DNA of 57,440 nucleotides from Armatimonadota bacterium (GTDB lineage Bacteria > Armatimonadota > Armatimonadia > Armatimonadales > Armatimonadaceae), in assembly GCA_043754515.1 (NCBI GenBank), contig JAYUUO010000033.1, positions 1-57,440 of the forward strand, in the 5' to 3' direction. Every line of letters begins with the position of its first letter. Positions within the stretch are counted from its first letter, which is position 1. The notes under the pieces were generated by a model. That model did not search any database. It was not told where the DNA came from and saw only the letters and a list, made by a program, of their open reading frames with translations. Positions 1 through 57,440 of the stretch are shown here, piece by piece. Position numbers and translations under genes: made by a program.

Positions 1-288
1 TCCACATGACCAGCACCACCCGCCCGACCTACCGAACCGGGGTAGTCACTCCGACCGCCCGACCAAACCGGGGTGGCCGACAATTTAGATGCGCTCGCCC
101 TAGATGTACCCGAGTGGGGTGGAACTGGCGGCAACGCTTCCACCGCCGGTCCCCGGAACCGCGACACAATCCGGGGGACTTCATCACCTCTTTAAGTCAC
201 TTCCCGAAGTCCTGATGTCTACGACGGTAGCCGAACGCGGCGGTTTCCGATACAATAAGCGGTTGTAAAGGAACCGTTTTTCACACTC

Positions 289-2904
<2,616 letters not shown>

Positions 2905-3005
2905 TGATGCGCGCGGGGCAGGAGGAGTGCCTCCCCCCGACGAATATAAACGGGAAACGCCGCCCCGCATGTCGGTGTAACGACTCTCGAGAAGGAGCAA
3001 GTCCC

Positions 3006-3731
3006 GTGGTTTGTCCGCAGTGTGGAACACAAAACGATAACCGAGGCGATACCTGCCTCCGTTGCAAACGCGCCCTGCATCCCGCCGCGATGAAGGGCAA
3101 GATCGCGTGCTACGTCCACGCGAACCGGGAAGCCAGCACCTCCTGCGCCCTGTGCGGGAGCCGGCTCTGCGCGGCTTGCGGCGTCGGCGTCAACGGGATT
3201 GACTACTGCGATGGTTGCGCGCCCGCGACGGCGGTGCGCCAGTCCTACGACGAGGACTACGAGAAACTCGCGGTGCTCGACACCGAAAAGGTACCGATCG
3301 CGAACTTCGACAGCCGCTTCTTTGCTGCCCTGGTGGATATGGGCGTGATGCTGGGGACCGCCGCAGTGGTGGTGATCGCGCTGTGGCTGTTCACCGGCGG
3401 CGCACTCGACTTCCTGCGCACGGCGCAGAACCAGCCGGTCGCCTACTACCTCCTCCGATTCGCCATCCTGCTCGGATTGCCCCTGTACCTGTTTCTACCG
3501 GTCGCGCTCTCGGGGCAGACCATCGGGCACCGCCTCTGCGGCGTGATCTGCCTGCAACCCGACGGGCACATCGTCACGATCCAGCAGGCACTTTTCCGCA
3601 CTCTGTTCCAGATACTGTCCGCCCTGCCGTTCTTCCTCGGGTTCGCCTGGATGATCTGGGACCGGAAGAAACTGACCTGGCACGACCACTGGAGCGGCAC
3701 GCGCCTCTATGAATGGCAGGAAAACACCTGA
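3006..3731 (+). CDS. RDD-family membrane protein with N-terminal zinc ribbon and B-box-like Cys/His motifs
   Basis: [32 protein letters not shown] ... GQTIG ... [11 protein letters not shown] motifs; GTG start chosen from AAGGAG at ~2992 (ORF track start 2904). Confidence 0.8.
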
Positions 3732-5791
3732 CGGGAATTAAGGATTCCGACGAGGGCGGGGTGCCGGGACTCGTCCGCGTTGACTCATGGCTCGCTCCGT
3801 TCACGGACGCCATCCGGGAGCGCATCCGGCGCGCCAACGAGACGCTCGCGTCCTTCGGCGATAGCGGCGGGCTGACCGGCGACATCTCGACCGGACACCG
3901 CTATTTCGGCTTCAATCGCGGTGAATCGGTGGGCGAACCCGGCGTATGGTACAGGGAATGGGCACCGGGGGCGCAATCCCTCCACCTGATCGGGGACTTC
4001 AACCAATGGGACCGCGACGCACACCCGCTCGTCCGCGATGAGTACGGCACCTGGAGCCTTTTCGCGTCGGACACCGCCGGGGCCACGCGGATCGCACACG
4101 ACGCCCCGGTCAAGGTACACGTGGTCGGCGCGGACGGCTCGCGCCGGGATCGCATCCCCGCCTACGCGCGGCGTGTGGTCTCCGACCTGCGGACGCACGA
4201 CTTCACCGCCCGCGTCTGGCTCCCCGAAAGCGCGGGGGCCGGGTATAGTTTTCGGAACGCGACGCCGAGCCGCCCCGACGGGCAGGGCTTGCGTATCTAC
4301 GAGGCGCACGTCGGGATGGCGCAAGAGGCCGGGAAGATCGGCTCGTTCGACGAGTTCCGGACGGCGGTGTTGCCCCGTATCGCAGCACTCGGTTACAACG
4401 CCGTGCAGTTGATGGCGATACAGGAGCACCCCTACTACGCGTCGTTCGGATACCACGTCTCGTCCTTCTTCGCGGTCTCGTCACGCTTCGGGACGCCGGA
4501 ATCGCTCAAGCGACTCATTGACGAGGCGCACGGGTTAGGAATCATGGTCTTTCTGGATCTGGTACATAGCCACGCGGTGAAGAACATCAACGAGGGGTTG
4601 AACCGATTCGACGGCACCGACGATCAGTACTTCCATGCCGGGGAGCGCGGGCAACATCCGGCCTGGGATTCGCTCCTGTTCGACTACGGCAAGTACGAGG
4701 TGCGACGCTTCCTGCTCTCGAATGTTCGCTTCTGGCTGGAGGAGTTCCGCTTCGACGGCTTCCGCTTCGACGGCGTGACGTCCATGCTGTATCACGACCA
4801 CGGGTTGATCGCCCCGTTCGCGTCCTACGCCGATTACTTCCCACCGCGCACCGAAGAGGACGCGGTGCTGTATCTGCAACTGGCGAATGAACTCGCGCAC
4901 GTCGTCCGTCCGGGCGTGATCACCATCGCCGAGGATGTTTCGGGGATGGCGGGGATAGCCCGCCCCGTCTCCGAAGGCGGCGTCGGCTTCGACTACCGCC
5001 TCGCGATGGGCATCCCAGACTTCTGGGTGAAACTGGTCAAGGAGCGGCGCGACGAGGACTGGGACATCGGCGAGATCTACCGGACGCTGGTCAACCGCCG
5101 CTGGAGCGAGAAACACATCGGCTATGTCGAGTCACATGATCAGGCACTCGTCGGTGATAAAACGCTCGCGTTTCGCCTGATGGACGCGGAGATGTACCGG
5201 AACATGGGCAGGGAGAGCAAAAGCCTCGTCATTGACCGGGGCATCGCGCTCCTGAAACTGATCCGGCTCGCGACCTTTGCCCTCGCGGGCGAGGGCTACC
5301 TCAACTTTATGGGGAACGAGTTCGGGCACCCGGAGTGGGTGGACTTCCCCCGCGAGGGCAACCAGAACTCGTTCGGGCACGCACGCCGCCAGTGGTCGCT
5401 CGCGGACCGGGATGATCTGCGCTACGGCGGTCTACAAAACTTCGACGCCGCGCTACAGTTGCTCGACGCGCACTTTAACCTGTTACCCGACCCGTTGATC
5501 GAGCAACTTGCGCTCAACGAGGGCGACAAGGTACTCGTGTTTCGCCGGGGGCCGCTGGTGTTCGCGATGAACTTCCACCCGACCGAGTCATTCGCCGGGT
5601 ACCGGATACCGGTGCCTGACCCCGGCGATTACATGCTGATACTGGACACCGACCGCGAGGCATTCGGCGGCTTCGCGCGAGTCGATCCGGACACCGTTTG
5701 CCCGCTACACCCCGGATGGTTTAACGGACGCGGGCAGAGCGTTTATCTTTATCTACCCGCCCGTACCGCGCTCGTACTGGCTCCGGTTTAG
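3713..5791 (+). CDS. glgB: 1,4-alpha-glucan branching enzyme (GH13, eukaryote-like type)
   Basis: YREWAPGA, IYEAHVGM, FDGFRFDGVTSMLY, TIAEDVSG, YVESHDQA, NFMGNEFGHPEW. Confidence 0.95.
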   Translation: MAGKHLTGIKDSDEGGVPGLVRVDSWLAPFTDAIRERIRRANETLASFGDSGGLTGDISTGHRYFGFNRGESVGEPGVWYREWAPGAQSLHLIGDFNQWDRDAHPLVRDEYGTWSLFASDTAGATRIAHDAPVKVHVVGADGSRRDRIPAYARRVVSDLRTHDFTARVWLPESAGAGYSFRNATPSRPDGQGLRIYEAHVGMAQEAGKIGSFDEFRTAVLPRIAALGYNAVQLMAIQEHPYYASFGYHVSSFFAVSSRFGTPESLKRLIDEAHGLGIMVFLDLVHSHAVKNINEGLNRFDGTDDQYFHAGERGQHPAWDSLLFDYGKYEVRRFLLSNVRFWLEEFRFDGFRFDGVTSMLYHDHGLIAPFASYADYFPPRTEEDAVLYLQLANELAHVVRPGVITIAEDVSGMAGIARPVSEGGVGFDYRLAMGIPDFWVKLVKERRDEDWDIGEIYRTLVNRRWSEKHIGYVESHDQALVGDKTLAFRLMDAEMYRNMGRESKSLVIDRGIALLKLIRLATFALAGEGYLNFMGNEFGHPEWVDFPREGNQNSFGHARRQWSLADRDDLRYGGLQNFDAALQLLDAHFNLLPDPLIEQLALNEGDKVLVFRRGPLVFAMNFHPTESFAGYRIPVPDPGDYMLILDTDREAFGGFARVDPDTVCPLHPGWFNGRGQSVYLYLPARTALVLAPV

Positions 5792-5832
5792 CCGCCCCGC
5801 GCCCGATATGATAAAACGGGAAGCGAACACCT

Positions 5833-6090
5833 ATGCCCGTTTTGCGCGATATATACATCTGCGCCGTCTTCCTCTGGGGGGCGGGCGCGGCGCTTGCCCC
5901 GTATTTCGGTATTACGGACGTACCTCTCACCTACCAGACGGCGAGAGGTACGCCCGTAGATCTGCCGAAATCCGTCATCCCTTACGCGGTCCTCCTGCTG
6001 ATCGCCGTGGCGGGGTTCGTGCTCCGGGTCATCGCCCGTCCGGTCGCCGCCCAATCGGTCGCCGCCGGGGGTAGCCATGCCGGAGACTAA
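5833..6090 (+). CDS. small hypothetical membrane protein (2 TM)
   Basis: Two hydrophobic stretches; overlaps start of the downstream kinase gene. Confidence 0.6.
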   Translation: MPVLRDIYICAVFLWGAGAALAPYFGITDVPLTYQTARGTPVDLPKSVIPYAVLLLIAVAGFVLRVIARPVAAQSVAAGGSHAGD

Positions 6091-8146
6091 CGCGCGGCGG
6101 GTGGTGTCCCCTCACGCATTGATCGGCGAAACGTTGCGAGGGCGTTACACGATACGCGACATAAGGGGCACTGACATACTCTTCGCAGACTTCGACGCGG
6201 AGGACAGGGAGCAGAAAAAGCCGGTGCTTGCGCGGGTATTGTTGCCAGAATATGCCGACAACGAGGAGATCATCGCCGCGCTCCGAACTGGGGTCGGGGA
6301 TGTGCTCGGGCTGTCACACGTCGGCATCGCCCGACCGACCGACGCGGGCGCGGACGAATTACTCGGGGTCGCCTTCTTTTTCGTCGAGGACGCGGAACGC
6401 GACGACCTCCAGGAGCGGATCACGCGGGACGCGCCGCTCGCCCCCTCAGTGGCGGTGGATGTGCTGATTAACCTCGCCGACGCCCTGGCATACGCCGCCG
6501 AACGCAACCTGTGTCACGGCGACATCCGGCCCGAACACGTACTCACCGGACCCGAAAAACCGCTCCGGATCACGCGCTGGGGCGTCGCCGAAGCGCAGTT
6601 CATCGCGGCGGCGGATGATTCCGCGCTCCTGCTCCCCGCCGCCCCCTACACCGCCCCGGAAGTCTGGGCGACTGGCGCGGCGACAATAAGCGGCGATCTC
6701 TACGCGCTCGGCGTAATCGCCTATGAGATGCTCACCGGGTCGCCGCCGTTCGCCGCCGCCGGGGACGCCCTCGCCATCGCGCGTCGCCACGCGACGGAGC
6801 CGGTGCCCTCGCCCCACGTGGCGTCGCCGTCGCTACCGAATGCCCTGGACGGAGTCACGCGCAAGCTGCTCGCGAAACGCCCCGCAGATCGGTACGACTC
6901 GCCCGCCACCTTGCTAGGCGACTTACATGCGATCCGGGACGCCCTCCGGTACGGGTGCTCCCTCGCCTGGTCGCCGCTCGACGGCGACGCCCGCCCCACC
7001 ACCCCGTCCGCGCGCTCCCTCCGGGAAACGTTCGACGAGGACGGCACGGCCGTTATGCCGGTCGGCCCGCCGAAGAGCGCGCCCCCACCCGAGCCGAAAG
7101 TAGAACTGCCCCCGCCAGAGGTCCCGGAACCCACCCCGGCGGAGACGGTCACGGGTCGGGCGGAACCGATCGCTACCTGGGAGGGAGCCGCCGTGCTTCC
7201 GACCATAACCCAAGAAACGCAGGGTGTCACCGACGACGCCGTGGAGGAAGAGATATTGTCCGTAGCCATGCCAACCCCCAAGCGCGCGAAGCACTCGTTC
7301 AACTGGCTGTTGCCGCTCAACCTGTTCCTCGCGACCGTGCTCGCGGCGACCGTCGGGTACGTCGTCTACCTGACGTTCCTCGCGCTCGAACCGCCCAACG
7401 ACGTGATCGTCCCTAATCTGGTCGGTAAATCGCTCACCGAAGCGAAAACACTCGCCGTCGAACGCAAGTTCCTGGTCGAGATCGTCAGCGAGCAGTTCAA
7501 TGACAAGTACTCGGAAGACACGATCTACCAGATGCGCCCCGAACCGGGCCGTCACATCCGCGAAAATAAGAAGGTCACCATCTGGGTCTCCAAAGGCCCG
7601 CGCATGGTGACGGTGCCCGACGTCGAGAACATGTCGTTCGATAAGGCGCGGCAGGTGCTCGAACGGGAGGGGCTAACGGTCGGCGACAAAAAGAAGGAGT
7701 GGGACGTCCTCACGGAGCGGGGCAACATCATGCAACAGGTGCCTCCCGCCGGGGAGAACCGGCAGCGCGGCACCCGCGTTGACCTGACGATCTCCAAGGG
7801 CCCCGAGCCGGTCCCCCAAATTATAGACCCGACGCCGCTACCCGACCCGTCGCCGGACACAAACACGGGCGGCGCGGAAGTGGTCCCGGACAGCGAGAAG
7901 AAATCCGCGCTCACCGTGGAGTACGACGTGCCTTCGGATGCCAACTCGCACATCATCCGGATTGACGTCACCGACAGCCGGGGGCTGAGGACGCTGATCA
8001 CCGAGGAGCACAAGGCGGGAGATAAAGTGCCGCTCGATGTGACCGGTTACGGCAACAAGATCACCTTCCGCGTTTACGATAACGACGTTTTACAACAAAC
8101 ACTACTCGGGCCGCCGTGGCCCGGTTCTGGAGAAAAAGCACCATGA
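6077..8146 (+). CDS. PrkC/PknB-like Ser/Thr kinase-fold protein with TM and 2 PASTA domains; catalytic motifs degenerate (probable pseudokinase)
   Basis: HGDIRPEH, YTAPE, DLYALGVIAYEMLTGSPPF; Pro-rich linker; TM; PASTA repeats VPNLVGKS and VPDVENMS; coupled to rpe. Confidence 0.88.
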   Translation: MPETNARRVVSPHALIGETLRGRYTIRDIRGTDILFADFDAEDREQKKPVLARVLLPEYADNEEIIAALRTGVGDVLGLSHVGIARPTDAGADELLGVAFFFVEDAERDDLQERITRDAPLAPSVAVDVLINLADALAYAAERNLCHGDIRPEHVLTGPEKPLRITRWGVAEAQFIAAADDSALLLPAAPYTAPEVWATGAATISGDLYALGVIAYEMLTGSPPFAAAGDALAIARRHATEPVPSPHVASPSLPNALDGVTRKLLAKRPADRYDSPATLLGDLHAIRDALRYGCSLAWSPLDGDARPTTPSARSLRETFDEDGTAVMPVGPPKSAPPPEPKVELPPPEVPEPTPAETVTGRAEPIATWEGAAVLPTITQETQGVTDDAVEEEILSVAMPTPKRAKHSFNWLLPLNLFLATVLAATVGYVVYLTFLALEPPNDVIVPNLVGKSLTEAKTLAVERKFLVEIVSEQFNDKYSEDTIYQMRPEPGRHIRENKKVTIWVSKGPRMVTVPDVENMSFDKARQVLEREGLTVGDKKKEWDVLTERGNIMQQVPPAGENRQRGTRVDLTISKGPEPVPQIIDPTPLPDPSPDTNTGGAEVVPDSEKKSALTVEYDVPSDANSHIIRIDVTDSRGLRTLITEEHKAGDKVPLDVTGYGNKITFRVYDNDVLQQTLLGPPWPGSGEKAP

Positions 8147-8886
8147 GTTTGCCACCGATGGCGGTTTCCGCGCCGCCCCGTGACGAGAGTAGCCCGAATC
8201 TGTTGCCCCTCGCGCCGGGCCAGATTCGTGTCTCGCCTTCCCTGCTCGCCGCCGACTTCGCGCGGTTCGCTGACGGCGCAGCGCAGTGCGTCCACGGCGG
8301 CGCGGACTGGCTCCATTTCGACGTGATGGACGGACATTTCGTGCCGAACCTGTCCTTCGGGGCCGACCTACTGAAGGCGTTGCGCGACGACCACCCGACC
8401 ACCCCGTTCGATGTCCACCTGATGGTCGAGCGCCCGTACGACTTCATCGAGCCGTTCGCGGCGGCGGGCGCGGACCTGATCACGGTTCACGCCGAGGCGA
8501 CCCCGCACCTGCAACGCACGCTCGCGGCGATACGCGCCCTCGGGCGTAAGGCGGGCGTCGCGCTCAACCCCGCCACCCCGCTCGACCCGCTACTCTACGT
8601 GCTCGACGACGTGGACGTGGTGCTCGTGATGACGGTCAACCCCGGTTTCGGTGGGCAGAAGTTCCTACCGGCGGCGGGCGACAAGATCGGCGACATCGCG
8701 CGGCTCCGCGAGCGGGAAGGCGCGTCGTTCCTGATCTCGGTGGACGGCGGCGTGGACGAGCGAACGGCGGGAAATCTGGTCGAACTCGGCGCGGACGTGC
8801 TCGTCGCTGGGTCATACGTGTTCCACCACGCGAGCGGCGTCCCCGGCGGCATCGCGGCATTGCGGGGGGCAGCGGCGGGGAGGTAG
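8143..8886 (+). CDS. rpe: ribulose-phosphate 3-epimerase
   Basis: SPSLLAADF, HFDVMDGHFVPN, DVHLM, MTVNPGFGGQ, VDGG; ATGA overlap with the upstream stop. Confidence 0.97.
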   Translation: MSLPPMAVSAPPRDESSPNLLPLAPGQIRVSPSLLAADFARFADGAAQCVHGGADWLHFDVMDGHFVPNLSFGADLLKALRDDHPTTPFDVHLMVERPYDFIEPFAAAGADLITVHAEATPHLQRTLAAIRALGRKAGVALNPATPLDPLLYVLDDVDVVLVMTVNPGFGGQKFLPAAGDKIGDIARLREREGASFLISVDGGVDERTAGNLVELGADVLVAGSYVFHHASGVPGGIAALRGAAAGR

Positions 8887-8993
8887 AGGGCAGACCAGCG
8901 TATCAGCGGGTTGAACGGGACCGCCACGAGGGGGTGACGGTCGCCTCCGGTGGCAAGCCGAACAAGGACTGACGAGAGCCTTGTCTCTTTCGT

Positions 8994-9671
8994 TTAGTAG
9001 GCGACGAGACCGGAATGTGCTCGTCCCACTTCGCCAAAGATGCGCCGCAAGGTGCCACGGCGTTCCATGATTTTTAGTGTTCGCAAACTCGATTGGTAGT
9101 CCCGCAAGAAGGGTGCCAGATGACTATGCGCTTCTGTGCTTCTTACATACTCCACAAAGAAGTAAGGGGCAAGAACTCCGAACTCCAGGCCGCAACTGAT
9201 GCCTACTTCAAGAATTTGCCCCGCCACTTTACTGACGAATCTGCAGTGCTGACCATGAAACTCGTACCGCCAGTCTTCCATGTCAACGAAGCCATCGTCC
9301 GGCTCGAAATCGTACCAGTCGTCAAGCGATCCCAGCGGCACCCCAATAGTTTCTGCTAGGCGTGTGGCAATAGCCGTCGCGTCCGCCCAGAAGCATTGCG
9401 CCGCACGAAGAATAGCGGGCTCGTGCTCGTGCACATCACCTTCGCTCAATACGCGGAGAACCGTTATGTTACTCCCTCCCGAGTTAAAAACCGAGTGGTC
9501 CGACAGACCCGCCGACAGCATAGTAATTGTCTCTGTGTTCGCCACCCGTTGCACCCCCAAATCAGGAAACTCCAGCACGATATGGTGCCCCCAATCAGCG
9601 TTCTCGCGCAGGTACGCGATGTTCGGTACTTCGGAAGCGTCCCGACAAAACAGACGTAACAGATTGCTCAT
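8994..9671 (-). CDS. hypothetical protein, C-terminal DUF6896-like domain
   Basis: WRYEFHGQHCRF...GQILEV motif recalled as DUF6896-like; visibly lower GC than flanks. Confidence 0.55.
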   Translation of the reverse strand: MSNLLRLFCRDASEVPNIAYLRENADWGHHIVLEFPDLGVQRVANTETITMLSAGLSDHSVFNSGGSNITVLRVLSEGDVHEHEPAILRAAQCFWADATAIATRLAETIGVPLGSLDDWYDFEPDDGFVDMEDWRYEFHGQHCRFVSKVAGQILEVGISCGLEFGVLAPYFFVEYVRSTEAHSHLAPFLRDYQSSLRTLKIMERRGTLRRIFGEVGRAHSGLVAY

Positions 9672-9698
9672 AAGAATGTGGTCCCGCTAATCTCAGTA

Positions 9699-10829
9699 TC
9701 AGACAAACTCCGCCATTACTTCCGATGCTAAAAACACGCCGCGCTCGGTCAGGCGCAAATGCGTTCCGGTGTCTTCGAGCAAGCCGCCGGCAATATGGCG
9801 CGACACGGCGTCCGCGAAATACGTCGTCACCTCCACCCCGAACCGCTCGCGGAACCGCGCTAACTCAACGCCGTCCGCGAGACGCAACCCGACCATCATC
9901 GTCTCGCCCATCGCCGCCTCCGGCGCGAGCGATTCGCTCTCCACCGTGGGGATCTGCCCGGCGAGGCAACGCTCGATGTAGCGCACCGGGTGGAGTTCAT
10001 TCAGACTCCGCGCCCCGTCAATATACGCCGCCGCGCCTGCGCCGAATCCGAAATAGGACTCGTTGCGCCAGTAGATCTGGTTGTGACGCGACTCGTATCC
10101 GGGTAGCGCGTAGTTCGAGATCTCGTAGCGGCGGTGCCCGGCATAAGCGGTACGCTGCATGGCGCGGGCGAACATCGCCACCTCCACTGATTCCGTCGGG
10201 AGTGGCAACTGTCCCCGCTCGCGCCGCGCGTAGAACGGGGTCCGCTCCTCCACGATCAAGCCGTATATAGAAAGGTGCGGGATTTCCAACGCGAACGCGG
10301 CATCTAGACTGCGGTCCAGATCAGCCACCGTCTGGCGCGGCAACCCGAACATCAAATCTAGGGAGATGTTCGCGAACCCGGCGCGTTTCGCCGCCGCGAC
10401 CGCGCGTTCGGCGTCGCCACCGGTGTGAACCCGGTCAATCATCTTCAGAAGGCGGTCGTCGAAGGTCTGCACGCCGAACGACAGCCGGTTGAACCCCGCC
10501 GCCCGTAGCGTCCGTAGGTAGCCTTCGTCCGCGTCGGACGGGTTCGCCTCCGTGGAGATTTCGGCGTCCGCGTCCAGCGCAAAATGCTCACGGACTGTGT
10601 CAAGAATGCGAACCAGATCAGCGGCGGAAAGCACCGTGGGCGTGCCACCCCCGAAGAAGACGGTAGGCACCCGCGCCGCAGGGTCGGAGCGGTTCGCGAT
10701 CTCAGCGCACAGAGCGTCCACGTATCGTGCCTTGGTCGCGTCTTTGTAGCCGGAGTACGCGTTGAAGTCGCAGTAGCCACACTTTTTCGCGCAGAACGGG
10801 ATGTGGAGGTAGATTCCGGCGGTTCGCAT
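9699..10829 (-). CDS. hemW: radical SAM heme chaperone HemW
   Basis: YLHIPFCAKKCGYCDF (CxxxCxxC), FFGGGTPT, YEISNYA, SRHNQIYW. Confidence 0.95.
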   Translation of the reverse strand: MRTAGIYLHIPFCAKKCGYCDFNAYSGYKDATKARYVDALCAEIANRSDPAARVPTVFFGGGTPTVLSAADLVRILDTVREHFALDADAEISTEANPSDADEGYLRTLRAAGFNRLSFGVQTFDDRLLKMIDRVHTGGDAERAVAAAKRAGFANISLDLMFGLPRQTVADLDRSLDAAFALEIPHLSIYGLIVEERTPFYARRERGQLPLPTESVEVAMFARAMQRTAYAGHRRYEISNYALPGYESRHNQIYWRNESYFGFGAGAAAYIDGARSLNELHPVRYIERCLAGQIPTVESESLAPEAAMGETMMVGLRLADGVELARFRERFGVEVTTYFADAVSRHIAGGLLEDTGTHLRLTERGVFLASEVMAEFV

Positions 10830-11203
10830 ACCCTACTGTATCGCACCGGATGCGTCGCCCGTTCCGCCTTCTTGAGCAGGGCGATTGCATTATAGTCGTC
10901 TTGGTTTCCCCGTGGATAATCCGCAGTGAAACGGAGAGACGCGTAACCAACTAAGCCATGGTGCAGCCGCCCTCCCTTCTTGAGCGGGGCGATTACATCA
11001 TCACGCAGCAACCGTGGGTATCTGTAAACCCCTCGCCGCGTCCTAACGTGCCCTCTAGGAAGCGCTCACGCCCCGACGACTGCGCGGAACGCCCGGTACG
11101 CGAGCGGGCAGGATGCCCACAAATTATTTGTCGTTGCCATTTGACGGTAATAACAGCCAATTAGAGGCGTCCGCGTAAATTACGATTCACTGAAGCACCC
11201 ACG

Positions 11204-11596
11204 TTAGTCCTCACGCCACTCTAAATCTTTATCAAGCTCACCCAACTCCGAAAAAGTTTTTGTTGCCTTGGTAACCATGTCGAGGCTTACACAACTCCAA
11301 CCATGGTAGTACCCTCCCTGCTCTCCAACCACTAAATAAACCATTTCATCGGAATGAACATCATCTTTCCTGGTGGGCATAACGAGGTTGTGGAAAATCT
11401 TGTTGTCATAAGTTGCATAACATACATAATGTTCCTCGCCACCTCCTACAGCCATGTGCGGAACCTCGCCTCCTGTATCCAACATGATAAGAGTTTCCTT
11501 CACGCCGTCCAGTGAAGAAATTGCGGATGCCACGCTATCAGGAGTAGGATTCAAGTTGTCATGATCACCGGATAGTCCGATTCGGGTTATAAACAT
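11204..11596 (-). CDS. putative Imm1-like immunity protein
   Basis: MAVGGG..YVCYATYDN..FHNLV and C-terminal F..GELD..LEW pattern; AT-rich relative to the window. Confidence 0.6.
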   Translation of the reverse strand: MFITRIGLSGDHDNLNPTPDSVASAISSLDGVKETLIMLDTGGEVPHMAVGGGEEHYVCYATYDNKIFHNLVMPTRKDDVHSDEMVYLVVGEQGGYYHGWSCVSLDMVTKATKTFSELGELDKDLEWRED

Positions 11597-11643
11597 ACAA
11601 ACAATTTACCGTGTATTTACCCACTACCTATTCATTTCGTCAT

Positions 11644-11683
11644 TTGACTACCCCGTTAGTCCCGGCGTATACTACGAGGTAAT
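11644..11683 (+). promoter_or_regulatory. sigma70-type promoter overlapped by putative BlaI/CopY-family operator
   Basis: TTGACT (11644-49), 18 bp, TATACT (11668-73); palindromes GACTA-N6-TAGTC (11646-61) and ACTAC-gag-GTAAT (11671-83). Confidence 0.7.
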
Positions 11684-12103
11684 ATGACTACCCAAACCCC
11701 GACACTGGACGCTCACGAAGCGGACGCCCCCGACGCGACACTCGGCGACCAGGAGCTAGAAGTGCTTCGCTTCATCGCGGGCCGCGCCCCCGTCACCGTG
11801 CGCGAGGTCGCCGACGAATGGGGCGTGCCGCGCGGGCGGGCGCGTACCACCGTGCTGACGATGATGGAGCGGCTACGCAAAAAAGGCTACCTGATCCGCG
11901 ACGGCGTTGAGGAGGGTGCCTTCCAGTACCGTGCCACCGTCGCACCGCAAGCCGTTGTGCGCAACCTCGTGCGCGACTTCGTGCGCAACACGCTGGGCGG
12001 CTCGCTCTCGCCCTTCGTGGCCTACCTCGCCGACACCCCCGAAGGCTTGTCGGCGACCGAAGTGGCCGAGCTACGCAAATTAGTCGCCGACATAGATCGG
12101 TAA
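11684..12103 (+). CDS. BlaI/MecI/CopY family transcriptional repressor
   Basis: LGDQELEVL..TVREV..ARTTVLTMMERLRKKGYL winged helix; C-terminal dimerisation helices. Confidence 0.92.
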   Translation: MTTQTPTLDAHEADAPDATLGDQELEVLRFIAGRAPVTVREVADEWGVPRGRARTTVLTMMERLRKKGYLIRDGVEEGAFQYRATVAPQAVVRNLVRDFVRNTLGGSLSPFVAYLADTPEGLSATEVAELRKLVADIDR

Positions 12104-12145
12104 CGTCTTACAAACTGGTGTCGGGCCAGTGACAAGGGAAGAACG

Positions 12146-14329
12146 ATGCAGACGATGGCGCGGGACGTGGTCATGGCACTCGGACAGGCGGTCGTCGGCG
12201 GCCTACTGGTCGCCGTGTTCGCGTTCGCCGCCTGCCGCCTGCTCCGTAGGTTGACCGCGCCCGTACGCTTCGTGATCTGGTGGCTCGTCGGCGCGAAGTT
12301 CCTGGTCGTACTCGCGTTCGCGCTCCTCGGCGTCACCGCCCTGCGCATCCCCGTCCTCAAAGCGGAGCACTACTACCGGCTGACGGGGCTTGCACGAAAC
12401 ACCGTCGCGCGGGCGGGCCGGCTCGCGCCCGTGCCGCCCGCCCCAGTCCCCGCCGAGGCGTCCGGTGACGTGCCTTTTTCGCCGTCCCCGCAGCCAGCGA
12501 AACACGTCGCCACCTTCACGGGCGCGGTGGGCGTGTCATCCATACATAGTATCATCGAGCGGGTCATGGCACCCTGGTACCTGCCCCTCCTCGCGCTCTA
12601 CGGGTTCGGCGTCGCCGTCTCACTCGCGCGGAGCTTGCGAGGGACGGCCACAATGCGCCGCCTGATTCGCGAGTCTGAGGTCTGCGAGCACGCGGCAACG
12701 CTGGCGGAGGCGCATGCAATGGCGTGGAAGATCGGCGTCCGCCGCGAGCTGGCGCTGAGTGTCTCGATGCGCTCGTCGGTTCCATTCGTGATCGGCACCT
12801 GGTGCCCCCGAATAGTGCTCCCCGCCGCGTTCCTAGCCGAACGCCCAGAGGCACGGCGGATGGTACTGGCGCACGAGATCGCGCATATCCGGCGCGGCGA
12901 TATTCTTCTGGAATCGGTGCCGTTCCTGCTCCGCGCCCTGTTCTGGTTTCTGCCCCCCGCCTACGCGATCGCGGGCGAGATCGCGGCGGCACGGGAGGAA
13001 GCGTGCGACATCCTCGCCGTGAAAGCGTCCGACACGCCGCCGGCCGTGTACGCCTCGGTGCTGATCTCCGTCGCCGAGCGCGCCCGCGTCCCGGTGCCCG
13101 CCCTCGCTATGGCGTCGCCCTGCTCACCCGGGTACCGGCAGATCAAACGCCGGTTGCGCACCCTGTCCATGGAAGCCTCCTCGAGTCCCGTGCCGCTCGT
13201 CTGGCGCGGGGTAGCGGCCGCCCTCGTCACCGCGCAGTGCGCGGCAACACTGCTACCTCTACGCCCAGTGCTCGCCCGCGCGGCGGAGGCGGCACGTACT
13301 GTCCTCCCCGCCCCCGGTCTGCCCATCTATACCGTCACCGATCTCGGCACCCTGGGCGGTAGGGAAAGCGACGCGGTCGGGATCAACGACGCGGGTCAGG
13401 TGGTCGGCACCGCGCACGTTTTCCCACTCGGCACCCGTGGGCACGCCTTCCTATGGGATGGGCACCCGCGCGATCTGACGGCGGGCTCCGTCTACCGGCA
13501 CTCGCGTGCGGTCGCTATCGCCGGTAACAGCGCGGTCGTGGGCTTCGCCTACCGGACGTCGTACCGGAGCGGCCAGCAGAACGCCTTCGTCTGGAAAGGG
13601 AAGCGGCGCATTTACTTGCCGCCCGCCTCCGGCTTCCGCTACGCGCGGGCCGTGGGGGTCGCGGATTCTGGCGCGGTGGTCGGTGCCTCGCTCGGCGGGG
13701 GGAGCGACCCGCGCGGGGCGACGGTCGCCCGCGCGACCTTGTGGCAGGACAACCGGACGTGGGATCTCGGCACGCTCGGGGGGGCGTATAGCGCGGCACT
13801 CGCGGTGAATGCGTCCGGTATCGTGGTCGGGAAAGCAGACTTGCCGGACGACGCGGGCGGCAGCCGCCGCACCCGCCCGTTCGTCTGGAACTCGGGCGAG
13901 GGCGGCATGCGTGATCTGGGCACGCTGGGCGGCGACTCCGGCGCGGCATGTGCTGTGAGCCAAAGCGGCGTGGTGGTCGGCTACGCGCAGACGGGCACAG
14001 GGGCGGTTCACGCCTTCGCCACGACCGCGCGGGGGGGCGAGACGCCACGCGACCTGGGTGTGCTAGCGGGCTATGAGCGCGGTGCCGCCTTCGCGGTGAA
14101 CGACGGGGGCGCGATAGTCGGCGAGGCGTCGGGCGCGGGCGGGACGCGCCGCGCCGTGCTGTGGGTAAGCCTCCGCTCCGCGCCGGTGGACTTGAACGAG
14201 TGCCTGGTGCCGTCGGAAAAGGCCGTCTGGGTTCTGGAGACGGCGCGCGGCATTAACGGAAGCGGGAGTATTGTCGGCCAGGGCGTTGTCGGGGGTAAGC
14301 GGCACGCCGTTCTCCTGACTCCGAAGTGA
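12146..14329 (+). CDS. BlaR1-type M56 metallopeptidase fused to HAF-family extracellular repeats
   Basis: N-terminal TMs, LAHEIAHIRRGD (HExxH), REEACD; repeated DLGTLGG...A.AVN..G.VVG...HAF. Confidence 0.88.
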   Translation: MQTMARDVVMALGQAVVGGLLVAVFAFAACRLLRRLTAPVRFVIWWLVGAKFLVVLAFALLGVTALRIPVLKAEHYYRLTGLARNTVARAGRLAPVPPAPVPAEASGDVPFSPSPQPAKHVATFTGAVGVSSIHSIIERVMAPWYLPLLALYGFGVAVSLARSLRGTATMRRLIRESEVCEHAATLAEAHAMAWKIGVRRELALSVSMRSSVPFVIGTWCPRIVLPAAFLAERPEARRMVLAHEIAHIRRGDILLESVPFLLRALFWFLPPAYAIAGEIAAAREEACDILAVKASDTPPAVYASVLISVAERARVPVPALAMASPCSPGYRQIKRRLRTLSMEASSSPVPLVWRGVAAALVTAQCAATLLPLRPVLARAAEAARTVLPAPGLPIYTVTDLGTLGGRESDAVGINDAGQVVGTAHVFPLGTRGHAFLWDGHPRDLTAGSVYRHSRAVAIAGNSAVVGFAYRTSYRSGQQNAFVWKGKRRIYLPPASGFRYARAVGVADSGAVVGASLGGGSDPRGATVARATLWQDNRTWDLGTLGGAYSAALAVNASGIVVGKADLPDDAGGSRRTRPFVWNSGEGGMRDLGTLGGDSGAACAVSQSGVVVGYAQTGTGAVHAFATTARGGETPRDLGVLAGYERGAAFAVNDGGAIVGEASGAGGTRRAVLWVSLRSAPVDLNECLVPSEKAVWVLETARGINGSGSIVGQGVVGGKRHAVLLTPK

Positions 14330-14531
14330 CACGTGTGAAAAAATACCCACCCGCCCCGCCCGCCTACGGGCAGGAATACACGCCGTGGTAGGATAATCAT
14401 TGACGGGGAGACGAAACCGGCCATCCGCGTCCGGGTCCGCTCGCCCCCCAATTATTCTCACGCCCGCGCTTTTGGATGCGCCGCGCCCCGGCTGATCGCG
14501 CATCAGGACGGGATTTAGGACCGATACACTT

Positions 14532-16058
14532 ATGCCTATGCCGTTTCTACACCGCTACTTCCCCTCCTCCCCCGGAGAAGGATCGGTAGAACGCTTGATT
14601 GATAACGAGTACCAACTGGAGCGCGTCGCGGCCGGAGACGCGGATGACGCCCCGCTCGACGAGTACCTGCGCTTCCTCCACGATACCGGGCGAGCGATCT
14701 CGGTCGAGAGCCTGGCCCCGTTGAGCGGCAAGGACAAGGCGGGAGCGGCGGCCGCCCTTCGGGCAGTGCTGACCGCCCCCGCCCCGGTCGGGACCGCCGC
14801 GTTCTCGCCCGCCGACACGGTAGCGGACGACCGCGCCGCGCACCTTGGCCGACTGCGCGAGCGCGGCGCGCAAGTCGAGCAGGTTTTAAGTAACCCGACG
14901 TTCGCGGGCGGCGAGTCGCAACTCCTGATAGAAGCCGCCCGCGCCCTGAAGAACGGGATGGTATCCGAAGGCCGCGATCAGCAGGAAGAGTTCAAGGATG
15001 CCATCGGGTTGTTCCGCGAGGCGCGGGAAGGTGCCATCGGCAACCGGAACTACATCGTCTGGTTCCAGATCGGATGGGTCCTTTGGAAGCAGGGCGCGGA
15101 GCCGGCAGAGGCGGAGGAAGCCTTCTACCAGGCGTACCGACTCAGTTCGGCGACGCAGGACGTTTTCTACTACCTGAGCCAGCGGCACCGCGCCTACCTC
15201 CAGTTTTTGCAGAACAAACCCGCCGAAGCCTACGACACCATTCAGCGGGCGGTGTTGCTCTACGAATCCGACCCGGACATACTGATGGACGCCGCCCGGT
15301 ACGCCGCCGCCGCCGGGAAGAGTGACGACGCATGCCGGTTCGCGCGCGAACTACTAGGTGCCGAGCCGAGTCAGGGACTCACCCTGTTCGCCGAGACGGC
15401 GTTCGCGCCGGTGTTACCCCTGATCACCGAAGCGGTCTGGCAGGTGTTCGAGCAGGGGGAGCGGCGAGCCGCCGCCGCGGTCGCCCGCCTCGGGACCGCC
15501 CAGACGGATCTTCAGACGGTCTCCGAACGCTCCGGGTTCGTGGTCGCCCCTCCGCCCGAGATGATCGCGGGGGTCGAGGACGCCCGCTCCCTGCTCAAGC
15601 GACACGCCACCGCGCTCTCCTACCCATGGGCACTCGGGGTAGTGCGTACCGCGACTGACCAGGCGAACGCTCTCTACGACTACGCGCGGAAGGCACTGGA
15701 GGACGAGAACGCGGCGATAGATCAACGGCTGGTCCGCCCGCGCCGCCAGATCGAGCGGCTACTCTCGGAACAGAAACGCTGGAAAGAAGACGCCGCCAAA
15801 GTGGTGCGCGCTGCCAAGCAGTCCAAGATTGACCTTTCCTCGCCACCTAGACGTAGTATTTTCGGACGCTACAACCCGGAACACGCGACGCTATACGAGA
15901 ACTACCAAACCGCGCGGGGTCAGATGGAGATAAACGCCCGCGCGGTAAAGGATGAGTTGCCGACTCACGAAGCCGACATCGCGCATGGCGAGGACGTACG
16001 GAGGCGTATCGCGGAGACCATCGCGTGGCTTGAGGAGAGACAGAGAGTGACCATCTGA
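14532..16058 (+). CDS. hypothetical TPR-like/coiled-coil protein
   Basis: Ala-rich helical repeats (WFQIGWVLW..AEEAFYQA; AEAYDTIQRA); C-terminal coiled coil. Confidence 0.6.
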   Translation: MPMPFLHRYFPSSPGEGSVERLIDNEYQLERVAAGDADDAPLDEYLRFLHDTGRAISVESLAPLSGKDKAGAAAALRAVLTAPAPVGTAAFSPADTVADDRAAHLGRLRERGAQVEQVLSNPTFAGGESQLLIEAARALKNGMVSEGRDQQEEFKDAIGLFREAREGAIGNRNYIVWFQIGWVLWKQGAEPAEAEEAFYQAYRLSSATQDVFYYLSQRHRAYLQFLQNKPAEAYDTIQRAVLLYESDPDILMDAARYAAAAGKSDDACRFARELLGAEPSQGLTLFAETAFAPVLPLITEAVWQVFEQGERRAAAAVARLGTAQTDLQTVSERSGFVVAPPPEMIAGVEDARSLLKRHATALSYPWALGVVRTATDQANALYDYARKALEDENAAIDQRLVRPRRQIERLLSEQKRWKEDAAKVVRAAKQSKIDLSSPPRRSIFGRYNPEHATLYENYQTARGQMEINARAVKDELPTHEADIAHGEDVRRRIAETIAWLEERQRVTI

Positions 16059-16149
16059 TCCGGTAAATGTCGCCTTTTGCCGACCGGCGGGCGAAACGAC
16101 AGGCGGCGCGGCTTTACAAAAACCTGTCCCCCCGCGATACAATAATCGT

Positions 16150-16920
16150 ATGAACGTCAAGCCAATTTCCGACGCGGCGACCGGCGACAGCCGCTCCCGC
16201 TTCGCCTATCACAACGAGATCGAGCCGGTCGAGGGCGGGGTGCGCCCGGTCCCCGAAGCGCGGGACGGGGACGCAGCCCCCGCGAAGAGCGAGCGCAAAG
16301 GCGGCCGGAGCGCGCACGGCACCGCGCCCACCGCCGGGATGAGCGGCGTTCCCGCGCCCGGCGACCGGCTACTCGATATTTCCGAAATCGCCCGCACCGT
16401 CGGGCAATTTTATAAACACCGGTTCTCAGTTACGCGCCGCCCCGGCGATGAGATTGACACTGCGGAGCCGATCACGGGCGAGGTAAATTTGACAAACACC
16501 GGGGATGCCCTAATCCTGCGCGGGCACGCGAAGACAGTGCTTTCCATAGAATGCGCCCGATGTCTGCGCCCGGTTCTGGAGCCAGTCGAAACCGACCTTG
16601 AGGAGGATTTCGATCTGGTCGCGGAGAACTCCGCGTGGCAGTCCGCCGACGATGTGCGGGCGGTGGACGACGACGAGACAGGCGCGGTGATCAAGGGCAA
16701 CATCCTCGACCTCGGCGATCTGCTCCGCCAGTACATCATCCTCGCGGCACCGACGCGCGCCGAATGCCATGACATGTGTGACGAGATCGTACTCCCCGAA
16801 GGCGTGGAACTCAAGCGGGTGGATGAGGTCGCCGCGCCCCCCACGTCCGTGCTGGATTCGCCCCTGAAGCGGCTCGCCGAGTTGATCGCGGCGAAAGAGC
16901 AGCGCGAAAGCGGCGAGTAG
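16150..16920 (+). CDS. yceD: YceD/DUF177 family protein with N-terminal extension
   Basis: ECARCL.PV; ILDLGDLLRQYIILAAP; SPLKRL tail; TACAAT 6 nt upstream of ATG. Confidence 0.85.
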   Translation: MNVKPISDAATGDSRSRFAYHNEIEPVEGGVRPVPEARDGDAAPAKSERKGGRSAHGTAPTAGMSGVPAPGDRLLDISEIARTVGQFYKHRFSVTRRPGDEIDTAEPITGEVNLTNTGDALILRGHAKTVLSIECARCLRPVLEPVETDLEEDFDLVAENSAWQSADDVRAVDDDETGAVIKGNILDLGDLLRQYIILAAPTRAECHDMCDEIVLPEGVELKRVDEVAAPPTSVLDSPLKRLAELIAAKEQRESGE

Positions 16921-16954
16921 TAGCATCCCTGTCGGCTCGCCTTCGCCCCACGCT

Positions 16955-16984
16955 TTGACGCGGGGGACGCGCGTGTGGTATACT
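16955..16984 (+). promoter_or_regulatory. sigma70 promoter with extended -10
   Basis: TTGACG (16955-60), 18 bp, TGg-TATACT (16979-84); TSS predicted ~16991. Confidence 0.8.
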
Positions 16985-16990
16985 CAACCC

Positions 16991-17460
16991 AGAACCGGTA
17001 GGGGGAACCGTTCGCGGCTCCTCCCAACCCCGGTTCACGGATTTTTCCGCGATCTTCCGAGGTTCGCATGAGAGACCCATTCCGTAGGCTGATTCGCTTC
17101 GTAAAAAAGGCAGCAAGGAACGGCGTGGGGACGGACCGAAGTAGCGCGGATGGCTCGCACATTGCTGTGGGGGCACGCCGGGAAATGTTCCCGCCGGTCG
17201 GGCGCGAGAGCGCGTGACAGACGAGGTGCCGGACACAATGTTGGATGGACGCGCCCGCGATCGCCGACTAACCCAAAGGTTAGCGGCACCAGCGCGGTAC
17301 GCCGTCGAGAGAGGGCGTTCGCGCCCCGTCCGTGAGAGGCCGTTTCGCACCTGTTTTGTCACGTTCAACGCCGCCCGTACAGGTTTGTTGCCTGAAAAGC
17401 ACGACCCGCGGCTAGACGACCGTCCCCGACGCGCCCCCCCCGAACAGATACGGATCAGGA
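16991..17460 (+). ncRNA. unassigned large structured RNA / 5' leader
   Basis: More than 10 mutually compatible nested helices found by hand, with UUCG and GAGA tetraloops and G-U pairs that work only on the + strand; no convincing ORF. Confidence 0.65.
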
Positions 17461-17470
17461 GTTTTTACCC

Positions 17471-20400
17471 ATGCGTCGTCGGCCAACCGCCGCCCCCTTC
17501 CTAGATACCGTGGATACCGCGCTCGCGGATACCACGGATGCCCGAATAGAGTCGCGTACGAGCGGCTCCGAAACGAACGAATCGCCAGCGGGCGAAACGT
17601 CCGATGCGAACACCGCCCCCGCCGAAGCCACGGCGGCGGGTGCCCGACCGCGCCGCCCCCGGCGGACGAAAGCGCAGATAGCGGCGGAGGCTACGGAAAC
17701 CACCGACGCCCCTCCCGTCGCGCAAATGATCGCCCCCGAGCAGGACGCCACGCCCGAGGAGACGCCGGACGCCTCTCCTAAACGCGGGCGACGCCCGCGC
17801 AAACCAGCCGCCCAACCAGAGCCGGAACCGGTATCCGTCGAGGCTGTCGAGCCGATAGCCGACCCGCGGGAGCAGACGGACGAGGCCGCGCCGGAGTTGA
17901 TATTACCGGGTTTGGAACCGGACACGCGCCCCGACTCGCCCGGAGGGCCCGAGGCGATGATCGCCGGTGAGACTACCGCCGACGCGGACGCGGCGGCAAT
18001 TGGCGTCGAAGACGCACTCGACCCCGCGCTCGGTGATCTGCTCTCCGAGAGCGAAGCCATACTCGGAGAGGTACTCGGCGAAACCACGTCCGGCGACCGC
18101 GCGCCCCGTAGCAAGCGTAATAATCGGCGCGGGCGCGGGCGGGACCGTAGCGCGCCGGACGCCGCGCCGAACCTGGCTACGCCCCAGTCGGGCAGTGGGC
18201 CGCTACGAAAACGAGGCCCACGCGTTCTAGCACGAACCATGCCCCTGCCGATACTCACCCCGACGGGCGAAATGGAGCCAGAGACGTTGCTATTGCAGCC
18301 GACCGTACCCGGTCGGAAGCGCGGCATCCGGACTGTTCGCTCCACGCGGCGCATCCTTACCCTTGACGGGATCACCGTGGTATCTCTGGCGCAAGCCGAC
18401 ACCCTGCTCGGTAGCGTCTCCTTCATACCCGGAGCGGCGGGTGTTCCCGATCCCGCGTTCTCCGAGTTGCCGCTGTCCGTGGTGCCGGTAGCCGAATACG
18501 ATCCCCTCCCCGCCGATCAGCTCGAGCGGTTGCCGCTCGTAGCCGTCGCGCCGCAGAACGGCATGCCGGTGCTGTCCGTGAACGGCGTCGCGACCCTGCC
18601 CGCGTTTCTATTCGTCAACACCGAGGTCGCCGACGAGCCGGAAGTCGCCCGCGAAATCGCCATCCGCCAGATCAAACGTGCTTACGAGGCCGGGGTGCGC
18701 CTGTTCACCCTGCCCGCGCATCTCCCCTGGAAGCGCAAAGCCGGTGACCGCCGCTACGACTCACTCGACGCCGTGCTCAGCCTGGTCGCGGAATCCGCGC
18801 CGGACGCACTGGTGTTGCCCCGCCTGATATTCTCCCCGCTCGCCTCCTGGGAGCGAGCGAACCCGGACGAGATCGCCGCCTACGCGAGCGGCGAAACGGG
18901 CGATGTGTCCATCGGGAGCGAGCTGTTCTGGGGCGGGGAGGCGAAGGACGCTCTCCGCGCCGCCATCGAGCATTTAGCACAGAGCGAGCATGCCGCTCAT
19001 GTCCTGGGCGTATACCTGGAGCACGGCGAGTGGTTCCAGTCGAAGGGTGTCGGCGCGGACTGTTCTCCCGCTAACACGAACGCTTTCCGCTCCTGGCTTA
19101 AGACACACTACCGCAACAGCGAGGTGGCCTTGCGCGCGGCATGGTACGACGGCGCGGTGACCTTCGATACGGCGGAGATCCCGTCCGCCGAGATGTTCAC
19201 CCAACTAGCGACCGTGAACGCCGCGCAACCGGTCTTTCTCGGGGACCGGGAACGGCGGGCAGGCGACTTCTACGCTTACACCAGTGACATCACGGCCCAG
19301 AGGATCCTGAGACTCGCCTCCGCCGCGAAAGAGGCCAGCGGCGGGCGGCTCGCCGTCGCCGCCTCGTACGGCTACACGCTAGAGATCGCGCGGCCGAATT
19401 GCGGGCACTACGCGCTCGCCCAGGTGCTCGCCTCCCCGGACGTTGACATACTGACCGCGCCGTTCTCCTACACCGGTCGGTTGCCCGGCGGCTCGGCCCC
19501 GCTCCCCGTGCCCGTGGACTCGGTCCACTTGAGCGGGAAGTTATTCGTCGCCGAGGACGACGCGAAGACGCACCTCGCGCTCCGACCGACCGAGGACGCC
19601 TATAACCCGAAGATCGCCACCGACGACGGAACCCGTTCCGTGCATGCGCGCAACGTCGGAACCGTGATCGCGAAGGGTTGCGGAATCTCCTGGATGGATC
19701 TCTGGGGCGAGGGGTGGCTTGATGACGACGCGACGTGGCAACACCTCGGCGGTCTCGTCCGCCTCATGGCTACCATGGCCGACATGCGCCGCGCCGCGCC
19801 GACGCCCGTGCCCGCCCCGCATGTCGCGGTGTTCATTGACGAGCGGTCGTTCTTCGACATGCGCGGCGACGAGGAACCGGCGATCCTGCCGCAACTGATC
19901 GGCCGACACCGCGACGTGTTCGCGCGGGCCGGGGCGTCTGTCGGCTTCTACCTGCTCTCCGATCTGCTCAAGCCGGAGTTCCCCGAGTCGCCGCGCCTGT
20001 TCATTTTTCTGAACGCGTTCCACCTGCCGGTAGCCATTCGCACGGCATTGCAGAACCGGTGGCAGGATAACGGGCGGACATTCGCCTGGTTATTCGCGCC
20101 GGGTGCCTGCGAGTCGGGTAACATTGCTGAGCTTGGCGAGACCATTGGCATCCAGTTGCGCCTCCAACCCTGGGGATCCCGCACGGGAACCGTGGTCACG
20201 GAAGGGCGGTTCCCGCTCACCGAGAACGCAAAGGGGGAGCGGTTCGGCGAAGAGAAGCGCGTCAACCCGTCGTTCACCGTGGTAGACCCGAAGGCGCAGA
20301 TTCTGGGCGAGTATACGACTAGTGGGAGTCCTTCCCTCGCCTACCGGAAACATCCGCGCTGGCAATCGGTGTTCGTCGGGGAGCGGGATCTACCGCTCCC

Positions 20401-21712
20401 GCTGGTGCGCGGCCTGTACCGGCTCGCGGACGTTCCTGTGGTAACGACCGACGATGACACGCTCCAGATCGCGGGCGACGGCTTCGTCGCGGTTCATTCG
20501 GCGCAGAGCGGGGGGATGACGCTCTACAGCCCAACCCGCGCGGAAGCCGCCGTCTACGACGCGGTGACCGGCGAACTGCTGGCCGGGGTCGGCTTCGGGG
20601 CACGCGCCGAAACAGTGGCGCGGGCCACGCGTCTGCTGATATGGGCACCGCAAGAGGAGATCACCGCCCGCTTCGCGGTCACGCCCGAGTTATGGGAGGG
20701 GGCACCGCCCGCGCTAACGGGAGACGAACTGCCGGTCATCGCGAAGGCGTTCGTGTTCGAGGCGGGTACCTCCGCGCCGCCCGGACCGCGTCCGGCGGGG
20801 GTTCCCGCCACCGCGCCGCAACCCACGCGCCTCTACCCGGTGGAGCTTTCGGTGTCCGCCGAGGACATCGCGCAGTTCGAGGCGGCGCTGTCCGGCGAGA
20901 TCGCGCTCCTCGATAAGGATATGGAAACGACCGCCGAGGCCGAAGCCAGCCAGAAGAAGCGGCGGCGGCGGCGACGCCGTGGCGGGCGTGCCGAGGACGG
21001 TGTCACGGACGAGTCCACGGGGAATGAGGGCGTAGACGATGAGGAAGGGACCGCCGCGACCGATAACGACGCGGTGGACGTGGTGTTCGATATAGCCGAA
21101 GTGGCGCGTGGCGCACGGATGTTCGACGTTCTGTTGCCGCTCGACGCGGGCACGGAAGACGGTGGAGAAGAGGATGCCGCGGACGATCCCCGGTTCGCGG
21201 CGGCGGACGCGGCACCTACCGATCCGGCGGCGGATTTCATGGCGCGGCTCTTCTCGCTACAGACCTTACCTGTCGAGGAGCAGATCACGGGTGGCGAAGG
21301 GGATGCGGTCCGCCGTCTGTCGCTTGACGAGCTACTGCCCTTCTCGCAAACGCCGGACGAGCCGACTGACCCGTCGCGCTTCGACTTCGAGGAGCGGCCA
21401 CTCGAAGCGGACGGCTACACGCAGGTCCGGCTAGAGTCGGGCGACGGGCAGCCGGACGACGGGGCAGAAGCCGAGGCGGTTGGGGAAGACTCCGAACCGG
21501 AGTTGCCGGTCGGACTGCTCATGGGTAGCGGGCGCGGACGACGAACGCGCCCCGCGGGGGCCGGCGGGTTCACGACCCGGCTACGCCGCCGCGCCGAACG
21601 CTCGCCCGCCGAAGGCGGCGCGGACGCGGACGGCGCGGGAGATGGCGCGACGGCGGCGGTGTCGCCCGCCGACAATAGTTCGGATCCGGAAGCGGGTTCG
21701 GCAGGCGGCTAG
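17471..21712 (+). CDS. large GH42/beta-galactosidase-like protein with long disordered N- and C-terminal regions
   Basis: AGGAG RBS at 17457-61; core motifs GEWF, AFRSWLKTHY..AAW..VTFDTAEIP, LFVAEDDAKTH; low-complexity acidic and Arg-rich termini. Confidence 0.7.
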   Translation: MRRRPTAAPFLDTVDTALADTTDARIESRTSGSETNESPAGETSDANTAPAEATAAGARPRRPRRTKAQIAAEATETTDAPPVAQMIAPEQDATPEETPDASPKRGRRPRKPAAQPEPEPVSVEAVEPIADPREQTDEAAPELILPGLEPDTRPDSPGGPEAMIAGETTADADAAAIGVEDALDPALGDLLSESEAILGEVLGETTSGDRAPRSKRNNRRGRGRDRSAPDAAPNLATPQSGSGPLRKRGPRVLARTMPLPILTPTGEMEPETLLLQPTVPGRKRGIRTVRSTRRILTLDGITVVSLAQADTLLGSVSFIPGAAGVPDPAFSELPLSVVPVAEYDPLPADQLERLPLVAVAPQNGMPVLSVNGVATLPAFLFVNTEVADEPEVAREIAIRQIKRAYEAGVRLFTLPAHLPWKRKAGDRRYDSLDAVLSLVAESAPDALVLPRLIFSPLASWERANPDEIAAYASGETGDVSIGSELFWGGEAKDALRAAIEHLAQSEHAAHVLGVYLEHGEWFQSKGVGADCSPANTNAFRSWLKTHYRNSEVALRAAWYDGAVTFDTAEIPSAEMFTQLATVNAAQPVFLGDRERRAGDFYAYTSDITAQRILRLASAAKEASGGRLAVAASYGYTLEIARPNCGHYALAQVLASPDVDILTAPFSYTGRLPGGSAPLPVPVDSVHLSGKLFVAEDDAKTHLALRPTEDAYNPKIATDDGTRSVHARNVGTVIAKGCGISWMDLWGEGWLDDDATWQHLGGLVRLMATMADMRRAAPTPVPAPHVAVFIDERSFFDMRGDEEPAILPQLIGRHRDVFARAGASVGFYLLSDLLKPEFPESPRLFIFLNAFHLPVAIRTALQNRWQDNGRTFAWLFAPGACESGNIAELGETIGIQLRLQPWGSRTGTVVTEGRFPLTENAKGERFGEEKRVNPSFTVVDPKAQILGEYTTSGSPSLAYRKHPRWQSVFVGERDLPLPLVRGLYRLADVPVVTTDDDTLQIAGDGFVAVHSAQSGGMTLYSPTRAEAAVYDAVTGELLAGVGFGARAETVARATRLLIWAPQEEITARFAVTPELWEGAPPALTGDELPVIAKAFVFEAGTSAPPGPRPAGVPATAPQPTRLYPVELSVSAEDIAQFEAALSGEIALLDKDMETTAEAEASQKKRRRRRRRGGRAEDGVTDESTGNEGVDDEEGTAATDNDAVDVVFDIAEVARGARMFDVLLPLDAGTEDGGEEDAADDPRFAAADAAPTDPAADFMARLFSLQTLPVEEQITGGEGDAVRRLSLDELLPFSQTPDEPTDPSRFDFEERPLEADGYTQVRLESGDGQPDDGAEAEAVGEDSEPELPVGLLMGSGRGRRTRPAGAGGFTTRLRRRAERSPAEGGADADGAGDGATAAVSPADNSSDPEAGSAGG

Positions 21713-21743
21713 CGCAGGGTCGGGCGGGGGGCGCGAAAAAACC

Positions 21744-21773
21744 TTGCGAACCCCCGCCCCTACGCGGTATGCT
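21744..21773 (+). promoter_or_regulatory. promoter for tRNA-Val
   Basis: TTGCGA, 18 bp, TATGCT just upstream of the tRNA. Confidence 0.55.
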
Positions 21774-21789
21774 GAACGGGCGGTATTTC

Positions 21790-21861
21790 GGTCGGTTGGC
21801 TCAGTGGTAGAGCACTGCCTTCACACGGCAGGGGTCACAAGTTCGAATCTTGTACCGACCA
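21790..21861 (+). tRNA. tRNA-Val(CAC), CCA not encoded
   Basis: Acceptor GGTCGGT/ACCGACC; D arm GCTC/GAGC; anticodon arm CTGCC-TTCACAC-GGCAG; T arm ACAAG-TTCGAAT-CTTGT. Confidence 0.97.
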
Positions 21862-21995
21862 TCAACACGGTGCCAATGTGGATTAGCGCGAGCATCGCGC
21901 CTTGAATGAGTCAATCGGGATAATCCACATCACTATAAGGCGAACGGAAAACATCTCAATTTCCCTCACCTTCGCTACAACACGGTTTTCGTCAC

Positions 21996-22065
21996 GCGCT
22001 GGCTTAAGGCGCAAAGCACTTCTTTGGTAAAGAAGAGGTCGCGGGTCCGATCCTCACCCCGCGCT
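21996..22065 (+). pseudogene. degenerate tRNA-Thr(GGT)
   Basis: D stem GCTT/AAGC; intact anticodon arm CTTCT-TTGGTAA-AGAAG; AGGTC; T loop TCCGATC with one stem mismatch; acceptor out of register. Confidence 0.65.
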
Positions 22066-22163
22066 CATATAATATTACTGATGTATTTCTAGCAGACCGC
22101 AAGTCGCACATCCACCAGACATCCGTCAGATTCAAACCGTTCCTTGTTCATGATTATGGCGAG

Positions 22164-22523
22164 ATGGAGGGAATCTTTGACAGGAACGACGGGATAATCA
22201 TATTCCCATTCCAGGCGGGGACCGATGTGACTGACCGCTACGGCAGAGAAGCCGGGATGCTTTACTCCCCGGTTGTCCTCAAGTTAAACCACAGCACGAA
22301 ATGTAGCATCATTGGCATCTGCGGATTCCCTTTTCGCCTGTGTAGTCGTAACCCGGAAGCAGGTTTTCCTGTTCGGATGTGGGCATGCAAATCCGTTGAT
22401 AATTGGTTGCTGTCTCTTGAAAACCCTTTAGCTATATTGTTGGCTGTGGAGCAAATCCTTCACAAGAAGATCATACCTGAGATGCAGCGCGAGATGGCAG
22501 GGAAGTCCCCTCTGGCCTCTTGA
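22164..22523 (+). CDS. hypothetical protein, paralogue of the next gene (possibly 5'-truncated)
   Basis: Shares GIxIFPFQ, ICGxP and KSVxxW motifs with 22554-23096; lower GC. Confidence 0.6.
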   Translation: MEGIFDRNDGIIIFPFQAGTDVTDRYGREAGMLYSPVVLKLNHSTKCSIIGICGFPFRLCSRNPEAGFPVRMWACKSVDNWLLSLENPLAILLAVEQILHKKIIPEMQREMAGKSPLAS

Positions 22524-22553
22524 ACGCGGACGCTTCTCCTGGCGCGGCTACCG

Positions 22554-23096
22554 ATGATCACACACGTAAAAATATACTTTCTACAGTTCCGTTGGGCGGA
22601 CGACCTCCGACCCATTATGGAAGAGGTATGCAAAATATACGCGGACGGTAACGAGGCGCGTCTACATCAGGAGGGTCCGGGGGCGAAATATCATGTTGAC
22701 TGCTCCATCCTCACGAACATAGAGGAGATAGCACACGCGGTCGAACATGAGAGTGGCATATTCATCTTCCCGTTCCAGTATCCTTTAGATGCTTGGTACT
22801 TCGTTTTCCCCGAGATACATCCGGGCGAATTCCGCGAAGAAGGTCTGAAATACATCAACGATTATTCTCGCATTCGCGACATAGTTTATCGCGAAGATTT
22901 TCGCCTTAGGAGCAGGGCAGTTTGCATCTGCGGCTACCCCATGGACAAGATGGCCAGAGGATATATCAAAGAGCCGTACCCGATATACGAATGGTATGAG
23001 AAGTCCGTCTCATTATGGATTCCGAGACCACGCGACAAATGGGATTTACGCATGGCTATTAACTACATATTCGTGCGGGATATGCTTCCGCTTTAG
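22554..23096 (+). CDS. hypothetical protein
   Basis: 180-aa ORF in an AT-richer island; paralogous to the upstream ORF. Confidence 0.7.
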   Translation: MITHVKIYFLQFRWADDLRPIMEEVCKIYADGNEARLHQEGPGAKYHVDCSILTNIEEIAHAVEHESGIFIFPFQYPLDAWYFVFPEIHPGEFREEGLKYINDYSRIRDIVYREDFRLRSRAVCICGYPMDKMARGYIKEPYPIYEWYEKSVSLWIPRPRDKWDLRMAINYIFVRDMLPL

Positions 23097-23327
23097 CCAG
23101 AGTCTGGAGCGAAACGAAGTCTCAACCTCACCGCTATTCGCGTCGGCGATTCGGAAACGAGAACTTTCGTCACAAAGAAATGCCACATGCTCTCCTGTGG
23201 GGCGATTGCTCCCGGACGTAAGACCGGGGAGGCATTTGACGCTTCCATCGCTTAAGGGTGTGTTAGTCCGGGTTTCGCCGACGCGGCTCCTATCGCGCCC
23301 GAAGAAAGCGCGGCATCGAAGGAGCCC

Positions 23328-23379
23328 GGACAGGCAATCGTCAAAACAAGTTTTGACTGTACTTGTTTCGCCGATCACG
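23328..23379. repeat. 52-bp AT-rich palindromic element, copy 1
   Basis: 49/52 identical to the reverse complement of 30470-30521; first 41 nt identical. Confidence 0.9.
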
Positions 23380-23423
23380 CATGGTGGCCGACCCGCGTGG
23401 GATGCTAAAGAAGGACGAGCACG

Positions 23424-24551
23424 CTAGCACAACTCGACGACGAGCCGCTGGATCACCGCCTGCGGGCTGTCCCCCCCCGGCACCACCCCTTTGAGCGACA
23501 GGTCCGCGCGGAGCAGTATCTCCATCCGGTCCATCAGTTCCGCGAGCGAGAAGTTCCGCGCCTGCGCGACGAACTTGTCCGCCATCCACGTCATCTTCGG
23601 GTTCGAGACCACGCTCCCCGCGCCGTCCGACGGCAGGAATGCCAGCACTTCGGGGGTCGGTACGCGCGCGTTCCGTCCCACCATCTTGTTCTCGCCCAGG
23701 TAGCGGTATTGCGCGATCAGCCGGATCTGCCGCGCGAGTAGCACCAGCACGCGCGGCGCGACCGACTCCGGGCGGCTCCCCGTGCGGAACAGTTGCGAGA
23801 CGTAGCCGAGCGCGTCCCGCGTTTTGCGCGCACCGACCGCGTCACACAACTTGAAGATCACGTCGTCCGGCCCGCGCGACAGCACCGCCTCAAGATCCGC
23901 GCCCGTGATCACGCCCGAGCTATCGCCCACATAGGCCGCCGCCTTCGCGATCTCGGACGCCAGCCGCCCCACATCCTCCGTCGGTAGCGCGCCGAGCAGC
24001 CCCAGCGCGTCCGGGGACAGCGTCTTACCTTCGCGTTTCGCCGCGTTTATAGTCAGGCCGCGCACGTCCTCCGAGCCGCCTTTGGGCAGGGAGAACTCGC
24101 GCGTCTCGCCGTATTTCTTGACCGCGCTCGCGAGATCGGACGTGATCAGGCTACTCTTCTTCGCCTTGCCGTCGTCGCCCGTCACCGGCGACCCCGTGTG
24201 CAGGATCAGCAGGCCCGACGCCGGGATGCGCCCTAGCCCTTCCGCGAGCCGCTTCTGCTCGGCGTCCTCCATCTGTTGCGTGTCGCGCACGACCACCACG
24301 CGCCGCCCGCGTCCGAGCGGCACCATCGCGGCGGACGACAGGGCGCGTTCGCTGACAGGCACCGCGCGGTCGTTCTTCGGCGCGCCGCCGTCTAGCGTCT
24401 CCGCGTCGAAGTCGGCGAACTCGGGGGCAACGTGCGCCTTCACCAGCGCGTTCGCCTCCGCCGTCTTGCGCCCGGATTCGGTGCCGGTCAGCAGAATCAC
24501 GCGGATAATCCCGTCGTCGGCGGGCGCGACACTCTTCTTAGCGGGGGGCAT
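23424..24551 (-). CDS. holA: DNA polymerase III delta subunit
   Basis: VILLTGTE, RRVVVVRD, LASEIAK, IFKLCDAV, LLARQIR, ADLSLKG pattern. Confidence 0.88.
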   Translation of the reverse strand: MPPAKKSVAPADDGIIRVILLTGTESGRKTAEANALVKAHVAPEFADFDAETLDGGAPKNDRAVPVSERALSSAAMVPLGRGRRVVVVRDTQQMEDAEQKRLAEGLGRIPASGLLILHTGSPVTGDDGKAKKSSLITSDLASAVKKYGETREFSLPKGGSEDVRGLTINAAKREGKTLSPDALGLLGALPTEDVGRLASEIAKAAAYVGDSSGVITGADLEAVLSRGPDDVIFKLCDAVGARKTRDALGYVSQLFRTGSRPESVAPRVLVLLARQIRLIAQYRYLGENKMVGRNARVPTPEVLAFLPSDGAGSVVSNPKMTWMADKFVAQARNFSLAELMDRMEILLRADLSLKGVVPGGDSPQAVIQRLVVELC

Positions 24552-26832
24552 CGGGCTTCTCCTGCTTCTCTTTCAGCGCGGCGTCCAGTTTCCTCAGCGC
24601 GGCGTTCGCGGCAACCGCTTCTTCGGGTCCGACCGCGGTACCGCCCTCCGCGCCGTAAACCGCCCGCTGAAAAAGGGCGGTTAGCGGCGCGAACGCCGCG
24701 TGGACGGACTCGCCCCGCCGCTGCCGCGCCAGTCTTAGGTACTCGGTGGTCGTCGTCTGCGGCTCGCGGACGATCCCCGCGCGCGCCAGCCGCCGACTCG
24801 CGCTCTGGTAGGCGCGGACGACCTGCCGGGCGTGGGGCGACGCCACTTGCGACGCTACCGGCTTGAACGCGCGGCCTTGTAGCGCGAGCCAGACCTCCAT
24901 AACCACGAAATACAGCATGCCACACAGGCCGAGCAAGGTTATCGTGACGGGAAGCCAACCCACCCCCAGGATGCGCTCCCACAGGTTGCGCTGATCCGTC
25001 TGCGGCTCGGGGGTTTTAGCGGCGGGGATGGTACCGGGCGTGTCCTGAGTCGCGTCGAACACGATCCAGCCGTACCCTTGGAAGTAGACCTCGGTCCAGG
25101 CGTGGCGGTCCGACTCGCGCAGAATGTAGGTGCGCTTCTTCGCGTCGGGGTCCTCGGTGCCGGGCGCGAAGCCGGTCGCCACCCGCGCCGGAACCCCCGC
25201 GTGGCGACAGAGCAGCGTGAACGCCGTCGCGTACAGGTCGCAGTAGCCCTGCTTCGACTCGCGCAGGAAGTACTCGGCGGCGTCCTGTCCGCGCGGCACC
25301 GCCGGCGCGTCCAGGGTGTACACGCAGTTGGAGGACACCCACTGCCGCAACGCCTCGGTCTTGTCGTACGGATTCGTCGCGCCCGCGTCGGCGACGATCT
25401 GTTCGGCGAGGTGATCCAGCACGTCGCTCGCCGGGTACTGGAGGCACTGGCGGCGGATGTCGTTCGGGTACGTGTCCTGGCGCGTGACGCGCAGTTCGGA
25501 GGGCTTGATGTTGCTCGGGACATCCGAGGTGGCCTCATACTCCATCGCGTAGCTGAGCGGCGCGCTCAGCGTACCATCCGCGCGGACCTGGATGGACGGC
25601 GCGGGCATGCGAATCTGGCGCGCCTCGGCGGCGACATGAATCGGGGTGATGCGGGTGGTGTTTAAGTGGAACCGGTAAGTGAGCGACTCGAACTTGCCGC
25701 GCGGATAGTCCCGCGCCTTCAGCAGGAACGTGTTCAGTCCGGCATCGTCCATCGCGCCGGTCGGCTCAAGCAGCTCGCTAGCGGCGGTGGGCGCGCCGAA
25801 GCCGCTACCCTGGAGGGAATTACTCCAACTCCCGCTGCTACTGGAGTACCTGTCGAACACGCGCCCGCGCCAGTACAGCGGCTTCGGACTCTCGACGCGG
25901 GCGCGCTCGGCGCGGTTGTCGCTGACCGGGCCGAGGCCGACATGGAAATCGCGCGAGTTATTGAAGTCCAGGCTGGTCTCACCCGCCTTGCCGCCCGAGA
26001 GTTTCTGCGCGGCGGCGGGGGGCATGCTCAACCGCCCGATCACGTTCGCGAGGGACAGGTTGCGCCCGACCATCTGGAGCGGGATCGCGATCACGACCCC
26101 TATCAGAACCGCCCCGAAAGCGCAGGCAAGCGCGACCTTCGTCTGCGTCCGTAGTAGCCCCCACCGCGCTTTGCTGTCCGCGCCCCCGCGCCCCGTCGCG
26201 ATGCCCGCCCCCCCGCTCGCCTCACCGCCCTCCGAGACGCCGAGCAGGGTGGCCTCGGTGATGGTGCGCATCCCGCCCGAAAGCCCGTTCTGGTGGACGA
26301 GTAGAAAGGTCGCCGCCCCGAGGAACACGACGAAACAGGCGATTAGCTCCTGGTTGATGTTCACCGTGCCCGTCAGCCCGATGATCGCGATCGCCCAGAC
26401 GCAGGTGAACATGACGGATTCGTCCGTGACCAGCAGGAATGAGCAGAAGGTCGCGGTGAACGACAGCGCGCACACGAGAAGTAGCTCCTGTGAACCCTGA
26501 GCCTCGAACGGCACCAGGTTTTGGAACGGGCCTACCCCGCGCAGTGCCGCCACGAAGACCAAGGCGACCAGTACCGCCCCGCCCTGGATCAGCCCCGACG
26601 AACTGCCGTGCCGCCGCAGGAAGTAGGCGCACGTCAGCCCGACGACGGTCAGCATCATCGTGAAATAGGCGAATGCCGGGTCAGTGAGCTGGTACGCCAC
26701 CGCGGCCAGCCCCGCGAGCTGCGCGACCGCCCCGCCGACATAGAGCGGTATCGAGATGTCCTTCTGGCCCGCCCGCGCCTTGCTCGGGCCGGTCGCGGGC
26801 GGTTCAATCGTCCTCGCGGAGGAGATACTCAA
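24538..26832 (-). CDS. TgpA-like membrane transglutaminase-domain protein (DUF3488 / transglutaminase core / DUF4129)
   Basis: Multi-TM N-terminus; YWRGRVFDRY; GYCDLYA, HAWTEVY, FDAT Cys-His-Asp triad. Confidence 0.9.
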   Translation of the reverse strand: MSISSARTIEPPATGPSKARAGQKDISIPLYVGGAVAQLAGLAAVAYQLTDPAFAYFTMMLTVVGLTCAYFLRRHGSSSGLIQGGAVLVALVFVAALRGVGPFQNLVPFEAQGSQELLLVCALSFTATFCSFLLVTDESVMFTCVWAIAIIGLTGTVNINQELIACFVVFLGAATFLLVHQNGLSGGMRTITEATLLGVSEGGEASGGAGIATGRGGADSKARWGLLRTQTKVALACAFGAVLIGVVIAIPLQMVGRNLSLANVIGRLSMPPAAAQKLSGGKAGETSLDFNNSRDFHVGLGPVSDNRAERARVESPKPLYWRGRVFDRYSSSSGSWSNSLQGSGFGAPTAASELLEPTGAMDDAGLNTFLLKARDYPRGKFESLTYRFHLNTTRITPIHVAAEARQIRMPAPSIQVRADGTLSAPLSYAMEYEATSDVPSNIKPSELRVTRQDTYPNDIRRQCLQYPASDVLDHLAEQIVADAGATNPYDKTEALRQWVSSNCVYTLDAPAVPRGQDAAEYFLRESKQGYCDLYATAFTLLCRHAGVPARVATGFAPGTEDPDAKKRTYILRESDRHAWTEVYFQGYGWIVFDATQDTPGTIPAAKTPEPQTDQRNLWERILGVGWLPVTITLLGLCGMLYFVVMEVWLALQGRAFKPVASQVASPHARQVVRAYQSASRRLARAGIVREPQTTTTEYLRLARQRRGESVHAAFAPLTALFQRAVYGAEGGTAVGPEEAVAANAALRKLDAALKEKQEKPDAPR

Positions 26833-28081
26833 GGTTTTTCCCGCCTTCCTTCCAGGGCGAATGCGTACCGCATTCGACCACGCGCAACGTAGCGGACTTG
26901 CCGGCGATGGCGGGCGAGAGCACGCCGCCTTTGGGCCCGCCGAACCCGGTCGGCTCGAAGAAATAGACTGTCACCGTGTCGCCGTGCCGGACCCGGTCGG
27001 CGAGGAACGCCAGCAGACGCGGCTCGCCGCGCGAGGTGAGCACCGCATAGTGCGTCCCGTCATCGTCGCCGCCGCGCCGCGCCGCCGTCAGGGCGTCCGC
27101 GAGCGACGATTCGGCGTCACATTGGAGCCGTGCCAGGCGGTCGAAGAGGCGGAAGCGCGCGGCTTCCGGGTCGGACTCGCGCGGCTTCACGGTCAAGTTA
27201 TCGTTCTGCGTGATCAGTTTCACGCCCCCCCCGGCACGCAGGGTCCGATCCGCGAGCGTCGCCGCGACTTTCACGGCGTACTCCAGGGTCGAGTCGCGCC
27301 CGCTCCCGTAGTTCGTTCCTTTGAGGAGGTCAATCACGATGCAGACATCCTGCTGGTACGCCCGCTCGAACTCGACCACGGCGAGCTTGCCGCGCCGCGC
27401 CGAGGTCGCCCAGTGGACACGGCGCAGGGGGTCGCCCGGCTGGTACTCGCGCACCCCGTGAAAATCCATCCCCTCGCCTCGCCGCGTCTTGCCGTCGCGC
27501 TCACGCACGCCGTACGCGCCCTCGCCGCCCGCCGCCTTATCTCGGGCCTGGAGCGGCTCGGGGAGCACCAATATCTCCGTCTGTATGGGAAGCGACGCGG
27601 TGAAGGTGAACAGCCCGAGCGGGTCGGTGGTGACCAGTCTGGCGGGGCCGAGGGTATATACGCCGCGCAGTTTCGGCTCGACGTAGTAGGTCTGGCTACC
27701 GGTTTTGCCGTCCCAGACGTCCAGGGCGGGCGCGGTCCGGGCGGACGAGCCGACCAGCGGCGGCTCGTCGGGGGAGGCGAGGCTGTCCGGCACGGCGTCG
27801 GAGAGGCGCACCGAGGCTTGCGGGAAACCGCCCACCGCGGTAACTTCGAGCGTGATCGGGATGCGCCGCCCCTCGGGTACCGTGGCGAGATGTTGCCGTG
27901 TCGCGGCGAAGCGGGTGGAGAAAAAGGCGGCGAGGGCGTAAGACGACAGGGGCAAGACGGCGAGGGCGACGGCCATCAGGTACAGATATTGCAGGTCGAG
28001 AAGCACGGCGACCACGAATAGGAACGCGGTGGCGACCGTGATTACCAAAGACTTAATTCCGGCACTGCCGAGACGATTCAC
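26804..28081 (-). CDS. DUF58 domain-containing protein
   Basis: RGVYTLGP..DPLGLF; FHGVREYQPGDPLRRVHWATSAR. Confidence 0.92.
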   Translation of the reverse strand: MNRLGSAGIKSLVITVATAFLFVVAVLLDLQYLYLMAVALAVLPLSSYALAAFFSTRFAATRQHLATVPEGRRIPITLEVTAVGGFPQASVRLSDAVPDSLASPDEPPLVGSSARTAPALDVWDGKTGSQTYYVEPKLRGVYTLGPARLVTTDPLGLFTFTASLPIQTEILVLPEPLQARDKAAGGEGAYGVRERDGKTRRGEGMDFHGVREYQPGDPLRRVHWATSARRGKLAVVEFERAYQQDVCIVIDLLKGTNYGSGRDSTLEYAVKVAATLADRTLRAGGGVKLITQNDNLTVKPRESDPEAARFRLFDRLARLQCDAESSLADALTAARRGGDDDGTHYAVLTSRGEPRLLAFLADRVRHGDTVTVYFFEPTGFGGPKGGVLSPAIAGKSATLRVVECGTHSPWKEGGKNLEYLLREDD

Positions 28082-28288
28082 GGTCTGATTGTACCGCGTC
28101 CGTGCCGTGGCTGCTCCGGGCTTCGGGTGAGGGTTTCGGGTTGGGGCAACCGCGTCATAGTTTGGCGGCTCGCCGTCCGTCGCGGATGCCGCCCGCCGGA
28201 ACGTGCCCGCCCGCCTGTGGCCATGACCCGCGTGACCGCGGGGGGAAGCGCGTAACCAACCGAACTATGACGCGACAGCTTTACCCGT

Positions 28289-28317
28289 TTGCGCCGCCCC
28301 CCGGTTCAAGGTACACT
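28289..28317 (+). promoter_or_regulatory. promoter of rpmE2
   Basis: TTGCGC, 17 bp, TACACT. Confidence 0.55.
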
Positions 28318-28375
28318 ACGCGATGATGCACGACGGTCGGTTATCGTCGGGCTTTGCTACGAAAGGTTTATTTTT

Positions 28376-28627
28376 ATGAAAGATGGCATCCACCCCGAGT
28401 ACCGCTGGATTATTTTCCAGGACGGTTCCGCCGACTACCAGTTCCTGTGCCGCTCGACCCTGAAGACCAACAAAACGGCGGTTTTTAAGGACGGCAAGGA
28501 ATATCCGATATTCACCTCGGAAATCACCTCCGCGTCCCACCCGTTCTTCACCGGCAAGCAGAAACTTATGGACACCGAAGGGCGCGTCGAAAAGTTCATG
28601 CAGAAATACGGCATGAAGAAGAAATAG
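28376..28627 (+). CDS. rpmE2: 50S ribosomal protein L31 type B (Zn-independent)
   Basis: MKDGIHPEY...SASHPFFTGKQKLMDTEGRVEKF; 83 aa, no CxxC pairs. Confidence 0.96.
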   Translation: MKDGIHPEYRWIIFQDGSADYQFLCRSTLKTNKTAVFKDGKEYPIFTSEITSASHPFFTGKQKLMDTEGRVEKFMQKYGMKKK

Positions 28628-28756
28628 CCGCCCCCGTCGGGCGGCATTGCTGGAGGCGGGCGGCGCGCGGACGATCGAGAGTTGTCCACGCGCCGCCCGT
28701 TTCGCGTACCCGGCCCGATTTAGCGGGTATGCTACGGGCGGAGTAAACGCAAAACG

Positions 28757-29887
28757 TTGAGCGAACCAGATAAGTCCCCGCCCCCCGTGAACCTGTACGG
28801 CGGGCAGGCCGTGATCGAGGGCGTGATGATGCGCGGCCCCCACTTCTTCGCGGTCGCCTGCCGCCGCGCCTCCGGTGGGGTCGCCGTGACCCACGAAGAG
28901 GTACCCAAATCCCTGCGCCCGGCGTGGCAGAAACTGCCGCTCCTGCGCGGCGCGTTCTCTATCGTGGATGCTATGGCACTGGGCACCCGCGCCCTGTTCT
29001 GGGCGGCGAAGATCGCCGAGGAGGGGATCGCGCGCCCGTCCGCCTCCATGGAGGATGCTATTGCCCGTGCCGAAATCGCCCCAGTCGGCGTCGCCCCAGT
29101 CGTGGGTGTCGTGGTGCCCGGTTTCGCGTCGCCCAAATCCACCCGCGTCACGGACGTCGCCATCGGCGGCGCGATGGTGCTCGGCCTCGCCATCGGCATC
29201 GGGCTGATCGTCGGCATCCCCTATCTCATCACCGAAGTGCTCGCGCCCCGGCTCGGATTCACCGGCTGGTGGCAGATCGCGCTCCTGGACGGCGCGGCGC
29301 GGCTATCTATCTTTTTCGGCTACATCGTGCTGGTTTCGCGCTATTCGCACGTGCGGCGGACGTTCGAGTATCACGGCGCGGAGCACAAGACGATCAACGC
29401 GCTGGAGGCGAAGCTCCCGCTGACGGTGGAGAACGCGCTGGCACAAAGCCGGTTGCACCCACGTTGCGGGACATCGTTCGTGGTAATCGTGATGGTAGTC
29501 GCGACGCTGGTGTTCGCCGTGTTCCGTGGGTCGCCGCTGTACGCCGCGCTTTTGCCCCACCTGCCCGCGAACCTCGCGGTACTGGAGCGGCTGCTCGGCG
29601 GGTTGGTCCGGCTCGTGGTGATGGTCGGACTAATGCTCCCGGTTGCCGGGATCTCGTTCGAGCTACTGCGTCTCGCGGGGCGGTACCGGGGCAACCCGTT
29701 CGCGGACGCCCTGTCGCGCCCCGGCATGTGGACGCAGTTGTTGACAACGCGCGAGCCGGACGCGAAGCAGATCGAGGTCGCGCTGGCGTCGCTGAAAGCC
29801 GCGATGCGCGCCGAGGGCGATCTAGCCGACGAGACCGAGACGCCGCGCGAGCGGGAGGATGCCTCCGTCGCCGCCGTAGTCGCGTGA
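28757..29887 (+). CDS. DUF1385 (YqhQ-like) membrane protein
   Basis: YGGQAVIEGVMMRG, YHGAEHKTI, HPRCGTSF, TTREPD; typical position after rpmE. Confidence 0.93.
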   Translation: MSEPDKSPPPVNLYGGQAVIEGVMMRGPHFFAVACRRASGGVAVTHEEVPKSLRPAWQKLPLLRGAFSIVDAMALGTRALFWAAKIAEEGIARPSASMEDAIARAEIAPVGVAPVVGVVVPGFASPKSTRVTDVAIGGAMVLGLAIGIGLIVGIPYLITEVLAPRLGFTGWWQIALLDGAARLSIFFGYIVLVSRYSHVRRTFEYHGAEHKTINALEAKLPLTVENALAQSRLHPRCGTSFVVIVMVVATLVFAVFRGSPLYAALLPHLPANLAVLERLLGGLVRLVVMVGLMLPVAGISFELLRLAGRYRGNPFADALSRPGMWTQLLTTREPDAKQIEVALASLKAAMRAEGDLADETETPREREDASVAAVVA

Positions 29888-30041
29888 TAGGCTTGTAGGG
29901 CGGCACGCGGGCTTGACGTCCGCGCGTCTTCCGAACCCCGCGCCTCCGACCCTACCCCGACGCCTGAGTGTTGCAACAGAGACGCATTCGGGTATCCTAC
30001 GCACAATAAACGACCAGTTGTAGAAAAGGTACGCGAATACT

Positions 30042-30404
30042 ATGGCAACACATGAAATCCCGCGCGAACAATGGGAAACATTCTTAACGACGTTCAGCGA
30101 GCGGCGTAGGGGCGCGCGCGTGACGGTCGAAGTGGCCGACCCACAAAAAGGCCCGCGCAAAGAGATCAGCGACAAGCCGCTCGTCGGCATTACCATGGAC
30201 CACGCGGGAAGCGGGGCGGGGAGCATCACGCTCCTGCTCGGCGGGGAAGGCGCGGATCTTATCACGCACATAGTGACGGAGCCGAAAGCCTTGTATCATA
30301 AGTCGGCGGCGGGGATCATCAGCGACGAGGTCAACCACGATGAGATCGTCGAGATCACATCGGCGGGCGACCCGCCGATCACACAGTTGCACTTCGCGGG
30401 GTAG
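30042..30404 (+). CDS. DUF5335-like protein
   Basis: EIPREQWETFLTTFS...VTVEV...PLVGIT...THIV.EP pattern. Confidence 0.7.
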   Translation: MATHEIPREQWETFLTTFSERRRGARVTVEVADPQKGPRKEISDKPLVGITMDHAGSGAGSITLLLGGEGADLITHIVTEPKALYHKSAAGIISDEVNHDEIVEITSAGDPPITQLHFAG

Positions 30405-30469
30405 ATCGTCACCCCTACTATCAAGTAATAGGAGTTACGCGGTTCGTTAAGAACGCGGGTTGAAACCCA

Positions 30470-30521
30470 CGTCATCGTCAAAACAAGTACAGTCAAAACT
30501 TGTTTTGACGATTGCCTGTCC
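30470..30521. repeat. 52-bp AT-rich palindromic element, copy 2 (inverted relative to copy 1)
   Basis: Perfect 15-bp IR ATCGTCAAAACAAGT-N9-ACTTGTTTTGACGAT (30474-30512). Confidence 0.9.
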
Positions 30522-30622
30522 AGGCTATTTCGTAGCAAGACGTCGGGTACCCGCTTGCGGGTGGGACGGACAGATCCGGGCATACGAAACCGCCAACCGC
30601 GTAACTCCCAATGTATTTACCT

Positions 30623-30681
30623 AGATGGGGCCGTCGCCCTCCGGGCAACCTCAGGTTGCCCGGAGGACGACGGCCCCATCT
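30623..30681. repeat. long GC-rich inverted repeat (REP-like or terminator hairpin)
   Basis: AGATGGGGCCGTCG-c-CCTCCGGGCAACC-tca-GGTTGCCCGGAGG-a-CGACGGCCCCATCT; one mismatch; directly after the stop of the minus-strand gene. Confidence 0.8.
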
Positions 30682-30684
30682 GAT

Positions 30685-31674
30685 TTATCCCATTCGTCGA
30701 ACCATCACTGCCTGCTCCGCGATCTCGTCCTCGCTCTTGAGACGCGAATATTCCGCTTCGAGTTCGGAGAACGCCGACGAGAACTCGCCGAGTGTGGCGC
30801 GCGCGTTGAACAGGTCCAGGTTCTCCAGCGATTTGGTCGGAGCCATAGCGGGCACCAGTGCCTCGTCCATCGGTGCGATCCCCTTGACCGCGAGCGCGGC
30901 CTGCTGAACGATCAGTGCCTCGCGCAGTTTCGCGCACGACGCCAACGCCTGCTTGAGCCGGTCCACGCAACGCTGGCCTTCGGGCAACTCGGACAGATCC
31001 ACGCCCGCCCATTCCCGCAGGAACGCCTCGCCCCGATCACGCGCCGCTTCTAGTTGCCGTAGGCGGTGGTTACACTCGTCGTGCGTTAGCTTATCCCAGT
31101 CGCTCGCGAGCGGCTCCAGCCCGTTCTGCCAGCGCACCAGGGCGATCTCCCACAGTTTCGCATGGTACCGCTCCCGCTGCCGCGTCAGGATGGCACTCGC
31201 GGAGTCGAGCGCGGAGCGCGTCTTCGCCATCCGCTCCTGCCCGATGTTCATGGCCTCGGCCTCGACTTTGTGGCGCACCTCGACCAGCCGCTTCTCCCGG
31301 CCCGCTATGTCGGAAAGGCGTTCCTGGATCGTATCCTCGACGTGCCGGAGCGACGCCATGTGTCGTGTCCGCGTCAGGGCGGCGGGCAGTTCGCCCGGAC
31401 CCCATTCACGGTCCGCGCCCAGAAGCACGCCGAGGCTGACGCCGACAGCGACGCCGACGGCGACCCCCATCCCGTTCATCAGAAAACCGCCGATCACCGC
31501 GCCGATGAAGCCGCCGAACGCGGCACGGGTGCCGTCGGTCATCGGTGTCTCCATCGTCAGTGTGTCGGAACGGTCGGTGCGTGGATCGGATATACCGCAG
31601 TTCGGACACCGTCTGTCCGCCGCGGTCACCCAATAATCACACGCGCAACACCGCTTGTATATAGCCATCGGCAA
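30685..31674 (-). CDS. hypothetical protein: zinc ribbon, glycine-zipper TM, coiled coil
   Basis: CCAC..CPNC; GGFIGAVIGG..GVAVGVAVG; long helical C-terminus. Confidence 0.75.
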   Translation of the reverse strand: MPMAIYKRCCACDYWVTAADRRCPNCGISDPRTDRSDTLTMETPMTDGTRAAFGGFIGAVIGGFLMNGMGVAVGVAVGVSLGVLLGADREWGPGELPAALTRTRHMASLRHVEDTIQERLSDIAGREKRLVEVRHKVEAEAMNIGQERMAKTRSALDSASAILTRQRERYHAKLWEIALVRWQNGLEPLASDWDKLTHDECNHRLRQLEAARDRGEAFLREWAGVDLSELPEGQRCVDRLKQALASCAKLREALIVQQAALAVKGIAPMDEALVPAMAPTKSLENLDLFNARATLGEFSSAFSELEAEYSRLKSEDEIAEQAVMVRRMG

Positions 31675-31865
31675 TATCCCCGCTCCCCGCCTAATATTGA
31701 TCGTTTGCTAGTCATGCCCCCGGAAAATCGGCGCATCGTGGTGGCATACGCCTCATGGACCCGTTGGGCCTTGAGGGATATACAGTATACACCCAACGCG
31801 AGCCTTCGGTTTCCCTGATTTACCATTAAGAGTCGGCCCGCGACGCCGCAGTGTAAGGCCACCCT

Positions 31866-32438
31866 TCAGAAACGGTAGCCGGTAGACACATTGATGCCAG
31901 ATAAATCGAACCCCTTGATCTTGTTGAACAACTGGTATCGGGCCTCGACATACGCCCTCGATTGGTAGGTGATCCCGATCAGCGCGCTACCGCCGTACCC
32001 GCCCCGGAAGCCCGACGAGACGCCGTAATTATCGGAGCGCAAGTCGGCGATCAACAGTCCCGCCGTTCCGCCCACGTAGGGCGTCGCGCCCATGCCTGGT
32101 TCGCCCCCGCCGATAGCGCGTCTGTAGATCACCGACGCCGGAATCAGAGTCGCCGACCGTCCCCCCCCGCGCGTGCTAATGATGTTCAGGTCGAACCCTG
32201 CCACACCCTTTCGCTTCGCGAGCGCTATGGGACGGAAACCGACACCATAGTTTACCCAGGTTTTGCCGAAAGCGGAGCGCGTCCGGTCACTCGTCGGAAA
32301 AAAGAATCCGAGTTCGGGGCCGAACGTCGCGCGGCGGGTCGTCGTCGTCCCGGATTGCGTGGCGGTCCCAGTGTTCTGCGCCATGACGGGCAGGGCGGCG
32401 GCGAATAAGGCGAGAACGGTTAGGGCGAAGCGTGTCAT
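31866..32438 (-). CDS. small outer-membrane beta-barrel protein
   Basis: Signal peptide; amphipathic strands (TPYVGGTAG, YVEARY); C-terminal GYRF. Confidence 0.8.
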   Translation of the reverse strand: MTRFALTVLALFAAALPVMAQNTGTATQSGTTTTRRATFGPELGFFFPTSDRTRSAFGKTWVNYGVGFRPIALAKRKGVAGFDLNIISTRGGGRSATLIPASVIYRRAIGGGEPGMGATPYVGGTAGLLIADLRSDNYGVSSGFRGGYGGSALIGITYQSRAYVEARYQLFNKIKGFDLSGINVSTGYRF

Positions 32439-32599
32439 ACGGGTCTTTTGGTTACTCCTTGGAAGGGGGCGCGGCGTGGCAGATTTTCCACGATGCCACT
32501 CTTCTTAAACAACACGGGCGGGGCGGTGGTGCCGTTTTTCTTCCGAACCCCGCCCCCCGTCCCGTACCATTCCCATTAAATTACGCCTACAATAGCCAC

Positions 32600-33685
32600 A
32601 TGTGTATCGTCCTTTACGTTTCGGGCCACGGCCTCGGGCACGCGTCTCGCGAGATCACCGTTCTGCAATCTCTGCCCCCCGACATCCCGCTCGTGATCAA
32701 GACCGCCTCCCCCGAGTGGCACTGGCGCAACGAACTGCCGGGGCGCGTATTCGAGTATGTCACTTCCTCCTGCGACGTCGGGTCGGCGCAACGCGATTCG
32801 CTCGGCTCGGACGCCCCGGCGACGCTGGAGAAGTGGCGCGAGCGGGACGCGGCGAACAGTGCCGGTTTCGGGGGCGAGTGCGCCGACCTTCGCGCTCGGG
32901 GCGCGCGATTGGTCGTGTCCGACGTGCCCTCGTTCCCGCTCATGGTCGCCGAAGCCGTCGGCATCCCGTCGGTCTGTGTGGCGAACTTCACCTGGGCGGA
33001 TATTTATGACGGACTCAGCGGGGAGGAGCCGGCACTCGCCCCCGTCGCGGAGCGGTTACGCGGCGAATATGCGAAGGCGACGTTGCTGCTGGAGGCCGGT
33101 CTCGCGCTCCCGATGCCCTACTTCGGGCACCGCGAGTCGGTCGGCTTGATCGCGCGGGCTGGGCGAGACCGGCGAGGCGCGGTGCTAGATGCTCTGCCAG
33201 GAGCCGCGCGGGACAAGCGGCTGGCACTGGTATACGCCGGGGATTGGGGTCTGCCGGTTCCATACACGCAGCTCGCGCGGTTCGGCGACTGGCATTTCTT
33301 GTCGCTGGGTGCCCCGAACGCGGAACTGCCCCCGAACTGGACGGTGTTATCGCGCTCGGTGATGGCGCACCCCGATCTGGTTGCGTCGGTGGACGTTGTG
33401 GCCTCCAAAGTCGGCTACGGATTAGTCGGCGAATGTTTAACGGGCGGCACGCCGATAATATATTGCCCACGCACCGGCTTCGCCGAATACCCGGTCATTG
33501 ACGCGTATCTGTCGCCGCGCCCACACGGCCTACGCATCTCAGCGGAGGCATTTCTGTCGGGCGAATGGGGCGACGCGTTGGGGTCGGTACCGGCACGCGG
33601 GACGGTGCCCGAGGAGACCGCGCCGGGCGGGGCGGTCGCGGCGGATCGGATTGCCGCGCTTTACCGGGGGGCGGTGCGCATGTGA
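32600..33685 (+). CDS. GT-B glycosyltransferase-like protein (arabinose-kinase N-terminal-like)
   Basis: YVSGHGLGHASR, VVSDVP, ANFTWADIY, SKVGYG, RTGFAEY; TACAAT 6 nt upstream. Confidence 0.8.
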   Translation: MCIVLYVSGHGLGHASREITVLQSLPPDIPLVIKTASPEWHWRNELPGRVFEYVTSSCDVGSAQRDSLGSDAPATLEKWRERDAANSAGFGGECADLRARGARLVVSDVPSFPLMVAEAVGIPSVCVANFTWADIYDGLSGEEPALAPVAERLRGEYAKATLLLEAGLALPMPYFGHRESVGLIARAGRDRRGAVLDALPGAARDKRLALVYAGDWGLPVPYTQLARFGDWHFLSLGAPNAELPPNWTVLSRSVMAHPDLVASVDVVASKVGYGLVGECLTGGTPIIYCPRTGFAEYPVIDAYLSPRPHGLRISAEAFLSGEWGDALGSVPARGTVPEETAPGGAVAADRIAALYRGAVRM

Positions 33686-33970
33686 TAGATTGGGTGAGGG
33701 CGAGACCCGACTCGCGTCCATAATCTCCGGGAACGGTTCCTCCCTGAATAGTGATTTATGGCACGCACCCGCTCCGAAATAGGGGGAGGCAGGAAGATCG
33801 GCTCACTTTAAAGAAGTTACCACAAGTACTCGAATCGGGCACCGTGACGGTCCGCGTTCCGGCGTGACAACCACCCTCATGGGTTCGAATATCGGACATT
33901 GTATCTGTGTATCTATAATGCCAAGCTTCGCCAGATATCATACCTTATTAACGGGAAACTGGATTTACCA

Positions 33971-35374
33971 GTGAACGACACAGCAACAGGCGCATCCATC
34001 GCTAGGGCGGAGGCGGACGATGATGGGGTTCTCCGGCGCCTCTTCTCGCCCGGCGTTTCCGCTGCGGAGCAACGGAAACTGATCGAATCGTTCGCCCTGA
34101 CCGCGCGTGACGTCATCCTGATTACGGAGGCGGAGCCGATTGACCAGCCCGGACCGCGCATCGTTTTCGTCAACCCCGCGTTCACGCAGATGACGGGTTA
34201 CTCCGCCGCCGAGGTGATCGGGAAAACCCCGCGCATTTTGCAGGGTTCCGGCACCGACCGCGCCCCGCTCGACTACATCCGCGAACGGCTCGCCGCCTGG
34301 GAGCCGTTCCGCGTCGAACTGCTCAACTACCGCAAGAATGGCACGCCGTTCTGGGTCGAGATAGACGCGCACCCGCTCGCCAACGAGACCGGTTTTCATA
34401 CTCACTGGATCGCTATCCAGCGCGACATCAGCGCGCGTAAAGAGGTCGAGCAGCAACTCGCCGCGCAACTCCAGGCACTCGCGCAGGTCAGCGACGCCGT
34501 GATCGCGCTCGATAACGACTGGCGCATTACGTACTGGAACCGCGAGGCCGAGCGGATGTACAAGCACTCCGCTCATTCGGTGATGGGGAAGGTGATCCAC
34601 GACGTTTTCACCACGGAGTGGGTTCGCCCCGCGACCGAGGAGAGCGGAATGCGGACACTCGCGCGGGACGGCGTGGCGCAGATGGAGCAGGTGCATCGCC
34701 AGCCGGGTGGCCGGACCATTCCCGTTGAGGGAAAAGTGTCGCGACTTCGCGACGCGAACGGCGAGTATTGCGGTTACATCGCGGCGATCCGCGACATCTC
34801 CGACCGTAAGCGTTTGGAAGCGGCTAAGGCGTTCGAGAACCAGTTCGTGCGCGAGGTGCTTCATAGCATGACCGGGCGGCGTCTGCGCCTGGTGGACAAC
34901 CTTTCCGATTTGCCGACAGTGCCGGGGGACGTGGTCGCGGTCGTCCCGCTACGGGACACGGCGGATCTGAAGCCGGTGCGCGAGGCGTTACGCGCCGCCG
35001 TGCGCGATCTGGGGTTCGCCGTCGAGCGCACGGAGGATACGATCATCGGTATTCATGAGGCGGTGATGAATGCCATACAGCACGCGAACGGTGGCACTGT
35101 TTCTGTCTACTCGGATCCCGGCGCGGGCATGTTGCAGGTCTGGATCGGCGACGTCGGAACGGGGATCGCCCGCGACACGATACACCGCGCCGCGCTGGAG
35201 TTCGGCTTCACGACGGGCGACAGCATGGGGTTCGGGTTCCCCCTACTTCTCGCGATGGTGGACCGGGTGTGGCTATTGACAGGAACGGGTGGGACGACCC
35301 TGGTCATCGAGCAAGAGCGCGAGGCACCGATCTTACGGGTCAGAATGAACGGGGCAGATATCCTACCCGAATAG
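33971..35374 (+). CDS. PAS-PAS-HATPase (RsbW/RsbT-like anti-sigma or Ser kinase)
   Basis: VNPAFTQMTGY..GKTPRILQG..NYRKNGTPFW; second PAS YWNREAE; EAVMNAIQH, DVGTGI, MGFGF; no HisKA H-box; start uncertain (ORF from 33899). Confidence 0.82.
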   Translation: MNDTATGASIARAEADDDGVLRRLFSPGVSAAEQRKLIESFALTARDVILITEAEPIDQPGPRIVFVNPAFTQMTGYSAAEVIGKTPRILQGSGTDRAPLDYIRERLAAWEPFRVELLNYRKNGTPFWVEIDAHPLANETGFHTHWIAIQRDISARKEVEQQLAAQLQALAQVSDAVIALDNDWRITYWNREAERMYKHSAHSVMGKVIHDVFTTEWVRPATEESGMRTLARDGVAQMEQVHRQPGGRTIPVEGKVSRLRDANGEYCGYIAAIRDISDRKRLEAAKAFENQFVREVLHSMTGRRLRLVDNLSDLPTVPGDVVAVVPLRDTADLKPVREALRAAVRDLGFAVERTEDTIIGIHEAVMNAIQHANGGTVSVYSDPGAGMLQVWIGDVGTGIARDTIHRAALEFGFTTGDSMGFGFPLLLAMVDRVWLLTGTGGTTLVIEQEREAPILRVRMNGADILPE

Positions 35375-35958
35375 AGGGGATGCGCGGCGCGCGGGGTCGT
35401 TGAACTCGTTTGTCCGACCCCACGCCGCGGACGAACCTTCTGCCGAACGCCGCCGACCGGACATGACCGTGGGCCGAACCCCGACATGTAATCATTCCTC
35501 TTTCCTTCTCATCCTCCTTCATTCCCCGCCGTCAGAAATATATTCTGCTAAGTGTCGTGTCTGGCGCGGTAATTGACAACCGATGTGGCTTATACCAAAG
35601 TCGGGACGAACGTCGTTTACGAAGAACACGTGTCCGCGCGACTTGTGCCACGGAGCCGCTGGCCGAAAGCCCCACCCGGTGTGCGAGGCACCGCGAAAGA
35701 CATGGGCTTTTAGACAGGTTTCAGTGACCAACATGATTAATAAGAATAGCCTCTCCGCGGACACGTCGCGCAACCCATTCAACGTTGAGTACTGGGCGGA
35801 CAATGCGCTGTTCGCGATTCCGGACGCACGAATCGGCACACCGCCCGCGCGGCGATGTCCGCGCCGGATGCGGCACCGAGGAAGGCGTGGGCACGGGCGT
35901 TCTTCGAGAGGAAGAAGGCGAGCGAGTAGCGAGTAAGGAAGGCGGGAACGCATACGCC

Positions 35959-36300
35959 TCAATCGTCGCGCCGGAACTCGTTCTTGAACTCCATGTTTTT
36001 GCGGTATGCCGTGATCGTCATCTCGGTCATGACACCGCCCGCGTCCGTGTAGCGCACGCCGACGCGTTCCTCAATGCTACGCGGGTCGAAGCGCACCACC
36101 ACCGCGCGCTTGGTCGCGACGCGCTCGTACTCGTCCTTGAACCGGTCCGCGTGACGCGCTTCGGCGAAGAAGTAAACGTAATAACGCTCGTCTTCCGGGT
36201 CGAAGTGCAGAACGAACTCATGCCCCGTCTCCGGGTCAATGGGCGCGTCAGTCACCAGCGTGTAGGGACGGGCGGGAAAATATTCGGGGTAATCGTCCAT
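35959..36300 (-). CDS. hypothetical protein
   Basis: 113-aa ORF with protein-like composition, co-oriented downstream of rnj. Confidence 0.7.
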   Translation of the reverse strand: MDDYPEYFPARPYTLVTDAPIDPETGHEFVLHFDPEDERYYVYFFAEARHADRFKDEYERVATKRAVVVRFDPRSIEERVGVRYTDAGGVMTEMTITAYRKNMEFKNEFRRDD

Positions 36301-36411
36301 AATCCCCAGTTAATCACGAATCGGGAGGGGCTTCCAAACGGTGAAGTGCCGACCATGCCCCGCCTCAATGGTCAAGCCGTGACCCGACCGCGCTCAGGTC
36401 ACGGCCCGAAC

Positions 36412-38085
36412 CTACAACTCGATCACCATCGGTAGCACCAGCGGGCGTCGGCCCGTCTTGCGCTCGAACAGTTTCTTCAAGCCCTGCCGCAAGTCGCCCT
36501 GCACGGCGTCTATCTCGCGCGTCCCGCCCGGCGGGAAGCCCGCGAAGTAGTCCTTAATCGAGGAGACCGCCTCGGCGATCAGATCCTCGCTGTGGTCCAT
36601 GTACACGAACCCGCGCGACATGATCTCGGGTCCGGTGACGATCTCGCCCGTCTCACGGCTCAGCCCGACCACCACGACCACGAAGCCGTCCTCGGAAAGG
36701 TGCTGACGATCCCGCAAGACTACCTCGTGGATCGCGCCGGTGCCGGACGAGTCCACAAGGACCGCGCCGCTCGGGACCCGATCCACCACTTTGCCTTCGG
36801 TCTCGTTCAACTCCAGAACATCGCCGATGGACAAACGGAAAATATCTTCCTTTCGCCAGCCCATCTCCTCCGCGATCACCGCGTACCGCTTGAGCATGCG
36901 CGCCTCGCCGTGAACCGGAATGGCGTAGCGCGGGTTTACGATGTTCAGCACCATCTTCAGTTCTTCGGAATAGGCGTGCCCCGAAACGTGAACCGGCATG
37001 ATCGCGTCATAGATCAGCGTCGCGCCTTTCTCGACCAGGCGGTTAACGACTCGCCAGACCGCGTCCTCGTTGCCGGGGATCGGCGAGGCGGACAGGATAA
37101 TCGTGTCGTTCTCCTGGATGCGTACCTGCCGGTGGTCGTCGTTCGCCATGCGCGAAAGCCCCGCCAGCGGCTCCCCCTGCGAGCCGGTGGTCAGGATCAC
37201 CAGTTCGGCGGGGCGCACGGAGCCTATATCCTCGGCGCGGACGCGAATGCCCTCCGGCACGCTCAGGTACCCGGCGGTGGACGCGAACTCGAAATTGGTC
37301 TGTATCGAGCGGCCCACCGCCGCGACCTTGCGCCCGAACTTCTGCGCCGAGTTAACCGCCATCTGCATCCGGTGGATCTGGGACGCGAACGACGCGATGA
37401 TCACGCGGCCCGGTGCCTCGCGAATGATCCGGTCAAAGGTCTGGCCGACGATCTGCTCGGACGGCACGAAGCCGCTCCTCTCGACGTTCGTGGTGTCCGA
37501 CACCAGCGCGAGCACGCCCTCCTCGGAGATCCGGGCGAGTTTCGCGACGTCGAACAGCAAGCCGTCCACGGGCGTCTGGTCGAACTTGAAGTCGCCGGTG
37601 TGGATTACGGTGCCGGCGGGGGTACGGATCGCCAGCGCGAACGAGTCGGGGATCGAGTGCGAGACGCGGATCGGTTCCACGGTGAAGTGGCCGATAGAAA
37701 GGATGTCATCCTGCGCGAATTCGCGCAGGGTCACCTGCCCCAAAATCTTGCGCTCGGACAGACGCCCTTTGGCGAGACCCAGCGCGAGTTTCGGGCCGTA
37801 GACGGGGACGCCCTCCAGCTGCGGCAGGATGTGCGCCAGCCCGCCGATATGATCCTCATGGCCGTGGGTGAGGACGATGCCCCGCACCGCCTCCTTGTTG
37901 TCAATCAGCCAGCGGATGTCGGGGACCACCAGGTCCACGCCGAACATGTCCGCGTCGGGAAACTTCAAGCCGCAGTCAACGATCAGAATCTGATCGCGGA
38001 CTTGATAGGCATACATATTCTTGCCAATTTCGCCGACCCCGCCGAGTGGGATAAAGCGCAGTGTGCCTTCGGGCAACATTTCCAA
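36412..38085 (-). CDS. rnj: ribonuclease J
   Basis: PLGGVGEIGKNM, LTHGHEDHIGG, HTGDFK, TGSQGEP, HVSGH, PVHGE. Confidence 0.97.
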   Translation of the reverse strand: MEMLPEGTLRFIPLGGVGEIGKNMYAYQVRDQILIVDCGLKFPDADMFGVDLVVPDIRWLIDNKEAVRGIVLTHGHEDHIGGLAHILPQLEGVPVYGPKLALGLAKGRLSERKILGQVTLREFAQDDILSIGHFTVEPIRVSHSIPDSFALAIRTPAGTVIHTGDFKFDQTPVDGLLFDVAKLARISEEGVLALVSDTTNVERSGFVPSEQIVGQTFDRIIREAPGRVIIASFASQIHRMQMAVNSAQKFGRKVAAVGRSIQTNFEFASTAGYLSVPEGIRVRAEDIGSVRPAELVILTTGSQGEPLAGLSRMANDDHRQVRIQENDTIILSASPIPGNEDAVWRVVNRLVEKGATLIYDAIMPVHVSGHAYSEELKMVLNIVNPRYAIPVHGEARMLKRYAVIAEEMGWRKEDIFRLSIGDVLELNETEGKVVDRVPSGAVLVDSSGTGAIHEVVLRDRQHLSEDGFVVVVVGLSRETGEIVTGPEIMSRGFVYMDHSEDLIAEAVSSIKDYFAGFPPGGTREIDAVQGDLRQGLKKLFERKTGRRPLVLPMVIEL

Positions 38086-38319
38086 AAAAGTATTTGCTCC
38101 TTGTTTCTAAATAGCCGTGACATTATACCGCGCCTGATGACCCGCCGACGGGGGCTGATATCCCGAATCCCGACCGAGGGCGATCGCGTCATAATTTGAC
38201 CGTTTTTCCAACGAGCGGGCGGGTCAGTCGCGGCGAAGAGACACGATTTCATTCCTCGTGATAGGGCACCCGCCCCGCGGCGGGATGTCGAAAAACCTTC
38301 GGCCCCATTGCTACCTCGG

Positions 38320-39192
38320 CTATGCGCGCGGGTGCGCCGCGCGGTACGCCGCCCGCAACCGGTCGGTGGCGACGTGCGTGTACACCTGAGTGGTCGAGAC
38401 CCGCGCGTGTCCGAGCAGCTCCTGAATCGCGCGGACATCCGCGCCGCCGGAGAGCAGGTGCGTGGCGAACGAGTGGCGTAGCCAGTGCGGCGACGGCAAT
38501 TCTGGCAGGCCCGCCCGCGCCGCGTGCTCACGGATCGCCCGCCAAACGAGGCCCCGCCCGATGGGTTTCTTGCCGTCCCCCGTGCCGGACGGGAATAGCG
38601 GGTCGGTCGGGAGCGGCGCGGGAAAGTCGGCGCGGTACGACGCCAGCGCGGAGAGGGCCGGAACCCCTACCGGTACCCACCGCTCCTTGCCGCCCTTGCC
38701 CCGCTCCACCCGCGCCTGCCCGCGCTTCGTGTCCACGTCGCCGACACGCAGGCCACATAACTCGGAGACGCGAAGTCCGGACGCGTAGAGAAGTTCTAAA
38801 AACGCGGCGTCGCGCCGCCCGCGCGGCGTCGTCCTGTCCGGTACCGCGAGCAACCGTGCGACCTGTCCCGCGGTCAGCACGCGCGGCAGAAGGGTTTCGG
38901 CACGCCCCGCGCCTTCCACAAGCGCGACCGGATTCTCGGCTAGCACCCCTTCGCCGACGAGGTAGCGCGCGAAGGCGGACAGGGCGGCCCGCTTGCGGCT
39001 CACGGAGGCCGGTTTCATGCCGTCGCCGTGGAGCCGCGTCAAGAAACGCTCCACGCCGTGCGTCGTCAAATCGCCGCCGTCGGTCCACTCCCGCCACTGC
39101 GCGAGGTCTCGCCGGTACGCGGCCACGGTGTTCGCCGCCGCGCCGCGCTCGACGCTCAGATGGCGCAGGAATGCCGTAACGTGTTCTTGCAT
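38320..39192 (-). CDS. xerD: site-specific tyrosine recombinase, XerD-like
   Basis: LYASGLRVSEL, GKGGKER, HWLRHSFATH, LGHA..TTQVY; start trimmed to MQEH. Confidence 0.85.
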   Translation of the reverse strand: MQEHVTAFLRHLSVERGAAANTVAAYRRDLAQWREWTDGGDLTTHGVERFLTRLHGDGMKPASVSRKRAALSAFARYLVGEGVLAENPVALVEGAGRAETLLPRVLTAGQVARLLAVPDRTTPRGRRDAAFLELLYASGLRVSELCGLRVGDVDTKRGQARVERGKGGKERWVPVGVPALSALASYRADFPAPLPTDPLFPSGTGDGKKPIGRGLVWRAIREHAARAGLPELPSPHWLRHSFATHLLSGGADVRAIQELLGHARVSTTQVYTHVATDRLRAAYRAAHPRA

Positions 39193-39209
39193 CGGGACAA
39201 TAAGACTAC

Positions 39210-39488
39210 TCAATACAGGATGTACGCGTAATCGGCGTATTCGGGGCCGCGCCGCTTCGTCTTTTGCCGCTTGCGTGCCAACCATTTGTGTGCCGCGCGT
39301 GTCAGAAGAATGCCCGCGTATGGCACGGCGACGCAACACGCTACTGCCAGCAGGCACAGCAGATACTGCCACACCAACACAAATGTCGGGAGACTCAGCG
39401 CGAACGTCGCGCCACAGGCAAGCCCGACGTACAACCAGGCTCCGCCTAAACTGCTCGTATACCCCCATCGGGAGCGATGCTTGATCAT
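39210..39488 (-). CDS. small hypothetical membrane protein
   Basis: Two hydrophobic segments plus a basic tail; GGAAGG upstream; co-oriented with neighbours. Confidence 0.5.
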   Translation of the reverse strand: MIKHRSRWGYTSSLGGAWLYVGLACGATFALSLPTFVLVWQYLLCLLAVACCVAVPYAGILLTRAAHKWLARKRQKTKRRGPEYADYAYILY

Positions 39489-39521
39489 CTTACATCCACC
39501 TTCCGATAGAACGCCGATGGG

Positions 39522-39776
39522 CTACGGCTGGTTACGGGTTCGGTGAAGAGGCGGCGGATCTTTTTTAGGGCCGGACATATCGTCTATGACCTGCGTCGCG
39601 TCGTTGGCATGCTTTTCCCTTTGCCGGGTCTGCGCCGCCGTCGCGGAGGCGGCACCGGTTGCGCTGCCCGCGAACTCTTTCACCTTCTCCCACAGCACCG
39701 GCGGCGGCAAGCCGAATAGTGATAGGATGGCGAGCGCGATGACGACTGCGCCAACGAAATATACGCGACGATCCAT
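39522..39776 (-). CDS. small hypothetical membrane-anchored protein
   Basis: AGGGAGG RBS, N-terminal TM, TATAAT upstream. Confidence 0.6.
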   Translation of the reverse strand: MDRRVYFVGAVVIALAILSLFGLPPPVLWEKVKEFAGSATGAASATAAQTRQREKHANDATQVIDDMSGPKKDPPPLHRTRNQP

Positions 39777-39809
39777 GATAAAGGCTACCTCCCTTTGCAG
39801 ATGTACCAA

Positions 39810-41219
39810 TTATACCGCGTCCGGCGGCTCCGCGACCGGATTCGTCGGCCCGCGCCAGAGTTGCTCTAAACGGGCCTTGATCGCCGCCTCCGCGCCGTTC
39901 CCGGTCGGCTCGTAGTAGGGAATGTTATCGGCTGGTAAGCCCTCGGGCAGATACGCCTGCCGGACGAAGCCGCCCGGAAAATCGTGCGGATACTGGTAGT
40001 CCACGCCCGACCCCAGTTTCTTCGCGCCGCCATAGTGCGCGTCGCGCAGATGCGGCGGGACGCCACCGAACGGGGCTTTCTGGACGTCGCTACGGGCACG
40101 CCCGATTGCTACAGTACACGCGTTCGACTTCGGCGCGCACGCGAGGTACAGCGTCCCCTGCGAAAGGTTCAGGGCGCATTCGGGCAGTCCTATCTTCTCC
40201 GTCGCGTCGAAAACGGCGACCGCGAGCGGGAGCGCGTGCGGGTCGGCGTTCCCGACATCCTCGGACGCCAGGATCACCAAACGGCGGGCGATGAAGCGCG
40301 GGTCTTCTCCGGCTTCTAGCATCCGCGCGAGATAGAACACCGCCGCGTCCGGGTCGGAGCCGCGGATGCTCTTAATGAACGCCGACACCGTGTCGTAGTG
40401 CGCGTCTCCCGTCTTGTCGTACTGCACGCGCCGCTTGCCGACCGCCTCCTCGGCGACGGCGAGGGTGATGGTGCCCACTCCTACGAGGTCGGCGGCTAGC
40501 TCCAGCGCGTTCAGCGTTCCCCGCGCGTCACCGTTGGAAACCCCGATCAGGTACTCTGTCGCGCCAACGGCGAGTGTCAGGCCGCGCCCGCCCAGCCCGC
40601 GCTCCGAGTCCGCCATCGCGCGGGCCAGTAGCGCGCCGATCTCTTCGTCCGTGAGCGGCTGGAACGGGTAGACGCGGGCGCGGGATAGGAGCGGCGCGAT
40701 GATCGCGAAGTAAGGGTTCTCGGTGGTCGCCCCGATCAGGATAACCGTGCCATCCTCGACGTGCGGCAGGAACGCGTCCTGTTGCGCCTTGTTGAACCGG
40801 TGGATCTCGTCCACGAAGAGCAGGGTGCGTTTGCCGATGCCCCGCCGCCGTTCTTTCGCCGCCTCAATAATCTTTCGGACGTCCGCGACGCCGCCCGTGA
40901 CCGCCGAAAAACTCTCGAAGTGCGCCTTCGTCACGCCCGCGATCACGCCCGCCACGGTGGATTTACCGCAACCGGGTGGCCCGAAGAAGATAGCGGAGCG
41001 CAGATCGTCCTGCTCAATGGCGCGGCGGAGCGGCTTGCCCGGCGCGAGCAGGTGCGACTGCCCGGTCACTTCGTCCAGCGTGCGCGGGCGCATCCGCGCG
41101 GCGAGCGGCGCGGAGGCGGGTGTCTTAGTTGCGGACGGCCCCATGGCGGGCGCACCGCGCTGTGCGGGCACTGCTTCTATCGGTACCCCTTCTATCGGCA
41201 CATCGTCGAAAAGATCCAT
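39810..41219 (-). CDS. rarA: replication-associated recombination protein A (RarA/MgsA)
   Basis: PLAARMRP, GPPGCGKST, VDEIHRFNKAQQD, GATTENP, SAFIKSIRGSDPD. Confidence 0.97.
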   Translation of the reverse strand: MDLFDDVPIEGVPIEAVPAQRGAPAMGPSATKTPASAPLAARMRPRTLDEVTGQSHLLAPGKPLRRAIEQDDLRSAIFFGPPGCGKSTVAGVIAGVTKAHFESFSAVTGGVADVRKIIEAAKERRRGIGKRTLLFVDEIHRFNKAQQDAFLPHVEDGTVILIGATTENPYFAIIAPLLSRARVYPFQPLTDEEIGALLARAMADSERGLGGRGLTLAVGATEYLIGVSNGDARGTLNALELAADLVGVGTITLAVAEEAVGKRRVQYDKTGDAHYDTVSAFIKSIRGSDPDAAVFYLARMLEAGEDPRFIARRLVILASEDVGNADPHALPLAVAVFDATEKIGLPECALNLSQGTLYLACAPKSNACTVAIGRARSDVQKAPFGGVPPHLRDAHYGGAKKLGSGVDYQYPHDFPGGFVRQAYLPEGLPADNIPYYEPTGNGAEAAIKARLEQLWRGPTNPVAEPPDAV

Positions 41220-41289
41220 GGGGAGAGTTTATCGCAAGTGGCGGGCGCGGGTGCCACGCCGTGCTACAGTGACATAGAGGTAAACGGGT

Positions 41290-41559
41290 ATGAGCGAGAT
41301 GTCAATGACCGAAACAGTAGGCGGAGAACCGTATGAGTATGTGCCGCTCGGCGAGCATGTCGTCCGCGCGGTCGGCGTCTGCCGGGGGCGGCCCACGTTC
41401 AAGTACACCCGCGTCGAAGTTGCAGGGGTGCTAGACAGGCTCGCTGATAAGGAAACACTCGACGCGATCGCGGACGGCTATAACGGCTACGTCTCGCGCG
41501 ACGCCATCGTCGAATCTATCCAACTCGCCGCCACACCCGCGCTATCGCTTCCGGTTTAG
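41290..41559 (+). CDS. DUF433 domain protein
   Basis: VCRGRPTFKYTRVEVAGVL...IADGY...DAIVESI. Confidence 0.8.
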   Translation: MSEMSMTETVGGEPYEYVPLGEHVVRAVGVCRGRPTFKYTRVEVAGVLDRLADKETLDAIADGYNGYVSRDAIVESIQLAATPALSLPV

Positions 41560-41573
41560 AAACCTGACCGACG

Positions 41574-42236
41574 TCACCCGGCAGGCGTTTCCACTGCGTC
41601 CCGCTTCGCCCCTTCCCTCCGGTGCTTGACGACCTCCAGCACGACCGGGATCACCGACACGACCACGATGCCGAGCGCGAACAGCTCGAAGTGCTTTTTC
41701 ACGATGTCGAAGTTACCGAAGAAGTAGCCCGCCCCCAGGCAGACGCCGACCCAGAGCAACGCGCCCGCGACGCTATACCCGATGAAATGCGCGAACGTCA
41801 TCTTGCCCATGCCCGCCGTGAACGGCGCGAAGGTGCGCACGATCGGCACGAACCGCGCCCGGATGATCGCCTGACCGCCGTACTGCGCGAAGAACCCTTC
41901 CGTCTTTGCCAGGTACTCCCGCTTGAACAGTTTCGACTTGCCGTTGAATAGCCGCTCGCCGAAAAACTTGCCGATGGTGTAGTTGACCACATCCCCGCAT
42001 AAAGCCGCCGTGAACAGGAGCACCGCGAGCAGGAGCGGGTTTAAGCCGTTACCCGGATCGGCGGAAAGCGCGCCGACCGCGAACAGGAGCGAGTCGCCGG
42101 GCAGGAACGGCAACACAACCAGACCGGTCTCGGTGAAGATAATGGCGAAGAGCAGGACGTAGACGAGCGAGTGGTACTGCGTGATAAACGTGGCGAGGAA
42201 CTCGCGGGTGTGGCGGAGCAGGTCGAGAGGGTTCAT
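41574..42236 (-). CDS. dedA: DedA family membrane protein
   Basis: FTETGLVVLPFLPGDSLLF, GDVVNY, ARFVPIVRTFAPF. Confidence 0.93.
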   Translation of the reverse strand: MNPLDLLRHTREFLATFITQYHSLVYVLLFAIIFTETGLVVLPFLPGDSLLFAVGALSADPGNGLNPLLLAVLLFTAALCGDVVNYTIGKFFGERLFNGKSKLFKREYLAKTEGFFAQYGGQAIIRARFVPIVRTFAPFTAGMGKMTFAHFIGYSVAGALLWVGVCLGAGYFFGNFDIVKKHFELFALGIVVVSVIPVVLEVVKHRREGAKRDAVETPAG

Positions 42237-42366
42237 GTAAGTTGCCGGTTCGCCGCGCGGGTGCAGGAATCCTCCCCGATGAAGCGCGGCGCGGGCAGGG
42301 TGGCCTGGACAAAAAGACGCGCCCGGAGCAGGATTGCTTCGGGCGCGTCCGACTGTGCATGGACTG

Positions 42367-44010
42367 CTACGCTGTTCCGCCCGTAAACCCACCCGCCGCG
42401 AAGAATGTCGCGATGTACTTGGCACCGTTGATGGCGATCTCCATGTTGCCCGCGACCCCTGGACTAGTTCGCACTTCACCCGGAGTCGTGGACGGGGACG
42501 GGGACGGGGTCGGCGAAGCTCCCGGCGACGGAGAGGGGCCGGGCGTAGGCGTCGTCGTGACGGATGCGGTTCTCTCGATAGGAACCACCTGCTTGGATAA
42601 TTTGCCGTCGAACACGAACTCGCTGATCGTCCCGCTCATCCGCCCGTCGTTAGACAGCCGCGCACGCATCACCATCGCCTTGCCCCTCGACGTAGCTACC
42701 ACGTTCCCATCCTTGTCGATGGCAAGGACGGCACTCTGGATGGAACCGAGTAGTTCGCCTTGCTTATCCACGGTAAAACTGATCTGCCCATACCGGCTGA
42801 TCGTGTCTACGGGAAGCGTGTCCCCACCGACGGTGACCCGGAAGGTCGGCCCCACGTCGGAAGTGCTGGAGAAAGACCCCCTGAAAATGCTGTCCGGCTC
42901 GGACGCTCCGACAGACACTTCGAAGTTGCCCGGTAGGTTCGCACCGTTGATGGTGAATACGAAATCACCCGACAACTTGCCACTGACTGTACTCGTGCCG
43001 AGACGCCCCGTGATCGGACGGGGCGTTAGTCCACTCGCCGCGTCGTACGTCACGGTACCCGTGAAACGCCCCGTGTTCTGGAAAGCACCGGTAAACAACC
43101 CGACGGGCGAATTGTTGTTCTGGCTGAAGAACCCGGTCAGCGCGCCGGACGGATCAACCGTGAACGAGACGTTCCCCGTCTCGTTCTGCTCCGGCAGGCT
43201 ATACGTGCCCCGGTAGGAACCCTTGTAGACGCTGTCCCCGGTTTTGACCGTGGTCGGCCCGAACGAGCCGGCTACGGCGCGGCCGCCGATAGTCTCCGTG
43301 AAGTTTCCCAGCGTGCTGTTATCCGTCGTCTTGATCAGTGTCCCCTGGAACTGAGTTGTCTCGGTCCGGAACTTGATCGAGGCGGTGAAACTTCCAGTAC
43401 CCGCCACCAACCCTGTCAACAGCCCGGTCTCGTCGGCGCGGGTGAGAGACCCCGTCATGTTACCCGCCGCATCCACGCTGAACGAGGTAGTCCCGTTCTG
43501 GTTCAGCTCCGGGATGTTGTACACGCCGTTATAGAACCCCTGGAAGCCACTCGTGCCAGATGCCGGGGGCGTGCCACCGACCAGGAAGCTACCGGATGAT
43601 CGCGTTGTCCCCTCGCTCAGAGAGAAGTTACCGCCGGTGATCGGCGTGGCAGTTGGGAGTGCTCCGGGTGCCAGTACGCTGGCACCGCCGGACATGATAC
43701 CACTGAGTTGGCCACGCACGTTCGCGCCGCGATCAAAGGTGTCCGCGGTGAAACTGCCGTCACTTTTCAGGGTACCGCTCACCTCGCGGACTTTCCCGCC
43801 CTGGTTGTCGAGCGAGCCGGTTATGTTCCCTTTGGTGTCCACGGTGAAGTTAAAGAGACCTGTTTCACCTGTCTGTGCGATGGTGTAGGCGGAGCGGTAC
43901 GCGCCGCCGTAAGACGTGTTCTTCGTCGTGCCGGAACCGCAACCGGCGAGGAGCAACGCGCTGGTCGCCCCCAGGGAGTAGAGAAACGCGGAGCGGGAGA
44001 GTTTAGCCAT
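42367..44010 (-). CDS. Gly/Thr-rich lipoprotein with four internal beta-rich repeats
   Basis: Lipobox LAGC; repeats [YF]xGx[YF]...GxxxF[TS]VDxxGxxxGxx; Pro/Ser/Thr linker near the C-terminus. Confidence 0.8.
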   Translation of the reverse strand: MAKLSRSAFLYSLGATSALLLAGCGSGTTKNTSYGGAYRSAYTIAQTGETGLFNFTVDTKGNITGSLDNQGGKVREVSGTLKSDGSFTADTFDRGANVRGQLSGIMSGGASVLAPGALPTATPITGGNFSLSEGTTRSSGSFLVGGTPPASGTSGFQGFYNGVYNIPELNQNGTTSFSVDAAGNMTGSLTRADETGLLTGLVAGTGSFTASIKFRTETTQFQGTLIKTTDNSTLGNFTETIGGRAVAGSFGPTTVKTGDSVYKGSYRGTYSLPEQNETGNVSFTVDPSGALTGFFSQNNNSPVGLFTGAFQNTGRFTGTVTYDAASGLTPRPITGRLGTSTVSGKLSGDFVFTINGANLPGNFEVSVGASEPDSIFRGSFSSTSDVGPTFRVTVGGDTLPVDTISRYGQISFTVDKQGELLGSIQSAVLAIDKDGNVVATSRGKAMVMRARLSNDGRMSGTISEFVFDGKLSKQVVPIERTASVTTTPTPGPSPSPGASPTPSPSPSTTPGEVRTSPGVAGNMEIAINGAKYIATFFAAGGFTGGTA

Positions 44011-44411
44011 CCGTACATCAAATCCTTTCGCGTCTGTTCGAGAACGACTTTCGCGGCCCGGTCGGAACCCGGTCGTCTCATCTATGGCGCATCTTTCTTA
44101 AATATCGGTAAGTAGGGCGGCAGGATTTAGCCCTGATTGTTCCGGACTGCTTATAGCCCGTGTCGCCGCCCCCAAGCCCGGTACCGGGGTGCCCGCCGCT
44201 CTGCCATATCTTCGCCTATTAGGTTGATCCGAAAGCATGAAAGTTCCTTCTATTTTCCTGCGTCCATGTTTGAAACCGGGAAATTAGGGGGAGAAAGGCT
44301 CGGCGTCGCCGGGCCGGTCCCACGCACGCCCTCGGGCGGGCGGTGCCGCCCGACGGTTGGTAACATAGTGCTGGGGAACCATGCCCAGGAGCGGGTGGTT
44401 CGGGGATCAAT

Positions 44412-45350
44412 ATGGCAAAACAACGACAACGACTCGCGGCGGCCTTGAGCCTGATCGCGCTGGCGTCCGCCGCGTGGCTCAAACCGGCGGCCGCGAGCGA
44501 CCTGATCACACAGTTCGAGGAGTCCCAAGCACTCGGGAATCGCCTGAACGGCAAGATCGAGAAGCAGTTCTTCGCGGCACCCGCGCTCGGCAAGAACCAG
44601 ACGCGCCGCGTCTATGTCTACACCCCGCCTGGATACACCGGCGTCGGGTCGCGCGCCTACCCGGTGCTGATCCTGCTCCACGGCACGCCCGGCGACCCGG
44701 TGGAATGGCTGTATCGCGGGTCGGCACATAAAAATATAGACGCCCTGATCAAAAGTGGGAAGGTGCCGCCGTTCATCGCCGTCTTCCCCGACGGGCACGG
44801 GCCGTTCACCAAATACGGCTCCGAGTGGGCGGACGCGGTAAGCGGCAAGAGTAACATGGAGACCGCGGTCTCGCGCGATCTCATCGCGTGGCTCCGGCAG
44901 AACTACCGGGTCCCCACCAACCCGGCATTCTGGGCCATAGGCGGGCTGTCCGCGGGGGGCTACGGCGCGGCGAACCTCATGACGCGTCACCCGGACACGT
45001 TCCGCGGCGCCCTTGTGCTGTCCGGCGACTTTGACGTGAGCGACGACTGGGGCGATGCGGAGGCGGTGTTCGGTAGCGACCCCAGAGTGCGTATCGCGAA
45101 CTCCCCGCTACGCTCCATCCACAAACTCGCCCCTGACGCGCGATCTAAATTGTTCTTTTATATCGCGGTCGGGCAGGACGACGATACCGACCTGGTGGCC
45201 CAAAACGAGGCATTCGCCCGGCTCTGCCGGTCGCTGAACATCCCGGTCGTGCTTGACGACGAGCGCGGCGGGCACCAATGGGGTTTCTGGAGTAGCCACC
45301 TTAAATCCGGCATCCTGGCCTGGGCGCGCCATTTAGGTGGAACGAAATAA
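44412..45350 (+). CDS. secreted alpha/beta-fold esterase (CE1/Fes-like)
   Basis: Signal peptide; VYTPPGY, YPVLILLHG, GLSAGG nucleophile elbow, GGHQWGFW. Confidence 0.88.
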   Translation: MAKQRQRLAAALSLIALASAAWLKPAAASDLITQFEESQALGNRLNGKIEKQFFAAPALGKNQTRRVYVYTPPGYTGVGSRAYPVLILLHGTPGDPVEWLYRGSAHKNIDALIKSGKVPPFIAVFPDGHGPFTKYGSEWADAVSGKSNMETAVSRDLIAWLRQNYRVPTNPAFWAIGGLSAGGYGAANLMTRHPDTFRGALVLSGDFDVSDDWGDAEAVFGSDPRVRIANSPLRSIHKLAPDARSKLFFYIAVGQDDDTDLVAQNEAFARLCRSLNIPVVLDDERGGHQWGFWSSHLKSGILAWARHLGGTK

Positions 45351-45412
45351 CCCCCTGCCACCGTAGCAAAGCGGGTCAATTAACAGGAAGAACGATTGCA
45401 GAACCGCACCGC

Positions 45413-46558
45413 ATGACGAATCAAGAAACGACCGCCGGGGACGGCGTGAACCAGACGCCGCCGACAGAAGCGAAGGGGCACTCGGGCGGCAAACGCACCC
45501 TGCTGTTCGGGGCACTGCTCGTCGTCTTCCTCATCATTGCCTACATACGCAAACACGAAGTGATTGAGGTATGGCATAAACTCCAGGCCGGGGACCCGCG
45601 CCTGATCGCGCTCGCCATGGGTATCCAGGCGTTATACTGGTTCACGTTCGCCGCCAACTACAAAGCCTCTTACCGCGTGGTGGGTCTGCATAGCCGGGTG
45701 CGGGATCTGCTACCGGTCTGGCTCGGCTCGCTGTTCGTGAACATCGCCGCGCCCGCCGCCGCGCCCGCCGTTTTTTTAGACGAGGCGATCCGGCGCGGCC
45801 AGTCCCCCGCGAAAGCCGCCGCCGGGCTACTCGTCCTGCGCCTGACCGACTTCGGCACGCTCTGCGTTTTTATCGCGTTCGGCATCGCGACAATGGCGAC
45901 GCGCCTCGCGGTGCACCCGTGGCAGTCAAAAATCTTGCTCGGGCACTGCATCGCGCTCGCGATACTGACCGTCATCACAATAGTTTGGAGCGGGCCTCTG
46001 TTCCTCGCCCGGTGGCGACCGAAGGCTCTCTACGTGGTGCTGAATGCCATTCGCGGCCTGGTAAACGGCGCGTTCCGCCTCCTCAAACGCCCCGAGCCGC
46101 TCGCGGTCGGGGGCGACAACGACTGGACCGATATGCACGCGAAGAACTTTGCCCAGAGCGCGGAACTCGCGCTGGCGAATCCTGCCCGTCTGCTAGTGCC
46201 GACGGCGGTGGCGATCACGGCGCATCTGCTGGACTGGGCGTCGCTCCATGTCGTGCTTCTCGCCTTCGGGATAAACGCCGGGCCGGGCGTCAGCCTGATC
46301 GCGTTCTCGGTCTGCCTTCTGTACTGGATCGTTTCACCCACCCCGGATGGCGTGGGGTTCGTCGAGGGTGCGATCGCGCTGACACTGGTAACGGTCGGTG
46401 TCGCGCAGAAGCACGAGGCGGTTGCCGCCGCGATCGCGTTCCGCGGAATAACGCTGTACCTGCCCGTCCTGATTGGCGGCATTTGCCTGCCGCGACTAGC
46501 CGCCGCCGTGCCCCCCGCCCCCGCCGTGGGGGTTGAACCGGGCGCGCGGGAAGCCTGA
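45413..46558 (+). CDS. lysylphosphatidylglycerol synthase TM (flippase-like) domain protein
   Basis: Multi-TM; SPTPDGVGFVEG and AFRGITLYLP motifs. Confidence 0.82.
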   Translation: MTNQETTAGDGVNQTPPTEAKGHSGGKRTLLFGALLVVFLIIAYIRKHEVIEVWHKLQAGDPRLIALAMGIQALYWFTFAANYKASYRVVGLHSRVRDLLPVWLGSLFVNIAAPAAAPAVFLDEAIRRGQSPAKAAAGLLVLRLTDFGTLCVFIAFGIATMATRLAVHPWQSKILLGHCIALAILTVITIVWSGPLFLARWRPKALYVVLNAIRGLVNGAFRLLKRPEPLAVGGDNDWTDMHAKNFAQSAELALANPARLLVPTAVAITAHLLDWASLHVVLLAFGINAGPGVSLIAFSVCLLYWIVSPTPDGVGFVEGAIALTLVTVGVAQKHEAVAAAIAFRGITLYLPVLIGGICLPRLAAAVPPAPAVGVEPGAREA

Positions 46559-46562
46559 ACCG

Positions 46563-48299
46563 ATGAGCCGCCGCACACCGCCGAGGATCATTGCCGTCCG
46601 CGCGGTCGCCCTGTTGACCGCGCTGATGGGCGTGGTCAACCTGCTCTCCGCCGTGCTACCGGCACTGCACGCCCGGTTCGTGGTGCTCCGCGCCTTTCTA
46701 CCGCTCGAAGTGGTGCGCGGGGCGCATCTGGCGTCCGCGCTCGCCGGGTTCGCCCTGCTCGTGGTGGCGATCGGGCTGTGGCGTCGCAAGAAGGTGGCGT
46801 GGATTATCACGATGGGGCTGTGCGTCGTCACCGCCGTCAGCCATTTGATCAAAGGTCTCGACTGGGAGGAGGCGACGGGCGCGCTGGTACTCGCGGCGAC
46901 TCTGCTCGCCCTGCGCCGGATGTTCGTCGCCCGCTCCGACCGTCCCGCGCTCTGGCAGGGCCTGGTTGTGACTGGGATCGCGTTCCTGTTCACACTCCTC
47001 TACGGCGTCACCGGCTTCTACCTGCTCGACCGGCACTTCAAGCAGGACTTCGGACTGCTCGAAGCACTCCAGCAGACGATCGCGATGTACACGCGCTTCG
47101 CTGATCCGCCACCCCAGCCCGCGACGTCGTTCGGACGCTGGTTCGCGGATTCTATCTATACCGTCGGCGCGGTGACACTCGGATTCGGTCTGTTCTCGCT
47201 CCTGCGACCCGTGCTACACCGCTCGGCGATGACGCAGGAGGACCGCGCGCGGGCGAAGGCGACCATCGAGAAACACGGCCGGTCGTCGCTCGCCCGCTTC
47301 GACCTGTTCGACGACAAATCGTACCTGTTCACCCCGGGCGGCTCCGTGGTCGCGTTCGGCGTGTCGGGCCGGTTCTGTATCGCGCTCGGTGACCCGGTGG
47401 GACCGCCCGAGGACGCCGCCGTCGCGATCGCGGCGTTCCAGGAGCGGTGCGAGAGCAACGACTGGACTCCCGCGTTCTTTCAAACCCTGCCCGAGCTGCT
47501 CCCCACGTACGCCGAAAGAGGCTTCCGCGCCCTGCCCATCGGGAGCGAGGCCGTGGTTGACCTCGCGATGTTCACGCTCCAGGGCAAGCCAGCCAAAACG
47601 CTACGGAACGCGGTCACCCGGCTGGAGCGCGAGGGCGTTACGGGCACCGTCTCATATCCCCCGCATTCGCCCGAACTGATGCGCCAGTTCCGTGCGATCA
47701 GCGACGAGTGGCTACTGGAGCAGAAGGGCGCGGAGAAGCGGTTCTCGCTCGGATGGCATGACGAGGAGTATCTACAGGACGGGCCGATCGCGCTGGCGCG
47801 CGACGTCACCGGGTACGTGCTGGCGTTCGCGAACATTATCCCTGAATACCAGATCAGCGAGTGTACGATTGACCTGACGCGCCGCCGCGTGGACGCGCCG
47901 AACGGGGTGATGGATCTGCTGTATGTCACGCTCTTCGAGTGGGCGAAGGGGCGCGGGTTCGCTGCGTTCAACCTGGGCCTGTCGCCGCTGTTCGGGGTGG
48001 GGGACGCGCCCGACGATCCCGCCATCCATCGCGCCGTGGCGTTTCTGCGGGCGCACTTCGAGCAGTTCTACTCGTTCGGCGGCTTGCAACGCTACAAGTC
48101 GAAGTTCCGCCCGCGCTGGGAGCCGCGCTACCTCGTTTACATGCACGAGGCGCAGTTGCCGCAGGTGGCGCTCGCCATCATCCAGCTCGACAACGGGGAC
48201 GCGCCGCTCTGGCGGTACGTGTTCCCGGCGAGGCGCGCCGCCATCGCGCCGGGGGAGGGGGGGACGCGCCGCTGGCGGCTTGACGGGCGGGTGGTGTAG
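46563..48299 (+). CDS. aminoacyl-phosphatidylglycerol synthase domain protein (MprF C-terminal, DUF2156)
   Basis: HLIKGLDWEEA, DKSYLF, ALGDPVG, EKRFSLG, PNGVMD, FNLGLSPL, YKSKFRPRWEPRY. Confidence 0.9.
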   Translation: MSRRTPPRIIAVRAVALLTALMGVVNLLSAVLPALHARFVVLRAFLPLEVVRGAHLASALAGFALLVVAIGLWRRKKVAWIITMGLCVVTAVSHLIKGLDWEEATGALVLAATLLALRRMFVARSDRPALWQGLVVTGIAFLFTLLYGVTGFYLLDRHFKQDFGLLEALQQTIAMYTRFADPPPQPATSFGRWFADSIYTVGAVTLGFGLFSLLRPVLHRSAMTQEDRARAKATIEKHGRSSLARFDLFDDKSYLFTPGGSVVAFGVSGRFCIALGDPVGPPEDAAVAIAAFQERCESNDWTPAFFQTLPELLPTYAERGFRALPIGSEAVVDLAMFTLQGKPAKTLRNAVTRLEREGVTGTVSYPPHSPELMRQFRAISDEWLLEQKGAEKRFSLGWHDEEYLQDGPIALARDVTGYVLAFANIIPEYQISECTIDLTRRRVDAPNGVMDLLYVTLFEWAKGRGFAAFNLGLSPLFGVGDAPDDPAIHRAVAFLRAHFEQFYSFGGLQRYKSKFRPRWEPRYLVYMHEAQLPQVALAIIQLDNGDAPLWRYVFPARRAAIAPGEGGTRRWRLDGRVV

Positions 48300-48433
48300 A
48301 CGGAGTCGGTGGTGGGAGGCCACGCTCGTTCAGGCTCCCACCGCGGCAGGTTCGCCTCGTCGGACTCCCGCCGCCGACGCCAGCACCACCCGCCCGCGCG
48401 GAACATTCGCGGACACCCGCGAATCAAACCGTT

Positions 48434-49428
48434 ATGTTCAATCGTCACCTGTCCCGCGCCACTCGTCCGTTCCGCGCCCCCCTGATCCGCGTGTCCCTCT
48501 TCGGCGCTATCGGGGTTGCACTGTTCAGTGCTGTCTCACGCACGAACGCGACGGGCATGACCGCTCAACCCGCGCCGACCGATGCCGCGCGTGACGCGGC
48601 CCGCCTCGCGCGCGAAATCGTCTCTCCTACCGGTGATGTGTCCCGCGCCCGCTCCCAACTGCTGATCCTGGTCGAGGCGCACCCGGACGCGGATCTGCCC
48701 GAGACCTTCGCGCCCGCCCTGCGCGACGAGAACACGTTCACCGCGCTACTCGCCACTTACGATGACGCGGCGGCCACAACGAAGGACCCGCCGACCCGCG
48801 CTTTCATCCGGTTTACATGCTCCGTCTCGTTCTCGCCCGCGCCGCGTTCCTGTCCACCCCGGCGCGCCGTTCGCTCCTCGCCCGCGTGACAAACCTGGTC
48901 GAAACGCTGGCCAAAGATAACAAAGGGGACGCCGCCGTCTGGGAGGCGACGGGCGACCTGTACGCGCTGAAAGACGACGCGGCAAATGCCGCCGCCGCGT
49001 ATCGCCGCATGGGCGCGCTCGGCCCCGCACCGCTCGCGGCCTACAAAACGGCACGCGCCTACCAGCGCGTCCGCGACACGTCGCAGGCACGCGCTGCCTA
49101 CGAAGCGGGCATCAAAGCCGACGCCGCGCAAGGGGCGGCGAAAAGCAGCGGATTGACGCGTCACCTACTGTATCAGGGGCTAGCGTCGCTTTATCTCGCC
49201 GACGGGCGCGATAAGGACGCCGCCACCGCGCTCCTCTTCTCCGCGCGGGTCAAACCCGACCCCGACGCGCCGTACGCGCTCCGGTTCGATGTCGCGGACG
49301 CCCTGCGCAAGCGCGGCTACGCCAAAGAGGTACGAGCGTACGCGCAGGCGGTGCTACTCGTGACGCCGGACGACGAGACGGCGAAGCGGCTGGCGGGGGA
49401 GTCGGGGGTTGGGGCGGTTCGCCGGTAG
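48434..49428 (+). pseudogene. exported TPR-like protein split by a 1-nt frameshift near 48812-48816
   Basis: Signal-like N-terminal ORF (48434) runs ...ATC CGG TTT AC ATG CTC into the TPR-like ORF (48817-49428); one extra base fuses them. Confidence 0.65.
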
Positions 49429-49638
49429 TGCGGGTGGTCGTGCCCTCTCCCCCTAACCCCCTCTGCCCTCCGAAGGGAGAGGGGGAACCTCGCTTGTCGG
49501 TAGAGGTAGACGTCCCGATTCTCCGGGGCATCTATGTAACGACACGTCGAACCGCCTCCGCCCCTAGCGAGCGAGGTTCCCCCTCTCCCTTCGGAGGGCA
49601 GAGGGGGTTAGGGGGAGAGGGCACGACCACCCGCACTA
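49426..49638. mobile_element. 213-bp MITE/REPIN-like element
   Basis: Perfect 69-bp terminal IRs (49426-49494 / 49570-49638), TA at both ends; each arm has a CCCCCTCT..AGAGGGGG hairpin. Confidence 0.8.
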
Positions 49639-49690
49639 GCTGGACGGCACCAGACACCATCCCCAGCGCAAGAGGCGGTACAATTGCGTC

Positions 49691-50212
49691 ATGTCCTGGA
49701 ATTGGCTTGATGTATTAGTGGTGCTGCTCGCGGTCGGGCAGATCGGGATGGTGATCGTGATCGCGCGGATCGCGGGGGGCATCCGGCGCGGCGCGGTCGC
49801 CCGCCTGTCGGCTGTCGTCGGGCGCAACATCGTCTCGGGGGCTAAACTCGTTCAAACCGGGCGCGTCGTGGCGAGGGCAACCCTGCCCCATCTACTTCAT
49901 ACCCGCGATTCGCTGGCCAAAATACCGGGAGCGTTTCGGCCCATCGAGCTGTCGGACGCGCCGGTATCCTACCACTCGCTTATACGGAATGTGAATTCGC
50001 TCCGGGCGTTGCAACACGGCGGAAGGCGGGTTCGAGGAACGGCGCGGCAGAGCCGCGTCAGCCTTGCCGAACGCGCGGGCCTGGTGCCACCCGCGTGGAA
50101 AAGGATCGCGCCGCTCGCCGGGTACGCGGGCACGGTGCTGACCATCTGGCGGGAGGTGCGCAAGCAGTTGCCCGAGATCAGGCGTGTTCTTTCGGAACGC
50201 GGCTCTGCATGA
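49691..50212 (+). CDS. hypothetical membrane-anchored basic protein
   Basis: N-terminal TM (MSWNWLDVLVVLL); TACAAT 6 nt upstream. Confidence 0.65.
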   Translation: MSWNWLDVLVVLLAVGQIGMVIVIARIAGGIRRGAVARLSAVVGRNIVSGAKLVQTGRVVARATLPHLLHTRDSLAKIPGAFRPIELSDAPVSYHSLIRNVNSLRALQHGGRRVRGTARQSRVSLAERAGLVPPAWKRIAPLAGYAGTVLTIWREVRKQLPEIRRVLSERGSA

Positions 50213-50696
50213 TCAGTTCGCGGGCGGCCTCGACGTCGCGCCACTCGCCGATCTCCACCGATTTCTCCTCCAGCGTCTTGTAAACCTGGAAGAAGTGCTC
50301 GATCTCGCGCAGGATGTGTTCGGCGACGTGCGCCAGCCGCCGCACCCCGTGGTAGCGCGGGTCGTGCGACACGCGGGCGAGCACCTTCTCGTCCGGCCCT
50401 TTATCGTCGGTCATCATCAGCACCCCGAGCGGGCGGCACGTCACCACGCAACCGGGGAACGTCGGGTGCGAGCCGATCACCAGCACGTCGAGCGCGTCCC
50501 CGTCCTGTGACAGTGTTTCGGGTATCCAGCCGTAATCAAACGGGTAGAAGAGCGGCGAATAAAGAGGGCGATCCAGGCGGAAGACGCCGAGTTCCTTATC
50601 GTACTCGTACTTGTTGGACGAGCCGCGCGGGATCTCGATCACGGCGTTTATCTCTTCGGGGGCTTTATCCCCGATCGGTAGTGTACGAAACGGCAT
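50178..50696 (-). CDS. ppa: inorganic pyrophosphatase (family I)
   Basis: IEIPRGS.NKYEYD, LDRPLY, YG.IPET...DGDALDVLV, DEKV. Confidence 0.97.
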   Translation of the reverse strand: MPFRTLPIGDKAPEEINAVIEIPRGSSNKYEYDKELGVFRLDRPLYSPLFYPFDYGWIPETLSQDGDALDVLVIGSHPTFPGCVVTCRPLGVLMMTDDKGPDEKVLARVSHDPRYHGVRRLAHVAEHILREIEHFFQVYKTLEEKSVEIGEWRDVEAARELIMQSRVPKEHA

Positions 50697-50773
50697 AGAC
50701 TGACTTTCTATCTCTCCGGCGAGACGAAAAAAGATTGGCGGCGAGACGGCGGTGCCCCCCGCCTTGCGTAGAG

Positions 50774-51568
50774 TTACGCGCCGTGGAACGCGAGTAGTTC
50801 CGACAGTAGCTTGTCTTTCTCTTCGTAGGGCATCAGGTGCCCGCTGTGCTCGAAGCGAACGAACTTCGACCTGGCAATCATTTTGTGTTGCTTCTCGCCC
50901 GCCGCGAACGGCACGGCTTTGTCGTGGACGCCGTGGCAGATCAGCGTCGGCAAGGTAATCGCCTCGACGGATGCGGTCACATCCCGGTCGCGCAACTGCT
51001 CCAGACCCGCGAGTAGCGAGTTCACCGTCGCCTGAAGCCCTATGGAGTCCACGAACGCGTGTAGGGTATCGCTCGGCTTGTTGTGGAACGCGGCACTGAC
51101 GAAATCGTGGACGAACTGCGCGTGGTCCTTGCGCGTTTCGGCGAGGAACGTCTCGAACTGCGCCCTCCCCTTCGGATCCGCCCCCATCGCGGGAGCCGCC
51201 GCGCCCATCAGCACCAGTTTCGTGACCCGCCCGTCGGTCTGCCCGCCGACGTAATGCGCCGCGATCGCGCCGCCCATCGAGAACCCGGCGAGCGTCACGT
51301 TACGCAGGTCGAGCGCGGTCAGCACCGCGCGAATATCCGCGACCCACGTGTCGTAATCGTTGCCCTGCCACGGCTTGTCGGACTCGCCGTACCCGCGTAG
51401 GTCAATCCCGACCGCGCGATGACCGGCGTTCGCGAGTGCCAGCATCTGGTACTCGAACGTCCGGTGGCTGTACGGGTAGCCGTGGATGAGAACGACGGGC
51501 TTGCCAGTCTTCGGCCCGAAATCCTGCACGAACAGTTTCACATCGTCCGCGACGGTGATGAAAGGCAT
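50774..51568 (-). CDS. alpha/beta hydrolase (non-heme haloperoxidase/arylesterase-like)
   Basis: VVLIHGYP, DLRGYGES, GFSMGG, HGVHD, SGH. Confidence 0.9.
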   Translation of the reverse strand: MPFITVADDVKLFVQDFGPKTGKPVVLIHGYPYSHRTFEYQMLALANAGHRAVGIDLRGYGESDKPWQGNDYDTWVADIRAVLTALDLRNVTLAGFSMGGAIAAHYVGGQTDGRVTKLVLMGAAAPAMGADPKGRAQFETFLAETRKDHAQFVHDFVSAAFHNKPSDTLHAFVDSIGLQATVNSLLAGLEQLRDRDVTASVEAITLPTLICHGVHDKAVPFAAGEKQHKMIARSKFVRFEHSGHLMPYEEKDKLLSELLAFHGA

Positions 51569-51874
51569 GAGTTGTTCCCTTTGTAAGTTGGGTCGAGCGG
51601 ATGACAAAATCGCGAGCCGCCCGCTAGTTTGGTATATCAAAGTGGCGCGGGCATTCGCCGCGCCGGACTTGGTATACCCTAAAGACGGCTAAGTCAGAGA
51701 GGGAAGTTCTCCACGCCTACCCGAATGCCAATCACAAGTGAGTACCTGTGTCACCGCCTCTTACGACTTTTTGGCAGTCGGCCACGCGTGTTGCCCCCCG
51801 GTCGACCCGCGTGGCCGACCGGGGGGGGTGTCCCGGCTCTTCGACGAACCGCGTAATTCCCGATCCGATTCAGG

Positions 51875-52795
51875 CTACGACCGGACCGCGCCGACGATAT
51901 CCGAGACGCGCGTGAACCCGTTCGTCGTCAGGTACGCCGCGATGCCGTCCGCGATCTCGATCGCGGCGGTGGGGTTCGTGTAGTTAATGGTCCCCGTGGC
52001 GACCGCCGACGCCCCCGCTAGCAGGAACTCCACCGCGTCGGTCGCGTTTACAATGCCGCCCATGCCGATGAGGGGGATGCGGGCGACCTGCGCGACTTTG
52101 TATACCTGCCAGAGCGCGACCGGCTTTATAGCGGGGCCGGACAAGCCGCCGGTGATGTTGGCGAGGCGGAACGTGCGCTTGCGGGCGTCAATGCTCGTGC
52201 CGACCAGCGTATTGATCAGCGACAGGCCGTCCGCGCCCGCGTCCTCGGCGGCACGCGCGATGGGGCGAATATCGGTGACGTTCGGCGATAATTTGGCGAT
52301 CAGAGGTAGGGACGTCACCGCGCGGCACGCGGCGACCACGAGCGCGGTCTGCGCGGGGTCGGTCGCGAAGTCTAAGCCGTGCGAGACGTTCGGGCATGAG
52401 ATGTTCAACTCGATGGCGTCCGCGCCGCCCGCGTCGGTCAACCGTCGGCAGACGTACGCGAAGTCCTCGGGCGACTCGCCGGGCACGTTCACGATGATCG
52501 GGCAGTCGTGCCGACGCAGGAACGGCAGTTTCTCGGACAGGTAGTTGTCAATGCCGCCGTTCTGCAAGCCGATGGCGTTCAGAATGCCGCTCGGCGTTTC
52601 CACGATCCGGGTCGGCGGATTCCCGATTCGCGGCTGGCTCGTGGTCGCCTTAACCGTGATCGCGCCGAGTTTCGACAGGTCAACCAGGTCGGCGGTTTCG
52701 GAGCCGAACCCGAAGGTGCCGGACCCGACCGTGACCGGCGTCCGCATCACGAGCGAACCGATGCGCACCGACATATCCGGCGTGGTCAGTTCCAT
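51875..52795 (-). CDS. pyrD: dihydroorotate dehydrogenase class 1B, catalytic subunit
   Basis: SGTFGFG, LNAIGLQN, ELNISCPN, KLSPN, GGLSGPAIKP. Confidence 0.96.
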   Translation of the reverse strand: MELTTPDMSVRIGSLVMRTPVTVGSGTFGFGSETADLVDLSKLGAITVKATTSQPRIGNPPTRIVETPSGILNAIGLQNGGIDNYLSEKLPFLRRHDCPIIVNVPGESPEDFAYVCRRLTDAGGADAIELNISCPNVSHGLDFATDPAQTALVVAACRAVTSLPLIAKLSPNVTDIRPIARAAEDAGADGLSLINTLVGTSIDARKRTFRLANITGGLSGPAIKPVALWQVYKVAQVARIPLIGMGGIVNATDAVEFLLAGASAVATGTINYTNPTAAIEIADGIAAYLTTNGFTRVSDIVGAVRS

Positions 52796-53619
52796 TGAAT
52801 CTCCCCCGCCTCGAAGACAGGTCCCTCGACGCAACCGCGCACGAACTTGCCATCGGGGGTCGGCACCGCGCACCCCATGCAAATACCGATGCCGCACGGC
52901 ATGAACACCTCCAGCGACGCCTGACACGGGACGCCGTGACCGAGTGCCATCTGCGCGACAGCCTTCATCATCGGGGTCGGGCCGCAGGTGTAAAGCGTGA
53001 CGGGATCCGTGTTCGGTCGGGCGACGGATCCCCTATGAACCACGGGGTGCGTGCCGCCGAGCAACAGTTCGAGCACATCCGTGACGCGGCCGTGATGCCC
53101 GTGCGACCCGTCGTCGGTCGCGGGGAGAAGCGTCGCGCCCAGATCGTCCAGCCCGTCGGTGCCGACCAGGAAGTCCCGCGTCCGCGCGCCGTTCACGAAA
53201 ACCACGGATGCACTGGAGTCATTCGCGAGGATCTGGCGAGCCAGGAACGCGAGCGGGGGCACGCCGTAGCCGCCACCGACCATGATGTGGCGTGCGCCGG
53301 GGCGTGTATCCGCCGCGAACACTTTGCCGCCGAGCGGCCCGATCAGGTCCAGCGTGTCGCCGGGACCGTACCCCGCCATCGCCCGCGTACTCGGGCCGTA
53401 GACGGAGAACAGCACGGAGCAGTCGCCGGTCTCGGGATCGGCGGTGTAGACCGAGAAGGGGCGACGCAGGATCTGCGCCCCCGTTTCGGCGGACACGGCG
53501 ATGAAGTGGCCCGGACGCGCGTCGCGGGCGAGGCCGGGCGCGTGGAACGTCAGAACATGGTGGCCGGGGGCGGCGAGTCGGTCGTTGCGCACGACCGGGG
53601 CGAGGAATCGTTGAATCAC
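52786..53619 (-). CDS. pyrK: dihydroorotate dehydrogenase electron-transfer subunit
   Basis: LRRPFS, GPLG, GGGYGVPP, CGPTPMM, CGIGICMGC..C..GPVF [2Fe-2S]; GTG start inferred. Confidence 0.92.
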   Translation of the reverse strand: MIQRFLAPVVRNDRLAAPGHHVLTFHAPGLARDARPGHFIAVSAETGAQILRRPFSVYTADPETGDCSVLFSVYGPSTRAMAGYGPGDTLDLIGPLGGKVFAADTRPGARHIMVGGGYGVPPLAFLARQILANDSSASVVFVNGARTRDFLVGTDGLDDLGATLLPATDDGSHGHHGRVTDVLELLLGGTHPVVHRGSVARPNTDPVTLYTCGPTPMMKAVAQMALGHGVPCQASLEVFMPCGIGICMGCAVPTPDGKFVRGCVEGPVFEAGEIQWN

Positions 53620-53856
53620 GGGTGTATTAAGCGCGATTATACCGCCGGGAGCCTGTGCCGCGCCAATTCGGTAGGCGATAAACTCGGCGGGACCAACCGG
53701 ATGGGAACGTGCAATCGCGAATGCAGGAACGCCGCCCCCCGAAGGCGAACCTACCGCACGAGACGCGCCCGGCACGCACTTGAACGTTCCGCGACGCGCC
53801 CCGCAATTTCGTTTCACACCCTAAATACACCGAGGAAAGGTTTTCCTTTAACCATT

Positions 53857-54939
53857 ATGTCTGACAAACTGAAAGTCGCCGTGATCGGATGCGGCGGCAT
53901 CGCCAACGGCAAGCACCTCCCCGCTCTGCACCGGCTCGGCGCGAAACTAGATCTGGTCGCGTTCTGCGACATCGAAGAGCATAAGGCGACCTCCGCCGCG
54001 CACAAGTACGGAGTAACAGGCGCGGCGGTTCATACCGACTACCAGGCGTTGCTCGCCGCCGTGAAGCCGGATGTCGTCCACGTCTGTACCCCGAACGATT
54101 CCCACGCGCCGATCACCATCGCCGCGCTCGAAGCCGGGGCGCATGTGATGAGCGAGAAGCCGATGGCGAAACGCGCCGCCGCCGCCCGCGCCATGCTGGA
54201 GGCGTCCAAACGCACCGGCAAGAAACTCTCCGTCGGCTACCAGTCCCGCTTCCGCGCCGACTCGCAGATCCTGAAAAAGATGATAGTGAACAACGAACTC
54301 GGCGAAATCTATATGGCCAAGGGGCACGCCGTTCGCCGCCGCGCCGTCCCGACCTGGGGCGTTTTCCTGGACGCCGACAAGCAGGGCGGCGGGCCGCTGA
54401 TTGACATCGGGACGCACGCGCTGGACCTGACACTGTGGCTGATGGACAACTACGAGGTCGAGTCGGTCACCGGCTCCGTGTACCGCAAGCTAGCCGACCG
54501 CAAGAACGCCGCAAACGCCTGGGGACCGTGGGACCCGGAGATCTACACCGTCGAGGACTCGGCGTTCGGCTTCATTAAAATGAAGTCCGGCGCGAGCATC
54601 TTCCTGGAGTCGTCATGGGCACTGAACGAGCGACAGCCGAGCGAGGCGAACTGCACGCTGTACGGCACCGAGGGCGGCGCGGACTTCCGGGGCGGCCTCA
54701 ACATCAACGGCGAAAAGTTCGGCACGCTCTACGACACCAAGGTGCAGACCGGCGGCAACGGCGTGGCGTTCTTCGAGGCGAAAGAGGAGCGGCCTGAGTT
54801 CATGGAGGCGCAACTCTGGATTGACGCGATCCTGAATGACACGCAACCTGTCGTCACCGGGGAGCAGGCACTGGTCGTGTCCGAGATCCTGGACGCGATC
54901 TACGAATCGTCCTCGTCGGGCAAGACGATCACGTTCTGA
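53857..54939 (+). CDS. Gfo/Idh/MocA family oxidoreductase
   Basis: VIGCGGIA, CTPNDSH, HVMSEKP, GGGPLIDIGTH. Confidence 0.95.
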   Translation: MSDKLKVAVIGCGGIANGKHLPALHRLGAKLDLVAFCDIEEHKATSAAHKYGVTGAAVHTDYQALLAAVKPDVVHVCTPNDSHAPITIAALEAGAHVMSEKPMAKRAAAARAMLEASKRTGKKLSVGYQSRFRADSQILKKMIVNNELGEIYMAKGHAVRRRAVPTWGVFLDADKQGGGPLIDIGTHALDLTLWLMDNYEVESVTGSVYRKLADRKNAANAWGPWDPEIYTVEDSAFGFIKMKSGASIFLESSWALNERQPSEANCTLYGTEGGADFRGGLNINGEKFGTLYDTKVQTGGNGVAFFEAKEERPEFMEAQLWIDAILNDTQPVVTGEQALVVSEILDAIYESSSSGKTITF

Positions 54940-54960
54940 CATCTAGAGGCGCGTGAGGTT

Positions 54961-55002
54961 CGTCGGCGTTCGGGCGGGAGCGAATCCGCCCGGACGCCGA
55001 CG
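54961..55002 (+). terminator. strong 3' hairpin (terminator or stabiliser)
   Basis: CGTCGGCGTTCGGGCGG / CCGCCCGGACGCCGACG 17-bp stem with one G-U; no clear U-tract. Confidence 0.55.
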
Positions 55003-55124
55003 TTCAGGGCGGCTGCCTGTCCCCGTGAACAACTTGCCATACTCTGCCCGATATGCCATACTTCGGGGTAGCCACTAAAAGCGGAGAACATGCGAGCGAT
55101 TCCCTGCGTGTGCGGTCAGCCATC

Positions 55125-57059
55125 ATGACTATCGGTCGAACCAACCCCCTAAACAAGATCGCCCCTTTCGTCGTCGCCGGGCTGATCGGGGTCCTCTGCG
55201 CCCCCCCTGCCATCGCCGACCCACTACCCAGTACGGCGTCTCAGGCGGTCAAAACGGACGAACTTGCCGTCGCCTTCCCCACCGGCTACTGGATGTTCAC
55301 GCGGATCGCCGAACAACTGTCCGCAGGGGGCGAAGCTGTCTCCTGCGAGCCAGCATTGAAATGTTGCGTGGCCTTCGTCAGTCTCAAAGCACGCGACCAG
55401 AAAGACACCCTCGCCCTGCTCGGGGCGGCCCTCGATGTCGAGTTCGAGCCGACGAAGGACGACCCGCGTCGGTTCATGATGCGCCGCTCACGCGCCGTGT
55501 CGCGCCGCGAATCGGCCTGGCGCGACGGGCTCGCGAGCCGCCTCAAGGATCGCCTCGCGCCGATCCTGGAACAAGAGAGACAGAAGCGCGACAGCAACGA
55601 GGTGATGCCGACGCCAGCGGAGGACGCGCGGGCGCAGAAACAGATCATGGAAGTCAACGACGCGTACATCCACTCGACCGACCGGGACCAGCGCAAGATC
55701 TACGCCAAGAAGATCGCCGAGATTAGGAGCGTCCTCGACACCCCCCACGCGGCGGCGCGGCTGGCCCTGCTCTGGCTGGATCGGAACACGCTGCCGCTGG
55801 ACGAACTCGTCCGCGTGGGGTACACCGTTAGCGCGACGCCCGCCGTCTCTATAGACCCCGCACTGACGGAACACCTCCTGCTCGAAGACGCCGGCGTGAC
55901 CGAGGACCTGCGGCAGAAGCCGACCCGAACCGAACCCGATGACGTGGTCATGCACTCCATGATCCGGCTCAATCGGGACTCCGGCCGCATACAATGCCAG
56001 GTCATATTCCCGTTCGACACTTCGCATGGCAGAGCGATCATGGGTGCCCCCGGTCACTTCGGCATGTCTACGGCGGTCTATAGTTATGAGAACGCGGGCG
56101 GTCTGCTCGCCGCCCTCGTGGCGGGGAAGGAGACGGACAAGCCCGCCCCCGGCTTCGGCAGGGCGGCACTCCGGTGGCTACGCGATGCCAGGTCGGAGAC
56201 GGACCGGGCACTCGCCATGCCCGCCGCCCGCGAGAGGCCGAAGCCGACAGCGGGGGGAGCCGCGCCCGAACCCGGCTACCTATCCGCGTGGGTCGAGGCA
56301 TGGTCGAAGGCGAGCGGCGGCGAGGTCGTGATGGAGTTGTTCCCCGCCTCCGACCCGCTGGAGCCGGGGCCGGGGAAGAGCGGCACGCTCGCCGACCTGA
56401 TGAGCCAGCCGTCCGTGCGGGAACAGTGGGACGTGTCCGAGCGCGGCGGGGTGTTCCTGATCACCGACCGCTGGGCCTTCTGGGACCGCGCCCGCCCGGT
56501 GCCGACCGCCGCGCTGATGCCGCTCTTCCGGGACGGGAAGCCGGACGGCGGATCGAACATGGGGCCGGTGTTGCCCCGCGCATCGTGGTTCGCGTTCGTG
56601 AAAGATCTGGAGGCGATTCCGACGCGCCCCGGCGACAGGGTCTACAAGGAGTCGTTCTTTAACACGCGCCAGGTGGTCTACCGCGGCGTCCCCGTCGCCA
56701 AGCTCGCCGACGGCCTCCTGCCCTTCGCGGCGTGGTACGCCCTCGACGCGATCGGCCAGGGCAAAGAACTCGCGGACTTCCTGTCCAAAGATCACCCGGC
56801 GGATGCGAACCGGTCGGCGCGCGTTCCATTGAGCCGCCTGAGTCGCGGCGACCTGGAAACCTTGAACAAGCTCCGGGCGACATATGGCGCGTCGGAGTGG
56901 CTCTTCGAGGATCAGTTGGGCGGTGTGAATCTGGGAGAGTGCTCGCTGGCTCTGGAGATGGTCTCTTCCGCGCCGGGTAAGCGGACGTGTTATCTCAACC
57001 TTGAGGACAAGACGGGATTCCGCCTCCGCTCGGGCGAGTTGTCGTTTCCGGGAAAGTGA
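55125..57059 (+). CDS. large hypothetical exported protein
   Basis: Signal-peptide-like N-terminus (FVVAGLIGVLCAPPAIA); long ORF with host-like codon use; no recognised motif. Confidence 0.75.
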   Translation: MTIGRTNPLNKIAPFVVAGLIGVLCAPPAIADPLPSTASQAVKTDELAVAFPTGYWMFTRIAEQLSAGGEAVSCEPALKCCVAFVSLKARDQKDTLALLGAALDVEFEPTKDDPRRFMMRRSRAVSRRESAWRDGLASRLKDRLAPILEQERQKRDSNEVMPTPAEDARAQKQIMEVNDAYIHSTDRDQRKIYAKKIAEIRSVLDTPHAAARLALLWLDRNTLPLDELVRVGYTVSATPAVSIDPALTEHLLLEDAGVTEDLRQKPTRTEPDDVVMHSMIRLNRDSGRIQCQVIFPFDTSHGRAIMGAPGHFGMSTAVYSYENAGGLLAALVAGKETDKPAPGFGRAALRWLRDARSETDRALAMPAARERPKPTAGGAAPEPGYLSAWVEAWSKASGGEVVMELFPASDPLEPGPGKSGTLADLMSQPSVREQWDVSERGGVFLITDRWAFWDRARPVPTAALMPLFRDGKPDGGSNMGPVLPRASWFAFVKDLEAIPTRPGDRVYKESFFNTRQVVYRGVPVAKLADGLLPFAAWYALDAIGQGKELADFLSKDHPADANRSARVPLSRLSRGDLETLNKLRATYGASEWLFEDQLGGVNLGECSLALEMVSSAPGKRTCYLNLEDKTGFRLRSGELSFPGK

Positions 57060-57184
57060 CGCCTTATGCACCCAGTTGAAGTAACGAAACCACCTTTCCG
57101 CCCGCGCAAGCGGCTCCCGTTGAAACCAGGAGCCATGGGGCGTGCCTCCGTTGATAATTTACAGAGAAGGAATCGAACAGTTAA

Positions 57185-57440
57185 ATGAAAGCCATGATTT
57201 TGGGCGCGGGCATCGGGTCGCGCCTCGACCCGCTCACACGCTCCCTCCCCAAACCGCTCGTGCCTATCGTCGGAAAGCCGGTGATGGGTCACCTCGTTGA
57301 CCTGCTCAAAAAACACGGCTTCACCGACATCATGGTCAACGTCCAGTACCTCGGGCACCGCATTGAGGAGTCGCTCGGCGACGGCTCGGCGTACGGCGTG
57401 CGTATCTACTACTCCCGCGAGGACAAGTTGTGGGGCGACG
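57185..57440 (+). CDS. NDP-sugar synthase / nucleotidyltransferase (mannose-1-phosphate guanylyltransferase-like), partial at window end
   Basis: MKAMILGAGIGSRLDPLTRSLPKPLVPIVGKP, translated by hand. Confidence 0.9.
   Translation, partial: MKAMILGAGIGSRLDPLTRSLPKPLVPIVGKPVMGHLVDLLKKHGFTDIMVNVQYLGHRIEESLGDGSAYGVRIYYSREDKLWGD

Follow-up and report, generated by a model that had tools for sequence, protein, structure and literature searches.

A long, structured 5′ leader with a conserved element beside the Shine-Dalgarno sequence of a single-copy Armatimonadota gene

The window, by which we mean the whole stretch of DNA analyzed, comprises 57,440 nt from an Armatimonadota bacterium, placed in Armatimonadaceae by the source names of its closest proteins (contig JAYUUO010000033.1 of GenBank assembly GCA_043754515.1, positions 1 to 57,440; genome G000 in our comparisons). 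On its forward strand, a gene encoding a protein of 1413 aa (17471..21712) is preceded by a sigma-70-type promoter at 16955..16984, composed of TTGACG (16955-60), an 18-nt spacer, and the extended -10 box TG-n-TATACT (16976-84), exactly where an earlier model-made reading of the letters (hereafter the sequence-only reading) had placed it. This is the sole promoter-like site between 15500 and 18000, where 0.4 would be expected. The AGGAG ribosome-binding site (17457-61, within a Shine-Dalgarno [SD] region at 17457..17463) and the ATG at 17471 that opens the 1413-aa frame were likewise confirmed in the sequence. Upstream, and outside the element, lies yceD (DUF177; 16150..16920, forward strand; Pfam YceD, E 4.9e-14), and a gene for a 508-aa TPR-like protein (14532-16058) is syntenic with yceD and the leader in G000, G001, and G002. 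A link between yceD and the leader was considered and dropped, as yceD precedes the orthologue in only 3 of 41 regions and in G003 resides on another contig before a different gene. On the other side of the locus, a degenerate tRNA-like sequence (21998-22064; 30 bits) begins 140 nt past tRNA-Val (21790-21861); it has a GGT anticodon loop and a broken T arm, was missed by ARAGORN, and is possibly a tRNA-Thr remnant or an integration scar.

The promoter can be assigned to the downstream gene, because it precedes 32 of 37 orthologues at distances that give promoter-to-start leaders of 46-569 nt. For this survey 40 upstream regions were fetched, four without a usable start were dropped, and 37 were counted with the window's own genome included; the matching -10 box was mostly accompanied by a -35 box and/or the TG. 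In a second set of orthologues from other families (f8 and f27), many also have a matching -10 box, with the same spread of lengths. The promoter being the gene's own, the 480-nt stretch is therefore the 5′ leader of the mRNA of a single-copy Armatimonadota gene and not a free-standing RNA gene. In keeping with this, both homolog and motif searches place the leader between promoter and start codon, on the same strand, and always with the same gene.

One option put forward in the sequence-only reading, that of a new large noncoding RNA, is weakened because the promoter belongs to a gene that in relatives has leaders as short as 46 nt and because no intrinsic terminator was found in the leader. 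A related possibility is that Rho-dependent termination or a nuclease cut releases the leader as a separate stable RNA, with the downstream gene expressed by read-through. Rho is encoded in the genome, and in both RNA-labelled runs the only contig matching in full length on a 2-kb stretch falls within the leader: a 165-nt contig, 100% identical to 17055-17219, in an ice metatranscriptome (X20), which reveals neither strand nor transcript ends, and a contig at 17090-17290 in X19, a run labelled RNA but probably DNA. Against such a release, one short contig per run does not rank the parts of the transcript, G is at least as frequent as C and the heavy structure speaks against a rut site, the 3′ strand of a conserved clamp helix (below) abuts the SD, and the same promoter drives 46-nt leaders elsewhere. 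We regard a released RNA as improbable.

The leader did not belong to any known class of RNA for which we searched. The covariance-model search called for by the sequence-only reading found no Rfam 15 family in the leader, the window as a whole giving two tRNA matches only; a permissive scan (E ≤10) of 16800-17600 returned two minus-strand matches at chance level (18 and 12 bits, where the thresholds are 53 and 38), and no match was found inside the leaders of 12 homologous loci. That reading was also correct that this is neither RNase P RNA nor tmRNA: neither occurs in the window, and both were located elsewhere in the genome (a type A RNase P RNA on contig C110, 258 bits; one tmRNA by ARAGORN). 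With regard to repeats or mobile elements (REP, MITE), blastn and nhmmer found the leader to be single copy in the genome. A pattern scan of metagenomes for leader homologs gave 54 matches, none of them a homolog, and a search of viral contigs gave none. A literature search covering titles and the beginnings of abstracts found nothing on this Armatimonadota leader or gene. To our knowledge, Armatimonadota are scarcely studied at the RNA level. The locus is a new, lineage-restricted, long structured and probably regulatory leader outside Rfam 15.

Folding energy by itself proved a poor guide to the structure. The leader region folds at -213.2 kcal/mol (z -3.25), which none of 100 shuffles equals, and 16991-17470 alone has a z of -3.9, so that the expectation of folding better than dinucleotide shuffles held; however, a z of -3.25 or lower was also reached by 6 of 44 random upstream intergenic 480-nt control windows from the same genome (44 of 402 candidates, with 12 shuffles each). 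An intergenic control window, C226:2186-2666, had a z of about -24 and is probably a long inverted repeat or array. The z-scores of the leaders in G001 (-1.3), G005 (0.6), and G016 (0.6) are unremarkable. The region contains 227 possible helices of at least 6 bp, compared with 171-221 in eight shuffles, and a list of helices alone is not evidence because the shuffles hold nearly as many; the sequence-only reading was right to ask for covariation.

That reading had proposed a domain of ~375 nt closed by 17081-96/17441-54, with a nested series of helices. All ten of its two-strand helices that were checked pair fully in the window, and the domain corresponds to the minimum-energy fold of the window's own genome, but it is lost in the homologs. 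When its helices were carried to three homologs by MAFFT alignment, which is uncertain in variable parts, 0 of 12 were fully paired in any of them. The closing helix 17081-86/17449-54 retained 4, 4, and 5 of six pairs and its continuation 17093-96/17441-44 none of four in each homolog; 17108-16/17385-93 retained 4, 4, and 3 of nine, and 17144-48/17250-54 none of five. Two nested helices survived in part, neither completely: 17179-84/17188-93 (5/6 in all three) and 17131-36/17328-33 (5/6, 4/6, and 4/6). The two mutually exclusive pairings suggested as a switch are also not conserved (4/8-6/8 and 2/7-4/7 pairs). By contrast, its 5′ hairpin and local hairpins at 17202-13, 17263-87, and 17313-26 have counterparts in the same places in G001 and G002. 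Judged from the homologs, most of the fold first proposed is wrong, while the broader reading of an unassigned, structured noncoding RNA is borne out as one under selection.

The comparison supports an alternative fold composed of a 5′ hairpin, a first domain, a 22-nt element (M), and a second domain closed beside the SD. Leaders in G001 and G002 share 58-74% identity with the window's. Left unconstrained, they adopt a 5′ hairpin, domain 1 as a hairpin, and a multibranched domain 2 that ends just before the SD; these helices are also available to the window's own leader, through compensating substitutions. The 5′-terminal hairpin P1 (16991..17036; base 16992-95/17033-36) starts at a predicted +1 of A16991 and has a p of 0.96; an A-U/G-C change is seen among the homologs and one more change in G003, and run X5 shows two strain differences within P1 that are noncompensatory. 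A hairpin that starts at +2 and leads into a purine-UUU tract, scored by a fixed rule with one further match discounted and no shuffle control, occurs in 22 of 40 leaders and is the one feature that extends down to those of 46 nt. Past P1, the tract GGAUUUUU (17039..17046) is invariant in the four leaders of genus g1. Domain 1 (17046..17150) is a genus-specific long hairpin formed by 17047-51/17145-49, 17061-66/17132-37, 17077-84/17121-28, and 17088-91/17111-14, with an SCI of 0.85 for the consensus fold, a z of -6.2, and four two-sided changes. Domain 2 (17169..17438) is closed by the clamp helix P3 (17169-74/17433-38), continues with 17179-82/17425-28, 17186-89/17415-18, and 17191-94/17408-11, and has inner helices 17217-20/17356-59, 17224-28/17348-52, and 17242-48/17326-32; its unguided consensus energy is weak (z -1.6). 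The local hairpin at 17202..17213 (GCGC-GAGA-GCGC) keeps its place in all four g1 leaders and competes with 17217-20/17356-59, the one at 17263..17287 retains pairing in G001 and G002 despite replaced sequence, and the one at 17313..17326 has counterparts in G001 (p 0.97) and G002 (p 0.96) and is absent from the minimum-energy fold of the window's own genome.

Several measures of covariation bear on this fold. In the three-way alignment 97% of cells are paired, and two-sided changes occur in 9 of 60 pairs, a count that excludes one helix of the shared fold, compared with 3.3 ± 1.5 in shuffles; this count leans towards the shared fold because the structure was derived from the same three sequences. 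Unguided two-sided changes were not significant (16 against 12.2 ± 2.8, with 3 of 25 shuffles as high). The leader consensus energy has a z of -7.3 against column shuffles, and coding controls gave 0.6, -1.8, and -0.1. A stronger test is provided by a fourth copy, in G003, which is out of sample and was found after the fold was set: R2, a model of the 5′ part, matches it with an E of 8.4e-10, and it too lies between the promoter and the same gene. The G003 leader has a folding z of -5.9, and its unconstrained fold contains counterparts of 9 of the 12 helices. Seven of these were matched through sequence anchors and two through their location, and both P1 and P3 (p 0.99 for the latter) include pair types new to the comparison; inner domain 2 has been replaced, and this inner part and one short helix are without counterpart. 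Taken over these four sequences only, the secondary structure is supported by covariation, most strongly in domain 1 and P3. Relative to the full-length minimum of the window's own genome, the shared fold is 11-13 kcal/mol less stable. Domain 1 has a p of 0.97-0.98 in prefixes up to nt 400 and therefore, on kinetic grounds, should form first.

Element M (GDCUC-RCACAWUG-YYGUGGGRG; 17152..17173, forward strand) combines a possible anti-SD, a conserved core, and the 5′ strand of the clamp. It is present in the four g1 leaders and recurs exactly in G005 and G016 of genus g3, whose leaders are 250 nt compared with 500 nt in g1; in every one of these leaders, P3 joins its G-tract to a C-tract immediately preceding the SD. 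Across the six genomes, P3 shows G-C/A-U and C-G/U-A/G-C exchanges, so that the 3′ part of M covaries with a strand 260 nt away. M occurs once in its own genome, and of eight exact matches among GTDB species genomes, five are in the leader of the same gene, the three outside Armatimonadota having neither promoter nor gene context and being near the number expected by chance. Twelve one-mismatch matches elsewhere in the phylum sample were also set aside, the seven fetched all lacking gene context, and of 55 leaders tested, the remaining 49 gave no significant match to M; its likeness to stretches in g2, g10, and g11 leaders was likewise not significant. At the other end of M, 17152-56 is able to pair with the SD at 17459-63. 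All five pairs of this GDCUC/GAGUU helix are possible in each of the four g1 leaders, with one one-sided change and zero two-sided changes, and 3-4 pairs only are possible in g3. Its p is 0.61 in G003 and 0.14 in G002, and forcing it costs 2.4-8.5 kcal/mol in three of the four g1 leaders; as computed, the two candidate states are nearly isoenergetic, within 1-2 kcal/mol. A temperature switch was rejected, as SD accessibility is the same at 37, 15, and 4°C.

Beyond these two genera, some leaders of the same gene contain a second motif, R1, of 50-90 nt, whose features include a doubled GUGAGC and a tandem GA-like internal loop, also outside Rfam (loci include L044:3055-3106, L039:1568-1633 on the minus strand, L040:2735-2829, and L177:1501-1566). 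A search of 61 genomes gave nine strong matches, all in leaders of this gene, including G013 and G015 from outside the training set; R1 was thereby located in five genera, with two g3 leaders added by sequence. In these g3 leaders both strands of R1 lie directly behind M. The R1 model has zero matches in g1 leaders, and from the alignment behind M the outer stem 17186-94/17408-18 may be a diverged equivalent, which replaced the hairpin at 17256-97 as the candidate remnant; the apical part of this equivalent would have grown from ~20 to ~215 nt. The window's leader may accordingly be read as a much expanded version of a modular family leader, with much of its 480 nt being a lineage-specific expansion. 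Many orthologues have leaders of 46-80 nt only, and leader length is unrelated to the length of the protein's arms (Spearman 0.04, n = 32). Long, unrelated-looking leaders of 290-570 nt are also found in f8, f27, and G014 (L136, L137, L142, L145, L147, and L038; z -3.2 in G014), which suggests repeated independent expansion. In genus g5, the region immediately upstream of the orthologue contains a ZMP/ZTP riboswitch in the opposite orientation (L053:2587-2670, minus strand).

The conservation of M and of the R1 GTGAGC repeat at the level of sequence, together with a 49-codon ORF with an SD-like site in the window's own leader, could reflect DNA sites, such as a repressor operator within transcribed DNA, or a short upstream ORF. 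We give this reading very little weight: no ORF with a common start and stop is shared by the three leaders compared, which, together with the lack of a terminator, also speaks against a leader-peptide attenuator, M occurs once in the window's own genome, and its 3′ part covaries.

The downstream gene is matched in 57 of 61 relatives, nearly always by one match, and is present in 145 of 301 genomes sampled across the phylum, in whole families; in four other families it was matched in 17/17, 31/31, 17/18, and 15/15 genomes. Its product consists of a GH42-like three-domain core (encoded by 18500-20698) flanked on each side by a disordered arm of ~340 aa rich in Arg clusters and acidic residues, the N-arm being net acidic (40 R+K compared with 51 D+E). 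Neither Pfam, including PF02449, nor NCBIfam matches the 1413-aa protein, a PDB sequence search found nothing, no signal peptide is apparent, and single-sequence structure prediction reached a pLDDT of 36; PF02449 was found on 8 of 120 homologs among the matches listed. AlphaFold2 models the core with a pLDDT of 94, and Foldseek relates it to GH42 beta-galactosidases of clan GH-A (PDB 3tts, 4ucf, and 4oif; E 5e-26, TM 0.6-0.65). The predicted model contains a TIM barrel, trimerization and C-terminal domains, and two catalytic Glu residues after barrel strands 4 and 7, a placement read from the strand order of the model; both Glu are invariant in 68 sequences. It differs from these enzymes in its low identity (13-14%), in the missing family matches, and in the ~680 residues of disordered arms. 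Poly-Arg runs occur in 119 of 121 homologous proteins longer than 900 aa, an L-x-[DE]-L-L-P motif in 70 of 121 homologs (N-terminal in family f8), and shorter armless paralogues of 700-900 aa exist. The gene is not RNase E or Rho, both being encoded elsewhere in the genome (RNase E/G on contig C229, Rho on another contig).

As the gene is enzyme-like with both catalytic Glu retained, M adjoins the SD, and two near-isoenergetic states can be computed, the leader could be a riboswitch for a hydrolase-linked metabolite such as a sugar or sugar-phosphate, the anti-SD helix serving as its expression platform. We consider this unlikely, as a compact, widespread aptamer is missing (M is confined to two genera and R1 to others, with neither in Capsulimonadaceae-level relatives), there is no Rfam similarity, and the alternative pairings of the sequence-only reading are not conserved. 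A passive structured spacer, made of tolerated self-folding insertions whose pairing stabilizes the mRNA and keeps the SD from misfolding without any regulation, is a more serious contender, although still a doubtful one. It agrees with the more than tenfold variation in leader length among orthologues, with the restriction of domain 1 to one genus and the replacement of inner domain 2 in G003, and with the occurrence, as an upper estimate, of 18 of 168 near-consensus promoters at least 450 nt before the next called gene in the same genome. However, it has no need of conserved, weakly paired sequence such as the core of M in two genera or the loop of R1 in six. Regulation is preferred because the core of M is conserved yet weakly paired.

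Our preferred interpretation, for and against which we see the scales as roughly level, is a previously undescribed cis-regulatory leader in which a conserved element can pair with the SD and translation is gated by a bound protein, which may be the one encoded downstream; that the leader controls the amount of protein made is, from the sequence comparisons, probable. Transcription would begin at the gene's own conserved promoter, with a predicted start near 16991. P1 would cap the 5′ end, presumably in a protective role, and domain 1 would fold locally during synthesis, consistent with the covariation in both. Domain 2 would then fold back, with the clamp 17169-74/17433-38, supported across genera, setting M beside the ribosome-binding site. 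The GDCUC end of M would pair with the SD only marginally, as the weak computed helix indicates, and access to the SD could therefore be tipped either way; a helix this marginal would fit stabilization by a bound factor. The weakly paired RCACAWUG core is the putative protein site, and the first candidate ligand would be the Arg-rich arms of the gene's own product. The outcome would be a feedback loop like those of rne or ribosomal-protein leaders, setting translation and probably mRNA lifetime.

Ribosomal-protein-type leaders are translational operators with a conserved RNA element for the encoded protein, and the leader described here resembles them in having a conserved RNA element beside the SD as a proposed site for its product; it differs in matching no Rfam leader family and in encoding a hydrolase-fold protein. 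The 5′ UTR of Escherichia coli rne, as far as outlined in PMC13692253, is a 361-nt, multi-hairpin leader through which RNase E autoregulates. From that outline, the two leaders are alike in being long and multi-hairpin with a branched domain, in a structure that outlasts sequence, and in a product with long, disordered Arg-rich regions (PMC13692253). Unlike rne, the present leader has no sequence or Rfam likeness to it, the gene is not a nuclease, and the conserved part abuts the SD. Arg-rich disordered insertion regions are also described in Rho, where such extensions raise RNA affinity, in an account whose main text contains no Armatimonad- taxa (PMC11347177). The regulated protein likewise has Arg-rich disordered extensions, and by analogy with the RNase E and Rho regions its arms would be the obvious ligand. 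The rho gene of the window's own genome (C175, L182) encodes a ~190-aa Arg-rich disordered N-arm and is preceded by a ~305-nt leader that follows a similar extended -10 box; neither its arm nor its leader is significantly similar to those studied here, and a short motif common to the two arms was rejected, as its occurrence in 1 of 121 homologs equals chance. The idea of an autoregulatory leader, raised in the sequence-only reading, is retained as a lead to follow, and its most specific form, in which a GH-fold protein with arms like those of Rho and RNase E binds RNA and represses its own translation via a modular leader, seems to us an outside possibility, doubtful as it stands.

M and R1 are both short motifs open to experimental test and belong to a single conserved gene, whose leader offers a clear case of regulatory-leader expansion, from ~50 to 570 nt, about an SD-proximal stem that stays fixed. 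If the most specific form of autoregulation is true, a clamp at the SD is kept while the rest of the leader grows and shrinks tenfold, upstream of a gene that is single copy across several Armatimonadota classes. If the protein does not bind, this would be a new yet ordinary lineage-specific leader. If it does bind, a hydrolase-fold protein would join the few enzymes with control over their own mRNA, and a function would be found for its arms; the protein may then be an unrecognized RNA-associated scaffold joining sugar metabolism to post-transcriptional control in Armatimonadota.
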